From: Alphaproteobacteria bacterium | GTDB lineage: Bacteria > Pseudomonadota > Alphaproteobacteria > Rs-D84 | Direction of reading: 5' to 3' | DNA length: 64,000 bases | Assembly: GCA_017615655.1 (NCBI GenBank) | Contig: JAFZZS010000005.1 | Location: forward strand, 1,683-65,682 | Shown here: positions 1-64,000 of the stretch, piece by piece | How positions within the stretch are numbered: position 1 is the stretch's first letter | Layout of the letters: the number at the start of each line of letters is the position of its first letter | Position numbers and translations under genes: made by a program | The notes under the pieces: generated by a model | The model's database searches: none | What the model was told of the DNA's origin: nothing | The model's input: the letters and a program-made list of their open reading frames with translations, nothing else

Positions 1-1
1 T

Positions 2-289
2 ATTGCTTTTCTTCTTTTATCTATTTACACAGTATTAGAATTTGTTGCCTATATGCCACAAATAATTAAAATATTGAAAAGAAAATCAGCCGATGATTTA
101 AGTTTACTGTATTGGCTTACGTGGATTGCAGCCGATTTATGCTACTTTGGTTATATATTATTGGAAAGTCCAGAAATTGGTTTGATGTTCATTGTCTCTT
201 TGGATTTAGTTTTCTTGATATTCGTATTACTCTTAACAATCTATTATCAGAAACACGGTAAAAAGCGAAATAAACAAAAACATCGTTAA
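2..289 (+). CDS. PQ-loop (SemiSWEET-like) membrane protein, 5'-truncated by window edge
   Basis: Frame is open from base 2. AYMPQIIKILKRKSADDLS resembles the PQ-loop motif, followed by hydrophobic helices. Confidence 0.75.
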   Translation: MAFLLLSIYTVLEFVAYMPQIIKILKRKSADDLSLLYWLTWIAADLCYFGYILLESPEIGLMFIVSLDLVFLIFVLLLTIYYQKHGKKRNKQKHR

Positions 290-403
290 TTATAAATTCA
301 TTCACACACAGTCCTATGCTGGAAACACACAAACGCCCCAAGAATTAAAGACGCCGCCATTCCTGGAATACAAGCAATTTTGTTAGTAAAAATATTTAAA
401 CTA

Positions 404-739
404 CTATCTGGATCTTACCATACTTTCCAACGCATCCAGCATGCCATCTATGGCATCGGTCGTTGATTTCATCCCCTCAACCACCGTTTGATCCATATTA
501 CCAGTTGCTAATCTTAAATTTCTAAGTTGTTCTATCACCGTCTTAGGCGCTTCAAAAACCATTTGATTTAACAATTCTGATTGACCTTCTATAAGTTTTT
601 GAACAAGTTCGGCGCCTTTGATAAATTCTTCCGAAGGATTTTCATTATGCGGTGCATCTAGTAATTTTTTCAACCGTTCTGCACGTTGAATCAATAAACT
701 TTGCGCCTCTGCTACGCGTTCTGCTACAAGATCTGCCAT
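404..739 (-). CDS. hypothetical helical protein
   Basis: 111-aa ORF with AGGAG RBS upstream; no recognisable motif. Confidence 0.6.
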   Translation of the reverse strand: MADLVAERVAEAQSLLIQRAERLKKLLDAPHNENPSEEFIKGAELVQKLIEGQSELLNQMVFEAPKTVIEQLRNLRLATGNMDQTVVEGMKSTTDAIDGMLDALESMVRSR

Positions 740-871
740 AATATCTCCTTTTCAGAAATTGTACCATAAATTACACCATAAAACAATAAATTTTGATTTT
801 TAATGTATATAAAAAGCCCGCTTTCATGCACAAAACGAGCTTTCAATTTATTTGTTTAATTTCAGATAAAA

Positions 872-1552
872 TTATTTCTTTTTTCTGGGTTCATGGCACT
901 CACCTTCACCTTCTTTGGGACAACACGCAAAATTCATTTGCGAAACTTCTTTGAATTTTTCACCTTCACAACACCCATATCGATTCGGTTTTGTCCCGTC
1001 ATCACATAACCCATTAGCGATATTTTCAGCAATCTTTCGTTCTTGTTCTGCTTGTTCGGCTGCTATTTCTTCTGGTGTTTTTACTGGTTCTGCCGGTTTT
1101 TCTTCGATAACAACTGGTTCAGCGACAACATCAGTTTCTTCTTCAACTACTGGGACATCAACGACCATCACAGGATTTACATTTTCATAATTATGAACAG
1201 GTCTACGATTAGCACGTGCCGCACATTGTGTCCGTTGACGAGACAACATAGTTTCCAATTCTGATTTTAATTCTGGATATGCTTTCACATCTTCGCGCAA
1301 TTCTTTAACTCGTTCATTTATTTCTTTACAAGTCATACGTACTGAAACTGTGCGAACTTCGTCAATTTCCATATTTTCATCATCATTCATTACATCAAAT
1401 TCAAAATCATATTCTATACTTTCAGGCTCAATAAATACTTCCTCTGCAACTTCTTCTAGCTCTGTGTTATCAGACTCTTCTTCAGCAAACGAATAACCTG
1501 AAAATACCGCGAAAACCAGTGCGACAAAAAATCCTATTATTTTTATATTCAT
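872..1552 (-). CDS. secreted acidic protein with Cys-rich C-terminus
   Basis: Signal peptide, Glu-rich body, C-terminal C..CC..CC..C cluster. Confidence 0.6.
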   Translation of the reverse strand: MNIKIIGFFVALVFAVFSGYSFAEEESDNTELEEVAEEVFIEPESIEYDFEFDVMNDDENMEIDEVRTVSVRMTCKEINERVKELREDVKAYPELKSELETMLSRQRTQCAARANRRPVHNYENVNPVMVVDVPVVEEETDVVAEPVVIEEKPAEPVKTPEEIAAEQAEQERKIAENIANGLCDDGTKPNRYGCCEGEKFKEVSQMNFACCPKEGEGECHEPRKKK

Positions 1553-1564
1553 CGTAACACCTTT

Positions 1565-2323
1565 TTATTCTTCTATGACGCGTTGCAATTCCATAATAAA
1601 ATCGATTCCTGGGTTTATAAGTTTTTCTGCCTTTTTAATATACTTTCTTGCTTCATTTTGCATTTGTAATTTTTTGTATGTCCCTACAGTATAACGCATT
1701 TCATCCTGACTTATACTATCATCGCGTACCTTTATACCATCAGCAATCTGCAATTCATCCAAGGCCATCTGTTTATACTTTTCAGAATTTTCTGGGCATC
1801 CATCTTCTGCCATCTGAGAGTACACACGTGCATTTCGCGAATGTTCCCAAGATGCAGGATTATCCCTTGTAATTAATTCAAATTTTAATTGTTTTTCAAT
1901 TACTTCGCACGGACGAATTCCTGGGACATCCGCGAAATTCTCTTCACCATATTTTACGTACAGCATCGCATCATCTAATTCACGCTCAGATTCTGCAAAA
2001 TTTGCGAATCTTTCTTTATTTTTTTCACAACCAATCTTTACCAATTTTTCGTAAATACGTGCATTATGCGCATGATCATTTTCGGTTAATAAACGCTGTA
2101 AATTTTCTTCTTTCACACGACACGGCATAGTATTTCGTTCTACAAAATTCTCTACTTTTTCGGTTGTGTCCACCATACGCGCGTGTTTATATCCCCACAA
2201 CGACACCCCCGTCATCATTCCACAGACAAAAATACCAATAAGCGCCAACCACGCAATTATTTTGTGTTTGCGTGAGTAAACATAACTTTTACTTTCTGAT
2301 GTTTTTTTTGTGGTATTTCTCAT
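1565..2323 (-). CDS. membrane-anchored hypothetical protein with duplicated Cys-containing module
   Basis: N-terminal TM helix; two copies of PC..E..L...H..NAR.Y......GC..N.E. Confidence 0.6.
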   Translation of the reverse strand: MRNTTKKTSESKSYVYSRKHKIIAWLALIGIFVCGMMTGVSLWGYKHARMVDTTEKVENFVERNTMPCRVKEENLQRLLTENDHAHNARIYEKLVKIGCEKNKERFANFAESERELDDAMLYVKYGEENFADVPGIRPCEVIEKQLKFELITRDNPASWEHSRNARVYSQMAEDGCPENSEKYKQMALDELQIADGIKVRDDSISQDEMRYTVGTYKKLQMQNEARKYIKKAEKLINPGIDFIMELQRVIEE

Positions 2324-2349
2324 TTCTCTCTCCCCTTTTAAATATTATA

Positions 2350-3075
2350 TCACTTTACAAATCCATTTTTAATTGTAATTCGCCTGTCCGCGCGATTCGC
2401 CAAAGACATATCATGCGTCACAAATAACATCGCCATTTTATTCTTGCGCGCCAAATCCAATAAAAGTTCAAATACCGCAACAGCATGTTTAGGGTCCAAA
2501 CTCCCTGTAGGTTCGTCCGCCAATAATATATCCGGCATATTAGCCAATGCACGCGCAACCGCCGTTCTTTGTTGTTCTCCACCGGACATCTGCCCTGGCA
2601 AATGTGACACACGATGTGAAACATTTGCAGCTTTCAATAACTTCATTGCACGTGTTCGTGCGACATCCTCGGTAACACCATTTGCCAACATAGGCAACAT
2701 AACATTTTCCAACGCTGTAAAATCAGATAATAAATTATGTCGCTGGTATACAAACCCTAACTTACGACGACGAATCATTGTCCGCATTTCATCATTCATT
2801 GCATGCACAGGTGTTCCACATACTAAAATACTGCCCCCAGATGGTTTATCTAATAATCCAACACATTGCAACAGTGTGGACTTACCACTGCCCGAAGGTC
2901 CAACCAGCGCGACAATTTCGCCACGATGCAGATCGAACCCACCACCTGTTAAAATGTGTAATGGCTGTCCCCCTTCGATAAATGTCTTTTTTATATCACG
3001 CACCGACAGGACGATTTCGCCCTGCTTTGCTCGCGATAAAGAATTTAATATAGACGCCATTACTCTATTCCCCAT
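2350..3075 (-). CDS. lolD: lipoprotein-releasing ABC transporter ATP-binding protein
   Basis: Walker A GPSGSGKST, SGGEQQR, LADEPTGSLD; adjacent to lolC/E. Confidence 0.93.
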   Translation of the reverse strand: MGNRVMASILNSLSRAKQGEIVLSVRDIKKTFIEGGQPLHILTGGGFDLHRGEIVALVGPSGSGKSTLLQCVGLLDKPSGGSILVCGTPVHAMNDEMRTMIRRRKLGFVYQRHNLLSDFTALENVMLPMLANGVTEDVARTRAMKLLKAANVSHRVSHLPGQMSGGEQQRTAVARALANMPDILLADEPTGSLDPKHAVAVFELLLDLARKNKMAMLFVTHDMSLANRADRRITIKNGFVK

Positions 3076-3120
3076 CTATTACCGTTAATGATAACACTTT
3101 ATTTGCGTTTTTCAAAATTT

Positions 3121-4374
3121 CTATTCATTTCGCAACACCTCGACTGGATCAGTGTTTGCCGCTTTCCATGCCGGGTATATAGTCGCCAAAAATGCCAGCG
3201 CTATCGCAATTACCGCAATACCTATTACCGTCAAAGGCTCGACTCGCGATGGCAATTCTGACAAATAATAAAGTTCCGCAGGAAATAAATCACGACCTGT
3301 TATCCATTGGAAAAACTGCCGTATTGGCTCAATGTAAATTGCAACAATTATACCAAGTACTGTTCCAAAGATTGCGCCAATCACACCAATACTGGTCCCG
3401 GATAATACAAATATACGCATCATTGAACGACGTGATACCCCAAATGTTCGTAATACTGCGATATCTTTTGATTTATCTTTCACCAACATGACAAGCGATG
3501 AAACTATATTAAATGCCGCCACAATCACAATTAGCATCAAAATCAAAAACATCACATTTGATTCTACTTGTAACGCGCCAACAAACCCTTTATTCAAATC
3601 ACGCCAATCGCGCACCACATACCCATCCGGCAAAAGCGAAATCAACGCATCACGGACAGAATCAGTTTTTTCAGCATTTTTTAGAAATAAATCTATGTGT
3701 GTCACCGCATCCCCAAGATTTAAATATTTTTGTGCAGTTTCCAGTGGCATAAACACATAACCCGAATCATATTCATACATACCCATAAAGAATGAGGTCA
3801 TTACGGGATATGACATGATTCTTGGCATTGTTCCAAATGCGGTAACAGTCGCACCATTTGCCGAAACCAGCGACACATTATCACCCATATGTGCACCAAG
3901 CTTCCGCGCCAATGTCGCACCAATAACAAGTTCACCATCGCGAATATCTGTAAGTTTCTTGCCGTATACACGTGTTCCTGTTGTCGTTTTTGTTACTAAA
4001 TCAGACATTCGTATTCCACGAATCATTGCACCAGAATTATTACCCTTGGCGGTAACCATGACCTGACCTTCGGCAATCGGAACTATAGAGGTTACCGAAT
4101 TAGTAACTGTTTTACTTTCACGCATTTTATTGATTAAAAAATCATAATCACCAATGATACCATCTTGATGGTATACAACCACATGACCGTTCATTCCGAC
4201 GATTCGCGATAACAGGGTATCATGAAATCCCCCCATCACAGACATAACGACAATAAGAGTTGCCACCCCAAGTGTTATACCAATAAGCGAAACCCACGAC
4301 ACAACCGAACCAAAACCACGTCTTTTGGCCGCTAAATATCTAAACGCAATCTTTCTTTCAAGTTTTGTAAACAT
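3121..4374 (-). CDS. lolE: lipoprotein-releasing ABC transporter permease LolC/E
   Basis: GITLGVATLIVVMSVMGGF, AAFNIVSSLVMLVKDK..DIAVLRT.G, YPAWKAA..DPVEVLR. Confidence 0.92.
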   Translation of the reverse strand: MFTKLERKIAFRYLAAKRRGFGSVVSWVSLIGITLGVATLIVVMSVMGGFHDTLLSRIVGMNGHVVVYHQDGIIGDYDFLINKMRESKTVTNSVTSIVPIAEGQVMVTAKGNNSGAMIRGIRMSDLVTKTTTGTRVYGKKLTDIRDGELVIGATLARKLGAHMGDNVSLVSANGATVTAFGTMPRIMSYPVMTSFFMGMYEYDSGYVFMPLETAQKYLNLGDAVTHIDLFLKNAEKTDSVRDALISLLPDGYVVRDWRDLNKGFVGALQVESNVMFLILMLIVIVAAFNIVSSLVMLVKDKSKDIAVLRTFGVSRRSMMRIFVLSGTSIGVIGAIFGTVLGIIVAIYIEPIRQFFQWITGRDLFPAELYYLSELPSRVEPLTVIGIAVIAIALAFLATIYPAWKAANTDPVEVLRNE

Positions 4375-4416
4375 ATACTTACTCTATATAATATATTATG
4401 ATTCTATCATAACTTA

Positions 4417-5751
4417 TTATTTCTGCAAGTAATTACGTAACGCATCACCAATCAAAACGTCATTATCCGGTATATCCGCCGGATCAACAATAGAAACGAT
4501 TCTTGGCGACATAAACACAACCAATTCTGCAAACGGACTAATTAATGTCTCTGGGGTTGTGACAAACGAGTGTGTCGGAATACCTATTATAATGTAATTA
4601 TCACCAACACTTGATGGAACCGTAAATGATGACAATTCACCATGTGTAGTTGTTAGAACTATCTTGGCATCAATTTTCTTGCGCCCCGCGAAATCGCTAT
4701 ACTTTGCAGATGCCCCGACAATCAAATCTGTTTCTAATCTTTCTTCCTTGCCACACTGTCCAATATCAAATCTTGATTGCCAACCATCAGGTACTACGAA
4801 ACGTCCTTGTGATATCAAAACAACATTTGCTTGCTGTGATAAAAATTCCTGTAAAGTCTTGGTATTTATCTCAGGACCAACAACAAGTGTACGCCCTACT
4901 ACTCCTGGAATGGACATTTTTATATTTTTTTCACCAAATGCTGGTAACAAATTCATCCATATAATTGGATTATCTGTACGAGGATAAACACGATACACAT
5001 CCATATCCCACGCCATTACATATTTCTTAGAAGATATATCCGAGATTATACGTGCGACCTCGCGTTCTGTTTGATAATTACCCTCAAATATAACTGTATT
5101 ATCCGCCCAATCTACAATTAAATTACGGACATCAGCACCGTGCATGGCATCCAATAACGCCATAACGATTGTATCATCATGTGGCATTTTGATTAACCAC
5201 TTTCCACGATTAAAAAGTTTTATTTCACCTAATCCCGCATCATATGAATAATAGACACGCCCAAGTCGCGTAATCAAATCAACCGCATCTGATAAATTAC
5301 CAGACGCGATAGACCCAGAAACCTTTTCAATAACTTGCTCCTGTTCAACAACCGCTATATCTGTACCTTCAAGTAACTTGGTCAACGCCGATGTGACACT
5401 CTGCTTTTTAAAATCGTAATCTGAAACTGTCAAATCAGGGGGCAGTTCATCTCCTTTATTAATTCTTACCACTTCTATTTTTTCTTCTGGTACAACCGAT
5501 ACAACTGACTGGTTATCCCAATTCACAGTGCAACGGCGTGGCAACTCAATCGAAAACCTGCGCGCGGTATCGGTCGTAAGAGCAGCTTTCTTTGGAAAAA
5601 TTGGTACAGAATTATCATCTATGACCAAATTATCAATAACCTGGACGGTGTCATACTCAATTGTGTTTGTTTCGTCTGGTGCCTGCATACAACCCGCCAC
5701 AACTAATCCAGCCACAATAATAAAAGCAAATATTTTTTTCATGCGTTTCAC
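4417..5751 (-). CDS. lipoprotein secretin-like protein (type IVb pilus PilN/BfpB-like)
   Basis: Lipobox VVAGC, STN/N-domain-like region, C-terminal ELVVFMSPRIV typical of secretins. Confidence 0.6.
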   Translation of the reverse strand: MKRMKKIFAFIIVAGLVVAGCMQAPDETNTIEYDTVQVIDNLVIDDNSVPIFPKKAALTTDTARRFSIELPRRCTVNWDNQSVVSVVPEEKIEVVRINKGDELPPDLTVSDYDFKKQSVTSALTKLLEGTDIAVVEQEQVIEKVSGSIASGNLSDAVDLITRLGRVYYSYDAGLGEIKLFNRGKWLIKMPHDDTIVMALLDAMHGADVRNLIVDWADNTVIFEGNYQTEREVARIISDISSKKYVMAWDMDVYRVYPRTDNPIIWMNLLPAFGEKNIKMSIPGVVGRTLVVGPEINTKTLQEFLSQQANVVLISQGRFVVPDGWQSRFDIGQCGKEERLETDLIVGASAKYSDFAGRKKIDAKIVLTTTHGELSSFTVPSSVGDNYIIIGIPTHSFVTTPETLISPFAELVVFMSPRIVSIVDPADIPDNDVLIGDALRNYLQK

Positions 5752-5765
5752 CTAATGTTTCATGT

Positions 5766-6089
5766 TTATATATTCATTACCTTTTCGAACTCTTCTAACG
5801 TCATCTCATAGATTGGCTTTTGAGATGGTGTCACCAAACTATGCACATGCGCCAGCTGTGCACGAAATTTTTCTACAACCGAAACAACATCTGCCGACAC
5901 ATTTTTTTTCGATTTTAGCAAACGTTCACCATATTCTACAACAAATTCTAACACATCAGCAGCAAAAAAACGACCAACATAATTCTCCATCGCAATTCCG
6001 CCTTTGGTCACACATATTGCAGACATAACCTTGGCGGTTTGATTATAAAAATTCGCCAACTTAATAAAATTATCAACTGTTAATGCCAT
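5766..6089 (-). CDS. hypothetical protein
   Basis: Start placed at MALTV after a GGGGG RBS. Confidence 0.5.
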   Translation of the reverse strand: MALTVDNFIKLANFYNQTAKVMSAICVTKGGIAMENYVGRFFAADVLEFVVEYGERLLKSKKNVSADVVSVVEKFRAQLAHVHSLVTPSQKPIYEMTLEEFEKVMNI

Positions 6090-6163
6090 CTCTTTTCCCC
6101 CGATATTTTTATACATTATAAAAACTATTGCCACCAAAACGCAATTAAATTATAATAACATAC

Positions 6164-6553
6164 ATGAGAATGTTTAAATTATTTTTATTTGCCGGAATTT
6201 TCGGGCTTTGCGCATGTGCCTCCCCTAACGGGGGCAGCATAGATAACGCAACTATTCTGAATTGGGAAAACGAATCTGTTACCACAGAACAGTTTGTTCG
6301 CGATCACAAGGCCTGTTTAGGAATAGATCAACCGTCTTATATGCCGCGTTCCCGTCTTGCAAAATTATTATCACCGAATCAAAGTGCACGTATGCCAGAT
6401 TGGGATGGTCTTTGGGTAACATTTCAATCTAATGAATACAAAGATGTAGGTCAGCGTGCGTTGCTTTCTGTTCCGCGAAATACAACTTCTCGATCTGTTG
6501 GTTCATATCGTAAATGCATGTTCCATCGTGGTTACTTGTTGCGTGCAATGTAA
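6164..6553 (+). CDS. hypothetical lipoprotein
   Basis: Signal peptide with LCAC lipobox; D..AC and Y..CM..RGY motifs. Confidence 0.6.
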   Translation: MRMFKLFLFAGIFGLCACASPNGGSIDNATILNWENESVTTEQFVRDHKACLGIDQPSYMPRSRLAKLLSPNQSARMPDWDGLWVTFQSNEYKDVGQRALLSVPRNTTSRSVGSYRKCMFHRGYLLRAM

Positions 6554-6606
6554 AAATTTGCTGCCAAAACTTTCATATTAAATAAAACTGTGGTATAATA
6601 CTGCGT

Positions 6607-7287
6607 ATGAGACGTAACTTATGGTTTTGGCTTTATTTTATTCTGGCGGTTTTACTTGCCATATACTTTGTAACACGAATTGTTATGACATTTATGGGGT
6701 ATGGTCCAATTGCACGTGTTAAAACGATATCCATATCTGCAGATACACATAACAAGGATTTAACCGCTATTGCCTCAGCGGTGGGGATATCACCTGGAAC
6801 TTATACACATTCAATAAATCTGGAACTAGTAAATGAAAGACTATTAAATACACCTGGTATTCGCGAATCATCTGTTCGCAGATTACCAAATGGAAATTTA
6901 TCTGTAAAAATACACCTTTATCGTGCAGTTGCTGCATGGACAGACGGAACATATTATTATCCACTTTCTGCAGATGGAACTATCGTCAAGAAACCCGCAG
7001 AAGAAAAATCCCCAGGGACAGTCATATTTCGTGGTGATGTTCCAAAAGACATTGGTGAAATAACCAAGGCGGCAACAAATCTGATTGGTGATTTGGACTA
7101 TTTATATTTCATAGATAATCGTCGTTGGAACCTGGTAACAACTGGTGGTATAACGGTTATGTTACCCGAAGAAGATCCAATCGCAGCAATTGCGTCTCTT
7201 ATTGTATTAAACGACAAACACAAAATATTATCTAAAAATTTACAAGTAATTGATATGCGAGATCCAACAAGAATCTTAGTAAAATGA
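6607..7287 (+). CDS. ftsQ: cell division protein FtsQ
   Basis: TM helix, POTRA (SVRRLPNG.L.V), RRWNL, IDMRDP.R; directly upstream of ftsA. Confidence 0.88.
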   Translation: MRRNLWFWLYFILAVLLAIYFVTRIVMTFMGYGPIARVKTISISADTHNKDLTAIASAVGISPGTYTHSINLELVNERLLNTPGIRESSVRRLPNGNLSVKIHLYRAVAAWTDGTYYYPLSADGTIVKKPAEEKSPGTVIFRGDVPKDIGEITKAATNLIGDLDYLYFIDNRRWNLVTTGGITVMLPEEDPIAAIASLIVLNDKHKILSKNLQVIDMRDPTRILVK

Positions 7288-9062
7288 ATATGATTGATTC
7301 GGCTTTTTTATGTCTTGATATCGGCACGTGCGGTGTTAGGGGCATGGCACATCGTATTCGTAATGCACAGATTGATCGCAGTGCTTATTATTCGGTTGAT
7401 GATTTTGATACTGTATTCGCATTAAAATCTGTCATAGATGAGCTGGAACGCCAGATTGGAACACATTTTGATACAACGTATATTACAGGAAATTTTGGTC
7501 CGTCTTTTTTCAAAATGTCGCCGCAAAATACGGTATGGTCATCTGACCATAAAATAACCGCAGCAGATGTAAAATCACAAATTGAAAACATCGATACACC
7601 AGACGGTTTTTACCCTATGCACATAATTCCATTGCGTTATGACACACCAAAAATACGAAATATGTTATCGCCAATCGGGCATACTGACCGTCAACTTGTG
7701 TCCGCTTTTTCCGCATTATTTTTTGATAATGAACACATGAATAAAATACTGGAATTATTGCGGCATGCACATATTCAACCTGTTGGTTTCTATGCGCCAC
7801 ATTTTCTAGAAAATGCGGAATTCGCATCACATAAAACACCGTTAATGTTTATTGATTTGGGTGCGGAAAATACAACTGTATCAATTTGGACAACACGTGG
7901 TCTTGTTTGGTACAGTGCACCGGCAATTGGTGGAAATGATTTAACAAATGAAATTTCAACAAATTTGGCTATTTCTTTCTCCGAAGCAGAACGTATAAAA
8001 TGCGCTGTTGCAAATCTTAAATCAAATGAAATGGCGCGCTTTAGCCCGGCAGATACCGCATACGCATTTTCTTGTGCCGACGTGAATGACATAGTGGTCC
8101 CATTTTATACAAATTTAATGGAACAAATAAAAAACGATATTGCCCCACAACTTGAAAAATATTCTCCAACACAAATTATATTAACTGGTGGTGGATCACG
8201 TATAGATGGTATCGTAGATATGTTATCAGATATGTTTGATATACCAATTAATGTTCGTGGACCTGATGCTGTTGTTCGTGCGCTTGCCGATTATATATGG
8301 CGCACCCAAGAACCACATCGTCGAAAATATATTGCACGTCTTGAACGCATGCAAAAGTTTACAGATAAAATTTTAAATATATTTCATCGCAAAAAACGCA
8401 AAGCAACAAATAAAATTATCCCCATTATGCCCAGCACCCTGTGCTTTAATATGAACGCACCTGAAACATACACTCTGTTTAATTCAGCAAATATTAATGC
8501 TATACACGTTGATATAATGGACGGTTTATATGTTGATAGGATTGCTGGCGGAATCGAAGAATTACGCCGTATACGCGCATCTTGGCGTGGACACCTGCAT
8601 GTTCATTTAATGACCGAGGCACCATCTGAATGGGCCCAAGGTGTCATCGCCGCAGGTGCGGATACTGTAATACTTTCTACAAATACCGCAGGATTGCGCG
8701 CCGCAGTACAAATTGTCAAGCGTGCAAATCGGCGTGTTGGAATCGCGTTAAATCCTGAGTCTTCGGTTACATTACTTAAAAGCATTATTCGCGATTTAGA
8801 TGAAATTATGGTTATGGCGGTCAAACCTGGGGCTGCAGGTCAGAAATTTGATTCTGACGCATTACATAAAATTTCTGTTCTGGCCACTACACGCAAAAAG
8901 TACGGATTAAAATTTGTAATATCTGTTGATGGTGGCATAAACGACGAAACTGCACAATTATGTTGGAATGCAGGCGCCGATATATTAATCAGTGGATCAT
9001 ACCTTAAATCCGCACCCGATTTTCCGCTTGCAGTTCAATCACTTTTAAAGAATACGAAATAA
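7284..9062 (+). CDS. ftsA: FtsA fused to ribulose-phosphate 3-epimerase (Rpe)
   Basis: N-terminal actin-like motifs LDIGT, IDLGAENT, GG..LT, EAERIK, ILTGGGS; C-terminal HVDIMDG, HVHLM, MAVKPG..GQKF, VDGGIN in one frame. Confidence 0.85.
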   Translation: MNMIDSAFLCLDIGTCGVRGMAHRIRNAQIDRSAYYSVDDFDTVFALKSVIDELERQIGTHFDTTYITGNFGPSFFKMSPQNTVWSSDHKITAADVKSQIENIDTPDGFYPMHIIPLRYDTPKIRNMLSPIGHTDRQLVSAFSALFFDNEHMNKILELLRHAHIQPVGFYAPHFLENAEFASHKTPLMFIDLGAENTTVSIWTTRGLVWYSAPAIGGNDLTNEISTNLAISFSEAERIKCAVANLKSNEMARFSPADTAYAFSCADVNDIVVPFYTNLMEQIKNDIAPQLEKYSPTQIILTGGGSRIDGIVDMLSDMFDIPINVRGPDAVVRALADYIWRTQEPHRRKYIARLERMQKFTDKILNIFHRKKRKATNKIIPIMPSTLCFNMNAPETYTLFNSANINAIHVDIMDGLYVDRIAGGIEELRRIRASWRGHLHVHLMTEAPSEWAQGVIAAGADTVILSTNTAGLRAAVQIVKRANRRVGIALNPESSVTLLKSIIRDLDEIMVMAVKPGAAGQKFDSDALHKISVLATTRKKYGLKFVISVDGGINDETAQLCWNAGADILISGSYLKSAPDFPLAVQSLLKNTK

Positions 9063-9068
9063 TTAATC

Positions 9069-9479
9069 TTACTTAATGGTTATTTTTCTGCCATTTTCAA
9101 ATTCTGTTATTTCAATATGGATTGTATTATTTGGTAACAAATTTTTGGCTATATCCGGCCACTCAATCAATGTGATATCATTTTGTATAGCATAATCTAA
9201 ACCTATTTCGACTAATTCTGATACATCTTCAATTCGATACAAATCAAAATGTGATATTTTGATACCGTTATGAACATATGTCTGAACAAGCGTAAATGTT
9301 GGACTTGGAACCACTGTATCTTTTCCACAAATCGTTTGAATTATAGTACGTGCAATTTCTGATTTTCCAACTCCAAGATCACCATGCAAGGCAACAGTTA
9401 CAGGTGAAATAAGCGTTTTTGCAAATTCTGCTGCCCAATTTCGTGTCTCTGCAATATTTTTTGTTATCAAAGTTTTCAT
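9069..9479 (-). CDS. tsaE: tRNA threonylcarbamoyladenosine biosynthesis ATPase TsaE
   Basis: GDLGVGKS, VPSPTFTLVQ.Y, HFDLYR, LIEWP. Confidence 0.95.
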   Translation of the reverse strand: MKTLITKNIAETRNWAAEFAKTLISPVTVALHGDLGVGKSEIARTIIQTICGKDTVVPSPTFTLVQTYVHNGIKISHFDLYRIEDVSELVEIGLDYAIQNDITLIEWPDIAKNLLPNNTIHIEITEFENGRKITIK

Positions 9480-9483
9480 ATTT

Positions 9484-11472
9484 TTACTCCAATAATAAAA
9501 GATCATCTTCCATTTTGTGAATCAAATCACGTAATTCCGCAGCCGTTTCAAAATCCAAATTTTCTGCGGCTTTACGCATTCTTTGGGTCAATGATTTTAT
9601 TTCCTTACGCAATGTTTCAGCATCGATAACACCATCTTTACTATACAAAAATCTGCGTTTTTTATCAGTTTTTTCTTGGACATCGGTAACACCATCAAAT
9701 ACCGCCTTGGATACGGTTTTCGGTATTATCCCATGTTGCTTATTATATGCCATTTGTTTTTCACGACGACGGGCCGTTTCATCAAGTGCCGATTTCATCG
9801 AATCGGTTACAACATCTGCATACAATATAACACGACCATTTGCATTTCGGGCTGCACGCCCAATTGTTTGAATAAGTGATCGTGCAGAACGCAAGAACCC
9901 CTCTTTATCAGCATCCATAATAGCGACCAATTCACATTCAGGAACATCCAGACCTTCGCGCAGTAAATTTATACCAACCAAAACATCAAACTTGCCAATT
10001 CTTAAATCACGCAATAATTCAATACGTTCAAGTGTTTCAATATCACTATGCAAATATCGTGCCCTAATACCATGTTCAACAAAATAATCAGTAAGTTGTT
10101 CCGCCATTTTTTTGGTAAGGGTTGTAACCAATACCCGACCTTTTACGGAACTTACTTCGTTCAATAAATCATCAACCTGATTTTTAATTGGACGCACAAT
10201 ACATTCTGGATCTAATAAACCAGTTGGACGAATTACTTGTTCAGCAACAATTCCACCTGACTGATTCATTTCCCATTCCGCCGGTGTTGCCGAAACAAAT
10301 ATAGTTTGTGGACGCATCGCGTCCCATTCTTCAAATGTTAATGGTCTATTGTCAACACAGGACGGTAATCTAAAACCATATTGTGCCAAAGTTTCTTTAC
10401 GCGCCTTGTCACCACGCGCCATCGCAGAAATCTGTGGAACGGTCACATGACTTTCGTCTATGAATAAAATCGCATCTTTTGGCAAGTATTCAAATAAAGT
10501 TGGTGGGGGTTGTCCTGGTAAACGCCCAGATAAATATCGTGAGTAATTCTCAATTCCGCGACATGTACCTGTAGATTCCATCATCTCTATATCCATATTC
10601 ACACGTTCACGCAATCGTTGCTCTTCTATGTATTTCATATTTTCATGAAAATATTGCAATCTTTCATTCAAATCCTTGCGAATCTGACCAATTGCTTGAA
10701 CTACTGATGGCATGGGGGTCGCATAGTGAGTATTTGGATATGCAACAATTCTGTCAATTTTAAAAAGTTTTGCGCCTGTCAACGCATCAAATTCCCATAT
10801 TTCTTCAATTTCATCACCCCAAAACGAAATTTTCCATGCCCTGTCCTGACTATGTGATGGAAAAATATCAAGGGTATCCCCACGCACACGAAAACATCCG
10901 CGTTCAAAGGAGATATCATTACGATTGTACTGAATATTTACCAGTTCACGCATTACCTCGTTACGACCAATTATATCCCCTACCCTAAGAGTCAGTTTCA
11001 TTTCCGAATACTGTTCTGGGGTCCCAAGTCCATAAATAGATGAAACAGAAGACACAACAATAACGTCACGTTCTTCGAGCATCGCACGCGTTGCACTGTG
11101 ACGCATACGGTCTAATTGGTCATTTATAGATGCATCTTTGTCGATATAGGTATCCGTCGTTGGCACGTACGCTTCGGGTTGATAATAATCATAATACGAC
11201 ACAAAATATTCAACATGATTATGTGGAAAAAAGGATTTCATTTCCGTATAAAGTTGCGCTGCCAAAATTTTATTTGGTGCCATCAATAATGCGGGTCTGC
11301 CAAGTTCCGCGATAACATTTGCCATTGTAAATGTCTTACCAGACCCGGTTACCCCAAGCAACACCTGTGATTTACGCCCATTTTTTACACCATTAACCAG
11401 ATCCGCAATCGCGACTGGTTGATCACCCATGGGTTTATAATCACTTTCAAGATTAAAAATTTTTTTGTTCAC
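9484..11472 (-). CDS. uvrB: excinuclease ABC subunit B
   Basis: GVTGSGKTFT, YFVSYYDYYQPEAY, DESH, QTIGRAARN, C-terminal UVR domain. Confidence 0.98.
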   Translation of the reverse strand: MNKKIFNLESDYKPMGDQPVAIADLVNGVKNGRKSQVLLGVTGSGKTFTMANVIAELGRPALLMAPNKILAAQLYTEMKSFFPHNHVEYFVSYYDYYQPEAYVPTTDTYIDKDASINDQLDRMRHSATRAMLEERDVIVVSSVSSIYGLGTPEQYSEMKLTLRVGDIIGRNEVMRELVNIQYNRNDISFERGCFRVRGDTLDIFPSHSQDRAWKISFWGDEIEEIWEFDALTGAKLFKIDRIVAYPNTHYATPMPSVVQAIGQIRKDLNERLQYFHENMKYIEEQRLRERVNMDIEMMESTGTCRGIENYSRYLSGRLPGQPPPTLFEYLPKDAILFIDESHVTVPQISAMARGDKARKETLAQYGFRLPSCVDNRPLTFEEWDAMRPQTIFVSATPAEWEMNQSGGIVAEQVIRPTGLLDPECIVRPIKNQVDDLLNEVSSVKGRVLVTTLTKKMAEQLTDYFVEHGIRARYLHSDIETLERIELLRDLRIGKFDVLVGINLLREGLDVPECELVAIMDADKEGFLRSARSLIQTIGRAARNANGRVILYADVVTDSMKSALDETARRREKQMAYNKQHGIIPKTVSKAVFDGVTDVQEKTDKKRRFLYSKDGVIDAETLRKEIKSLTQRMRKAAENLDFETAAELRDLIHKMEDDLLLLE

Positions 11473-11520
11473 ATAACGCAGTATAATCCATTATAATTAA
11501 AAAACAAGAGGGGTCAGAGA

Positions 11521-13998
11521 ATGCCTATGAAGCCACGACATAAACGAAGAACATTTTGGACAATCATTGTTTTGTTTGCCGTTATTGTAATTAGTGTGAT
11601 TGTTTTACCATCATTTATAAAATTAAATGAAATGCGTGAACACCTTGAATCCGCAATTTTTGCACAAACTGGTGTGGTAGCTCACGTAAAAGGTGATATA
11701 ACATTTGGTCTTTTAGGACAAACAACGATTATTGCACATGACGTAGATTTACCGCATGGATCCGCACGAAGCCTTGCATTCAAAATTCCATTTACCGGGC
11801 TATTTAATCCAACAGAAGTCGAAATCCGAGACGCAATTGGTGCTGTTGGTGCAGATGTTACCCTTACATCGCTTGAAACATTGAATTTGAAGTATGATAT
11901 GGCCGTTAAAGATTCTGTCGTAAGATTTATGGGCAAGGATTATCACATCATAGACGGCCTTTTTCACAAAGGAACGTTTGATGGTTTAGTACGTACAGGT
12001 CAACACAAATACGATATACGATTCAACGAGAAAGAATTTACGATCAAAAATAGAAATTTGAATTTGAATATCCAGGGAGAACTTTTCCCATCTGGTGCAG
12101 CAACAGGAACACTTGAAATATCAACTGATAAAATAAATTCATGGTTTCAATTTGACGAGCCAAAATTCACAAGACGCGTAAATGTTACTACTGATTTCTG
12201 GTGGGATGGCGGATACGGGTTCAGATTTTATGATTTGGTTGCTAACAATGTTCATGGCAATATAGAAATTGACGCTAATGGATGGTTAACTATTAATTTG
12301 ACATCCGACAACACTGACTTTGATTTTTCGTTTCTATCGCGTCCTGGTCAATTTTTGCGTGACAGTCGTATAAATGTGGACTTTTATGGTAATTTAAAAT
12401 TTAACAAACGCAACTTTAATCATATAAAACTTGATATTGTTGGTACCGAACAATACGTCCAGGTAAACAAGGTTATTGCTGACGATAACATTTTTACTGG
12501 TGGAACTATTGATAAAGATGGCGCCCATGAAATAATGGTGCAAACATTAATGGATGACGTTCCAACAAAATGCTTGTTTTCAGGAACAGAAAAAGAATGG
12601 ACCTGCGAAGAATTTGTGTACGGCGATTTACATGGTTCACTACATTATACAAAAAACTATGTAGTTGCCGATATAACATCAAATTCAAAAATATCCCTTG
12701 AAGAATTAAATGACTATGTATTGCGCACAGGTGCACGAAGCGCAAGTGTAAAATTCAAGTTTGCTAATATGGGTGGTCGCTATACTATGACAAAAAAGGG
12801 AACCAAAGTTGAATATGATTATGTGTATGGAAAAAATCTGCGTTGGTTAAACCCAAACATAAAAATATTACCAGAATTTATGATGACAGAACCTGGAAAT
12901 ATTATCTGGACAGAGGATACAATGTCCTTTATTCCAAATTCCGGAAATTGGTCTTTGACACTGCAAGATAATTTCTTTTACCTTACAAATACAAACATGA
13001 AAAATAGACTTCAATATATTGATTTACGCGCCATAAATGATTTTCCATACATCTTATCAGGATCTTATAATGACCGTGGTGACATATCAAATTTAACCTT
13101 AAAAATCGCGGGACATGTATTTACTGGGACAGCAAATCAGGACGGCATAACACTGCATACAGATAAGTTGATTCTGGATACTTTCCTTAACAAAGAATTT
13201 TTTGACAGATACGAAGAAATGGAATTTTTATCAAACGCGCCTATATTATTACCATTCGAATTTCATAATAATGTGTATTTAACAGCTAATGCGTTAATAT
13301 ATGGTGGAAACACATATAAAAACTTTGTATACGCACTAAAAGCTGGTACACAAACATTTTCCATTACCGATAATGCGCGTGGAAACTTACTTGCAACAAT
13401 AATCAAAGAACAATCAGAATATGATATATTCTTGCAATTGAACAAATTTGTAATTAATGATAAATTGTTGGCCAAGAATTTCCCATTGAATGTGTCAAAT
13501 ACATCTATTACTGCTGAAATGCAATTGCATACTAGTGGACATGTCGCACATGATATATGGTACAACATGGTTGGTGATATAGATTTAACCTTTGATGGCG
13601 GATATCTTTACGGAATTGGCATTGACGATTTTTACGCAAATGCTGAAAATATAAATCGGTTGAATATCGAAGACATGACCATAACTGCACTAGAATCTGG
13701 TATAACAAGAATCAAAAACATGCGCGTCATTGGAAAATACAACCATGGTAACTTTGAAACAACGAAACCTTTGACAATTTCTGTACATCATGCCGATATT
13801 ACTGGAAGCTTGGCTATAGTTGATAATTCGATGTCTGCTAAATTAGACCTGTTGTTACGCGCCACAGCCCCAGATCAAATTACAGTATCCGTAACACTAT
13901 TACCAAATGGTCGTCGTGAATATTCACTGTCAGAAATCATGAAAAACTTTGATCCGGCATTTATGCGAAGTTTCATACGCACACATAACAAGTTCTAA
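11521..13998 (+). CDS. AsmA-like envelope protein
   Basis: N-terminal TM anchor, beta-rich body, C-terminal G.I.L.FDGG.LYGI resembling AsmA-like proteins. Confidence 0.55.
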   Translation: MPMKPRHKRRTFWTIIVLFAVIVISVIVLPSFIKLNEMREHLESAIFAQTGVVAHVKGDITFGLLGQTTIIAHDVDLPHGSARSLAFKIPFTGLFNPTEVEIRDAIGAVGADVTLTSLETLNLKYDMAVKDSVVRFMGKDYHIIDGLFHKGTFDGLVRTGQHKYDIRFNEKEFTIKNRNLNLNIQGELFPSGAATGTLEISTDKINSWFQFDEPKFTRRVNVTTDFWWDGGYGFRFYDLVANNVHGNIEIDANGWLTINLTSDNTDFDFSFLSRPGQFLRDSRINVDFYGNLKFNKRNFNHIKLDIVGTEQYVQVNKVIADDNIFTGGTIDKDGAHEIMVQTLMDDVPTKCLFSGTEKEWTCEEFVYGDLHGSLHYTKNYVVADITSNSKISLEELNDYVLRTGARSASVKFKFANMGGRYTMTKKGTKVEYDYVYGKNLRWLNPNIKILPEFMMTEPGNIIWTEDTMSFIPNSGNWSLTLQDNFFYLTNTNMKNRLQYIDLRAINDFPYILSGSYNDRGDISNLTLKIAGHVFTGTANQDGITLHTDKLILDTFLNKEFFDRYEEMEFLSNAPILLPFEFHNNVYLTANALIYGGNTYKNFVYALKAGTQTFSITDNARGNLLATIIKEQSEYDIFLQLNKFVINDKLLAKNFPLNVSNTSITAEMQLHTSGHVAHDIWYNMVGDIDLTFDGGYLYGIGIDDFYANAENINRLNIEDMTITALESGITRIKNMRVIGKYNHGNFETTKPLTISVHHADITGSLAIVDNSMSAKLDLLLRATAPDQITVSVTLLPNGRREYSLSEIMKNFDPAFMRSFIRTHNKF

Positions 13999-14033
13999 AA
14001 AAATTGCCCGCAAGCTTGCGCGGGCAATTTTTT
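13999..14033. terminator. bidirectional intrinsic terminator
   Basis: AAAAATTGCCCGC...GCGGGCAATTTTT between convergent genes. Confidence 0.85.
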
Positions 14034-14046
14034 GTTACCTTTTACG

Positions 14047-14664
14047 TTATCTTTGTATTTGGGTATACAAAGTTCTTAACAAACTTGACACTTCTATATT
14101 AACAGGTACACCAGCATCCCAAACTTTCTCGGCGTCATATTCAACACCACGCGATTCCAAATCTTGTACTTTTTTGCCTAAATCTGTTCTAAATGTATTT
14201 CTGGCCTTGGTTGCCAAAGTATCAACGGTTTTCCATAATGGCGATTCTGGGACAATTTCAATACCATTTTCACATTTCTTGGACCCGTTCTCCATCATCT
14301 TTCTCATCTCGGTCCACATAATTTTGGCTTGATCTTCTGGCTTGGTACCCAATGGCCACAGCGGCTTATGTGATGCCAATGTCAATGGTTTCTCACGACA
14401 AGAGAGCCCATATTTTGTTACCTTAAATATACCCGTGCCATCGCCATGCGCATTATGTCTAAGCATACAATCATATGGGTCGTACAACATAAGAGCCCTC
14501 AATTGTACACCATTTTCAAACCAACACCAATCCAGGTTTTCTATTTGCACGCGACCAATTGTTACTGTATTAAAATCCGCAGCAGAACGTATTACGCGAT
14601 TTCTATAATTTACCCATAAATTTTGAATTTCACGATTAATTTCTAATTTATAATCTTGTGCCAT
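14047..14664 (-). CDS. hypothetical protein
   Basis: 205-aa ORF with AAGGGT RBS. Confidence 0.6.
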   Translation of the reverse strand: MAQDYKLEINREIQNLWVNYRNRVIRSAADFNTVTIGRVQIENLDWCWFENGVQLRALMLYDPYDCMLRHNAHGDGTGIFKVTKYGLSCREKPLTLASHKPLWPLGTKPEDQAKIMWTEMRKMMENGSKKCENGIEIVPESPLWKTVDTLATKARNTFRTDLGKKVQDLESRGVEYDAEKVWDAGVPVNIEVSSLLRTLYTQIQR

Positions 14665-14737
14665 TTTTTACCCTTTTTATTTGGCTCTCCCTCTCTTCTG
14701 CGGAAAGAAATATACCATACGCACCGCCAAAGTCAAC

Positions 14738-14769
14738 AAAAAACACCCGCAAATCTGCGGGTATCCTTT
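14738..14769 (-). terminator. intrinsic terminator after aspS
   Basis: ACCCGCA/TGCGGGT hairpin followed by a T-run on the minus strand. Confidence 0.7.
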
Positions 14770-14785
14770 GATTTTTTGACTTTTA

Positions 14786-16555
14786 TTAGTTCTTTTTACG
14801 AACCTGTATATGAACGTCACGCAATTGCTGTTCGGTAACCTCATTCGGACTGCCCATCAACAAATCTTGACCACGTTGGTTTGCCGGAAATGCGACAATT
14901 TCACGCAAACTATCACCGTTACCCAAAATCTCTGACACGACACGTTCTATACCAAATGCGCATCCACCATGTGGTGGCGCACCATATTGAAATGCGGTGT
15001 ATAGGCCAGAAAAGTTCTTTTCAACCGCCTCGATTGGATATCCAGCAATTTCAAAACATTTTTTCATAACATCTGGGTTATAGTTACGCAAACCACCACT
15101 GCAGATTTCAATTCCATTAAGAACCATATCAAACTGTGCCGCTTTGATTGTGAATGGATCCAGCGTAGACAATTCTTCAAGACTGGCCATTGGATATGAG
15201 AATGGGTTATGCGTAAACATCGGGGCACCGCCACGTTCTTCGTCTGGCTCAAAAAACGGGAAATTATCAACCCAACAGAACGCGAAATCACGTGGTTTCA
15301 CCAAATCTAATTCTGCGCCCAATTTATTGCGTAACTTACCCGCTGCCTTGGCCGCGATATCCCCCTTGTCACAAACAAAGAACAATGATGAATTATCCCC
15401 GGCAATCTTATGCAATTTTGCAATACGGTCCGCATCAAGTTTCTTGGCAACTGGTCCCTTTGGTTCATCTGCAAACACAATGTAAGCCAACCCACCAAGC
15501 CCTAGTTCTTTAACGGCATACTCACCTAATTTATCAAACCATGAACGAGGTTTGTCCGCACTGTTCGGTCCTGGTATTGCACGAACAACAGCACCATTTT
15601 CAATGGCATTCGCAAATATCCCGAAATCTGACCCACGGAAAATATCTGTTACATCGGAAATAAGAATAGGATTGCGCATATCTGGTTTATCTGACCCATA
15701 TTTCAACATAGCATCATCAAATGAAATATGTGGAATATCCGGGTAAACATTAGCATCTGGCGCAAATGTTTTAACCATTTCTGGAATTACTGCCTCACCC
15801 ACAGCTTGAATATCAGGCAAATCAACAAACGACATTTCCAAATCTAGTTGATAAAATTCCAGTAATCTATCCGCGCGCAAATCTTCATCACGAAAACATG
15901 GTGCAATCTGGAAATAGCGATCAAAACCAGCGACTTGCAATAATTGTTTAAACATCTGTGGTGCTTGGGGCAAAGCATAGAACTTACCATGATGCAAACG
16001 TGACGGCACCAAGAAACTGCGCGCCCCCTCGGGCGAATCGGCTGTTAATAATGGAGTTTGAAATTCTGAAAAACCCAAATCCCACATCTTATCGCGCAAC
16101 CATTTCATCATCTTGTTACGCATCAAAATATTGTAATGCAATTTTTCACGTCGTAAATCCAAGAAACGATATTTATAACGTAATTCCTCACTCGTTTCAT
16201 CATCACCAAATACCTGGAAAGGTAAAACTTCGGAATTCGTCAAAACACTCCATTTTTGAACTTGGATTTCTATTTCACCGGTAGAAATTTTGTCATTAAC
16301 TTGGGTCGCATCACGTGCAACGACTTTCCCTATGACTTGCAACACAGATTCCGGACGAACACGTTCCAAGTCTTCATTTCCACCGTCAAGAACGATTTGC
16401 GTTATTCCATAATTATCCCGTAAATCTATGAATAACAAAGATCCATGATCACGTTTACGATGAACCCAACCAGAAAGGGTTACAATTTCACCAACATTCT
16501 TGGCAGTCAATTCCCCGCACGTATGCGTTCTATATTTTGATTTTAGTGATAACAT
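14786..16555 (-). CDS. aspS: aspartate--tRNA ligase (probably non-discriminating)
   Basis: RTHTCG, RDHG, FYALPQAPQ.FKQLL, FRDEDLRADR, GAPPHGG. The His in RDHG suggests the non-discriminating type. Confidence 0.97.
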   Translation of the reverse strand: MLSLKSKYRTHTCGELTAKNVGEIVTLSGWVHRKRDHGSLLFIDLRDNYGITQIVLDGGNEDLERVRPESVLQVIGKVVARDATQVNDKISTGEIEIQVQKWSVLTNSEVLPFQVFGDDETSEELRYKYRFLDLRREKLHYNILMRNKMMKWLRDKMWDLGFSEFQTPLLTADSPEGARSFLVPSRLHHGKFYALPQAPQMFKQLLQVAGFDRYFQIAPCFRDEDLRADRLLEFYQLDLEMSFVDLPDIQAVGEAVIPEMVKTFAPDANVYPDIPHISFDDAMLKYGSDKPDMRNPILISDVTDIFRGSDFGIFANAIENGAVVRAIPGPNSADKPRSWFDKLGEYAVKELGLGGLAYIVFADEPKGPVAKKLDADRIAKLHKIAGDNSSLFFVCDKGDIAAKAAGKLRNKLGAELDLVKPRDFAFCWVDNFPFFEPDEERGGAPMFTHNPFSYPMASLEELSTLDPFTIKAAQFDMVLNGIEICSGGLRNYNPDVMKKCFEIAGYPIEAVEKNFSGLYTAFQYGAPPHGGCAFGIERVVSEILGNGDSLREIVAFPANQRGQDLLMGSPNEVTEQQLRDVHIQVRKKN

Positions 16556-16559
16556 TTCT

Positions 16560-16740
16560 GTTCCCTTTTTATTTTAGGCGCGGAAAAACATTTTGGAATC
16601 TCGGCACCAATTGGTTAAACATTTTTTCGGGGCGCATAAAACTTGGCTATGCGCGGTGCCACCCGAATTTATCACTTTTTAAATTTGAACCGCGACTCCA
16701 TGGTTGTCGGTCATATCAATGCCACAGGTTCAACAAAACT
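16560..16740 (-). promoter_or_regulatory. minimal T-box riboswitch (Asp specifier) in the aspS leader
   Basis: Stem I at 16733-16685 has a K-turn (C-AUU-GA / GA-G) and apical loop ACCGACAAC. Antiterminator is UUCGGG-UGGCACC-GCGCAUA...UAUGCGC-CCCGAA (16667-16626). Confidence 0.85.
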
Positions 16741-16746
16741 GAGACA

Positions 16747-16775
16747 ATAATAAAACTAAAATTAGCAATTTGCAA
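16747..16775 (-). promoter_or_regulatory. sigma70 promoter for the T-box-aspS transcript
   Basis: TTGCAA-17 nt-TATTAT immediately before Stem I. Confidence 0.7.
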
Positions 16776-16781
16776 GTATTA

Positions 16782-17249
16782 TCATCGTGACCATGACCAT
16801 ACCTTGTTATATATCCGCACAGTCATGTCATCAAATGGTATTGTGGCAGATGGTTGTGGCAATATCTTTGAAAATGGATTTTTATACCTTTCATCTGCGA
16901 TAATTTTTTGTTTCACGGTTGTTATAACAAATGTATCTATCACCCCAACATCATACGCTGCCTGCAAAAACACCGGTCCACCAACCAAGATTGCGTTTGG
17001 GAAATCATAATTCAAGTTTCTTAACGACATATCTCCACTGCGTTTAGCCACAAGGAACATTCTATTTTTATCCATACGCATTTTTTCTGGTAATAATCCA
17101 AAGGTATGTGGTGAACACACATATACACCGCCACATGCAAATGTTAACAATTTGAATATTTTTTTATCCAATTCTGGTGTCCAACTCATATCATCGTTTT
17201 CACCACGTGCCAGATACCCATTACAAGATTCAACGAAAATCGCTTTCAT
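16782..17249 (-). CDS. dihydrofolate reductase-like protein
   Basis: NG.LA....DMSW..ELDKKIFK.LT, ILVGG..F, D.FVIT.V pattern of the DHFR/RibD-C fold. Confidence 0.65.
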   Translation of the reverse strand: MKAIFVESCNGYLARGENDDMSWTPELDKKIFKLLTFACGGVYVCSPHTFGLLPEKMRMDKNRMFLVAKRSGDMSLRNLNYDFPNAILVGGPVFLQAAYDVGVIDTFVITTVKQKIIADERYKNPFSKILPQPSATIPFDDMTVRIYNKVWSWSR

Positions 17250-17308
17250 GTGGGTTAAAATAACATAAAAAAAATATTGTGCAAGACATTTGCACAATCT
17301 GTAAATTC

Positions 17309-17382
17309 TGGTGCCCTAAGCAAGAATCGGACTTGCGACTCGTCCTTACCAAGGACGTGTTTTACCACTAGACTATTAGGGC
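17309..17382 (-). tRNA. tRNA-Thr(GGT)
   Basis: Cloverleaf GCCCTAA...CGTCC-TTGGTAA-GGACG...TTAGGGC-ACCA. Confidence 0.95.
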
Positions 17383-17444
17383 GATTCCTAAAACATGGGC
17401 AAATTATACGGAAACACATATAAAAATCAAGTAAAAAAACCCAC

Positions 17445-18029
17445 CTATTCTTCCAATTTCACGCGCCACGATGCGTCTTCTTGAGGTTTCCGTGTTGGTG
17501 GTAAAGCAATTCCACCAAAAGGCATTTGAGCGACCAAGGTCCAACTTTCTGGCAAATTAAACATATTCCGAACCATTTTATCTATGATTGGGTTATAATG
17601 CTGTAGGTTGGCGCCTATGCTAACTGTGGCAAATGCGTTCCATATTGCAAATTGCAACATCCCGTTTGATTGCATCATCCAATCATGAAACATGTCCGCA
17701 TAAAATGGATAATTTCTTTGTGTTTCTGTAACAACAGCTGCATCATAAAAATAAAGTATCGTCCCATACCCATTTATAAAAGAGTCTATCCTAGCACGGG
17801 GAAGCTTATCACCAAGTTTCACGACAAGTTCATTATAAACCGAATTCCAAAAATTTGTATGTTTGTTATCTAACACCACTACTACACGTTGACTTTTCAT
17901 ATTAAATGCATCTGGTACGTATCGTACCGCATCATTTACAATCTCTATTATTTCATCTTTAGAAACAGGTATTTGTTTATTCAAATTATATACTGAGCGC
18001 CGTTGGCTTAGTGCCTTGATAAATTCCAT
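17445..18029 (-). CDS. nitroreductase family protein
   Basis: RRSVYNL, P.AFN..SQR, GANLQHYNP, W.L.AQMPFG. Confidence 0.9.
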   Translation of the reverse strand: MEFIKALSQRRSVYNLNKQIPVSKDEIIEIVNDAVRYVPDAFNMKSQRVVVVLDNKHTNFWNSVYNELVVKLGDKLPRARIDSFINGYGTILYFYDAAVVTETQRNYPFYADMFHDWMMQSNGMLQFAIWNAFATVSIGANLQHYNPIIDKMVRNMFNLPESWTLVAQMPFGGIALPPTRKPQEDASWRVKLEE

Positions 18030-18084
18030 TATTGTCCCCTTTTTACAGGACTATAACAACTTTTATAAGACTTACCAATATGGT

Positions 18085-18768
18085 TTAATTCCGTAATTTC
18101 CGCAAAATGTTTTTATTCGTTTCTGTCACACGATATGATTCCAATGCTTTTTGAATTGCACGTGAACGTGTCCAAGTATCCAGCTTTTTAAAATATGGCA
18201 AAACCCTATCAAAATACTTTGCAGCAACGGTTGCAAAATACCATGCCCGCATCATATTTACATAATATTCATCTGATTTTATATTTATAACCATATCCAT
18301 ATATTTATTGTTGAATTTATCATCTAAAAAATATCTCATCAGACATAATACCGCGAAACGCACCGTATAGAGATGTTTTGACTTAATCCATTTTTTTATG
18401 TACGGCAACAATTTGTCTGTATTTTTTACAAAAATTTTTGGGGACATTTGGTCACATGTTGCCCAATTATCAATATACGGCAAAAATTTATCAACCGCAG
18501 ATACCGCTGCGTCAAAATCACGAATTTCCGATATAATAAACGCGTGCAGTTGATTTTCATCAAAAAAATTATGTGGTAATTTACTGATAAAATCATTTGC
18601 AATACCATCTTTTATTAGATTATGGGCCAACGCACGTAAAACAGGTGTCCGTACCCCGATAAACCGTCCAGAATCAATCGTTGGAATCAATGCAGATTGA
18701 AAATTTCTGTATGCTTTGTCTTGCGCCGCATACAAAGAATCTAAAACTTTATTATTTTTCTTCACCAT
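18085..18768 (-). CDS. DNA alkylation repair protein (AlkD-like)
   Basis: IGVRTP.LR, IDNWATCD, YYVNMMRAWYFA, AIQKA.ESYR. Confidence 0.9.
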   Translation of the reverse strand: MVKKNNKVLDSLYAAQDKAYRNFQSALIPTIDSGRFIGVRTPVLRALAHNLIKDGIANDFISKLPHNFFDENQLHAFIISEIRDFDAAVSAVDKFLPYIDNWATCDQMSPKIFVKNTDKLLPYIKKWIKSKHLYTVRFAVLCLMRYFLDDKFNNKYMDMVINIKSDEYYVNMMRAWYFATVAAKYFDRVLPYFKKLDTWTRSRAIQKALESYRVTETNKNILRKLRN

Positions 18769-19291
18769 TATTATCTATTAATTGACCCTTTATCCATTTC
18801 TCAACTATATCACGGGAATCACCAACATTTGAACCATATACCGCTAACCCATTTTTAATTTTTGCACCTTTAAGAATATTTTTTATATCTTCAACACATT
18901 CACCAAGGTTTGACCCTTCGTGTGTGACAAACGGCATAACTATCTTACCGGCAAAATTATACCGTTCCAAAAATGTAAACACCGCCATTGGATATGTTCC
19001 CCACCATACAGGTCCCCCAATAAACACTACATCATAGTCAGATAAATCACCAACCGGTAATTTTTTAAGTATTGGTCGCGCATCCTTGGCTTTTTCTTGC
19101 TTTGCAATATCGGTACATTCATTATATTCATTTGGATATAGATTTTGGGGTTCTATTTTAAATATATCTGCCCCAACAATATCACGAATATATTCAGCAA
19201 TAACCTCGGTATTACCTTTAACTAGGTTAACAATACCACCCCCAAACCAATTTTGCCCAGTATGTGAAAAATATGCAACCAATGCTTTCAT
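18752..19291 (-). CDS. flavodoxin
   Basis: AYFSHTG, GNTE.IA, G.PVWWG, PF.THEGS. Confidence 0.9.
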   Translation of the reverse strand: MKALVAYFSHTGQNWFGGGIVNLVKGNTEVIAEYIRDIVGADIFKIEPQNLYPNEYNECTDIAKQEKAKDARPILKKLPVGDLSDYDVVFIGGPVWWGTYPMAVFTFLERYNFAGKIVMPFVTHEGSNLGECVEDIKNILKGAKIKNGLAVYGSNVGDSRDIVEKWIKGQLIDNNGEEK

Positions 19292-19456
19292 TATTTTCTC
19301 CTTTTTCACCAAATAATACATAAAAACAAAAAAAGTTTTAATAAAAATTTTAACAACTGATTAGACCAATAACGCCTTGATACAAATAGTGAAAAAGTGT
19401 ATAATATTACCGGTGATATATTATCCACGTAAAAAAGAACGAAAGGAACTACACCA

Positions 19457-22400
19457 ATGTCGAAGAAAATATATACCGAAACAGAATTACAGAATATTAT
19501 CGATTTGTATGCCCAAGGGGACGATACGCGTGACCAAGCAATCGCGATGGGAAACCAGTTTTTGACTGATTTTGCCAAAGGAGAAGCTGACATTGAAGAA
19601 TCTGCATATATAGAAAGTGATATATTTGAGAGAATTCTTAACATATTCGGTACAGAAGAAAATGGGGCGGGTGATGATGTTATAAATCAATTGGGAGCCC
19701 AGGCATTGGCGCAATACGAAAAAAATATTTCTGAACTAAATAATGTATCAAACGCAGTCGATGAAAATCGTATTTACCAACTAACATCTGATCAGAATCA
19801 AATAAAGTTTGATTTGGTTACATTAGAAATCTATCGTGAAATGGGACTGGTTGATGCATCAGTTGACCCAAGCAATATGACACCCAACGAGGTAGCAAAG
19901 TTAATAGATTCAATTAATTTAACAGAGGAAAAACATAAAGAATATTCTAATAAATTTATCGATACTATTATTGGTGATTCTGAGTTATTTGAATTGACAC
20001 CACCAAAGATACTAACCGATGCATACATATTTGCACGCGAACAATTACAAACGAACCCAAATGACAAAGATTTTGTAAAACGGTTTGACACACTTGCTAG
20101 ACGTATAGATAGCCTTATTACGAATTTCCATGCAAAGATTAACTATTTCTATTCCGACCCATCAAACATTGCTGATGTTTGGGCTGGGTATCGTAAAATG
20201 TGCGATGTACGCACTGCTGACCTTAGAATTACTGAAAAAGATAACGAAGCTACAAAAAAATATAAACAGGATATCGCAGAAGCTGCTCAAGAAACCATAA
20301 CGCAATTACAAGAAATTGTGTCTATGTATTCATATATGTGGAATTTAAAAGATCTGAAACCCGAAGATGCGGAAAAACTTGAACAAAGATGGAAACAAAT
20401 TTCAAAATCATTGAAAGGAATTGAATTAACCGATGAACTTCTTTTTGTATTGTCGAACTATAAGTTTTTAGACGAAGACGGCAACCCAATGCCCCAATTC
20501 ATAGATGAAAATGGCGACCCAAAACTTGAATTTAAACCCGGATATAAACTAAATCCCACAGGGCGACTTAGCCGGATAATATCATTGGCAAAAAATGATG
20601 TTACAATGATGAACGTCGGTGATTTGGATAAAGAGATAAATAATATAAGTTTAACTGATGCATTGTTTGATCGTGTTCCATGGAAAATCGCCGAAATATC
20701 TGTCGCAGATCAAGTAATCCAGGGAATTGAAAAAAATCCGCATAAATTATTAACCGAAGAAGAAGTAAATGATTTTTGGGAAACAATCCAGCATGACGGT
20801 GGCAGTATTACTGATGCCGGATACCAGGCTGCTTTGGATGCCCAGGTTAATCAAGCCGCGGGCTTTGCGGGAATGATGGCGCAACGCATTGGTAATGACA
20901 AACCGATTGTCATGCGACCATTTGATGCTGTTCAAGATATTGATAAATTGGCTGCAACCAGATCGGAAAAAATCGGCGCAGGTGAACGTAAACGTAAAAT
21001 TGGCTTTTTTAAACGTATGGCAAAAAACTTTGGTGCCGCCGCAGTTATGTCAGCTGGTCTTACATTTATTGGCAAAGCAACTGGTGTTGCATATGCAGGC
21101 GCAGCAGTTGGAACCGCACTTGGTATCGGCAATATGGTCGTTCAAGGATTCAAATGGCGTAAAGAACAAAAAAAGGCCGGCAAACCACACGGATTACGCG
21201 CGTTCTTTAAAGATAAACGCAACTGGGGACCCGCAATCGCATCTGGTTTGGGTGTTGCAGCAGTAATCAGTATGGCAACTGGTAATCCTGAATTAGCGGC
21301 TGGATTTGGAATCGGTGCAATGGCTGTAGGTGGTGGTTCCGCAGCGAAAATGACTTACGATGATGCATTGAACGCCGGTTATACAAAAGGACAAGCATTG
21401 GCGGGTGCACTTGGTGTTGCAGGTGCAACTATTGTCGGTGGCTTATGTGGCCGTGCCGCAATGAACGGTGTTGTTAACTATGTCAATACCCACACAGACA
21501 GCACCCTATTCCAAACAGAGCACACGGTAACAAATGTACACGAAACCACACAAAACACATATCCAGATGGATGGATTGAGGGCAATGAACACACATTGGC
21601 CCAATGGGAATCGCCTCAAATGTTAGACGCACATCTTAATGGGTTGATGGATGCGGGTCTATCACACGATGATGCGGTTCGATATTTGCTCGCGTGGCAT
21701 GATGTAACCGACCATAATTTGGGTGGCGGTTATTTTGACAGTATAGGTATGAGTTACAGTGATGTAGCCGCATTACGTGGTTCCATAGACGGCACCATGA
21801 TAAACCTTAACCCAGAATCTATGGCGGCATTTAACCATTTTAATGATTATATATCCGGATCAAATACTGTCAGATACCCCGTAGGTTTGTTCGAACCGTA
21901 TAATACCCCTGTTAGTCATGTTCTTCCACCTAATGCAACATGGGATGCAAATGGTATGTTGGTTCCTGGGCATGACGTTTATTCAACATGGGTCAATTGG
22001 GGTGGCGAAGGTGTCCAACATATTCCTGTTATCACCACAGATGTATACAGCATATTTACACCTAATGAACTAGCGTTTCCTGCAGGCATTGGTACTGTAG
22101 GAATTTATGAACCCAGAGTTCTGCCTAAAGATTACTTACCGCGTATGCGCGAACGTGCAGGTGCATTGGCTGATCGTGCAGAAAAGGTATCCGGTAATAC
22201 ACGCAATGATGGCGGGCATAACAATAATGATGAACACGGCAACACCAACAATAATGGAAATACCGGACATACACAACCAACAGAAACCACTAACGATGAA
22301 AACAATGGCGCTGTAACACAAACCGGGGAAAATACTAGTGGCACTAACACAGAAAATAACAGTGATACAGGAAGCACTGGGAATGGTGGCACAGTAACCC

Positions 22401-23329
22401 CAACTGGTACAAATTCCACGAACACCGAAAACGGTGCTAATACTGGTGGCAATTCACCAAAACAACAGCGTGGTTTCTTTGGAAAAATGAAAGATTTCAC
22501 CTACAAGGTGTTACAGACTGGATATCACGGATTACAAAAAATACAAAAAGGAGTACATAATATGAAAACAGAAAAAATAAAAGCTAAACACGAGCGTGAA
22601 CTTGAAGATATAAAAGGTAAAAACCGCGAAGCATCTGAACGCGCAAAAGGTATTAAGGCCCAAAAGAAAGCATATGACGGTATATCTATTGATGAAATAG
22701 ACGAACTATCATTAAAAGATGCCGCCGCAATTGCAGGTTTAAACAAAAGATTAAAAAAACGTTTGGGCGAAAAACGTTTAAGACTCTCTGCCGCACTGGA
22801 TCGCGAAGACCTTAAACAAAGACATGATATTCAACAAAAATTAAATGAACGATTGGCAGAATTGGATAAATTAGCGGCTGAATTAGAAACTTTTGATGCT
22901 ATGGGTGGCGAAGAAGCAATGGAAAAACGTGCCCGTATGGCAGAGTTAGAAGCCAAAGTCAAAAAGATAGAAACACAAGCAGAAATTGATTTAGAAGTTG
23001 CCCGCGCCGAAGGTAGAAACAAGGTTAAAGATGCACGCGCTGATGGTCGTACATCACGCCTTAGAAAATTCGGTCAAGCATTGGCGGCACTTCGTCATGG
23101 GCGTCATGATGTAACCGAGGATGATATCAAATCTGCAGCCAATGCCATAAAACTTGCCAAGAAAGAACTTGCAGCAGCAAAAACCAATTCAGCAAAGAAA
23201 ATCTGGCAAGAAGCGGCGGATAACCTGGCCAAGACAATGGCTAATCATACATATACCGAAGAACAAAGGACACAAATTGCGGAATATATTGTCGCCGAAG
23301 CTCAACGTCAGATGCAAAACGTAAAATAA
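19457..23329 (+). CDS. large orphan protein with Gly/Ala-rich hydrophobic segments, Asn/Thr/Gly linker and C-terminal coiled coil
   Basis: 1290-aa ORF with AAGGA RBS; no signal peptide. Confidence 0.75.
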   Translation: MSKKIYTETELQNIIDLYAQGDDTRDQAIAMGNQFLTDFAKGEADIEESAYIESDIFERILNIFGTEENGAGDDVINQLGAQALAQYEKNISELNNVSNAVDENRIYQLTSDQNQIKFDLVTLEIYREMGLVDASVDPSNMTPNEVAKLIDSINLTEEKHKEYSNKFIDTIIGDSELFELTPPKILTDAYIFAREQLQTNPNDKDFVKRFDTLARRIDSLITNFHAKINYFYSDPSNIADVWAGYRKMCDVRTADLRITEKDNEATKKYKQDIAEAAQETITQLQEIVSMYSYMWNLKDLKPEDAEKLEQRWKQISKSLKGIELTDELLFVLSNYKFLDEDGNPMPQFIDENGDPKLEFKPGYKLNPTGRLSRIISLAKNDVTMMNVGDLDKEINNISLTDALFDRVPWKIAEISVADQVIQGIEKNPHKLLTEEEVNDFWETIQHDGGSITDAGYQAALDAQVNQAAGFAGMMAQRIGNDKPIVMRPFDAVQDIDKLAATRSEKIGAGERKRKIGFFKRMAKNFGAAAVMSAGLTFIGKATGVAYAGAAVGTALGIGNMVVQGFKWRKEQKKAGKPHGLRAFFKDKRNWGPAIASGLGVAAVISMATGNPELAAGFGIGAMAVGGGSAAKMTYDDALNAGYTKGQALAGALGVAGATIVGGLCGRAAMNGVVNYVNTHTDSTLFQTEHTVTNVHETTQNTYPDGWIEGNEHTLAQWESPQMLDAHLNGLMDAGLSHDDAVRYLLAWHDVTDHNLGGGYFDSIGMSYSDVAALRGSIDGTMINLNPESMAAFNHFNDYISGSNTVRYPVGLFEPYNTPVSHVLPPNATWDANGMLVPGHDVYSTWVNWGGEGVQHIPVITTDVYSIFTPNELAFPAGIGTVGIYEPRVLPKDYLPRMRERAGALADRAEKVSGNTRNDGGHNNNDEHGNTNNNGNTGHTQPTETTNDENNGAVTQTGENTSGTNTENNSDTGSTGNGGTVTPTGTNSTNTENGANTGGNSPKQQRGFFGKMKDFTYKVLQTGYHGLQKIQKGVHNMKTEKIKAKHERELEDIKGKNREASERAKGIKAQKKAYDGISIDEIDELSLKDAAAIAGLNKRLKKRLGEKRLRLSAALDREDLKQRHDIQQKLNERLAELDKLAAELETFDAMGGEEAMEKRARMAELEAKVKKIETQAEIDLEVARAEGRNKVKDARADGRTSRLRKFGQALAALRHGRHDVTEDDIKSAANAIKLAKKELAAAKTNSAKKIWQEAADNLAKTMANHTYTEEQRTQIAEYIVAEAQRQMQNVK

Positions 23330-23345
23330 TGATACACAAAATAAT

Positions 23346-23374
23346 AAAAAGGCCTGTTCACCAGGCCTTTTTTA
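23346..23374 (+). terminator. intrinsic terminator
   Basis: AAAAAGGCCTG-TTCAC-CAGGCCTTTTTT. Confidence 0.85.
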
Positions 23375-23407
23375 TTAGAATAACCCCCGAATAAATCGGG
23401 GTTGAAT

Positions 23408-23584
23408 TTTTGGTAGCGGCGAAGGGATTGTATATTCCCACTCATTTCATTCGTGGGCCCCTTTCCAAATCGCGACGGTTTCGCCATGCTACGCTTGCAA
23501 AACCTGCTATTTTGTCGGACCCAGGGTCCTTATCTTTCGCGACTATACCAAAATAAAAAACGACCCGATGGGTCGTTTGCTATT
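23408..23584. repeat. tRNA-Met 3'-end-derived composite repeat
   Basis: Direct copy TGGTAGCGGCGAAGGGATT (23411-23429) resumes as CGGACCC at 23516 after a hairpin-rich insert. An inverted degenerate copy (23523-23550) and hairpin CGACCC-GAT-GGGTCG follow. Confidence 0.65.
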
Positions 23585-23630
23585 TTGGTAGCGGCGAAGG
23601 GATTCGGACCCCTGACCAAAGGATTATGAT
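23585..23630 (-). repeat. att site: duplicated 3' half of tRNA-Met
   Basis: 46-bp exact direct repeat of 27029-27074. Confidence 0.93.
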
Positions 23631-23704
23631 AAGTTTGAGTCAAAAAGCAAATAACGCAGATTCCTGCGGCTTACAGCGATTTTTTAACCCATCAAATTTT
23701 TCTC

Positions 23705-23721
23705 TGTGTAGAGAATGTGTA
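23705..23721 (+). promoter_or_regulatory. putative integrase arm-type sites (left)
   Basis: TGTGTA twice at 11-bp spacing; same motif near the other att site. Confidence 0.55.
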
Positions 23722-23917
23722 CACTAAAAATTTCAACCAAAACAATATGCATTTATAACCAAAACCACTTAGTTCCTACTTTCCACGAAAAACCATTTCG
23801 GACAAAAAACAATGTCAAAAAAACTTAACACAATTGACAATTTTGGGATGTTATAGGACTGACAATACAGAAATCCTTTTTTATTATTTTTTTGTAACCA
23901 AACAAAAAGGATAAAAT

Positions 23918-25339
23918 ATGGATGATAAATTTATATCCCCACAACAATTATCAGAATATCTGGGAATGCCTTATTCCGCACTGACTCAACACAGAAAAAA
24001 AGGAACAGGTCCAAAATATTTTAAGATAGGTCATCTTATACGTTACAGAATGTCTGATATAGAAAATTGGGTCCAAGAACGCAAAGAAGCCCACATTGAA
24101 TATAAAAAGAGTCAAAAAACGACTACACACTGGAAATGTTATAAAAGAACTCTTGATGAATCATGGATTAAATCATTAAAGTCTGATGTAAACTTATGTA
24201 TTACTGATGCATACATACCAGGTTTACAGATGCGATTTTATCATGATAGTGGTCACATATCTTTTTATCTGGCTTATACGGCTAAAAACACCAGAATACA
24301 ACGAAACCTATTTCTTGGAAAACATTGTGATTTTAAACTAGAAGAAATACGCAGAAGGGCGATGAATTTTCGTCAACAAGTATCAGACGGCAAAGATCCT
24401 TTTATGGACATTATCATAGAACGAGAAAAACAGGCAGAAGAATATAGAAAAAGAATAAAAATATCAAAACTGTTGGACTTATACTTTCAAAAACATTGCA
24501 TGGTTTACAAAAAACCAAATACACAAAGATCTGACAGTTTCATAATTAAATACATAAAATCAATATTGGGCAACCTATACATAACAGAATTGGATTTGCC
24601 AAAGTTGATAGATTTTTATCAACGAAAAGCAGCACAAACATCTTTTTCAACAGCAAACCATTATATCGCACTGATTTCAAATTTCTGGAATTGGTGTGAA
24701 ACATATAACTATCTGCCATTAAACAGCAACCCTTGTCGCAAGATACCAAAAGGCAAAAATAAGAAGACACCAGTAAAGCCATTAACATTGGACGAATACA
24801 AGCGACTATTACAAGCAATTGAAGATGGCTTTATATATTCGCCATATCATCCAAGAATGTTTCGAGCATTAAAAGTGTTAATGTTAACAGGTTGCCGGAC
24901 AACCGAAATAACAAAACTAAAAAAAGCAAATGTGGATTTAGAAAACGGATTCATATATTTGACCGAAAGCAAGAACAATGAAGAAAAACATCCACTGGGC
25001 CAACCCGCGATAAACGAATTACGAATTGCTTTGCAAGAGGCACCAAATGACAGCGAATACGTATTCCCCGCTACACGTAGCGGGCCAAACACATTGTTAG
25101 ATTTACGCAAGGCACACAGATGGGCGTTGGAACGTGCCAGACTTCCACAGATGCGCAAACACGATTATAGACATTCGTTTGTTAGTATAGGAACAGATAC
25201 ACTGGGAATGCCGATACAGACAGTATCTAAAACCATAGGACATGCGGACATAGCAACAACGGCTATATATTCACACATTTCGGACAAAACAAGATTGGAA
25301 ACAGCAAACCGGATTGCGCTGGCAATAACCGGACAATAG
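23918..25339 (+). CDS. tyrosine integrase with N-terminal excisionase-like HTH and arm-binding domain
   Basis: HTH ISPQQLSEYLG...GPKYFKIG..IRY...DIENW; arm domain D..IPGL..R; catalytic TGCR, SKN, HDYRH, IGHAD...TAIYSH. Confidence 0.92.
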   Translation: MDDKFISPQQLSEYLGMPYSALTQHRKKGTGPKYFKIGHLIRYRMSDIENWVQERKEAHIEYKKSQKTTTHWKCYKRTLDESWIKSLKSDVNLCITDAYIPGLQMRFYHDSGHISFYLAYTAKNTRIQRNLFLGKHCDFKLEEIRRRAMNFRQQVSDGKDPFMDIIIEREKQAEEYRKRIKISKLLDLYFQKHCMVYKKPNTQRSDSFIIKYIKSILGNLYITELDLPKLIDFYQRKAAQTSFSTANHYIALISNFWNWCETYNYLPLNSNPCRKIPKGKNKKTPVKPLTLDEYKRLLQAIEDGFIYSPYHPRMFRALKVLMLTGCRTTEITKLKKANVDLENGFIYLTESKNNEEKHPLGQPAINELRIALQEAPNDSEYVFPATRSGPNTLLDLRKAHRWALERARLPQMRKHDYRHSFVSIGTDTLGMPIQTVSKTIGHADIATTAIYSHISDKTRLETANRIALAITGQ

Positions 25340-25351
25340 TTTTTTATACAT

Positions 25352-25392
25352 AAAATATGTGCCGGTATCACCCCGCCCGGCACATATTTTTT
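25352..25392 (+). terminator. terminator hairpin after integrase
   Basis: AAAATATGTGCCGG...CCGGCACATATTTTTT. Confidence 0.8.
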
Positions 25393-25481
25393 AACTGCAT
25401 TTTTTGTTATCACAAATTTAAAACTTTATTGAAAAAAATCCGTATTTTTGCTACGTTATTTGTAACAAAAGGACCGATTCG

Positions 25482-26186
25482 ATGAGTAATGTTATAAATA
25501 TTTATTGTGATGAATCTTGTCATCTGGAAAAAGACAAATCCCCCGTTATGGTTTTGGGAAGTGTTTGGGCACCACACAACAAAATTAAAACAATAACTTC
25601 GGAAATAAGAGATATAAAAGAAAAACATGGTTTTTCTAGAAATTTTGAATTCAAGTGGACCCAAATATCCCCAGCAAAAATGGATTTTTACTTAGATATT
25701 GTAAAATACTTTTTTGAAAACCCTTGTTTGCATTTTAGAGCGATTGTCGCTTATAAAGACAAAATGTACTATGATAAGTACGATTTTGAAGAAATGTATT
25801 ACATCATATATTATTATTTATTGGTAAATATAATATCTAAAGATTCAACACACAATATATACATAGATATAAAGTCCAAGAAGAGAGGCGGAATAAAATC
25901 ATGTGAATTGCATAGAGTTTTGTCTAGAAAGATGCACGATTTTAGTTTCAGCAAAATAATAAAACGCTTACAAATAATAGATTCTAAAGAAAGCGAATTA
26001 TTACAATTAGCAGATTTGTTTTCTGGCGCATTGGCGTATTTAAACAGGAAATTACCGTCAGATTCTGCCAAGGGCAAAATTGTTAAAAGTATAAGTGCTA
26101 TTTCGGGAACCAATTTAAAAATAAACACACTTCCAAGCGAAAAGAAGTTTAACGTTTTATACTGGAAAGGTAAAGACAATGTGTGA
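25482..26186 (+). CDS. DUF3800 family protein (RNase H-like fold)
   Basis: N-terminal IYCDESCHLE, EFKW, and C-terminal LLQLADLFSGA are DUF3800 signatures. Confidence 0.88.
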   Translation: MSNVINIYCDESCHLEKDKSPVMVLGSVWAPHNKIKTITSEIRDIKEKHGFSRNFEFKWTQISPAKMDFYLDIVKYFFENPCLHFRAIVAYKDKMYYDKYDFEEMYYIIYYYLLVNIISKDSTHNIYIDIKSKKRGGIKSCELHRVLSRKMHDFSFSKIIKRLQIIDSKESELLQLADLFSGALAYLNRKLPSDSAKGKIVKSISAISGTNLKINTLPSEKKFNVLYWKGKDNV

Positions 26187-26658
26187 CGTTAATACCATTA
26201 GATTGGAAGATTTTGGTGGCAATTTTGATGGTTTTGTAGAGGCTTGCTACAAAAGTTATTGTGGTTTATGGAAAAACAACCCGATTTTCAACAGCAAACA
26301 AATCGTTCGAGACAAGACACAAGCAGCAAGAGGTTTTGAAAAAACTTTTTGGGGAATTGTTGACGGACATGATAATTGCAAAACTTATGATTCTTTGATG
26401 AGATACAAACGAATTCCTGTCTTAAACATCATACTGGGCGACGATCGTTTTAGCCCGAATTTAGAAAACTCAGATATAAAATGGTTTGTGTTTGATCGAA
26501 AAATTAGACTATTTTCTGAGGCGAATATGTATGAAATAGTTTTAAAAGAAATGCGAAAAGCGGTGTTTTTAGTGACAGCATTCCCAATAGATGAAAAGCG
26601 ACTAAACACAGATAAAAAACTTTGGAAAACATATTGGAAAATGAAAACAGGTTTCTAA
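26179..26658 (+). CDS. DUF3800-partner protein (recalled resemblance to 'phage P1-related' RlfB-like proteins)
   Basis: Overlaps DUF3800 stop; LEDFGGN, E.TFW, R..RI, Y.IVL, FLVTAFP motifs. Family assignment is from memory and unverified. Confidence 0.65.
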   Translation: MCDVNTIRLEDFGGNFDGFVEACYKSYCGLWKNNPIFNSKQIVRDKTQAARGFEKTFWGIVDGHDNCKTYDSLMRYKRIPVLNIILGDDRFSPNLENSDIKWFVFDRKIRLFSEANMYEIVLKEMRKAVFLVTAFPIDEKRLNTDKKLWKTYWKMKTGF

Positions 26659-26733
26659 AAAGACCAAGACCGCCAAGGGCTATTTCACCTCGACGGCCAG
26701 GTATTCTATTTGACCCAATGGCCAATGAACTTA
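26657..26733 (-). ncRNA. putative structured small RNA convergent with the DUF3800 operon
   Basis: GC-rich patch; minus strand folds an 11-bp stem GGCCGUCGAGG/CCUUGGCGGUC (3 G-U pairs), plus GGGU/ACCU and GGCCA/UGGUC. Ends in a U-run; TTGACT lies upstream. Confidence 0.6.
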
Positions 26734-26918
26734 TTTTTATATTGACATATTTTTTCAAATAAGTCAAATATTTCTGCAAACTATAATTCGTTGATAATGT
26801 TTTACGAAACTTAATAACCCAAAAAACCAACATAAAAATCAATCATAATTAGAACAATCCTTAAAATTTCTAAACAAAAAAACAATTTGTAATAAGAACT
26901 ATTCTGCACCAAAATCAC

Positions 26919-26957
26919 TGTGTAAATTTCGTGTAAGCGATATGTAAGAACCATGTA
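26919..26957 (+). promoter_or_regulatory. putative integrase arm-type sites (right)
   Basis: TGTGTA, CGTGTA, TATGTA, CATGTA at exact 11-bp periodicity. Confidence 0.6.
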
Positions 26958-27029
26958 AAATTTCAGCTCTGGTGGTAAATTTAGACACAAAATCAGTAAA
27001 ATAAAAAATCCCGGAAATCCGGGAAAACT

Positions 27030-27104
27030 TGGTAGCGGCGAAGGGATTCGGACCCCTGACCAAAGGATTATGATTCCTCTGCTCTACCACTGAGCTACGC
27101 CGCC
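27030..27104 (-). tRNA. tRNA-Met(CAT), probably elongator
   Basis: GGCGGCGTAGCTCAG...GAGGA-ATCATAA-TCCTT...CGCCGCTACCA. Confidence 0.93.
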
Positions 27105-27262
27105 ATATCTAAATTGACCGCATCATTATAACAAACAATTTTTCAATTGCAAGAATTTCCATCACCTTGTATATCGTATATGAATTTATTCTGCTTTTTA
27201 AATATTAAAACAATTAATAATTTATTTGCGAACACGTAAAAAATAAGTTAGAATTACTAACC

Positions 27263-27823
27263 ATGAAAAAAATTATTACGTTTTTGTTTTTAATACTTAC
27301 ACTGCCCGCAACAGCCGAGCAGTCTAAAAATTTCTTTACTGGAACCTATAAAAATCAGCTTTCGTTTTACCTAGGCCAAGGGCTTAACAGTGGTTTCATT
27401 ATTCCACCGCCCACACAATTCGTTCCGTTCTATTTATTAAATATACAGTATTCACAACCAACAACATTCTTTAGGGTGCCGGCACGTCAATCATTGGAAA
27501 TTGGACAAACACTTGGGTTCGCAGATAAGTATGGATGGCATTGGCGTGATTATACTATTCCTATGATATTACTATCTGGCGATGTTTTATTTGGTGAAAT
27601 TTACAATATATACTTTACGGGTGGCGCAGGGGTCGGACTTCAGGCGCAACAGAATGAACGTCTGGGTGCAAAACTGCTATTCCAGTTCAAATTAACGGCT
27701 GGATGGCACATAAACAATAAATGGGGAATGGAATTTTCTATTAAACATTTTTCTAATGCAAACACCGCACCACAAAATTATTCTTATGCATTTTATGGTC
27801 TTGGGGTTACATATAATTTTTAA
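27263..27823 (+). CDS. PagL-like lipid A deacylase / acyloxyacyl hydrolase beta-barrel
   Basis: Signal peptide, LLFQFKL.AG, catalytic-like HFSNA, terminal YNF. Confidence 0.75.
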   Translation: MKKIITFLFLILTLPATAEQSKNFFTGTYKNQLSFYLGQGLNSGFIIPPPTQFVPFYLLNIQYSQPTTFFRVPARQSLEIGQTLGFADKYGWHWRDYTIPMILLSGDVLFGEIYNIYFTGGAGVGLQAQQNERLGAKLLFQFKLTAGWHINNKWGMEFSIKHFSNANTAPQNYSYAFYGLGVTYNF

Positions 27824-27824
27824 T

Positions 27825-28490
27825 TTACCAATCTATCGGTTTTTGACCATGTGATATAAGGTATTCATTCGCTTTTGAAAAGTGGTGACACCCAAAGAAC
27901 CCCCTGTATGCAGACAGTGGTGACGGATGAACACTTTTTAAAATTAGATTTTTTGTTGAATCTACAAATTCTGCTTTTTTCTGAGCATATGATCCCCAAA
28001 GCATATAAACTATCCCTGTTTTTTGCGCAACCGCACGAATAACCGCGTCTGTAAATTGCTCCCAACCATGCCCAGCATGCGATGCTGCTAAATGCGCTGC
28101 AACGGTTAATGTTGAATTTAGCAATAAAACCCCCTGCTCAGCCCACTTTGTTAAATCACCATTTGTTATACTTGGATGGCCAATATCTGTTTCTATTTCC
28201 TTGTAAATATTAATCAATGATGGTGGTGGTGTAACACCATTAGGTACAGAAAAACAAAGCCCATGTGCCTGACCAGGTTCATGATATGGATCTTGCCCTA
28301 TAATAACTACACGTACCGAATCAAATGGACATAAGTTGAAGGCATTAAATATATTTTTCGCCGCAGGATAAATTTTTTTACCCGCCAAATATTCCCCCCG
28401 CACAAAATCGGTTAGTTTAATAAAATAATCTTTATCAAATTCATCTGCAAGCACCTTTTTCCAAGATTCTTCTATTTTTACATCGACCAT
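27825..28490 (-). CDS. ung: uracil-DNA glycosylase
   Basis: GQDPYH, GLCFSV, PPSL.NI, GVLLLN, HPSPLS. Confidence 0.98.
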   Translation of the reverse strand: MVDVKIEESWKKVLADEFDKDYFIKLTDFVRGEYLAGKKIYPAAKNIFNAFNLCPFDSVRVVIIGQDPYHEPGQAHGLCFSVPNGVTPPPSLINIYKEIETDIGHPSITNGDLTKWAEQGVLLLNSTLTVAAHLAASHAGHGWEQFTDAVIRAVAQKTGIVYMLWGSYAQKKAEFVDSTKNLILKSVHPSPLSAYRGFFGCHHFSKANEYLISHGQKPIDW

Positions 28491-28499
28491 TTTATACCC

Positions 28500-29144
28500 C
28501 TATAACTTAACCAATCCAATCTGACAGGATTTCCATAACACCACATCAATATACCCACGTGGCAATTTTGTTTCATGAACCAAATGAGCGAACATATCAT
28601 CACATGCGTTTCTTATTTCATCTGTTAATTTTCCAGATTCATCTATACGCTGTATTCCGGCATATAGCGCACCAAGACGGCGAATCCAAACATCATATTT
28701 TACAACATCAACCCCTAGATTCCGTCCCAAATGATTCGCCGTTATTTTACCAATATGTGGTAATTTAGATAAATATTTCAATTTATCATCATCATTATCG
28801 CATGCGTAAAAACCGCTGCACAAAGTTTTACGATTTTCCCATATATGACAAATTGCAGATATTTTATTTTTATTATGAAACATTTGAAACAACATATTAT
28901 AATCTGCACCATTTTTATAAATATATTCCATAATATTTTTATGAATACGTTTTGCAGTCTTCTGTGAAAAACCGCCAGCAAGAATTACATACGCACACAT
29001 GGTCGCAAATTCATCTGGTGAAAATTTACGTGGATTAGCCAGCATATCACGAATTTCATCAAAAGATTGGGCGTCACTGTCGGCGCCCATTATGCGAATT
29101 TGCTTTTCTAAATCAAAAAACCAATCTGCATCAAACATTGCCAT
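28500..29144 (-). CDS. HhH-GPD-like DNA glycosylase family protein
   Basis: LSKLPHIG.ITA.HL.RNLG.DVVK.DVWI.R and ID.VLW motifs; upstream of ung. Confidence 0.6.
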   Translation of the reverse strand: MAMFDADWFFDLEKQIRIMGADSDAQSFDEIRDMLANPRKFSPDEFATMCAYVILAGGFSQKTAKRIHKNIMEYIYKNGADYNMLFQMFHNKNKISAICHIWENRKTLCSGFYACDNDDDKLKYLSKLPHIGKITANHLGRNLGVDVVKYDVWIRRLGALYAGIQRIDESGKLTDEIRNACDDMFAHLVHETKLPRGYIDVVLWKSCQIGLVKL

Positions 29145-30381
29145 TACCCCGATTTAGCAACACTTTACGTCTGTATGCAGCAAGCGCTATTTCATTACTT
29201 TGTTGTTTTTTATCTTCACACTCTTTATCCATATCCAACACTTTTTGATTACCTTGCTTAAAGTTTTCTAGTTTGTGCTTTACCTCGGCTAATTTTCCCT
29301 TGGGATCATCTTTTTGCGCATCTTCGCGATTCAGTAAATTATCTGGTTTTTGCAGAACATCTTTATTTTCCTGTTTCTTTTCCAAATCATCCACATGGTG
29401 AATGCCGTGTATATGAACATCAAGATGATTTTGTTTCTGTGTCGATTGTGTATTCTGACTTTCCCTATCCGCAGTTTCCAACTCTTCTATTTGGTTGTAT
29501 ATCTCGGCGGATAAATCCAATATACCCTTTTCTGTATTCCTGTGTTTTTTGACATCACCAAATATATTTCTATATGCATCGACCATTTCATCTGAAACTA
29601 ATTTACTATCGGCGACATCTTTTAGGGCAACCATCATCTGACGGAAAGATTCATCACTATGTTTACGATCAACCATATCGACTATCTTGCGTAATTTTTG
29701 TATTGCAGCCTTATTAGATTTTGGTGTTTCATCAGTCTTGGTATTTTGAACAACATCTTCACGATTCATCAGATTTTCAGGTGTTTGCAAAATATCTTTA
29801 TTTTGCTGTTTCTTTGAAAATTCCGTACTATACGGTGCATCCATTGTTTTTTTAACTTCTTCTTTTTCAAACAATTCTGCGGTTTTCGATTTTTCTTTAG
29901 GCTCTACAATTTTTTCCTCTATTGGTGTTTGTTGCACCGATGATGTCTTGGGCTCTTGTTCTAAAATCTGCGGATTAACTGTTTTTTGTTCAGAATTTAA
30001 CGATGCATCGTTCTGTATTTTTTCTATTACTTCCTTAACAAGATTTTCTATTTCGTTCATATTATTCCAAACATCATCATACGCAGCATCTGCACGTTCT
30101 AAATGCGGATATATATTTGGTAATTCTTTCATCGCGTCGGTCCATACCCGACTAAAATTATCAAAACTTTCTTTGTCATAAGATTCTAAATCTAATTCGC
30201 TAACTGCATGCGCCACAGGTTCTAATGTTTCAACCACAGCATTAAGGGGCAAAGCACTATTTGGATGGGTTTCGGGATCTCTGTTTGCAACCTCAGCATA
30301 AACTTTTGACCGATTATACCGACGCAATATATCGTTTTTAATCTGCTCAAAATCTTCTATCAGCTTTTTAGATAATGGCAT
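29131..30381 (-). CDS. hypothetical charged helical protein with internal repeat
   Basis: KQ.NKD.LQ.P.NL.NRED occurs twice. Confidence 0.6.
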   Translation of the reverse strand: MPLSKKLIEDFEQIKNDILRRYNRSKVYAEVANRDPETHPNSALPLNAVVETLEPVAHAVSELDLESYDKESFDNFSRVWTDAMKELPNIYPHLERADAAYDDVWNNMNEIENLVKEVIEKIQNDASLNSEQKTVNPQILEQEPKTSSVQQTPIEEKIVEPKEKSKTAELFEKEEVKKTMDAPYSTEFSKKQQNKDILQTPENLMNREDVVQNTKTDETPKSNKAAIQKLRKIVDMVDRKHSDESFRQMMVALKDVADSKLVSDEMVDAYRNIFGDVKKHRNTEKGILDLSAEIYNQIEELETADRESQNTQSTQKQNHLDVHIHGIHHVDDLEKKQENKDVLQKPDNLLNREDAQKDDPKGKLAEVKHKLENFKQGNQKVLDMDKECEDKKQQSNEIALAAYRRKVLLNRGNGNV

Positions 30382-30407
30382 TTATCATCCCTTTTATAAA
30401 AGCATTA

Positions 30408-32831
<2,424 letters not shown>

Positions 32832-32896
32832 TCAAAAACATAGCAAATTATGGTATAATTGTAAAGAAAAAAGGAAAAAACAAAGGATTTTTTACA

Positions 32897-33151
32897 ATGT
32901 CGGAAAGTTATACAGTTGACGATTGCCTTACTGCAGAAGAATATGCTAAAACCAATGGGTTAAACAAAGAAATTGTAGAAAAAGCAATCAGACGAGCCAA
33001 GGGCCTTGTTGTAAAACATGAAAATCGTCGCATAAGTGTTATAATTTCAACACGAAGCAAAGGAAATACACCGCGTATTCACCCATCTGCGCCCGCACAA
33101 GAAAAATTCAAAGAAATAATAAACAAAATAACAAAAGGGAAAGAGCTATGA
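32897..33151 (+). CDS. small basic putative DNA-binding protein
   Basis: LTAEEYAK.NGL....V.KAIRR HTH-like pattern; AAGGA RBS. Confidence 0.5.
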   Translation: MSESYTVDDCLTAEEYAKTNGLNKEIVEKAIRRAKGLVVKHENRRISVIISTRSKGNTPRIHPSAPAQEKFKEIINKITKGKEL

Positions 33152-33720
33152 AGTTTAAATTAATATATTTTGGTGAAATTTTAATTAACCCCAAAAAGCG
33201 CGCCCAGCATATATCAGACATACGTATGCAGTTTCATCCACAGTTAAAAAAACTGGTCGAACACCAACCATGGAATAATCTTACACAATATATGGCACCA
33301 GATGCGACAAAAAGCCCAATTACAACGCATCATATTGGCGGGATAGATTGGAATCCGATTATTACACCAAAATTGAAACTTATTGCTGAACTTGACATTC
33401 AAATGTTGCACCCCGAAATAGTAGGTGTTCCGCGTTCTGATATAGATAATCGAATAAAAACTCTTTTTGATGGTCTGCGTTGCCCACAAAATGAACATGA
33501 AATTGGGCAAAATGTACCCCGTGATATTGGACCAATTTACACATTACTAGATGACGATCACCTTATTACTAAAATATCAGTGAATACAAGCCACCTTTTA
33601 TCAACCAATATGTTTAATCAAGATATCGCAAAATTAAGTCCGGATTGTGTGTTTTTGATGATTGATGTAAACATGCGTGTTGCCGAAGGAACATTGGAAA
33701 ACCTGCCATTTATGGTATAG
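33148..33720 (+). CDS. RusA-like endonuclease-fold protein
   Basis: DIDNRIKTLFDGL...LLDDD..I resembles the RusA catalytic motif. Confidence 0.6.
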   Translation: MKFKLIYFGEILINPKKRAQHISDIRMQFHPQLKKLVEHQPWNNLTQYMAPDATKSPITTHHIGGIDWNPIITPKLKLIAELDIQMLHPEIVGVPRSDIDNRIKTLFDGLRCPQNEHEIGQNVPRDIGPIYTLLDDDHLITKISVNTSHLLSTNMFNQDIAKLSPDCVFLMIDVNMRVAEGTLENLPFMV

Positions 33721-33737
33721 AGGGCACGGCAGAAATC

Positions 33738-33768
33738 AAAAATACCGGATATTTTATCCGGTATTTTT
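33738..33768. terminator. bidirectional terminator
   Basis: AAAAATACCGGATA-TTT-TATCCGGTATTTTT between convergent genes. Confidence 0.8.
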
Positions 33769-34652
33769 TATATTGTCTCAATTTGTCTTTCCGTGGGAAC
33801 ACTAATATTTCTATTATCTGGATGTCGCAGTTGTTGCGTTTTCCTTATTCCTTCTAATACATCAATCCGTTTTTTAAGGTCATTGTTTTCTGCCCTAAGA
33901 CGCCTTATCTCCGCCAACGCCTCTTCCATTGTTTGTGGTTCAACCTCGACCGATTGTGTCTGTTGAGCAGACAGCTGTTTTTTTGCATTTATTCTTTCCT
34001 GTATAGGGGCAAAATATTTTTTTATTTGCTGTAACTTGTTGTCATTATATTGCACACCCCGATAATCAAGCCCATCGGATTCATACTTGTGTTTCAACAT
34101 TTTATAAATTTTTTCGATATCCTCATCGGAAATTTGTAAACTTTCAGCATTGTCCGATAATATTTTAAAATCCTCTTCTTCTGGTCGTTCAGATTCTAAA
34201 ATACGCACAAGTAAAAATTTATTTATTTCTGGATTATTCATTCGAAAACCTTTATAGACACTTCCACTGTTATAAAGGAATCTACGATACAAGTATTGTA
34301 TATTATAATCCCTTACACCGTTGGCTATTTTCTTTTTATCGATACCTTTCAATATATTAAACAGAACTTTTTGCCCTTCTACATCATCGGTGTTTTGGAA
34401 TAATCTAACAATTTTTTGTGCATCTTGGATTATATCAGGTTCACGACGAACGAGACGATTTGCCATCTTTACAAAATCTTCTTCATTACTATGAATCCGT
34501 GAACTTAAAATTTCACTTCGGCATGCTAGTAACGAATATTTTTTATCAAAAAAGAACTCTGCATTCCATGGTGCGCCACTAATGATATTGACCACAATCG
34601 CCACCAATTCAAGTAATTCTGTACCACTAGTCTTAAATGTATATTTATCCAT
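33768..34652 (-). CDS. hypothetical protein with C-terminal coiled coil
   Basis: 294-aa ORF; EIRRLRAENNDLKKRI. Confidence 0.6.
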   Translation of the reverse strand: MDKYTFKTSGTELLELVAIVVNIISGAPWNAEFFFDKKYSLLACRSEILSSRIHSNEEDFVKMANRLVRREPDIIQDAQKIVRLFQNTDDVEGQKVLFNILKGIDKKKIANGVRDYNIQYLYRRFLYNSGSVYKGFRMNNPEINKFLLVRILESERPEEEDFKILSDNAESLQISDEDIEKIYKMLKHKYESDGLDYRGVQYNDNKLQQIKKYFAPIQERINAKKQLSAQQTQSVEVEPQTMEEALAEIRRLRAENNDLKKRIDVLEGIRKTQQLRHPDNRNISVPTERQIETI

Positions 34653-34714
34653 TTATTATTTCCTTCTATACAGGATATTCTATCAGAAAAACATAAAATT
34701 TCCAAAAAATTGTA

Positions 34715-35785
34715 TTATGACAAAAATGCCGTAATCTGGTCTTGCATTTGAAATGTTCCAAGAACAATCCACGCAATTACAGCAGATATTAATAGAATTC
34801 CGACCGTATTCAAAACATTAGCCACTGATTCTATTTTTTTAACAGAATTTTCCAAGTAATCGTTTGATATTTGGTTAAGGTTTGTATCAAAATCATTCAT
34901 ATCTGCATATATAGTTAAATCACCGATAAGTTCTTGATTTGGAAAATCCATACCTGTATTTTGCAACGCGTCACCAAGGTTGTCACCATTTGCAATATAA
35001 CGCAATGTGGCTTCTAATATCTTTCTTAGATACCTGTTAGAATTATCGGCAAGCATTCGCATTGCATCAGGAATTGCAACACCAGACGACACCATTGCCG
35101 CAAGCGACATCATCCAACCAACAGATAAACGTATTTTATAAATATTCCATGGTGGAAACTTATCAAACGCGCCACGTAAATGCCCAGACCAACGGGGCAG
35201 TGACCATATAACAGCAACCGCGAATGCCCCAATTACTATTGAAAAAATCTGCCAATATTTACTTGCCAAATTAGATATCCATATGAGCGTCGCGGCTCCC
35301 CCTGTCCATACCATTGAATCACCTGCAACCTCGGCAAGTGGCGGAACAAGATAAAGCCCAACCATTATGATTATTCCAATCACCAAAACAAACAATAATA
35401 ACGGGTATGCAATTGCACCAAACACAGCACTGCTAATACGTTTATTCGCAACAATAATTTTACTTACATTTTCAAGTGCGACTACTAAACTTGATGTATT
35501 ACCTGATGTTAATAAAAGCGTCTCTTCGGCAGGAACCCATCCGCGTGTCGCCTCTGAAAAACTTAGCCCCCGTTCAAGATTCTTTTCCCATTCGCGCATG
35601 CAAATTGCAAATGGTTCGTTTGGTTTAGATCCACCTTTGGATTCAATCATTTGAATACGATTAAGTGCATCAACTAGTGTAAAATCATTTTTTAACAAAG
35701 ACACCAACTTGCGCCAAATTGTAATGCGCTTGTCCTGACTAAATCTGCAAATAAGCTTTGCATAAAGTATTTCAAGTTTATTCAT
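34715..35785 (-). CDS. type IV pilus platform protein (GspF/PilR-like)
   Basis: Two T2SSF-like repeats, AIAYP, G..LG.AL..TG.DFP, three TM segments. Confidence 0.85.
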   Translation of the reverse strand: MNKLEILYAKLICRFSQDKRITIWRKLVSLLKNDFTLVDALNRIQMIESKGGSKPNEPFAICMREWEKNLERGLSFSEATRGWVPAEETLLLTSGNTSSLVVALENVSKIIVANKRISSAVFGAIAYPLLLFVLVIGIIIMVGLYLVPPLAEVAGDSMVWTGGAATLIWISNLASKYWQIFSIVIGAFAVAVIWSLPRWSGHLRGAFDKFPPWNIYKIRLSVGWMMSLAAMVSSGVAIPDAMRMLADNSNRYLRKILEATLRYIANGDNLGDALQNTGMDFPNQELIGDLTIYADMNDFDTNLNQISNDYLENSVKKIESVANVLNTVGILLISAVIAWIVLGTFQMQDQITAFLS

Positions 35786-35790
35786 GATTA

Positions 35791-37428
35791 TTAATAAACC
35801 CCTGGTCTATCAAGTAAACCAACCCAACGTTCTAATTCATCAACACCGATAATTCCGCGCAACATAAGTTCAGATGCAGCCTCTTTTAATGTACGCCCAT
35901 CCATTTCTTCTAACCAATATTTAACTGCAGCCTCGGTATCACCGGCCAGTGCAAGTCGTAAAAATTCGCTGTTAGTAATTATTATTTCACCAGCTTTAAT
36001 ACGACCACGTGTTCCGGTTCCACCGCAATGTTCGCAACCTGCGCCACGAACATAAACCTGATTTAAACCAATCTCGCCAAAGGCGTCCATAACACGTCCA
36101 TATTCTGAATATTCTGGATGTGCAGACAATTTTTCACGACAATTCGGGCAAAGACGTTTGAACAAACGCATAGAAACAAGACCACGCATCATAGTCTCTT
36201 CTTTTAACTTAAACGCTTCTACCCCCATATCTAGCAATCTAACTAATGCCGCCATTGCGGAATTCGCATGCAATGTTGTCCAAACATTATGACCAGACAA
36301 CGCACCCTTTACCGTCAGTTGTGCTGCGGCCAATGTTCTTATTTCACCGACCATAAGCGTATCAGGGTCACTACGTAATGCGGCGGCAAGAGCCTCGGTA
36401 TATTCTGCCTCACGTTGTTCTTCATTTGCGGTGTTCACAACAGGAATCTGATGGGCACCAAATATCTTTTGTTCAACTGGATCTTCCACTGTTATCAGAT
36501 TGATTTCATAATGATGTTCTTTTAACATCAACACCATGTTTCTGACAAGTGTCGTCGACTTACCTGAACTCGTTGGACCTGCAACAACAACCAATCCTGT
36601 GGGGTAAGAACGTAACCTACGCAACAACTTTTGTTCATACTTTCCAAATTCTTGCTCTGTTGTAATATTTTCAGATGGATTATCATATAACAATCGCATA
36701 ACAACATAACGCGATCCAAATGCAATTGGATTAAATTGCATTCTGATACTAAGCACCCCTTGTGGTAAATACAAATCTTTTGTCCCACGCAGCGGTGTTC
36801 GTCCATCTTTTTGTGCGGATTGGTATTCATTTTGTGCATAGTTTGCATTTGATATATCTGCTGATGCAAATGCGGCACGAACAAAAGATTCACCCCAACT
36901 GGAATTAAATTCCAGCACTGGTTGCATACTTCCATCTATACGAAAATATATTGTTGTTTGGTCTGCTACTTCAATATGAATATCAGAAACCTTTTGTGCC
37001 GCCGCCCTTGCGACAATATCTACAAAATCTTTCTGCATCTGATTATTATATTCAAAGCGCGATTTTACAGAATCACCAAGAGTACTTTCATGATATTTAT
37101 ATATAGCAGATACCAAACCTAAATCAGAATAAAATGGTATTCGTATTGGGCGACCCTTGCGTTTTAACAAATCCATGAACGCAAGTACACGACCATCATA
37201 TTTATGTGTACGTGACACGATTATGCATCCGCCCGAAAAGTAAGCCAATAACCCTTGGGTATCTTTTGGCAATTCAAACTCGCCACCAGGCGCCGTAAGT
37301 AATTTATTATCCTCAGAAAACAAATAATCGATTATTTCCTGATTATCGGCATGCTCTAACCCCGCCGGAATAGACGGTTTCTTGGAACTTGGTAAAATAT
37401 CCAAAATTACTTTTTCTTCTGTCTTCAT
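35791..37428 (-). CDS. type IVb pilus assembly ATPase (GspE/PilQ-like)
   Basis: SDIHIE, GPTSSGKSTT, TVEDPVE, LRSDPD..MVGEIR, TTLHANSA, tetracysteine motif. Confidence 0.9.
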   Translation of the reverse strand: MKTEEKVILDILPSSKKPSIPAGLEHADNQEIIDYLFSEDNKLLTAPGGEFELPKDTQGLLAYFSGGCIIVSRTHKYDGRVLAFMDLLKRKGRPIRIPFYSDLGLVSAIYKYHESTLGDSVKSRFEYNNQMQKDFVDIVARAAAQKVSDIHIEVADQTTIYFRIDGSMQPVLEFNSSWGESFVRAAFASADISNANYAQNEYQSAQKDGRTPLRGTKDLYLPQGVLSIRMQFNPIAFGSRYVVMRLLYDNPSENITTEQEFGKYEQKLLRRLRSYPTGLVVVAGPTSSGKSTTLVRNMVLMLKEHHYEINLITVEDPVEQKIFGAHQIPVVNTANEEQREAEYTEALAAALRSDPDTLMVGEIRTLAAAQLTVKGALSGHNVWTTLHANSAMAALVRLLDMGVEAFKLKEETMMRGLVSMRLFKRLCPNCREKLSAHPEYSEYGRVMDAFGEIGLNQVYVRGAGCEHCGGTGTRGRIKAGEIIITNSEFLRLALAGDTEAAVKYWLEEMDGRTLKEAASELMLRGIIGVDELERWVGLLDRPGVY

Positions 37429-38156
37429 TTTGTCAAAGACGCTTTATTTTGACCACCAACATTAAGGGTATATGTTTCACCATCTTTGGTAAACACAACC
37501 CCTTCGTCGAGTGATATTGATTTTACCGTATAACCATCAACATCTTTGCCGACACTTATGCGTTTATTTTGACCATTAGATAACTCTTGGATAGTAGCCT
37601 GCAATTGTGCACCTGCACCAAAAACATTTAACAATTTATACTTTTTTGTAATTTCTGTTTCCTCGGCAGATTCAGTCGCAGCAACTTTTCTTGGTTTGTA
37701 GTCTGTGGTCGGTTGAGTATCTAAATCTTCTTTTTCTCGCTCTAAACGTTTTGCTTCTGCTTCAAGTCTTGCACGTTCTGTTTCGAATTCCTGTTGCTGT
37801 TGCTCGGCACGTCCAGACAAAGTATCAATTTCCATATGTAATTTTATTTTCTCTGCAGCCAACCTATCCAAATCAAGATTCAACTGTGCACGTTCTTTTT
37901 CTAACTGCATTAAAACTTTTTCTTGTTCCAAATCAGTAATTTGCTGAAACAAAGAACCTTCTATTTGGTAATCTTCTATTGCCTCGGCAGAAATTTCATC
38001 ATTAACTTCTGCTTCGTTAAATTCACCATCATCAAACACATTCACAGATTCAATAACATCGGCAACATTATCAAACTGCGTTTCACCTGCAGCATACACA
38101 ACAGATGATATACAGATAAGAAATACAGACAATAATAATTTAATTTTAGTTTGCAT
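37425..38156 (-). CDS. type IVb pilus accessory protein (PilP-like)
   Basis: Signal peptide, coiled coil, C-terminal V.G.G..L.A...G..V.SI...GV domain; operon context. Confidence 0.6.
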   Translation of the reverse strand: MQTKIKLLLSVFLICISSVVYAAGETQFDNVADVIESVNVFDDGEFNEAEVNDEISAEAIEDYQIEGSLFQQITDLEQEKVLMQLEKERAQLNLDLDRLAAEKIKLHMEIDTLSGRAEQQQQEFETERARLEAEAKRLEREKEDLDTQPTTDYKPRKVAATESAEETEITKKYKLLNVFGAGAQLQATIQELSNGQNKRISVGKDVDGYTVKSISLDEGVVFTKDGETYTLNVGGQNKASLTK

Positions 38157-39408
38157 AGATTATCACCTCATAGTTCCACATTTTTTTCGTCATACTCCAC
38201 GATGCTTTTGTCATATAAACACCGCCAAAATCGTCAAAGATCTGCATAAATTGATATGGTATCAATTTAGAATCTGCGGAAACCTCGACAACAAAAACCT
38301 CGGCAGATTGCGCGCCATTAGAAACGATATCCGCAACGGCATTTATCCCGGCATTAAGTTTTATTGCCTGGAATCTGCTTGTCAACTCTCGCATTATCGT
38401 ATCTGTATCGCGCATATCACGTGATGGCACAGGCACACGTTCTGGTAGTTTTGCACGCACAGTTACTTCGTCATCATTCATCTCTTGAACAAATACACCA
38501 GGCATTATGTTTCCTGCAATAGAATAAAAATCATCTAGTGTACCAAAAGAACGTCTAAATACCGCACTAACATATTTTTCATCACATTCGGCAGATATCT
38601 GAACCCATCCAGTAACTGGTTGCATCACAAATCCGATTGCCTTGTAACATAAATCTGCCCGCTCGACCATATCAGGCAACAATTCATACGGCATAACCAA
38701 GGGTTCTTTTTCAAGCTCTTGACGCAAATTATATTCTTTATCAAGTTCTTTGTTTTTCTCTTCTATTTGTCGCTTATATTCATCGGCAAGTTCTGGATTT
38801 ATCTTTGCAACCTGGGGCTTTGGTGTAAATATTTGATTTATTGGTTCACGGAAAATATAAAGAAACAATATTCCAAATAAAAGCATTAACAAAAGCGATA
38901 TTGCACCCGCCCCAAAACGACTTATTGGACGTAAGACACCATGATTATTGCCCAAAACCAAGTCTTTTATATCTCTTTCAACCGTACGTGGCATTCCCCA
39001 ATCAGCCGGTGCAATCAATGCGTTCCAATCTGGAATTTCGGTCAATTCTGCATATTTAGCACGTGCATCAGCCTCGTTATCAAACAGTAAATCGTATAAA
39101 ATAACACCATTTCTGACCGCAATTAAAACGAATTTATTATCAACACTGAATGCACAAAGCATCGATGCATAACCGGGTAACGATTCTATAATTTCTGCGG
39201 CAATTGATGGCATTCCTGAACGAATTCCATTAGACCGTGCACCCAAACCAATCATACCAGAGTATGCAATATATCGATTTAATTTGTGATCTATACCACG
39301 TGCCAATTTATAGGCATACGCGCGCGACGTAAAGCCTGTAACCATTGGCTGCCAAAGCAAACCAGCGGCATATTTTTTTCTTTTAATATGTACGTATTGT
39401 CCTGACAA
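38146..39408 (-). CDS. type IVb pilus accessory protein (PilO2-like)
   Basis: YAAGL.WQP N-terminus, A.RNG.I..D, central TM; operon context. Confidence 0.7.
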   Translation of the reverse strand: MSGQYVHIKRKKYAAGLLWQPMVTGFTSRAYAYKLARGIDHKLNRYIAYSGMIGLGARSNGIRSGMPSIAAEIIESLPGYASMLCAFSVDNKFVLIAVRNGVILYDLLFDNEADARAKYAELTEIPDWNALIAPADWGMPRTVERDIKDLVLGNNHGVLRPISRFGAGAISLLLMLLFGILFLYIFREPINQIFTPKPQVAKINPELADEYKRQIEEKNKELDKEYNLRQELEKEPLVMPYELLPDMVERADLCYKAIGFVMQPVTGWVQISAECDEKYVSAVFRRSFGTLDDFYSIAGNIMPGVFVQEMNDDEVTVRAKLPERVPVPSRDMRDTDTIMRELTSRFQAIKLNAGINAVADIVSNGAQSAEVFVVEVSADSKLIPYQFMQIFDDFGGVYMTKASWSMTKKMWNYEVIIYAN

Positions 39409-39532
39409 ATTCTCTCTCTATACCTATCGTGATAGAATTATAACATAAAACAATATTTCAATTCCAGTGTAAAAACATCTGTTATAAAAATAACAGTATT
39501 TATTTCAAGAACAAAAACAATAAGAATTACTT

Positions 39533-39889
39533 TTACTTTGTTTTAGCCGTTTTTATGGTTTCAACATTCGGGCAATCATAGACATTTGCCACAAGTATAA
39601 AAGTATTTTTTGGACCAAATACGGCCCCATCATTCTGCTTTATTCGCTCACTTACAATCCAATATACATTTCCAGGATGTGACTGATTTGCAATACTGTT
39701 TTCTAAATATCTGTGTGCATCATCCTGTTTATATGCTGAAACAGATGATTCAATCTTGTACAAAAATGTACATCCAGTCGGTTCTTTATCAAGTTCTTTA
39801 ATATTTTCGCTGCCATTTTCATTCTTAATATATCCGCCACAGTTACACAAAACAAGACCCATAAAAAACAAACAAAAATATTTTTTCAT
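39533..39889 (-). CDS. hypothetical lipoprotein (DUF4156-like)
   Basis: Lipobox, P.GC.FL, terminal VY.CP. Confidence 0.55.
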   Translation of the reverse strand: MKKYFCLFFMGLVLCNCGGYIKNENGSENIKELDKEPTGCTFLYKIESSVSAYKQDDAHRYLENSIANQSHPGNVYWIVSERIKQNDGAVFGPKNTFILVANVYDCPNVETIKTAKTK

Positions 39890-39907
39890 ACTTGCCTTCC
39901 TTTCTAT

Positions 39908-40846
39908 TTATTCTGCATCAATTATATCATAATTTGCCGGATTACTAAACAATTTTCTAAGAATTATATTATTCATCGCATGACTGCCTTTATATGATTC
40001 TAAATTTCCAATGATAAACCCACCAGATGTAAACATATCACCAATTGCATCTATAATTTTATGTCTTACAAATTCATTAGGCCAAAAAATCTTGTTTAAC
40101 GTCCCATCACCTTTGTCATTTAACGCAATAACGTTTGTTTCATTTGCACCACGTGCCATGCCGTGAGATTTAAGATACTCCCATTCGGAAAATTTTCCAA
40201 ACGTCCGCGCACTTGCTATATTTTTAACAAATTCTTTAACCGTTTTTTTCGTACCATCAAAAGAATATGTAAAACTCTGACTGCCTATTATTTTTTCAGG
40301 ATAAACAAGTGTGGCACTAATATTAAGCGCACCATTATTTGAAGGTGAAAGTTGAACAAAACCATTTGTTTTTCGACCTGATAAAAAATTCATAATATAA
40401 ATTTTCATGCGCGTAAACCACGATAACTGACGTAAAGCCTCATGCGAAGTAACGATAATTGAACGCCTTACTATTATCTTTTTTAGTTTTCCTGGGGTTA
40501 TGCCAGCATTGTAAATTTCGTTGTAAAATTGCTTCGCACTACCGTCTAAAATTGGTGTTTCTGAACCATCTATATCAATAATTGCACTATCAACCCCAGC
40601 AATAAATAATGCCGCCATTAAATGCTCTATGGTTTTTACATGTTCCCCTGATAATTTCCCAATTGTTGTATTGCGCATCTTTGTATCACCAACATTATCA
40701 AAAGACGCAGGAATCAACTTATCTGACATATCAATGCGATGAAAAAAAATACCTTGTTTTTTCGAAGGTTTTACTAACATATTTACCAACGCCCCAGAAT
40801 GAATTCCAACACCCGAAAATTTAATCTGTTTTTTTATCGTCGGCAT
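39908..40846 (-). CDS. lpxC: UDP-3-O-acyl-N-acetylglucosamine deacetylase
   Basis: GVGIHSG, TIEHLMAAL, PILDGSA, ARTFG, EFVRHKIIDAIGD, GSH..N. Confidence 0.95.
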   Translation of the reverse strand: MPTIKKQIKFSGVGIHSGALVNMLVKPSKKQGIFFHRIDMSDKLIPASFDNVGDTKMRNTTIGKLSGEHVKTIEHLMAALFIAGVDSAIIDIDGSETPILDGSAKQFYNEIYNAGITPGKLKKIIVRRSIIVTSHEALRQLSWFTRMKIYIMNFLSGRKTNGFVQLSPSNNGALNISATLVYPEKIIGSQSFTYSFDGTKKTVKEFVKNIASARTFGKFSEWEYLKSHGMARGANETNVIALNDKGDGTLNKIFWPNEFVRHKIIDAIGDMFTSGGFIIGNLESYKGSHAMNNIILRKLFSNPANYDIIDAE

Positions 40847-41747
40847 TTAATTTCTCCTTTAACCAATCAAAAAACTTTGTATCCAAAACCGTTTCAAGTT
40901 TTGCATACTTAATTTCGTCGCGCACAGCAATCGGTAAACGAACCCAATCTTTTTCTGTAGTAACAAGTTTTGCTTTTTTCTTTGCCGCAAGTTTTTTTAA
41001 TTCCAAAATATCTTCATCTGTATATTGATAGTGGTCACCAAAAGCGCGGTGCGCAACTATACCGTCCAATGATTTGAAAAATTTTTTTGGATATCCTATA
41101 CCAGCAAAAGCGACTATTTTTGTATTCTTGGTATATGGCGATATTGTTTTGTTTTCTGCATAAAATATTGGCACACCTGATGGTAATTTGAAACGCTTCC
41201 TGGGTTTTCCATTTTTAATAATAATTATTGCATCTGCTTTTTTAGCCTTGTACTTTGGTTCACGTAACGGCCCAGCCGGCAATAAAAAACCATTTCCATA
41301 ACCTATCATTTGGTCAAAGACCAAAATAGAAACATCCTTTTTAATAAGCGGATTTTGTAATCCATCATCCATTAAAATTGGGCCATGTTCATTTTTTTGC
41401 CTATCTAATAACATTATATTACTTTTTCTATGCCCAACATGTACGGCGATACCGTCGTGCATTAGCATTGTCGCTTCGTCACCAATATTTGCGGTACTGG
41501 CCGTACGCTTGTATCCGCGCATAACCACGGGGGCATCTAAATAATTTGCAAGTGTCCTAACAATAGGTGTTTTTCCAACACCCCCCGCAAGTATTCCACC
41601 AATACACACAACCTTGCGACGCGATTTATAAGCGAACATTCGGCGCCAATTAAAAACAAGGCGCGATATAAAATAGTAAACAAAAGCAACCGGCAATAAT
41701 AAAAATGCCAACGGTGTTTTATGTAAAAACCACCAAGGTGTTTTCAT
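40821..41747 (-). CDS. lpxK: tetraacyldisaccharide 4'-kinase
   Basis: GGVGKTP, GDEA, MDDGLQ, LPAGPLRE, TTEKD.VRL. Confidence 0.95.
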   Translation of the reverse strand: MKTPWWFLHKTPLAFLLLPVAFVYYFISRLVFNWRRMFAYKSRRKVVCIGGILAGGVGKTPIVRTLANYLDAPVVMRGYKRTASTANIGDEATMLMHDGIAVHVGHRKSNIMLLDRQKNEHGPILMDDGLQNPLIKKDVSILVFDQMIGYGNGFLLPAGPLREPKYKAKKADAIIIIKNGKPRKRFKLPSGVPIFYAENKTISPYTKNTKIVAFAGIGYPKKFFKSLDGIVAHRAFGDHYQYTDEDILELKKLAAKKKAKLVTTEKDWVRLPIAVRDEIKYAKLETVLDTKFFDWLKEKLNADDKKTD

Positions 41748-41748
41748 T

Positions 41749-42528
41749 TTAATGGTACCTTTTGGTAAGTTTCGGTTCTAACCCCATGCGTTTTGCACGT
41801 TTGAATTCACCTGTTTTCAACCCCTGCTCTACTATATAAAGATTAAATTCCGCATCCAATTCGCGTAATTGTGCAACCATAAGATCTTCCAATTCTTTAC
41901 GTTTATCTTCAAATTCTTGCGGTGATATCTTTGAATCTATGTATATAGGATTACCAACTTTACACTTTATTTTTGTAAAGGGATATACTAATAAATACCT
42001 ATCCCAACGATTTTGAATCCATACATGTTTCGCAGAAAAACAGACTGGTATTATAGGCGCACCTGTCATTTTTGCAAAATAAAGAGCACCTTCCTGGACT
42101 CGCAGTGATGGGCCACCAGGTCCATCAGGCGAAATACATAATGAATGATCACCTTTGCGCAATACACGAATACCTTCGCGCAGAACAGAAATTCCACCAT
42201 TATGTGAACTACCATAAATTGCACGTAATCCAAACAAATGTTGCAATTTTGCCATCATGCGCCCATCTTTGTGACGAGACGTAATTGCATAGGATTTCAT
42301 TCCACCAAGGCATACAATTGGTGAAAGCATCAAACTGCGCCCATGCCAAAAAACAAAAATAGCCGGTTTATGACGAAATTTCTTAAATGTTTCGTAATTG
42401 ACAATTTTCCGACGAGAAGTCAGATAAATAAACCACATCAACGCCGCCATAACAACGGCTATAATCCATTGAAACCCAGAAAAACCTAATATTGGTTCCC
42501 AAAATTTTTTCCATAACTTTCTAAACAT
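41749..42528 (-). CDS. DUF374 / LpxJ-like acyltransferase
   Basis: FWHGR, S.HKDG, GSS..GG, SPDGPGGP, WDR...PF. Confidence 0.85.
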   Translation of the reverse strand: MFRKLWKKFWEPILGFSGFQWIIAVVMAALMWFIYLTSRRKIVNYETFKKFRHKPAIFVFWHGRSLMLSPIVCLGGMKSYAITSRHKDGRMMAKLQHLFGLRAIYGSSHNGGISVLREGIRVLRKGDHSLCISPDGPGGPSLRVQEGALYFAKMTGAPIIPVCFSAKHVWIQNRWDRYLLVYPFTKIKCKVGNPIYIDSKISPQEFEDKRKELEDLMVAQLRELDAEFNLYIVEQGLKTGEFKRAKRMGLEPKLTKRYH

Positions 42529-42610
42529 AGCGGTTAGATTTTATCAACAAAAAAACGATATTTCAAGTGTACATTAGGAATACATTCAAATCTGTGACTA
42601 CAATAACAAA

Positions 42611-43777
42611 TTATGGATTTGCGCCGACTAAATGATATGTGTTTCCGTTTGTATATTTAAAGTTAAATGACCCTGTGCCACTTTTTGAAAAGACATAACA
42701 TTCTTCGTTACCCAGTTTTATATGCACTGCTGGGTTCCCTGATGGTTCTAATTCACCAAATATATCAAAACTAAGCCCATTACTAACCTTAAGTTTTTTG
42801 CCAAAACTGCATAAACGATAACAAGATGTACCGTATGCAGCATAACCTGTGGCACACGAAAGATCTGGTTCACAAGACACTTTGTTACTAAATGACGATT
42901 CAAATCCAGTTGTATACTTTTTTGTTCCTGATGGACATGATGTTACAAGACCAGATCCATTAAATACATTTTGAAATGCGGTACTAACTGTTGGACTTGT
43001 ATTTATACCTGCAAACAGTTCTGGGGGAACATAACCCGAAAGCCCAGAACAATTATAAAAAGCGTTTTGAAACAAATTTGCTTGTTGAGCACCAGAAATT
43101 CCACTAAATAATCCCCCAGGAATAGAACCACTTAATTTGCTACATTTATAAAATAATCCATAAAACAAGTATGTTTGCGGTGTTCCCGAAAGACCAGAAA
43201 ATAAATTCTCGGGAATAGAACCTGTTAATTTTGCGTCATCCCAGAACAGTGAACGGAACATAGAAGCGCGTGGTTGCCCAGTTATACCATCAAATAATTC
43301 TTCGGGAATTGAACCCGCTAGGTTAGTACAATCTGCAAATGCGGTTCGAAAATATGGTTGTGAACCATTTGCAAGCGTCGGAAATATTCGTCCCAATGAT
43401 CCAGAAATACTGGTCAGGTTTGTTAGATCAACAAAACTTATTGATGCATTCGATTCTTCGGTTCCGGTTGAATACCCTGTTGCCAAACCACCAAGTTTTA
43501 CCGTCTTTGTACCAGTTGATGAATACCTGTGCGAGATAGTTTGTTTTGAGGTACTAGTTGAGTTGATCGTCCCAGTTGACCCATCACCATAATCAATATA
43601 AAATGTTCCGGTCGATGCCAAATAAAACAAAGTTGTGTTACTTGAAGTACTGGTAACATTCACTGTAAATGTAAATTTTGCTTCGAAATTATTTTGATCT
43701 TCAGCGTAAACAACCCCCTGGAAAAACATTCCAATTGATAGAATTGCGACAAAAATAATTCGCAATAATACCCTCAT
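42611..43777 (-). CDS. secreted protein with LRR-like repeats
   Basis: Signal peptide, PKD-like IDYGDG, four ~31-aa F..C..L.GSIP..LF.G repeats, Cys-rich C-terminus. Confidence 0.7.
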   Translation of the reverse strand: MRVLLRIIFVAILSIGMFFQGVVYAEDQNNFEAKFTFTVNVTSTSSNTTLFYLASTGTFYIDYGDGSTGTINSTSTSKQTISHRYSSTGTKTVKLGGLATGYSTGTEESNASISFVDLTNLTSISGSLGRIFPTLANGSQPYFRTAFADCTNLAGSIPEELFDGITGQPRASMFRSLFWDDAKLTGSIPENLFSGLSGTPQTYLFYGLFYKCSKLSGSIPGGLFSGISGAQQANLFQNAFYNCSGLSGYVPPELFAGINTSPTVSTAFQNVFNGSGLVTSCPSGTKKYTTGFESSFSNKVSCEPDLSCATGYAAYGTSCYRLCSFGKKLKVSNGLSFDIFGELEPSGNPAVHIKLGNEECYVFSKSGTGSFNFKYTNGNTYHLVGANP

Positions 43778-43995
43778 ATACCCCCTAAAAAACGCTTCAT
43801 TCCATTCGGAAATGCAATTTTTTTGATATCAGATACAAAAATAACACATTAAAAACACTTCACAAATTACATGTGTTACTTATGCACATCAAAATGGTGC
43901 ACTCCCTCAGTAGAAACCTTAGCAAAAATAATAAAAATTAAACAAGTGAAAATATATTTATAACATAAATATATTCCAAAGCTTATGAAAAACTA

Positions 43996-44787
43996 TTACC
44001 GTTTTTCATTTTTTTTATCAAAAATTTTTGGTGATGCAGCGGATGAAGTCACATTACTTCGTAACTTTTCTTTTGTTAAAAATTCAATAACAGAATAAAC
44101 CTGTGCCTTATTCAAACTGTGCATAAATTGTTTAGATGATATAATATCGTTGATATCTTTGATTTCTAGCCCACTTTTCATAAAACAAACAGCGACATTT
44201 TTAATAATCTGGATTGTATATTCAATTTCTTTTTCTGTAGAAAAATTGCTTAAATAATCCGTCAAAATTCCGCAAATATACACAAAATATGTCTTCAAAG
44301 GTTCTGTTTTACCCCCGTTTAAATTTAAATCTATAAAACTGATACCATCTTCGGAATAAAAGAAATTCGTAGTTTTCGAAGGATCAATCATTAATCCAGC
44401 ATTTTCAATATCTAACCAATCAGATATAAATTTATCTATTTTTTCAATATTCATATTTGCAATATCATGTAATCTTTTCTCGTGTTCTTCATCTGACATA
44501 CCACTGCTGTATATCTCGGTTCCTTTGGCACGAGGTTGCAAAATATATCCACGGGCATACCCAAGATCATTTGGTGGATAGACAATTTTGTATTCTAATG
44601 TGGGAACTATTGCAATTCCACGCTTTTTCAATTCATTTGTAATCAAAATTATTTTTTTTATTTCGTCTTCTTTAAAACCACCAGCTAGTAAAACATAATC
44701 ATCAAAAAGACGTACTTTTTTATTTCCGCCCCTTTTTATTTGACCCTGACTTTCAAAATGCATTTTTACAAAATCATCTATCAACAT
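43996..44787 (-). CDS. hypothetical protein, possible kinase-like fold
   Basis: YILQ.RAKG, ID...TNF, FIDL pattern; start placed at MLIDD. Confidence 0.5.
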   Translation of the reverse strand: MLIDDFVKMHFESQGQIKRGGNKKVRLFDDYVLLAGGFKEDEIKKIILITNELKKRGIAIVPTLEYKIVYPPNDLGYARGYILQPRAKGTEIYSSGMSDEEHEKRLHDIANMNIEKIDKFISDWLDIENAGLMIDPSKTTNFFYSEDGISFIDLNLNGGKTEPLKTYFVYICGILTDYLSNFSTEKEIEYTIQIIKNVAVCFMKSGLEIKDINDIISSKQFMHSLNKAQVYSVIEFLTKEKLRSNVTSSAASPKIFDKKNEKR

Positions 44788-44876
44788 GTCATTTCTCTTT
44801 TTTGATACAAAGACACTATACCATGAATAGAATAAAATATAGTAAAAAATTATTAACAATTTTGAACCCAAATAAT

Positions 44877-44945
44877 TTTTGTAAATCGTGGTTGTGCAGT
44901 GTGTGCGATTCCCGAGCCGAGTTGTTGGAAATGGGGCGAGAGATA
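44877..44945. repeat. junction C: degenerate tRNA-fMet 3' core plus foreign arm
   Basis: TTTTGTAAATCG-TGGTTGTG-CAGTGTGTGCGATTCCCGAGCCGA, similar to 45798-45866. Confidence 0.75.
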
Positions 44946-44964
44946 AAAAGAGTTTTTTGTTATA

Positions 44965-44995
44965 AAAAAATAGCGATGATATACATCGCTATTTA
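44965..44995 (-). terminator. terminator of the OMP gene
   Basis: AAATAGCGATG-ATATA-CATCGCTATTT. Confidence 0.75.
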
Positions 44996-45015
44996 TTCTT
45001 ATTGTTCGTGATATA

Positions 45016-45618
45016 TTAAAATGCGTAATTTGCACCCAGACGGAATTGATGATAATCTGTGACTAACTTGTATTTATAGCCAGAATCTTCAAACTTTTTC
45101 GCAGATGTTAAATACCTGTATCCCAAATCAACGGACAACGCATTGGTTATGTTATATGCAACACCGCCACCGATTTGCCATGCAAATACATGCGGAGTTG
45201 CGCCAGCGCCAAACCAGTCCTTGCTTAAATGATTAAATTGATATCCGGCACCAATACCAAAATATGGTGTGAACGCGGACATTGTTTTGAAATCAAGATA
45301 GGCATTTGCCAAAAGGGTATGAGAACGATTCCAAATCCCAGATGTCGATAAAACAAAACCTTCAACATAGTCATATTCCAATTCACCACGCAATGCGAAA
45401 TCGGGCGACAAATCGTATTTCACACCAAATGCACCCGATACATCAAATGCAAATTTATCCCCAACCCATTCACCCATAGTATAATCAGAAGCTTCCCCAG
45501 ACAGTTCAATTGTTGCATGTGTATAACCCAAATGTGCGGACACATATGGCGAAACAGCGGCGTTTGATGCAAATGTTGCCATTGTTGCTATTAGTGATGT
45601 TAAAAGAATCTTTTTCAT
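45016..45618 (-). CDS. outer-membrane beta-barrel protein (Opa/Ail-like)
   Basis: Signal peptide, R.ELEY, LANAY.DF, TPY.G.GAG, FAWQ.GGGV.Y, DLGYRY, terminal F. Confidence 0.85.
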   Translation of the reverse strand: MKKILLTSLIATMATFASNAAVSPYVSAHLGYTHATIELSGEASDYTMGEWVGDKFAFDVSGAFGVKYDLSPDFALRGELEYDYVEGFVLSTSGIWNRSHTLLANAYLDFKTMSAFTPYFGIGAGYQFNHLSKDWFGAGATPHVFAWQIGGGVAYNITNALSVDLGYRYLTSAKKFEDSGYKYKLVTDYHQFRLGANYAF

Positions 45619-45700
45619 ATTTTTCTCCTTGGTTGGCTATGGATATAATATCATAAATATCAAAATTTTACAATAGCACCACTATAATAACCAAAGACTC

Positions 45701-45866
45701 AGTTCAAAAGTGGCAAATTTTTATCACTTTTTAAAAAATAATTTTCGAACTCTGTGAAAATATTAGAAAACTAACAAAAAACCGCCCTTATGGACGGTTT
45801 TGTAAACTCTGGTTGCGCAGTGTGTGCAGTTCCCGAGCCGAATTGTTAGGAATAGGACGAAGAATT
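45701..45866. repeat. junction B: hybrid att-like repeat
   Basis: 45701-45817 is a 117-bp diverged copy of 46430-46546; 45798-45866 matches 44877-44945. Confidence 0.8.
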
Positions 45867-45962
45867 GATGAATTGAAAGATAAATTAGGGTTGGTGGATT
45901 TGAGCCGGATTTATTGACATATGATATTTTTACTATAAAATCTCTATAAAAGGGTTTGTTGT

Positions 45963-46421
45963 ATGCCAAAAGAAATTAGATTTTGTCAGCCAATAGGGGA
46001 ATATTATTTTTTATCGCCTTTGTCTGCACATCCAATAAAAATGGTTGTTGATGGACAAGAATATGTTTTTCCTACGGTTGAACATTACTATCAGGCAATG
46101 AAATTTTATGCAAATGATGAACGTTTTAATAATATTTTGAATCTGGAAAATGCAGATGATGCACGACTTATTACTAAAACACCCGAATATAAAATAAATC
46201 GCAGAAAGGATTTTGATAAAAACAAATTTGATATTATGGAAGATGGGTTGCGTGCGAAATTTTCTCAAAATCCAGATGTTACAGAAATGTTAAAACAGAC
46301 AGGTGATGCGATATTAATAAAATCTTGTCCGGTATGTTATAAGTGTGGTTTTGGTATAGGTAGTGGTACAAATCGTATAGGAAAAATTTTAATGGAAATT
46401 AGAAAAGAAATTCAAAAATAA
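45963..46421 (+). CDS. NADAR (YbiA-like) family protein
   Basis: FPTVEHYYQAMKF, M...LRAKFSQN, L..TGD..L, G.G.N..GKILMEIR. Confidence 0.88.
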   Translation: MPKEIRFCQPIGEYYFLSPLSAHPIKMVVDGQEYVFPTVEHYYQAMKFYANDERFNNILNLENADDARLITKTPEYKINRRKDFDKNKFDIMEDGLRAKFSQNPDVTEMLKQTGDAILIKSCPVCYKCGFGIGSGTNRIGKILMEIRKEIQK

Positions 46422-46429
46422 TAAAAAAT

Positions 46430-46538
46430 AGTTCAAAAGTGGTGATTTTTCACCACTTTTTTAAATTTAACTTTCGAACTTTTTGTGGGTATTGTAAATC
46501 TAATAAAAAACCGCCCTTGTGGACGGTTTTGTAAATCT

Positions 46539-46546
<8 letters not shown>
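46430..46546. repeat. junction A: repeat abutting the tRNA-fMet 3' end
   Basis: Palindrome AAAAGTGGTGA/TCACCACTTTT, terminator AAAACCGCCC..GGACGGTTTT, core TGGTTGCG. Confidence 0.8.
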
Positions 46547-46615
<69 letters not shown>

Positions 46616-46673
46616 ATAAACGGCACTAATTATAGATGATATTTTACCATTGTCAAACAAAAACTGTGTTTTT

Positions 46674-48206
46674 TTAGTGCTGATGTTCTAAAAAATCACC
46701 CAACTTTTGCGGTAATATATCGGACTTTGGTAATTGTGTATCATCTGATTTTCCGCCATCGTATTTAGAATCTTTTAACATATCATTAACATTCATATAA
46801 CCAATCAAATCACTTTGTGTATATGTTTGTTTCTTAAGCGCATAACCACGCAACTTTACATATTGGTCACTTGTCTTTTTTGTATCATGATATTCACTGA
46901 AACCAACACATACAATAATTAAACCATCTGGACCATCGGAAACATTCCATACTATACGCTTTCTATCATTATGATTTGAACTGTCTATGCTTTGAACAAT
47001 GCAACATCCCGACTCTTTTTTCACAGTTGCGGATACAGTTTGTTTACCATCTTTGATTATATGAACAGAACCTTCAAATTGCATATCAAGTGGATCAAGA
47101 TTTACCTCGTTTATCGCGGAAAGAGCCTTATACGCATTATTTTCACCAGAAGCTTTTACAATTTCTTTAAATTGACTCTGTTTTATATACTTTTTTATTT
47201 CAATTGGTTTAATTGTTTTTGTTTCTTTTTTTATTTCAACAGATTGCTGAACTCGAATTGATTTTTCTTCTGTTTTTTCTTCTATGGTTTCTTTTGTTCT
47301 GTCTTGTATTAAATTTGATAAATCTTGGCATACACTATCTAGTTGTTCGGCATTGATACAAACAACTATTACACCATCTGCACGATGCATCATTTTTTTC
47401 TGTATACCGTTTTTTCTTTGATCAGATAAAACATTTCTTATATAGCGCTCTAGTACATCATCTGACAAAGATTCATATTCAACTAATTCGCGACAATGTG
47501 CAAATATTTCTTTAATATCTAGATGTTTCCCTTGGATTTTTATTTCAAAAGTTTCTTGAATTGTTTGTGTTGCAGATTGAACCTGTTCCACCTGTTTTTG
47601 TAATTCTTTGGTTTCAAAATCACGGTCTATTTCTTGTAAAATATTTAACAAGTTATTCCCATTCGTATCAAGTACTGTAACATTTGGATGTGTTTCGATA
47701 AATGCCAATGTTTTTTTAAGATGTTCTTCATCTTTTAACAAAACACTTTTTTTTATCAGTCTTGGCTCTACAACAAGTGTTTCAACCATATCCGGCAATA
47801 TATCAATCAATACATCAAAATCAGATATACTAAATGAACAATTTATTTCATATGTGGCCGGCAAAAAAGTATCTTTTGTTATATAATCTTTACCAAGGCG
47901 ACTGCAATCAAAAGTACCACAAACTATACGTGGAAATCTTTTACTATATTTAGAACAGTAAAAATTGCCTCGAATAACCAACCATGGAAAATAAGAATCA
48001 TCAAAATTACCACTTTTATTTATAATATTCCTTACATCTATATCTCCAATAATATTAAGACGCAAATTTTTTCCAAGATTTATTTTTTCATTTATCAAAG
48101 GTAATTGGCTAATAGTAAACCCTGGCAATACATCACCATACATCGGATTTATATCCTCATCACCATGAGTCATAATAACTTGAATATCAAATTTATTTTT
48201 TGCCAT
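46674..48206 (-). CDS. hypothetical protein, possible C-terminal RelE-like domain
   Basis: 510-aa ORF; C-terminal RKRIVW...IIVCVGF..YH...Y pattern. Confidence 0.6.
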   Translation of the reverse strand: MAKNKFDIQVIMTHGDEDINPMYGDVLPGFTISQLPLINEKINLGKNLRLNIIGDIDVRNIINKSGNFDDSYFPWLVIRGNFYCSKYSKRFPRIVCGTFDCSRLGKDYITKDTFLPATYEINCSFSISDFDVLIDILPDMVETLVVEPRLIKKSVLLKDEEHLKKTLAFIETHPNVTVLDTNGNNLLNILQEIDRDFETKELQKQVEQVQSATQTIQETFEIKIQGKHLDIKEIFAHCRELVEYESLSDDVLERYIRNVLSDQRKNGIQKKMMHRADGVIVVCINAEQLDSVCQDLSNLIQDRTKETIEEKTEEKSIRVQQSVEIKKETKTIKPIEIKKYIKQSQFKEIVKASGENNAYKALSAINEVNLDPLDMQFEGSVHIIKDGKQTVSATVKKESGCCIVQSIDSSNHNDRKRIVWNVSDGPDGLIIVCVGFSEYHDTKKTSDQYVKLRGYALKKQTYTQSDLIGYMNVNDMLKDSKYDGGKSDDTQLPKSDILPQKLGDFLEHQH

Positions 48207-48346
48207 TACTTATTTCTTTTACTGTTGGTTACTTGGTAATATAATACAAAAATATATTATTGTCAAGTTTTTTATAATTATAAAAATACCACTATTTATT
48301 AGTGGTAAAAACACGATATACACTGAAACACAACGTATACAATATT

Positions 48347-48967
48347 TTAATTACCTAAAAAACATCTTTTTAATTCGCTATTATCTTCGTTTTGATCGAC
48401 ACGTTTATTCCGTATCTCTTGTGCGGCATTTATTTTTTGTTTTAATAAAATAACTTCTGGATGAGATTGTATTTCGTTATTCATTTTTTCTATAACTAAC
48501 TCAATATCTTCACGTGATTCTACAAAAACTGGCATAATGGAATTTGTTGCATTAAATACAGAATTCTTTATATCCGACATCATATCTTTCATAACAGATA
48601 AATATGCATTTATATGTTTATCTTCATGACCCAGAATTGCGTTATACGAACACGACCCACGTATATGTGATTTATCTATTTTAATTTCAAAATTACTATA
48701 ACCAATACTTGCGTCTAATTTTTTAAGTGTGACACAATACCCTGTATCTTTTGCAACAATATCAACAACAATATCAAAATCTTGAACCAATGTAGCAAGA
48801 ACATTTCCATGTAATTTGTTCATTGGTTCATCTGGTTGGGTAACACTTTTCGTATAAGATGGGTTTAATATATTTATATTCGGTACATTTTTATATTTAA
48901 TACAATCATCTGCAAATGCGACACCATATAACAATGATACAGATAAAATAAATATCTTATTAAACAT
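48347..48967 (-). CDS. secreted putative Zn-metalloprotease-like protein (DUF922-like)
   Basis: Signal peptide, C.Y.AILGHEDKH (HExxH); immediately downstream of virB4. Confidence 0.55.
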   Translation of the reverse strand: MFNKIFILSVSLLYGVAFADDCIKYKNVPNINILNPSYTKSVTQPDEPMNKLHGNVLATLVQDFDIVVDIVAKDTGYCVTLKKLDASIGYSNFEIKIDKSHIRGSCSYNAILGHEDKHINAYLSVMKDMMSDIKNSVFNATNSIMPVFVESREDIELVIEKMNNEIQSHPEVILLKQKINAAQEIRNKRVDQNEDNSELKRCFLGN

Positions 48968-48968
48968 A

Positions 48969-51383
48969 TTATAAATCACCTGCACCTTGTTTTTTAAGGT
49001 ACTCTGCAACAAACGCAGAACCATACTGTCTATATAACTCTTCTGCCAAAAGCACAGATGAACGCCCAGATTCAAACAAACGCAGCAAATTTCCTAACCC
49101 ACCAAGTTCAGTATTTAAAATTACAGATTCATTATTGACCGGACGCATTAACAATACGGCACGTTTTAAATTAGGGTATGCTTTACCTTGTATAAATGCC
49201 ATTTCTAATGGATTAAGATTCCAATGTTCATAGTCCGCCTCGTCTGCTGCAGGATTACGGAAAAACATTATTGTTTGTGCCTGACCACGAACAACATCAC
49301 CTATACCAAGTTTATCAAGAACATTTGCACGTTGGAATGCCACCATATATGCCTGACGATTTTTACGACCTTCTTGTAAACCAACTATAAAATTATCACG
49401 GAACATCTTGTTTTCCAACATAGGCGCCGTCTCGTCAATCATAATCAATGATGGGTTTCCACCAGATACCGTTGTGTTATTTATTCTGTGTAATATATAA
49501 GATATAACAGCTGGTGCAAGTGTAGAATCTTGTAATATATCCGTAAAATCAAATGTTGTTAACCGGGATTGTAAATCAAGCGTATCTGTATCTTCATTAA
49601 ATATTTCACCATACTGTAATGGATCAACCCATTTCTTAAGTGCACTGCGCATATTACCAGATGATGAAAAACAACTTTCCCAAAGATTTTTTAACATCCT
49701 ATCTTTGTCAGATAGATAATCAAAATTAACAGAAACAGCACGCGCAATTTCATCTGCCGAGACTGCATCATTCTGTTCAGAAATCATCGCCAACCAACGA
49801 CGTAAAAATGCACGGTTTACCACAGTATCTTGCATCTTTAACGGATTCAAATGTGTTAAAAATGCCGCATCAGATTTTTCTTTACCTTGCATTGTTATAT
49901 ATTTTCCACCAACAGAAAGTGTGAATATTTCAGCACCTTTATTTCTATCAAAGAAAAATGCTTTTAATTTTTTATGACGCAATGATTGTGCAATTAAAAA
50001 CGAGAATAATGTAGTCTTACCACCACCTGTCGGACCAATAGTTAGCGTATGACCAACCGCCGCTGGTTTATCGGAAACATGAAATTGAAATTGATATGGT
50101 GTACCTTGCGCTGTTGGAAATACAACAAGTGGACCCTGTCCCCAATCAGAATTTGTTATACCACGTGGAGTACTTGACATTGGTACAGTTATTGCCGCAG
50201 CGCGTGATAACATTTTAAATGTTCGTGGAAATGTATCAAACCCAGGAATTAATGAAAACCAAGATACTTTTGTAGCAAAATTTTCTTGTATTGGCGATAC
50301 ACCAAACGATGCGCATATCTTTTTAAATTCATCAACATATTCTTTTAATTCATCCTGTGTTTTTCCAAATATTAAAAACAATGGATAATAATTTACAAGT
50401 GTCTGATTTCCTGATACATTCTCGTCCATAACTGATTCTGCACTTGAAATTTGTTCTTCTGTAGAATCATTTTCTTTTGATGCTGTACTGCGGCGCTGAC
50501 GTAATACTACCTCAACATCGGCGGCACCCATGATTTTAAAACCATTCATACAAATCATTTCTGTTTGAATAGTGTTAACAGAATCAAAAAAGTCTTCATC
50601 TAAATAATCAGGTGCTGCACGAAAAGATATTAAGGATGAAAAATATTCTCTATCACCGCTGATATACTTAACATTACCATTAGATAAAAATTCAACATCA
50701 TCAACTGTTGCTAACTCTGTAATTTTTTCATCACAAACTTCAGGTGTTGGTTTAGTTATTGGTGAAAATATACGCCCAAAAAATTTTGCCATATTATCAC
50801 GTGAATCATTTTTAAGAATACGTGGATTATATGGTGCAAGTATAGATTCTATATAATTTCCATATTGATTAAGTAAATCACGGGTATTTTGACCACTAAC
50901 TGTTAATACTATGTAATAATCATTAGTAAATATACGTAAACCTTGTGAATGCCATTTATCGTATATTTTTTGTAACACAGGTTGATCAAATTCGTAATTT
51001 GTATTTTCGGCAACTGCATCACGAACAGTAAAAAATCTTAAAACTACATTTGGGTTATGAATTTGATTAAATATTTGTGAACGTAAATCTAAAAATTTTA
51101 CCCTTTGTTCATCTGTTTGCATACTGGTTTGTACACCTGATACATGATACACACGTACCAAAGCACCATTATCTAATTCCAAAGAATCATCATTGTAAAC
51201 TGTTTCAAAAGGAATATATTCAGTATAATGTTTATAACCAAATCTTGGAAAAACATGTTTTACAATAGTAGGCACATACATCATTAAAATAATAAAAGCA
51301 AAAATAACCGCCACAACCATAACAGTAAGTGTCATAGTCACAGAAAATCCACCGGCAAAATATCTAAAAAAACTCTCTATCAT
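48969..51383 (-). CDS. virB4: type IV secretion ATPase VirB4
   Basis: GHTL.IGPTGGGKT, FFDRNKGAEIF, LNPL, IDE, EGRK. Confidence 0.92.
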   Translation of the reverse strand: MIESFFRYFAGGFSVTMTLTVMVVAVIFAFIILMMYVPTIVKHVFPRFGYKHYTEYIPFETVYNDDSLELDNGALVRVYHVSGVQTSMQTDEQRVKFLDLRSQIFNQIHNPNVVLRFFTVRDAVAENTNYEFDQPVLQKIYDKWHSQGLRIFTNDYYIVLTVSGQNTRDLLNQYGNYIESILAPYNPRILKNDSRDNMAKFFGRIFSPITKPTPEVCDEKITELATVDDVEFLSNGNVKYISGDREYFSSLISFRAAPDYLDEDFFDSVNTIQTEMICMNGFKIMGAADVEVVLRQRRSTASKENDSTEEQISSAESVMDENVSGNQTLVNYYPLFLIFGKTQDELKEYVDEFKKICASFGVSPIQENFATKVSWFSLIPGFDTFPRTFKMLSRAAAITVPMSSTPRGITNSDWGQGPLVVFPTAQGTPYQFQFHVSDKPAAVGHTLTIGPTGGGKTTLFSFLIAQSLRHKKLKAFFFDRNKGAEIFTLSVGGKYITMQGKEKSDAAFLTHLNPLKMQDTVVNRAFLRRWLAMISEQNDAVSADEIARAVSVNFDYLSDKDRMLKNLWESCFSSSGNMRSALKKWVDPLQYGEIFNEDTDTLDLQSRLTTFDFTDILQDSTLAPAVISYILHRINNTTVSGGNPSLIMIDETAPMLENKMFRDNFIVGLQEGRKNRQAYMVAFQRANVLDKLGIGDVVRGQAQTIMFFRNPAADEADYEHWNLNPLEMAFIQGKAYPNLKRAVLLMRPVNNESVILNTELGGLGNLLRLFESGRSSVLLAEELYRQYGSAFVAEYLKKQGAGDL

Positions 51384-51685
51384 GCTGATAATCTCCGCGG
51401 TATTTTATTTTTCATCATTTTTATCTTCGCTATTAAAACCTGACCAATTTGTGAATCATTCTTGGTAAAACGAGCAAAAAGCATATGTATCAAACAAACA
51501 GATATTAAAAAATATAATGGATTAAAATATTTATTAACAAAATCTGCGTTAAAAAACGTCAAACCAACAACATATAAAACAATAAAGACCGTGAACTGAA
51601 CCATAAAATTCAGAACAGCCAAAGTGTACGGCACACCAAATAAAAGCGATGGATTCGCCAAAGCTTTTAATACTTGTTGTCTCAT
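51380..51685 (-). CDS. virB3: type IV secretion protein VirB3
   Basis: KAL..P..LFGVPY, two TM helices, overlaps virB4 start. Confidence 0.8.
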   Translation of the reverse strand: MRQQVLKALANPSLLFGVPYTLAVLNFMVQFTVFIVLYVVGLTFFNADFVNKYFNPLYFLISVCLIHMLFARFTKNDSQIGQVLIAKIKMMKNKIPRRLSA

Positions 51686-51711
51686 TTTACTGAAAAACCC
51701 TCCATGGATAT

Positions 51712-51962
51712 TTTTATTATAACAATTTCAATAATTTTCAACAAGCATAAAAAATAAAAACATAAAATTGTTAAAATTGTTAAAAAATACACGTATTTTT
51801 AACAGATTTTTAAATATATTTATTTTCAACAAAATATATAAAAAGGCTTAAAATAAGCCTAAAAAATGTTAAAAACATTGTTAAAATTAGGTTATTAACA
51901 TTTTCAACAACCTAAACAACAATAACAAAATATAAATATAATATTTGATTTTTGTTAAAAAG
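51712..51962. other. candidate replication origin oriC
   Basis: About 10 copies of WTWTYAACA in both orientations in a very AT-rich intergenic region; tandem boxes are followed by AAC/AAT triplets and an AT-only tract. Confidence 0.6.
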
Positions 51963-51994
51963 TGTTTATAATTGCCCTGCAAAAAGGATAAAAA

Positions 51995-52129
51995 ATGAAA
52001 TTTTTAAGTTCTTTACGGGCGTGGAAAAAACGCGGAAATATTAAACAGGTTCGTCGTGGAAAACAAATTGTTTTGATTGATCCTGATAACCCAAAATTCA
52101 AGGCAAAACAGGGTTTTAAAAGGAAATAA
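51995..52129 (+). CDS. rpmJ: 50S ribosomal protein bL36, Zn-free type (missed by ORF track)
   Basis: MKFLSSLRAWKKRGNIKQVRRGKQIVLIDPDNPKFKAKQG; AAGGA RBS. Confidence 0.85.
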   Translation: MKFLSSLRAWKKRGNIKQVRRGKQIVLIDPDNPKFKAKQGFKRK

Positions 52130-52187
52130 TCCTGTGTTTTTCCTGTTCTATTTTACGGTATTCTGTCCTGAATGCCGTATTTTTTTA

Positions 52188-52874
52188 CTAAAATAAGTTA
52201 AAATCATTAGTAAATGCCTCTACTAAAGCATTTTTAACCTCGACACCGGACAAACCAGCTAAACGCATATAATTGTCAATTTGTGTGTCTGAGTGGAATA
52301 TATAGGCACTATGGTCCGCAAATTCAGGAACAGACATAATATGTTGTGATGGTTTAAATATTATCTTGGCGGTATTATCAATTGTATACCCACCAAAACT
52401 AATATTTGACTTCGTATTATTGCAATTTTTATTTACAATTGCGAGCCCTGATACATCTGAATAACTTTTTTTACCACCAATAATTTTTGTTTGAAGTAAA
52501 ATACTAGTATCATCACAATTATGTTCTGCGACAATATTAAGTGATAAATTAGACAAATTTTTACACATAATGTGACCACGAAGTTCAGAATTTTTCCCGG
52601 TGTTTTTTATAAAAATATTAAAAAAAGCCGGGAATTTATTTTTTATGTTCACACTTAAAAACACCGGTTGATTTGATGCATTTATATTTATATTCAATGT
52701 ATTTTTATCTTTTATTTCACCAACGTATACAATATGAATAGGCAAATCGTAATTTTTTGATATATTCTCGGTTTCTTTAATAGTAGAAAGTGATGAATTA
52801 TAAACCCCATCACAGTAAACAATAGTTTCTGCGGGAAAAGTTTTTATATTGAATTTGTTCCACATGTATGACAT
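52188..52874 (-). CDS. short SufB/SufD-like protein
   Basis: Beta-helix-like pattern, P......V...HSA, YM..AGL....K..LV.AF. Confidence 0.6.
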   Translation of the reverse strand: MSYMWNKFNIKTFPAETIVYCDGVYNSSLSTIKETENISKNYDLPIHIVYVGEIKDKNTLNININASNQPVFLSVNIKNKFPAFFNIFIKNTGKNSELRGHIMCKNLSNLSLNIVAEHNCDDTSILLQTKIIGGKKSYSDVSGLAIVNKNCNNTKSNISFGGYTIDNTAKIIFKPSQHIMSVPEFADHSAYIFHSDTQIDNYMRLAGLSGVEVKNALVEAFTNDFNLF

Positions 52875-52901
52875 ATTATCTGTATTATAAAGGATTTTAT
52901 T

Positions 52902-53981
52902 ATGGGTTTCAATTGTGGAATTGTTGGTTTACCAAATGTTGGAAAATCAACATTGTTTAATGCATTAACACAAAGTGCCGCGGCTGATGCGCAAAATTAT
53001 CCATTTTGTACCATAGAACCAAATACAGGTCATGTTGTTGTTCCTGATGAGATATTACATAAACTAGCAGCGGTTGATAATTCGGCAAAAATTATACCAA
53101 CACAACTTGAAATTGTTGATATTGCCGGGCTTGTTCGTGGGGCATCAAATGGTGAAGGATTAGGAAATAAATTTCTGGGAAATATTCTAGAAACAGATGC
53201 AATAATCCATGTTGTTCGTTGTTTTGAAAATGATGATATTGTCCATGTTGATGGTCGTATAGATCCAATATCAGATATAGATACTATTGAAACAGAACTT
53301 ATGATGGCTGATCTGGAAAGTTTATCTAAACAAATTAAAAATCTTGAAAAAAAAGCACATGGTTTAGATAAAGATGCTATAAAATTACTTGCAGATGCGA
53401 AAGTAATACAAGAAAATCTTGAAAAATCTGTACCTGCACGTGAAACTAATATTGAAACTAAACCATTTAATTTGTTAACAGCGAAACCTGTTATATACGT
53501 ATGTAATGTAGAAGAATCTGCGGCGGCGAATGGAAATAAATACTCGGAAATGGTTGTTAACAAATTTGCTAATAAATCACCGGTATTAATTATTTCTGGA
53601 AAAATTGAAATGGAAATTGCACAAATTGTTGACCCAGATGAACGTAAAATGTTTTTAAACGATCTTGGACTTGAACAATCAGGACTAGAAAAAGTTATAA
53701 AAACTGGATACGAAACACTTGGTCTTCAAACATTTTATACTGTAGGGCCAAAAGAAGCACATGCATGGACCATTACACGTGGAATGACCGCACCACAAGC
53801 AGCCGGAAAAATCCATACAGATTTTGAAAAAGGTTTTATTCGCGCAGAAATAATTTCACCAAATGATTATATAGAACTTGGTGGTGAAGTTGCTGTCAAA
53901 GAAGCCGGAAAAATGCGTTTAGTTGGACGTGATTACGTTATGCAAGAAGGTGATATCTGTCATTTCTTGTTTAATAATTAA
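52902..53981 (+). CDS. ychF: ribosome-binding ATPase YchF
   Basis: GIVGLPNVGKST, NYPFCTIEPN, DIAGLV.GAS.GEGLGN, IHTDFEKGFIRAE. Confidence 0.98.
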   Translation: MGFNCGIVGLPNVGKSTLFNALTQSAAADAQNYPFCTIEPNTGHVVVPDEILHKLAAVDNSAKIIPTQLEIVDIAGLVRGASNGEGLGNKFLGNILETDAIIHVVRCFENDDIVHVDGRIDPISDIDTIETELMMADLESLSKQIKNLEKKAHGLDKDAIKLLADAKVIQENLEKSVPARETNIETKPFNLLTAKPVIYVCNVEESAAANGNKYSEMVVNKFANKSPVLIISGKIEMEIAQIVDPDERKMFLNDLGLEQSGLEKVIKTGYETLGLQTFYTVGPKEAHAWTITRGMTAPQAAGKIHTDFEKGFIRAEIISPNDYIELGGEVAVKEAGKMRLVGRDYVMQEGDICHFLFNN

Positions 53982-53997
53982 TTTATGATAATTACAG

Positions 53998-55617
53998 TTA
54001 TTTATCATTTGTATCAAGCAGAAGTTCAAGTTTTTCTTGGGCTTCTTTTATTTTTTTATCAATTTCTTTTATAGAATCAGAATTATTATTTTTTAACGCA
54101 TTTGCAACAAGTTGCTTTTTTTTAATATTTAATTTTTCCAGATATTTTTGTAATTTTAAAGAGATGAGATATTTTTCTGCGGAACTAAAATCAAGATTCA
54201 TCTCATTTACATTAGAACTAAAATCAAGATTAAAAACACTTATAAAATCACCGTATCTTTCCGCAAGTTCTGGGTATTTGTTAACAATAAATAATAACGT
54301 GTTCTTGGTTGTTAATTCTATATCTGGAACATCTATATTTTGTGCATTAGTTTTTTTCTTCCATTTATGCCATTCATTAAATTTACGTGAATCGTATTCA
54401 TGTTCGTATTCTGCGCGCAATAATTTATCTGTTATTTTTTCAAGTTCAGATTTTAAAAATTTTTCTGCCTGTGTTTTGCCAGAAGGTGTATTAACAAGAT
54501 AATTTTGATTAGTAATTTTCCATAAAAAATCAACCAAAGGCATCGCATTATTTATAATTTTATCCATTTCTTTTTTACCAGATTTACGCAGAATTTCATC
54601 TGGATCTTTACCACAAGTTACAAATGCAAAGCGAACATCAGAATTATCACGTAAAAACGGTAATACAATATCACATGCGCGTGCTGCGGCTTTTTGCCCT
54701 GCCCCATCACCATCAAAACAGAAAATAATATTTCGGTTTGCTTTGCAAAGTATTGCTATATGATCCTCGGTTAATGCAGTTCCAAGTGGCGCAACAGTTT
54801 CACTAAAACCATTACATTGCATTTGAATTGCATCTATTTGCCCTTCAACAACAATAGCACGATTTGCGCGATGTATAGATTCACGTGCAAAATTAAAACC
54901 AAATAATGTTTGACGTTTATGAAATAATTCTGTATCTGATGTGTTTATATATTTTGGTTCAGACCCATCCAGTGAACGCCCTGAAAATGCAATAATTTGT
55001 CCATGTGCGTTAAATATAGGAAACATTAATTTATCACGAAAGAAATCATATAAACCAAATTCACCACGTCGCACTAATCCTGTTGAGATTAATTTATCTT
55101 GTTTTATATTTGTAAACTTATTTGAAATAATGTTGTTTTTTGGTGCATATCCTATACCATACTTTTTTATCATTTCATCAGTAAAACCGCGACCACGTAT
55201 ATATTCTAATGCATGTGCACCTTCGGGTGTAAATAATTTTTCGGTATATATCTTTTCTGCATCAGAAGTAATGGTTATATATGTTTCTTCTGATTCAATT
55301 TGTTCTTTGGTTTTTGGTTTATATTCTGGTAACTTTAATCCGGCCATATCGGCTAATTCGGTTATTGCTGTTTTAAAATCAACATGTTCTGATTCCATTG
55401 TAAACGAAATAATATCACCGTGTTTTCCGCACCCAAAACAGTGGAAAAAACCCTTATCTTCACTAACGGAAAAAGACGGAGTTTTTTCGTTATGAAATGG
55501 GCAACAACCCCAATAATTTTGTCCCTTTTTTACTAATGGCACACGACGCGATATAACATCAACTATTGATAATCTTTCGCGTAATTGGTCGGTAAAATTA
55601 TTATCGTATTTTGCCAT
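53998..55617 (-). CDS. dnaG: DNA primase
   Basis: CPFHNEKTPSF zinc finger, KYINTS, VEG..D, LGTALT, FDGDGAG, KDPD. Confidence 0.97.
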   Translation of the reverse strand: MAKYDNNFTDQLRERLSIVDVISRRVPLVKKGQNYWGCCPFHNEKTPSFSVSEDKGFFHCFGCGKHGDIISFTMESEHVDFKTAITELADMAGLKLPEYKPKTKEQIESEETYITITSDAEKIYTEKLFTPEGAHALEYIRGRGFTDEMIKKYGIGYAPKNNIISNKFTNIKQDKLISTGLVRRGEFGLYDFFRDKLMFPIFNAHGQIIAFSGRSLDGSEPKYINTSDTELFHKRQTLFGFNFARESIHRANRAIVVEGQIDAIQMQCNGFSETVAPLGTALTEDHIAILCKANRNIIFCFDGDGAGQKAAARACDIVLPFLRDNSDVRFAFVTCGKDPDEILRKSGKKEMDKIINNAMPLVDFLWKITNQNYLVNTPSGKTQAEKFLKSELEKITDKLLRAEYEHEYDSRKFNEWHKWKKKTNAQNIDVPDIELTTKNTLLFIVNKYPELAERYGDFISVFNLDFSSNVNEMNLDFSSAEKYLISLKLQKYLEKLNIKKKQLVANALKNNNSDSIKEIDKKIKEAQEKLELLLDTNDK

Positions 55618-57842
55618 TACTTCTTACTAAATTTTTTTGTTGTTTTTTTATTATTGATTAAATCCACAGCATTTTCTAAATCTGGTTGTTCTTTGACACT
55701 AACATTTACTTTGTTACTAGAAATGTAAGCGCCATAGCGTCCAGTTGGATAATAATAAATCATTTTATTTGTTTTTGGGTTTATACCAATTTCTATGGGT
55801 TCAACTTTCTTTTTTTCACCAGACAATAGTTCTTTTGCTATTTCAAGTGTTATAGAATCAGATGAATATTTTCGAGCAGAAGCATTTTTTTTGCCATCCG
55901 TAACATATGGACCAAATTTTCCTATACGATAAGATATACCATCCCCAAGTTCTTTTGGTTCGTTTTTAATATCATTAGTTTGTTCATCAGACATACGTTT
56001 TGTATAATCACATTTTGGATAATTTTCGCATCCAATAAAAGCACCATACTTTGATAATTTAATTCCCAGTTTACCACCACACTTTGGACATTTGTTATTT
56101 CCATCAATAAATAAATGGTGATTCATAAAAGTATTTATTTCTTGAATAATATCAGATGTTTTAACGTCGCGCGCACCAGAAATCATAGTTTTTGTATCAC
56201 CCCAAAAATCATTCAATGCGCTTAATTTGTCGGTTTTACCATTTGAAACATCATCCAGAGTATCTTCGGTTTTTGCGGTAAAATTAACGTCAACTAAGTC
56301 GGAAAAATATTTTGACAAGTATGCTGCAATAACCCATCCACCGGATGTAGGTTGAAAACGACGTTGTTTATCTTGCTCGACATATTTTCTGTCAACGATC
56401 GTAGACATAATAGTTGCATACGTTGATGGGCGCCCTATACCAAGTTCTTCAAGTTTTTTAACAAGTGATGCTTCGGTATATCTTGCAGGTGGTTGAGTAA
56501 AATGTTGATCAGATTCTATTTTAGAAATTATGATTTTGTCACCAATATTCATAACAGGTAATTTCTCATCTGATTCATCATCAGCATCATCTTTATCTTC
56601 GATATAAACTTTCATAAAACCATCAAATGTGCGCGTTCTACCAACCGCATGAAATGTCGCAATATTATCATTTGTTAAAATATCCGCACTAACAGAATCA
56701 AATTCCGCATTTGTCATTTGGCATGCAATTGTTCGTTTCCATATTAATTCATAAATTTTCTTTTCATCCCCAGAAAGTTCATGAAATGCGCTTTCAAAAT
56801 GTGTTGGACGAATTGCTTCGTGCGCTTCTTGCGCATTCTTAGATTTTGTAATATAGACATTTGGTGTTTTTGGTAAAAATGTATTCCCATACGTTTTTTC
56901 AATAAATGCTCTTATTTCACTAACAGCTTCGTTTGAAAGGTTTGTAGCATCTGTTCTCATGTAAGTAATAAAACCATTCTCATAAAGTTTTTGGGCCACC
57001 GTCATAGTTTTCTTTGATGAAAAATGAAGCTTGCGTGAGGCTTCTTGTTGCAGTGTACTTGTTGTGAATGGGGCATATGGTTTATAAGATATTTTTTTCT
57101 TTTCTATATTACTGACCTTGGCATCTAATGGTGTTTTTAATTTTGATAAAACAGAATCTACATCAGATGAATTTCTTAGTGTCATTTTTTCAATTTTTTT
57201 GCCATCAAAATATAAAAGCCCTGCATTAAAATCATTTTTACCGATAGTACAACCAGCAGATATAGACCAATATTCTTGAGGTTTAAAATCTTCTATTTCT
57301 CGTTCACGATCAACAACTAACTTTACAGCAACTGATTGTACACGTCCTGCTGACCGTCCAAGATTTCTGCGCCATAACAAAGGTGAAATTTCAAAACCAA
57401 TTAGATAATCTAATGCGCGTCTAACAAGATATGCATCAACTAAATTAGAATCTATTTCACGTGGGTGTTTAATTGCTGTGGTTACTGCGTTTTTTGTAAT
57501 TTCATGAAATGCGACACGGTATACAGGCGTTTTTCCAATAAGATTTCGTGAATTTAATATATCTAGTATATGCCAAGCAATTGCTTCCCCCTCGCGGTCA
57601 GGATCGGACGCCAAATAAACAGCATCTGCTTTTTTTACCTCGTCAGTAATAAGTTTTATCTGTTTCTCTTTACCAGGCATAATTTGCCAATTCATTTTAA
57701 AGTTGTGTTCTGTATCAACACTTCCATTTTCCGGTACTAAATCACGAACATGACCAACAGACGCGATAACATGCCATCCTTGCCCTAAATATTTTTCAAT
57801 TGTTTTTGCCTTTGATGGAGATTCAACAATAAGTAAATTCAT
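55617..57842 (-). CDS. topA: DNA topoisomerase I
   Basis: IVESPSK, DPDREGEAI, SAGRVQS, ITYMRTD, EAHEAIRPT, GIGRPSTY. Confidence 0.97.
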   Translation of the reverse strand: MNLLIVESPSKAKTIEKYLGQGWHVIASVGHVRDLVPENGSVDTEHNFKMNWQIMPGKEKQIKLITDEVKKADAVYLASDPDREGEAIAWHILDILNSRNLIGKTPVYRVAFHEITKNAVTTAIKHPREIDSNLVDAYLVRRALDYLIGFEISPLLWRRNLGRSAGRVQSVAVKLVVDREREIEDFKPQEYWSISAGCTIGKNDFNAGLLYFDGKKIEKMTLRNSSDVDSVLSKLKTPLDAKVSNIEKKKISYKPYAPFTTSTLQQEASRKLHFSSKKTMTVAQKLYENGFITYMRTDATNLSNEAVSEIRAFIEKTYGNTFLPKTPNVYITKSKNAQEAHEAIRPTHFESAFHELSGDEKKIYELIWKRTIACQMTNAEFDSVSADILTNDNIATFHAVGRTRTFDGFMKVYIEDKDDADDESDEKLPVMNIGDKIIISKIESDQHFTQPPARYTEASLVKKLEELGIGRPSTYATIMSTIVDRKYVEQDKQRRFQPTSGGWVIAAYLSKYFSDLVDVNFTAKTEDTLDDVSNGKTDKLSALNDFWGDTKTMISGARDVKTSDIIQEINTFMNHHLFIDGNNKCPKCGGKLGIKLSKYGAFIGCENYPKCDYTKRMSDEQTNDIKNEPKELGDGISYRIGKFGPYVTDGKKNASARKYSSDSITLEIAKELLSGEKKKVEPIEIGINPKTNKMIYYYPTGRYGAYISSNKVNVSVKEQPDLENAVDLINNKKTTKKFSKK

Positions 57843-57843
57843 T

Positions 57844-58989
57844 TTAACTTCCTTTGGCCGATAATTGTTGGTCTTTATGTATATGTGCATTCTCACATAG
57901 TCCAAAGCCGAACATAAGCGATAATAAACTACTGCCGCCAAAGGACATAAGTGGTAATGGAACCCCAACAGTGGGAACAAGACCAAGAACCATAGAGATA
58001 TTTATAAAATAATAAATGAAAAAGTTCAACATAAAACCAAAACAAACCAATTGACCAAAACGGTTTCTACAGGTTTTTGCCGCCCAGAATAAAATAACAA
58101 TGATGCTTGTATATATAAATAATACAGTAAAAGCACCAAAAAACCCAAATTCTTCACCAAGCATAGTAAATATAAAGTCTGTCTGTTTTTCTGGCAAGAA
58201 AGATTGTTGGGATTGTGACCCATTCATATACCCTTTACCTATTAATCCGCCACTACCAAAGGCTATTTTTGCCTGGTTAATTTGATAGCCTGCACCTTTT
58301 GCGTCATGATCAGGATTAAGAAAGGTTATAATTCTTTCACGTTGATATTCATGCATACCACCAAACCATATAACTGGTGCCGCCAAAACCGCCATAATAG
58401 CACCAATAAGAAACCATTTTTTATTTGCACCAACAATATAAAAAATTCCAATGGTAATAAGACCAATTGAAACCGCAGTCCCTAAATCTGGTTGCATCAC
58501 AATAAGTCCGAATGGAACAAGCATCATAAAAGCAGGAACAAGGTAATTTTTAAATTTGCTTAAATCTACAGAATTCATCCATGCAAAATATCGTGCTAAT
58601 GCCATAACAAGTGCGATTTTAAAAAATTCTGATGGTTGAATGTGAATAAACCCAAGGTTTAGCCAACGTTGCGCACCCATCCCGGTATGACCAACAAAAG
58701 TTACTAATATAATAAGAATAGCAGCAACCGCATATATCGTGTACGCAGATTTTAACCAAAATTTTATATTCGTGAATGCCGCGACAAAAAAAACGAACAT
58801 ACCCATGGTAATTTTTAACAATTGTGACAATGCGAAAGGTTTCCACGAACCACCGCCAGCGGAATAAAGAATAACTTCGGATATAACTAATATTAAACAC
58901 ATTGGGGCAAACATAACCCATGAAAAACGGCTAAGTTTTTCTGAAAAACTCATCATATTCGCATTAGAAACACGTGTTTGTCTTGTCAT
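57844..58989 (-). CDS. rodA: rod shape-determining protein RodA
   Basis: GAQRW, QPSEF.K, QPDLGT, LPEKQTDFIF, P..GVPLPLMS.GGS. Confidence 0.95.
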   Translation of the reverse strand: MTRQTRVSNANMMSFSEKLSRFSWVMFAPMCLILVISEVILYSAGGGSWKPFALSQLLKITMGMFVFFVAAFTNIKFWLKSAYTIYAVAAILIILVTFVGHTGMGAQRWLNLGFIHIQPSEFFKIALVMALARYFAWMNSVDLSKFKNYLVPAFMMLVPFGLIVMQPDLGTAVSIGLITIGIFYIVGANKKWFLIGAIMAVLAAPVIWFGGMHEYQRERIITFLNPDHDAKGAGYQINQAKIAFGSGGLIGKGYMNGSQSQQSFLPEKQTDFIFTMLGEEFGFFGAFTVLFIYTSIIVILFWAAKTCRNRFGQLVCFGFMLNFFIYYFINISMVLGLVPTVGVPLPLMSFGGSSLLSLMFGFGLCENAHIHKDQQLSAKGS

Positions 58990-58991
58990 CT

Positions 58992-60767
58992 TTAATCGCT
59001 CGTTAAAAGTTCCTTCATTATACTTGCACATGTACGTGCGGCGCTACCACTGCCACCAGAATGTTCTGTAATGATGCATACGGCGTATTTTGGTGCATTG
59101 GTCGGGGCATATCCAACGAACAGCCCATGATTACGCATATTCCACTTAAGTTGTTCATTGGTAAGAACCCCAGAAATACGTTCCGCGCGCGAAATACTTC
59201 GAACTTGGGAAGTACCAGTTTTCCCAGCCATTTTTGCGCCCTTGACATTTATAGCACTGCCTGCGGCAGTTCCGCCCTTTTTTGTTACTTCTTCTAGACC
59301 ATTAAGAACAATTTTAAGATTCTTTTGTTGGAATTCCATACTATCAAATTTTGGCAAATATTCATCTTTGATTAAACGTGGCACAATTTTTTTATTTGAT
59401 GCGACACGCGCCATCATGATAGCAAGTTGCATGCAATTTACTAAAATAAAGCCCTGACCAATTCCAGAAATAATAGTATCACCATGCACCCATTTTGAAC
59501 CAATATTAGATTCTTTCCATTGTCTGTCCGGTATAACCCCAGGCATTTGTTTCAGAATGATATCTTCCATGTATTTCTCTGTCATCCCAAGACGAATAGC
59601 CATACGTTTGATAGCATCTATACCGATACGCAAAGCCAGTTGATAAAAATAAATATCGCATGAGTGTTTAAGTGCCTGGACAAGATTTACACGACCATGT
59701 CCTTTGCTTTCCCAGCAGTGATAACGTCTGTCTCCATAATCCCAATGCCCCGGACAAAAAACAGTTTCATTTGGTGTAACCGCACCAGCCTCTAGTGCAG
59801 CAAGCGCAACAACAATTTTAAAAGTTGAACCTGGTGGATAAAGTCCTTCGAACACTTTATTCATAAATGGTTTTGCGAAATTTTGACGCAGTCCGGCAAT
59901 ATATTCTTCGGCATCATCCCCAGAAAAATAATTAGGATCAAAACTAGGTGTAGATGCCATTGCCAAAATATCGCCATTTGCAATATCCAAAACAACACCA
60001 CATCCAGATTTATGCAATGTTAATAAATCATAAAGTTTTCTTTGTATATTATCGTTAATGGTTGTCTGAATATCAGACCCAATAATAGATTTTTTAAATT
60101 GTGTTTTGTCTTCACCTGTAACACGTCCAACCGCATTAGTTATCATCACATTTTGACCGGGGGTACCAGATAATTTGTCGTTAAATTTCTTTTCAAGCCC
60201 TGTTATACCATGTGTATAAAAGGGTGTATTTGCAACTGGTTTATCGGGTGCCCCAACATAGCCAAAAAACTGCGCACCCGCAGGCCCCAACTCATAAACA
60301 CGTGCAAAACCACTATCAACGTGCAATCCCGCAAGATTTTTTGCTTGTAATCCCGCAAGAGTATTCCAATTAGTGTTTTCACTTACCAAGACAGGTTGAA
60401 ATTTTTGTTGTTTTTTTATTCGTTGCCATATTTTATCAACCCGTTTTTTCGTTAGGTCTAAATCATGTGCAACCACAGATACAAGATTTTCTAAATCATC
60501 GGTTTCTTCGGGAATAATATATATACGATAAACAGGGGCATCATGCGAAATTGGTGTCCCATTTGATGATAATATATTGCCACGTTGCGGCATGTTTACT
60601 TGAATACGAAATGAATTATTTTCACTTTTCTTTTTATAATTATGATAGTTAAAAACCTGCATCTGTAACATGCGTAAAACCAAGGCGGATGTTAATACCA
60701 TACCTGTTGTTAAAAACAAAGCACTGCGGCGGTCAAATAATTTTGATATTTCTGTATCAATCATCAC
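58992..60767 (-). CDS. mrdA: penicillin-binding protein 2
   Basis: YPPGSTFK, SCD, AGKTGTSQ; between mreD and rodA. Confidence 0.95.
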   Translation of the reverse strand: MMIDTEISKLFDRRSALFLTTGMVLTSALVLRMLQMQVFNYHNYKKKSENNSFRIQVNMPQRGNILSSNGTPISHDAPVYRIYIIPEETDDLENLVSVVAHDLDLTKKRVDKIWQRIKKQQKFQPVLVSENTNWNTLAGLQAKNLAGLHVDSGFARVYELGPAGAQFFGYVGAPDKPVANTPFYTHGITGLEKKFNDKLSGTPGQNVMITNAVGRVTGEDKTQFKKSIIGSDIQTTINDNIQRKLYDLLTLHKSGCGVVLDIANGDILAMASTPSFDPNYFSGDDAEEYIAGLRQNFAKPFMNKVFEGLYPPGSTFKIVVALAALEAGAVTPNETVFCPGHWDYGDRRYHCWESKGHGRVNLVQALKHSCDIYFYQLALRIGIDAIKRMAIRLGMTEKYMEDIILKQMPGVIPDRQWKESNIGSKWVHGDTIISGIGQGFILVNCMQLAIMMARVASNKKIVPRLIKDEYLPKFDSMEFQQKNLKIVLNGLEEVTKKGGTAAGSAINVKGAKMAGKTGTSQVRSISRAERISGVLTNEQLKWNMRNHGLFVGYAPTNAPKYAVCIITEHSGGSGSAARTCASIMKELLTSD

Positions 60768-61212
60768 ATACCACCTTGGTTAAAAAAGCCACTGGAATAT
60801 ATGCTGCGCATGTAATTATAAACATAAAAATGCCACCCAAAATCCCAATTAAATTAAAATTCCAAATAATCATTGATATAGATGCAATACCAAAAAATAT
60901 CATAAAGGCGTATATGCCGTATTTTTTGGTATGCGTTAAATCAATGATTGTTTGAATATTCATGATTGCATAGTAAGCACAATATAAACTTGTCCAGAAC
61001 ATAACAGTATCAAATTTATAATCTATTAAAAAACAAAGCAGAATTGCGAATACCGTAAAATATGGCACCGGTCGTATAAAAGAACAATAGAATATAGGTA
61101 TAATTGCTAAAATTCCTGCTGGATTTATCCATGGACTTGATAATCGCCATAATGCAATAGTAATCAAAAAAGGAAATATAATTTGCAAATATTTTACAAT
61201 TGTTTGCTTCAT
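60757..61212 (-). CDS. mreD: rod shape-determining protein MreD-like
   Basis: Small polytopic membrane protein between mreC and mrdA. Confidence 0.7.
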   Translation of the reverse strand: MKQTIVKYLQIIFPFLITIALWRLSSPWINPAGILAIIPIFYCSFIRPVPYFTVFAILLCFLIDYKFDTVMFWTSLYCAYYAIMNIQTIIDLTHTKKYGIYAFMIFFGIASISMIIWNFNLIGILGGIFMFIITCAAYIPVAFLTKVVCDD

Positions 61213-62033
61213 TTGTATTTTTCCTGATTTACATTAAATTTATACACAATGACACTGGATAGTTTGCTTGGCGATAACACATCAACATCAGATGTATTGT
61301 GCATTGTCCCAACAAATATGTCAGGTGGTAAAATACCACTGATACTGCTGGTAACAAGTTTAGTTCCTTTACCACCTTGGAATTTATGATCACTAAAGAA
61401 ACCAATTTTTGATGTTGTTGAGCCATTCCCATGTAAAAAACCGTATACATCTGATCCAGCAACACGAACAGCAATATTAGTATTAGAATCTGTAAGTGCA
61501 CGCACACGTGAATAATGTAGTCCAGTATCCATAACAATACCAACCATTGTATTATCAAACGACAAAACAACCATTCCTGGCTTTATTTCATCATAAGCTC
61601 CCCGATCAATTAAAAACGTTCCGTGATTAAGCGCACTGTTATCCAGGATTACATCGGCAACCACGGTATCATATCCGATACTTTTTTTAATATCTAATTC
61701 ATGTGCTAAACGCTGATTTTCAACCAATGCGATATCACAATCATTTTTAGTAGCCAGTGCGGCATAAAGTCGTACACGTAGTTCTGCATTTTCCTGTTCA
61801 AGATTAGAAATATTGCGAATATTCCTAACTAAATTTCCACCCGCCCTTACCGGCCATGTTACCAAATCGCCAATAGCACTTACCACAGGTAAAATAATAT
61901 GTGCCGCCCCATTCATTATTCTGTAATCTGGTTTTGCTATTACAATATAAAGTAGTATCATCGGCAAAAGCGCCGCAACAAATGCGGACTTTATAATAGT
62001 ATGTAATCTGGAAGATACTTTCTTTGGGTTCAT
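61209..62033 (-). CDS. mreC: rod shape-determining protein MreC
   Basis: TM, LEQENAEL coiled coil, IDRG, VG.V, LVTS...G..P. Confidence 0.9.
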   Translation of the reverse strand: MNPKKVSSRLHTIIKSAFVAALLPMILLYIVIAKPDYRIMNGAAHIILPVVSAIGDLVTWPVRAGGNLVRNIRNISNLEQENAELRVRLYAALATKNDCDIALVENQRLAHELDIKKSIGYDTVVADVILDNSALNHGTFLIDRGAYDEIKPGMVVLSFDNTMVGIVMDTGLHYSRVRALTDSNTNIAVRVAGSDVYGFLHGNGSTTSKIGFFSDHKFQGGKGTKLVTSSISGILPPDIFVGTMHNTSDVDVLSPSKLSSVIVYKFNVNQEKYK

Positions 62034-62173
62034 TTGTTGGTCAGTTTAATAGTAAAAAAAAGAATATTCAATAAAAACTTGATTTTTCGTTTATTTATGT
62101 CAGAATAGGCGCGTTGAACCATCCAAAGTGGCAAGGCATTGCCACCAGGATATATGCAAAAAGAGGTTATAAA

Positions 62174-62377
62174 ATGCCAAAATTAAAAACAAAGTCATAC
62201 TTGAAAAAGCGTGCATCTATGACCGCAACCGGTAAAGTTCGTGTTGCCAGAAATGCCCACAAGAAACTTCTGCGTAATAAATCTGCCCGTGCAAACAAGG
62301 CCGGGTCTAAACCGCAGTATTTGAATGATAACATGGTCGGTCAGGCGAAAATCTTGGCACCATATGGTTTGAAATAA
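62174..62377 (+). CDS. rpmI: 50S ribosomal protein bL35
   Basis: MPKLKTK...KKR...TATGKV...PY; upstream of rplT. Confidence 0.93.
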   Translation: MPKLKTKSYLKKRASMTATGKVRVARNAHKKLLRNKSARANKAGSKPQYLNDNMVGQAKILAPYGLK

Positions 62378-62389
62378 TGGGGGTACATT

Positions 62390-62755
62390 ATGGCAAGAGT
62401 AAAACGTGGAACAACGGTTCGTCAAAAACACAATAAAATTTTAGAACGTGCCAAAGGTTTTCTTGGGCGCCACAGTAGCACTTATCGTGCCGCACGTGAA
62501 AAATCCGAAAAAGCAGGTCAATATGCATATCGCGATCGTCGTACCAAAAAACGCGATTTTCGCAGTTTATGGATTGTTCGTATAAATGCGGCGGTTCGTC
62601 CGTCTGGTATTACATACAGTCAATTTATGAATGGTCTGCGCAAGGCAGGTGTCGATTTGGATCGCAAGGTTTTGGCAGAAATGGCGTATGCTGGCGATGC
62701 AAATTTTGCTAAACTTGTTGAGACTGCAAAACGATTTATCGCAGGGGATAAATAA
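62390..62755 (+). CDS. rplT: 50S ribosomal protein bL20
   Basis: [29 protein letters not shown]. Confidence 0.98.
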
Positions 62756-62836
62756 AACCCTTGGCGGCAGGTTGTTTTTTGTTTATGATTATGGGGCCGC
62801 AGGTGTTGGCCCCATATTTATTAAAAGGTTGAATCA

Positions 62837-63787
62837 ATGTTACAAGAAAAAATAAAAAAAATAGAATCGTTAGAGGAATTACAGGAACTTTACGCATCTG
62901 TATTCGGTAAAAATGGTACAATGACCATGCGGTTAAAAGATATGAAAAATCTTAGTAACGATGAACGCGCCGAATTAAATCGTGAAAATACAGAATTGCG
63001 AGAGCTTTTTAAATCACGTCAAACAAAAATCGAAAATACTGTGTTAAATGCGGCTTTGGCAGGGCAGAAATTGGATGTGTCATTAAACGCGGAACCCAAA
63101 AATCGTGGAACAATTCATCCATTAACACAAAGTTTATATGAAATTTCTAAGATACTAGAATCTTTTGGTTACACACGTCATACTGGACCCGAAATCGAAG
63201 ATGATTGGCATAATTTTACCGCGTTGAATACACCATCATATCATCCGGCACGCGACATGCAGGACACGTTCTTTTTACCAAATGGCAATGTAATGAGAAC
63301 TCAAACTTCGGCAATTCAAGTTCGCACAATGGAAACCCAAGGTGTCCCAATTAAAATGTTTGGTATCGGTTCAACATACCGTAAAGAAATGGATGCCACA
63401 CATGGTCCTATGTTTGGTCAAATAGAAGGTTTATATATAGATAAAGATATTACACTTTCCGATTTAGTTGGTGATATACGCGCATTTCTTAAAAGATTTT
63501 TTAATTTAGACAATGTAGATTTGCGCATCCGTCCATCGTACTTTCCTTTTACTGAACCCAGTATAGAGGTTGATATGAAATGGAATGGTGAAAAATGGTT
63601 GGAAATAATGGGTGCAGGCATGGTACATCCAAATGTATTACGTAATTGTGGTGTTGATCCAGATAAATATCAGGGTTTTGCATTTGGTTTTGGCTGGGAT
63701 CGCTTGGCTATGTTGAAATATAATTTACCAGATTTGCGTGATTTATACGGTAATGATATTCGTTGGTTAAAATCATGTGGCTTTTAA
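62837..63787 (+). CDS. pheS: phenylalanine--tRNA ligase alpha subunit
   Basis: HPARDMQDTF, RTQTS, RPSYFPFTEPS, GFAFG.G.DRLAM. Confidence 0.97.
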   Translation: MLQEKIKKIESLEELQELYASVFGKNGTMTMRLKDMKNLSNDERAELNRENTELRELFKSRQTKIENTVLNAALAGQKLDVSLNAEPKNRGTIHPLTQSLYEISKILESFGYTRHTGPEIEDDWHNFTALNTPSYHPARDMQDTFFLPNGNVMRTQTSAIQVRTMETQGVPIKMFGIGSTYRKEMDATHGPMFGQIEGLYIDKDITLSDLVGDIRAFLKRFFNLDNVDLRIRPSYFPFTEPSIEVDMKWNGEKWLEIMGAGMVHPNVLRNCGVDPDKYQGFAFGFGWDRLAMLKYNLPDLRDLYGNDIRWLKSCGF

Positions 63788-63802
63788 TAATAGGGGCATA
63801 AA

Positions 63803-64000
63803 ATGAAATGGACATTTGATTGGTTGAAAGATTACCTAAAAACAGATTTATCTGCGATGGAAATTGCAGATACACTTACACGTACGGGGCTGGAAGTCGA
63901 AGATTTGATTGCACCTGTTGCACCGATTGCAGCAAAAATCGTTGAATGTCGCCCACACGAAAATAGTGACCATTTGCATGTGTTAAAGGTTGATGATGGG
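63803..64000 (+). CDS. pheT: phenylalanine--tRNA ligase beta subunit (partial, runs off window)
   Basis: MKWTFDWLKDYL...LT..GLEVE...HENSDHL.V..VD.G. Confidence 0.92.
   Translation, partial: MKWTFDWLKDYLKTDLSAMEIADTLTRTGLEVEDLIAPVAPIAAKIVECRPHENSDHLHVLKVDDG

Follow-up and report, generated by a model that had tools for sequence, protein, structure and literature searches.

The window, by which we mean the whole stretch of 64 000 nucleotides of DNA that was analyzed, belongs to the genome, 0.95 Mb (955 kb) in size, of a small alphaproteobacterium of the gut. On its minus strand lies aspS, the product of which has the Pfam tRNA-synt_2, OB anticodon-binding and GAD domains and scores 714.7 bits against NCBIfam NF001750 (cut-off 443). 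The gene has an untranslated leader of 190 nt, within which a K-turn hairpin, a linker and a T-box antiterminator together occupy positions 16733-16626. The features of the locus are these:

16747..16775, minus strand: sigma-70-like promoter, TTGCAA (16775-16770), 17-nt spacer, TATTAT (16752-16747)
16685..16733, minus strand: Stem I, 49 nt, with lower helix UUGAACC/GGUUCAA, C-stem GUGGC/GUCGC, K-turn motif, 4-bp helix UAUG/CAUG and a 9-nt apical loop
16706..16708, minus strand: specifier triplet GAC (Asp), followed by the purine A at 16705
16668..16684, minus strand: A-rich linker AUUUAAAAAGUGAUAAA, 17 nt, at the usual place of Stem II, IIA/B and Stem III
16626..16667, minus strand: antiterminator/antisequestrator, UUCGGG-UGGCACC-GCGCAUA ... 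UAUGCGC-CCCGAA
16667-16662 with 16631-16626, minus strand: helix A1, UUCGGG with CCCGAA
16661-16655, minus strand: T-box bulge UGGCACC, 7 nt
16654-16648 with 16638-16632, minus strand: helix A2, GCGCAUA with UAUGCGC
16603..16609, minus strand: E3, UGGUGCC, the 5′ arm of helix C
16577..16608, minus strand: helix C, GGUGC...GCGCC (E3 with E4), present in the MFE fold of the window leader
16581-16577, minus strand: E4, GCGCC, with a U run (16588-16584) just 5′ to it
16553..16566, minus strand: ribosome-binding region, AGGGA (16566-16562) and the AUG start codon of aspS (16555-16553)
14786..16555, minus strand: aspS open reading frame, bacterial-type aspartyl-tRNA synthetase, 589 aa

The promoter, whose activity is inferred from its sequence, gives 9/12 matches in a consensus scan, and a similar CTTGCAA-N17-TAnnAT was read by eye ahead of many relatives' leaders. 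In all aligned relatives an AGG(G/U) motif stands 6-12 nt 5′ of the AUG. An earlier note, made from the sequence alone, had described the promoter, Stem I with its K-turn, loop and GAC triplet, and the antiterminator; all are present on the minus strand, and the linker it put at ~18 nt measures 17 nt.

Stem I is formed by the strands UUGAACC-U-GUGGC and GUCGC-GGUUCAA, as read from the sequence. The K-turn motif comprises an AUU bulge (16720-16718) and then GA facing GA; it is identified as a motif only, and its fold is inferred. Its 5′ side, UGA, is invariant in 52 distinct leaders, and its 3′ side is GA(G/A) in 51/52. Beyond it the 4-bp helix UAUG/CAUG closes the loop ACCGACAAC at 16711-16703. 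Both sides have changed in 5/5 pairs of the C-stem and in 2/4 of the upper helix. The loop triplet is GAC in 39 of the 52 leaders and AAC in 13, with none other, and the base that follows is a purine in every one. The alternative loop frames ACA and CAA are less conserved than [G/A]AC in the same leaders and were rejected. The GAC ahead of aspS is a codon for the amino acid that this gene's enzyme handles; the proposal of an Asp specifier thus holds for the window, but only in part for its relatives, where the triplet may be that of Asn.

The linker is all that stands between Stem I and the antiterminator. Stem II with its S-turn, the IIA/B pseudoknot with its F-box, Stem III and the Stem I platform are absent from the window leader; Stem I has the specifier loop as its apex, and does not meet the criterion of a long Stem I with AG bay and distal loop. 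The earlier claim that Stem II, IIA/B and III are missing therefore held, and sister lineages have them. In the 52 leaders 21-27 nt separate the C-stem from helix A1. In T-boxes of the RF00230 type Stem III is flanked by purines in the arrangement 5′-RRRNG-Stem III-AA-3′ (PMC7778990). The linker retains purines of this kind (AAGUG ... AA), and in the alignment with RF00230 the segments AAAGUG and AUAAAU flank an empty Stem III; the purine runs AAGUG and AUAAA are there with no stem between them. In the antiterminator, GGGUGGCACCGCGC is invariant across the 52 leaders, and helix A1 has changed on both sides in 3/6 pairs, with 94.9% of its cells paired.

RF00230 matches 16625-16844 on the minus strand (E = 0.0045), the antiterminator being both the best-aligned and the high-confidence part. 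At 22.6 bits the match is well below the gathering score of 93 bits. A search model made from relatives (R1), with hits counted at ≥61 bits, gives the window site 92.2 bits. The runner-up in this genome of 955 kb reaches 16.3 bits, and thus the R1 search finds no second copy of the minimal form there. Across the 52 distinct leaders 93.5% of paired cells are occupied by pairs against 80.7% in shuffles, with none of 500 shuffles as high, and 11/20 base pairs are altered on both sides. The GAC/AAC loop and the T-box core are kept throughout. The 14-nt T-box core is exact and invariant; a 12-nt core pattern has a single exact match in the window, and with one mismatch allowed there are 3 sites against 0.51 expected from shuffles. 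The MFE folding energy of the leader is unremarkable relative to shuffles (z = -0.33). The alignments A1 and A3 left out duplicate leaders (L033, L040, L041, L060, L062), motif-less loci (L029-L031) and full-length forms (L028, L032). The 50-leader folding left out L019 and L048, in which an inserted repeat moves the AUG outside the segment, and alignment A2 and the 48-leader platform counts (helix C, the two states, E4:SD) also left out the short forms L025 and L061.

The tRNA-Asp of the genome has the anticodon GUC and the 3′ end G73-CCA, so the bulge UGGC is complementary to its GCCA-3′ end, as had been claimed on the basis of the discriminator base. The tRNA-Asn(GUU) of four relatives likewise ends G-CCA. 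The adjoining tRNA-Thr was considered as a ligand and rejected; it ends A-CCA, as read by eye, and is unsuited to UGGC. With the specifier, the following purine, the K-turn motif and the UGGN bulge in place, identification of the leader as a T-box upstream of aspS is supported, and we regard it as very likely that Stem I and the antiterminator constitute a true T-box sensor, although binding of tRNA and regulation are inferred.

A possible reason for the two specifiers lies in the enzyme. A true asnS is present in 1/41 genomes and was not found in the other 40, and gatB is above its cut-off in 40/41; the alternation of GAC and AAC is in keeping with an AspRS that has both tRNA-Asp and tRNA-Asn to charge, and given AAC in a quarter of the leaders (13/52) the family appears to read Asp or Asn, tRNA binding again being inferred. 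Close relatives switch from one of these triplets to the other, and AAC is the triplet of all five full-length aspS leaders of sister lineages. The window genome also encodes an archaeal-type AspRS behind an AAC T-box of its own. The specifier ahead of aspS is not related to the presence of this second enzyme, being AAC in 1/5 genomes with it and 3/20 without.

How widely is the minimal leader distributed? The host had been taken for an alphaproteobacterium, and this held; in public records its nearest relatives carry the name Candidatus Enterousia or Alphaproteobacteria. R1 finds one match of ≥61 bits per genome in 117/151 sampled genomes of the order, comprising the window genome (G000), 106/107 others of its genus, and 10/10 in the sister genera g12, g13, g14, g18 and g19. 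The sequence GGTGGCACC is located ~100 nt upstream of aspS in 32/32 close named relatives, and in 0/48 more distant AspRS loci. Since the leader lies on long contigs, including a single-contig genome of 1 Mb, it is not stray Firmicute DNA. In sister lineages Stem II, IIA/B and Stem III are retained; full-length forms at aspS are aligned by Rfam domain by domain, with Stem II and IIA/B elements aligned in L152 and readable in L131, L122 and L001. The minimal form is therefore derived. Elsewhere in the order classical terminator-type T-boxes are found on tyrS-like genes in other families, one of which gives the best RF00230 score among the 151 genomes, 90.4 bits. No match reaches the Rfam threshold, and consequently standard annotation misses every T-box of the order. 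Across a sample covering 149 other families of the class, a single genome has any T-box, and an earlier survey found T-boxes in 2/125 proteobacterial genomes, both delta-proteobacteria (PMC2494555).

The region downstream of the antiterminator contains no intrinsic terminator before the AUG, in agreement with the earlier reading that a U-tract terminator was lacking; the sole terminator-like site in 16300-17500 is behind tRNA-Thr. The UGGUGCC noted previously as able to pair with the bulge is there, at 16609-16603, and constitutes E3, the sequence of which is complementary to GGCACC in the T-box bulge and also to GCGCC, on the 3′ strand of the antiterminator. GGUGCC is exact in 44/48 relatives, and its last C is paired inside helix C in only 24/48, so that its conservation exceeds the needs of helix C. 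All 48 of 48 long-form relatives fold that helix, at a mean of -12.8 kcal/mol; it is missing from the short-form leaders L025, L061, L134 and L146. RNAalifold gives GCGCC:GGUGC as the sole consensus helix of the platform alignment, invariant and with no covariation. Because E1, E2 and E3 are all invariant, covariation cannot separate the candidate pairings.

Folding calculations give a mixed picture of the output. The unconstrained ground state is antiterminator plus helix C. In 6/9 short-form sister leaders the MFE structure pairs the T-box bulge with a Shine-Dalgarno (SD) sequence of the form GGUGCC, GGUGUC or GGUGC, and this fold is 0.9-6.5 kcal/mol more stable than that with a free bulge. 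For the 48 long forms, on-like and off-like energies come from constraints that we imposed; the two states differ by 2.1 ± 2.8 kcal/mol, the on-like state being on average the more stable without tRNA. The partner of E3 is the bulge in 39/48. The accessibility of the region from SD to AUG is 0.77 in the on-like state and 0.54 in the off-like state, higher in the former by more than 0.2 in 30/48 leaders and lower by that margin in 1/48. The E4:SD duplex has a mean energy of -7.35 kcal/mol against -3.90 kcal/mol for shuffles, with z < -2 in 22/48. The window's own sequence does less well. Its E4:SD duplex does not outdo shuffles (z = 0.07), the off-like state is the less stable one by 4.2 kcal/mol, and accessibility falls merely from 0.69 to 0.53.

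Three other arrangements were tried and rejected. A plain antiterminator/sequestrator switch is unsupported; in 50 leaders folded with the T-box 5′ strand available and then without it, SD accessibility moves only from 0.34 to 0.28. Pairing of linker AGUGAUA with codons 2-4 (UAUCACU) makes 7-8 bp in the window, but as a general mechanism it fails; only 11/50 leaders, mostly of the window's subclade, surpass their shuffles by a margin above 2 kcal/mol. Helix C might have imitated the anticodon arm of tRNA-Asp and so let AspRS regulate its own synthesis, but it has no conserved GUC loop, as read by eye.

On balance we lean towards a functional riboswitch, a T-box of reduced design in control of aspS, with a sensor and a translational output; binding, regulation and output are all inferred, and there are no experimental or RNA data. 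The apical loop of the short K-turn hairpin would present GAC to the anticodon of tRNA-Asp, and the bulge UGGC would pair with the free GCCA-3′ end when the tRNA is uncharged. Because the platform, Stem II, IIA/B and Stem III are absent, only two base-paired contacts, separated by ~45 nt of the RNA, would hold the tRNA. For the output, control of translation rather than termination, through a relay of E3 and E4, is the likeliest option, though we give it somewhat less than an even chance; it is inferred, and weakly supported for the window's own sequence. Without uncharged tRNA, GGUGCC of E3 would pair with the T-box bulge and break helix A1, leaving the U run and the GCGCC(C) strand of E4 free for the SD region and its A-rich spacer. 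Uncharged tRNA occupying the bulge would return E3 to E4 as helix C, and the ribosome-binding site would open. One objection is unanswered. Stem III is considered integral to the sensing of charge (PMC7778990, PMC12647780), and how a leader without it would reject charged tRNA has no explanation, which counts against a working riboswitch.

A bolder reading, which we offer with some reserve as we think the balance tips slightly against it, is of a natural two-contact T-box in which the bulge doubles as the anti-Shine-Dalgarno strand and is competed for directly. To sense charge it would then be enough that a bare K-turn hairpin pairs with the anticodon at its tip and the bulge with NCCA, with no need of the elbow platform, Stem II/IIA/B or Stem III. 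A cis element ending in GCC(A/G) would fill the bulge as a tRNA acceptor end does, and be displaced by uncharged tRNA; this element would be the SD itself in the short forms, and in Enterousia E3, which resembles a former SD-AUG segment. Competition would thus occur at the bulge rather than through a rival helix on the 3′ strand, and the lineage would show the steps from full-length to minimal T-box inside one alphaproteobacterial order.

The alternatives to the reduced riboswitch survive to differing extents. The first refines it and is not exclusive of it: GAC leaders may read both tRNAs, perfectly with tRNA-Asp (GUC) and by a first-position G-U with tRNA-Asn (GUU), so that the switch would monitor how far each of the two substrates of a non-discriminating AspRS is charged. 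We think this possible but not likely, and there are no binding data. In its favor are the GCCA end shared by the two tRNAs, the near-complete lack of detected asnS beside gatB (40/41 in each case), triplet flips that are unrelated to the second AspRS, and the AAC of all five full-length sister leaders. Against it, T-boxes tend towards strict Watson-Crick anticodon pairing according to the TBDB authors (PMC7778990), and an archaeal-type AspRS behind its own AAC T-box suggests a division of labor between two AspRS enzymes.

Alternatively the sensor is real, but the output is not SD sequestration, acting instead on transcription (Rho-dependent or non-canonical termination in the 190-nt leader) or on mRNA stability or processing. 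Thermodynamic folding shows no clear SD switch either in full leaders or in the window's own sequence, helix C is very stable and seemingly constitutive, and terminator T-boxes exist on tyrS-like genes in the order's other families. Yet there is no hairpin with U tract from antiterminator to AUG, the leader as read from the sequence is A/U-rich and C-poor, and short-form relatives pair the SD directly with the bulge. A/U-rich, C-poor RNA is untypical of a Rho loading site. In one survey ~10% of Pseudomonadota riboswitches carried terminators (PMC12452182), which also speaks against this output, and we consider it unlikely.

We think it very unlikely that the leader is the decaying remnant of a full-length T-box that lost domains in genome reduction and is now a constitutive, stable 5′ structure. 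The small genome, the three to four canonical domains missing and the on-like predicted ground state would agree with this. A remnant would not, however, be expected to hold one conserved copy in 106/107 of the genus's sampled genomes and in five more genera, compensatory changes in Stem I and A1 with an invariant bulge, and a triplet varying only between the enzyme's two relevant codons with a purine after it in 52/52. That the leader is no T-box at all, arising by chance or as a protein-bound K-turn hairpin beside unrelated hairpins, has only the sub-threshold Rfam score and unremarkable MFE z-score in its favor, and is all but excluded by the exact, invariant 14-nt core, the single 12-nt core in the window, the concordance of codon, discriminator base and downstream gene, and the full-length intermediates at the same gene in sister lineages.

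The reduced leader is most readily compared with the translational ileS T-boxes of Actinobacteria ('class II'), with which it shares an ultrashort Stem I, an apical specifier and a canonical bulged antisequestrator, together with the lack of an intrinsic terminator and the expectation that control falls on the ribosome-binding site. Within the order, this same design is seen in the full-length leaders of aspS and AspRS2. The ileS elements keep Stem II, the IIA/B pseudoknot, the linker and Stem III (PMC12647780), whereas in the window leader 17 nt of linker replace all four; they also belong to a different phylum and lie ahead of ileS rather than aspS. Stability favors the sequestrator over the antisequestrator in an ileS T-box that has been studied (PMC12647780), a preference not found in leaders of the window type. 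The glyQS T-boxes of Bacillota are also reduced, being naturally without Stem II and IIA/B. They keep a long Stem I with a distal platform stacking on the tRNA elbow, Stem III and a terminator, none of which the window leader has. With canonical RF00230 it shares the K-turn motif, the specifier plus purine, the AAGUG...AA purines, GGGUGGNACCGCG and helices A1/A2. Clostridial Asn-specific T-boxes on aspS and gatCAB genes are, unlike the window leader, full-length and transcriptional, and found in Bacillota. In Clostridium acetobutylicum one of three aspS genes is T-box regulated (PMC2494555), and aspS is reported to be under a T-box reading tRNA-Asn where Asn-tRNA arises by transamidation.

As a T-box the leader very probably belongs to a known type of riboswitch, one seldom recorded outside Gram-positive bacteria; its novelty is the drastically shortened form. 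We found no paper describing an alphaproteobacterial T-box, or a T-box without both Stem II and Stem III, in the open literature; subscription journals and supplements such as the TBDB phylum tables were outside our reach, and the earlier claim of a new minimal class rests on searches with that blind spot.

T-boxes serve as the standard example of one RNA being read by another. Structural studies at present hold that the Stem I platform or Stem II/IIA/B is needed for affinity, and Stem III to reject charged tRNA. If our reading is correct, a conserved T-box of ~110 nt without those domains would redefine the minimum needed for tRNA recognition and test whether Stem III is really required for 3′-end sensing, and it would be a small, tractable object for structural work and for engineered tRNA sensors. 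Judged from sequence alone, the minimal leader very likely extends the T-box sensor to the Alphaproteobacteria, and the full-length, short and relay forms on one gene in related genera offer a rare view of the reduction of a riboswitch during the reduction of genomes.

The leader of aspS is a real, conserved and structurally supported T-box, and the logic of its sensing is clear from the sequence. Its elements in the window are as follows.

16775-16747, minus strand: promoter-like TTGCAA-N17-TATTAT, ~14 nt upstream of the 49-nt hairpin, identified by sequence and promoter scan
16733-16685, minus strand: Stem I, a 49-nt hairpin whose 7-bp lower helix is followed by a one-base bulge and a 5-bp helix
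16667-16626, minus strand: UUCGGG-UGGCACC-GCGCAUA...UAUGCGC-CCCGAA, the bulged helix of a T-box antiterminator
16609-16603, minus strand: UGGUGCC (E3), forming a hairpin with GCGCC (E4, 16581-16577)
16566-16562, minus strand: AGGGA, before the AUG (16555) of a 589-aa ORF

The coordinates proposed in the earlier note all held to within a base or two. The upper part of Stem I, with its three-base bulge and GA opposite GA, reads as the sequence signature of a K-turn. The loop ACCGACAAC is closed by a 4-bp helix and contains GAC at 16708-16706 (minus strand), and 17 A-rich bases on the same strand separate Stem I from the antiterminator. The ORF encodes a bacterial-type aspartyl-tRNA synthetase (Pfam; NF001750 at 714.7 bits).

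Upstream of the leader lies tRNA-Thr(GGU) (17309-17382, minus strand), with a terminator-like hairpin and U run behind it (17298-17276); tRNA-Thr precedes the aspS leader in many relatives too. Some relatives have a tRNA 3′ end or fragment (...GGGCACCA) ~10-60 nt from Stem I with no promoter between, so that in them the leader may be co-transcribed with the tRNA. In the window, a 171-aa ORF with a TTG start (16782-17297, minus strand) lies between the aspS promoter and the terminator behind tRNA-Thr. Pfam gives no match for it, part of it overlaps that hairpin, and its status as a gene is uncertain.

An Rfam scan at the gathering score gives no match for the leader. In a permissive scan RF00230, the Rfam T-box model, finds the element that the earlier note had called a T-box only below its cut-off (22.6 against 93 bits; E = 0.0045), the high-confidence part of the match being AAAGUG...AUAAAUUCGGGUGGCACCGCGC...GCGCCCCGAA. 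The minimum free energy (MFE) of the leader is not unusual either (z = -0.33). With a sub-threshold match and an unremarkable MFE, the case for the leader rests on its relatives.

All 32 close relatives carry GGTGGCACC ~100 nt upstream of aspS. It precedes none of 48 more distant AspRS loci, one of which offered just 18 nt of upstream sequence. We aligned 52 distinct leaders and tested a structure comprising Stem I (its C-stem, GUGGC/GUCGC, and upper helix) and the antiterminator helices A1 and A2. Paired cells make up 93.5%, against 80.7% in shuffles; both partners vary in 11 of 20 pairs, with a covariation score of 0.434 (shuffles, 0.193). None of 500 shuffles matches the observed percentage paired, both-side cell changes or covariation score, while measures that count pairs or pair types are reached by 56 and 60 of the 500. 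These counts are not probabilities, because the leader sequences are related. Sliding the partners by 1-3 columns reduces pairing to 36-56%. Covarying pairs are found in the C-stem (5/5), the upper helix (2/4) and A1 (3/6); the GCGC/GCGC of A2 is invariant and so uninformative. The loop triplet (GAC or AAC) and the T-box core are conserved among relatives. R1, a covariance model built from these leaders, gives the window's element 92.2 bits; no other site in the genome exceeds 16.3 bits. In a 151-genome sample of the order it finds exactly one match of at least 61 bits in the window's own genome. The same holds for 106 of the genus's 107 other genomes and for all 10 genomes from five sister genera.

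Could the element be contaminating Firmicute DNA? The contigs that carry it are long, among them one of 445 kb and a ~1-Mb genome in a single contig, and contamination is therefore not an explanation. The window's own genome is 955 kb and 94.6% complete. The 32 closest public AspRS loci (70-93% identity) come from rumen and gut MAGs named Candidatus Enterousia, Alphaproteobacteria bacterium or uncultured proteobacterium, with one Rickettsiales; below these, at 52-57%, come mainly Rhodospirillales, Kiloniellales, Sphingomonadales and similar. NCBI places Ca. Enterousia in Alphaproteobacteria incertae sedis.

The specifier loop has the consensus N-C/U-Y-[G/A]AC-R-N-N. Its triplet is GAC in 39 of the 52 leaders and AAC in 13, with no others, and is followed by A in 48 and G in 4. 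The genome's tRNA-Asp has the anticodon GUC and the 3′ end ...CCCG-CCA, and its last four bases, GCCA, therefore pair with the bulge UGGC. No tRNA-Asn is present in the assembly; tRNA-Asn(GUU) of four relatives ends ...CCCGA-G-CCA. Of 41 related genomes, just one has a true asnS above cut-off, and 40 have gatB. It follows that Asn-tRNA must arise by transamidation and that AspRS must charge tRNA-Asn too, so that switching between Asp and Asn codons is the variation expected of a working aspS specifier. The specifier in these leaders is an Asp or an Asn codon, with no third codon. On these grounds we consider it very likely that the sensor part is a true T-box, the binding of tRNA being inferred from sequence.

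RF00230 finds one further site in the genome, outside the window (G000:C6:1474-1707, minus strand; 28.1 bits). The gene behind it encodes an archaeal-type aspartate-tRNA(Asn) ligase of 438 aa, which scores 467.5 bits with NF003483 (cut-off 353). The Stem I of this second T-box is short, with the loop CUAACAA (Asn), and ~130 nt separate it from the T-box sequence; the leader also has a Stem II/IIA-B-like region with CCGUUA, and its bulge is UGGC. By reading, the 3′ strand of its antiterminator, ACGUCCUU, is complementary to the Shine-Dalgarno sequence (SD) AAGGAGGU at 7 of 8 positions. GAC/AAC flips in the aspS leaders do not track the presence of this second AspRS. Within the genus, 5 of 25 genomes encode the archaeal-type ligase; so do two genomes of other families, neither of which showed a bacterial aspS. 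In the MAG Rickettsiales bacterium Gsp477_bin73 (L061), bacterial aspS and an archaeal-type-AspRS-like gene, identified from the protein start, lie at one locus on apparently opposite strands, each behind its own T-box (972-1201, minus; 1343-1572, plus).

How did so small a T-box arise? The 52 minimal leaders have no more than 21-27 nt between the C-stem and A1, and the Rfam alignment leaves Stem III empty, with AAAGUG and AUAAAU on either side. Longer aspS leaders are seen in L121 and L131, which belong to different genera of this family, in L122 and L123, which represent two more families within the order, and in L152, from one genome of another order. Each has a short apical-specifier hairpin, always AAC, followed by GAAGAAC...UUAGAAC, CGGG...CCCGUUA and one more hairpin. 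RF00230 matches the L152 leader at 55.9 bits. In that alignment these elements take the places of Stem II, the IIA/B region (with CGUUA) and Stem III, and the long part of Stem I is a deletion. This full-length aspS T-box (L152/L153, G267:C51:5417-5583) belongs to a 1.1-Mb genome of a different order of the class. The longer leaders share the design of the actinobacterial 'class II' T-box, whereas the minimal form lacks three of its domains; since sister leaders retain them, the minimal form derives from a class II-type leader by their loss.

In two further families of the order, tyrS-like genes are preceded by near-canonical T-boxes that combine a UGGU bulge with a terminator hairpin and U run (L120, G032:C19; L125, G033:C85; L126, G029:C14), the gene identity being read only from the first residues of the products. 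These score up to 90.4 bits against the cut-off of 93, and no T-box match reaches that cut-off in any of the 151 genomes of the order. Outside the order, in 149 other families of the class sampled, R1 and RF00230 alike find a T-box in one genome only, that of L152.

How might the sensor control aspS? After the antiterminator there is no hairpin with a U tract; a 2025 survey places terminators on ~10% of Pseudomonadota riboswitches (PMC12452182). The platform has three G-rich strands (the T-box 5′ strand, the GGUGCC of E3, and the SD) and two C-rich strands (the antiterminator 3′ strand GCGCCCC, and E4, GCRCC(C), behind a U run). Helix C, the E3:E4 hairpin, folds in every one of the 48 minimal leaders of the long form, at -12.8 kcal/mol on average. 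In 44 of the 48 GGUGCC is exact, yet its last C is paired inside helix C in just 24; conservation beyond helix C suggests a second partner. GGUGCC pairs with GCGCC and is also the perfect complement of the bulge GGCACC, so the complementarity behind the earlier note's proposed pairing held.

In the short forms of sister genera, which lack helix C, the sequence GGUGCC, GGUGUC or GGUGC immediately precedes the AUG and is itself the SD (e.g. GGGUGCCAAAAUG). It pairs with the T-box bulge, stacked on A2, in the MFE fold of six of nine, 0.9-6.5 kcal/mol more stable than the free-bulge fold; of the others, one has its SD paired elsewhere and two show no difference. The Enterousia E3 (GGGUGCCAAAAUcc) resembles such an SD-AUG segment, and from this likeness it is possible that E4 and a new SD were added behind a former one.

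We compared two constrained states over the linker to the AUG in the 48 long forms. The on-like state (bulge free, E3 paired downstream) has a mean of -30.9 kcal/mol, and the off-like state (E3 paired upstream) -28.7 (difference 2.1 ± 2.8, range -3.5 to 9.2). In the latter, 39 leaders pair E3 with the bulge, 7 pair it with the antiterminator 3′ strand, and 2 use other sequence. From SD to AUG, accessibility is 0.77 on-like and 0.54 off-like; the on-like value is higher by >0.2 in 30 of 48 and lower by that margin in one. The duplex that freed E4 forms with the SD and A-rich spacer averages -7.35 kcal/mol, where shuffles give -3.90 (z below -2 in 22 of 48, below -1 in 33).

Other results tell against this relay between E3, E4 and the SD. 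The on-like state is on average the more stable, whereas in the studied ileS switch the sequestrator is the more stable fold (PMC12647780). In unconstrained folds the antiterminator and helix C coexist, and removing the antiterminator changes SD accessibility little. In the window's own leader, shuffles do as well as the E4:SD duplex (z = 0.07), and the two states stand at -27.8 kcal/mol with 0.69 accessibility (on-like) and -23.6 with 0.53 (off-like). Covariation cannot test the relay because its critical strands are invariant. Thus, while the sensor is well founded, a translational relay, inferred from folding that was in part under imposed constraints, is slightly less likely than not.

Other features were seen in this region. 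A five-codon mini-ORF, AUG UUU UUC CGC GCC UAA, lies inside the window's helix C (16574-16591, minus strand); by eye and unsystematically, L050 has an AUG at a similar place and L064 none. Three relatives (L019, L048, L138) carry a ~35-nt palindromic insert (AAAUCCCACUUCGC...GCUUUGUGGGAC) between helix C and the SD, in two copies in L138, resembling a small mobile repeat tolerated at that spot. The linker AGUGAUA (16669-16675) is complementary to aspS codons 2-4, UAUCACU (16543-16551, both minus strand), and the helix forms in the full-leader MFE fold; this pairing beats shuffles by >2 kcal/mol in 11 of 50 leaders, mostly of the window's own subclade.

Our searches of the open-access literature gave no paper on a T-box from Alphaproteobacteria, or on one that lacks both Stem II and Stem III. 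T-boxes were reported in 2 of 125 proteobacterial genomes (Geobacter and Pelobacter; leuA) by Wels et al. 2008 (PMC2494555), and the 2025 survey calls them restricted to Bacillota (PMC12452182). TBDB entries are mainly Firmicutes and actinobacterial Ile leaders, and its main text, supplements aside, does not mention Proteobacteria (PMC7778990); its class II model was run only on Actinobacteria and on class I matches with truncated Stem I (PMC7778990; preprint 10.1101/2020.06.17.157016). Stem III and the linker have been described as the parts that discriminate charged tRNA (PMC12647780); rejection of charged tRNA without Stem III, and the mechanism of output, are what the minimal design leaves to explain. 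The leader sits below Rfam's threshold and is invisible at that cut-off. What is new is a reduced T-box architecture, in a class where T-boxes are almost unknown.
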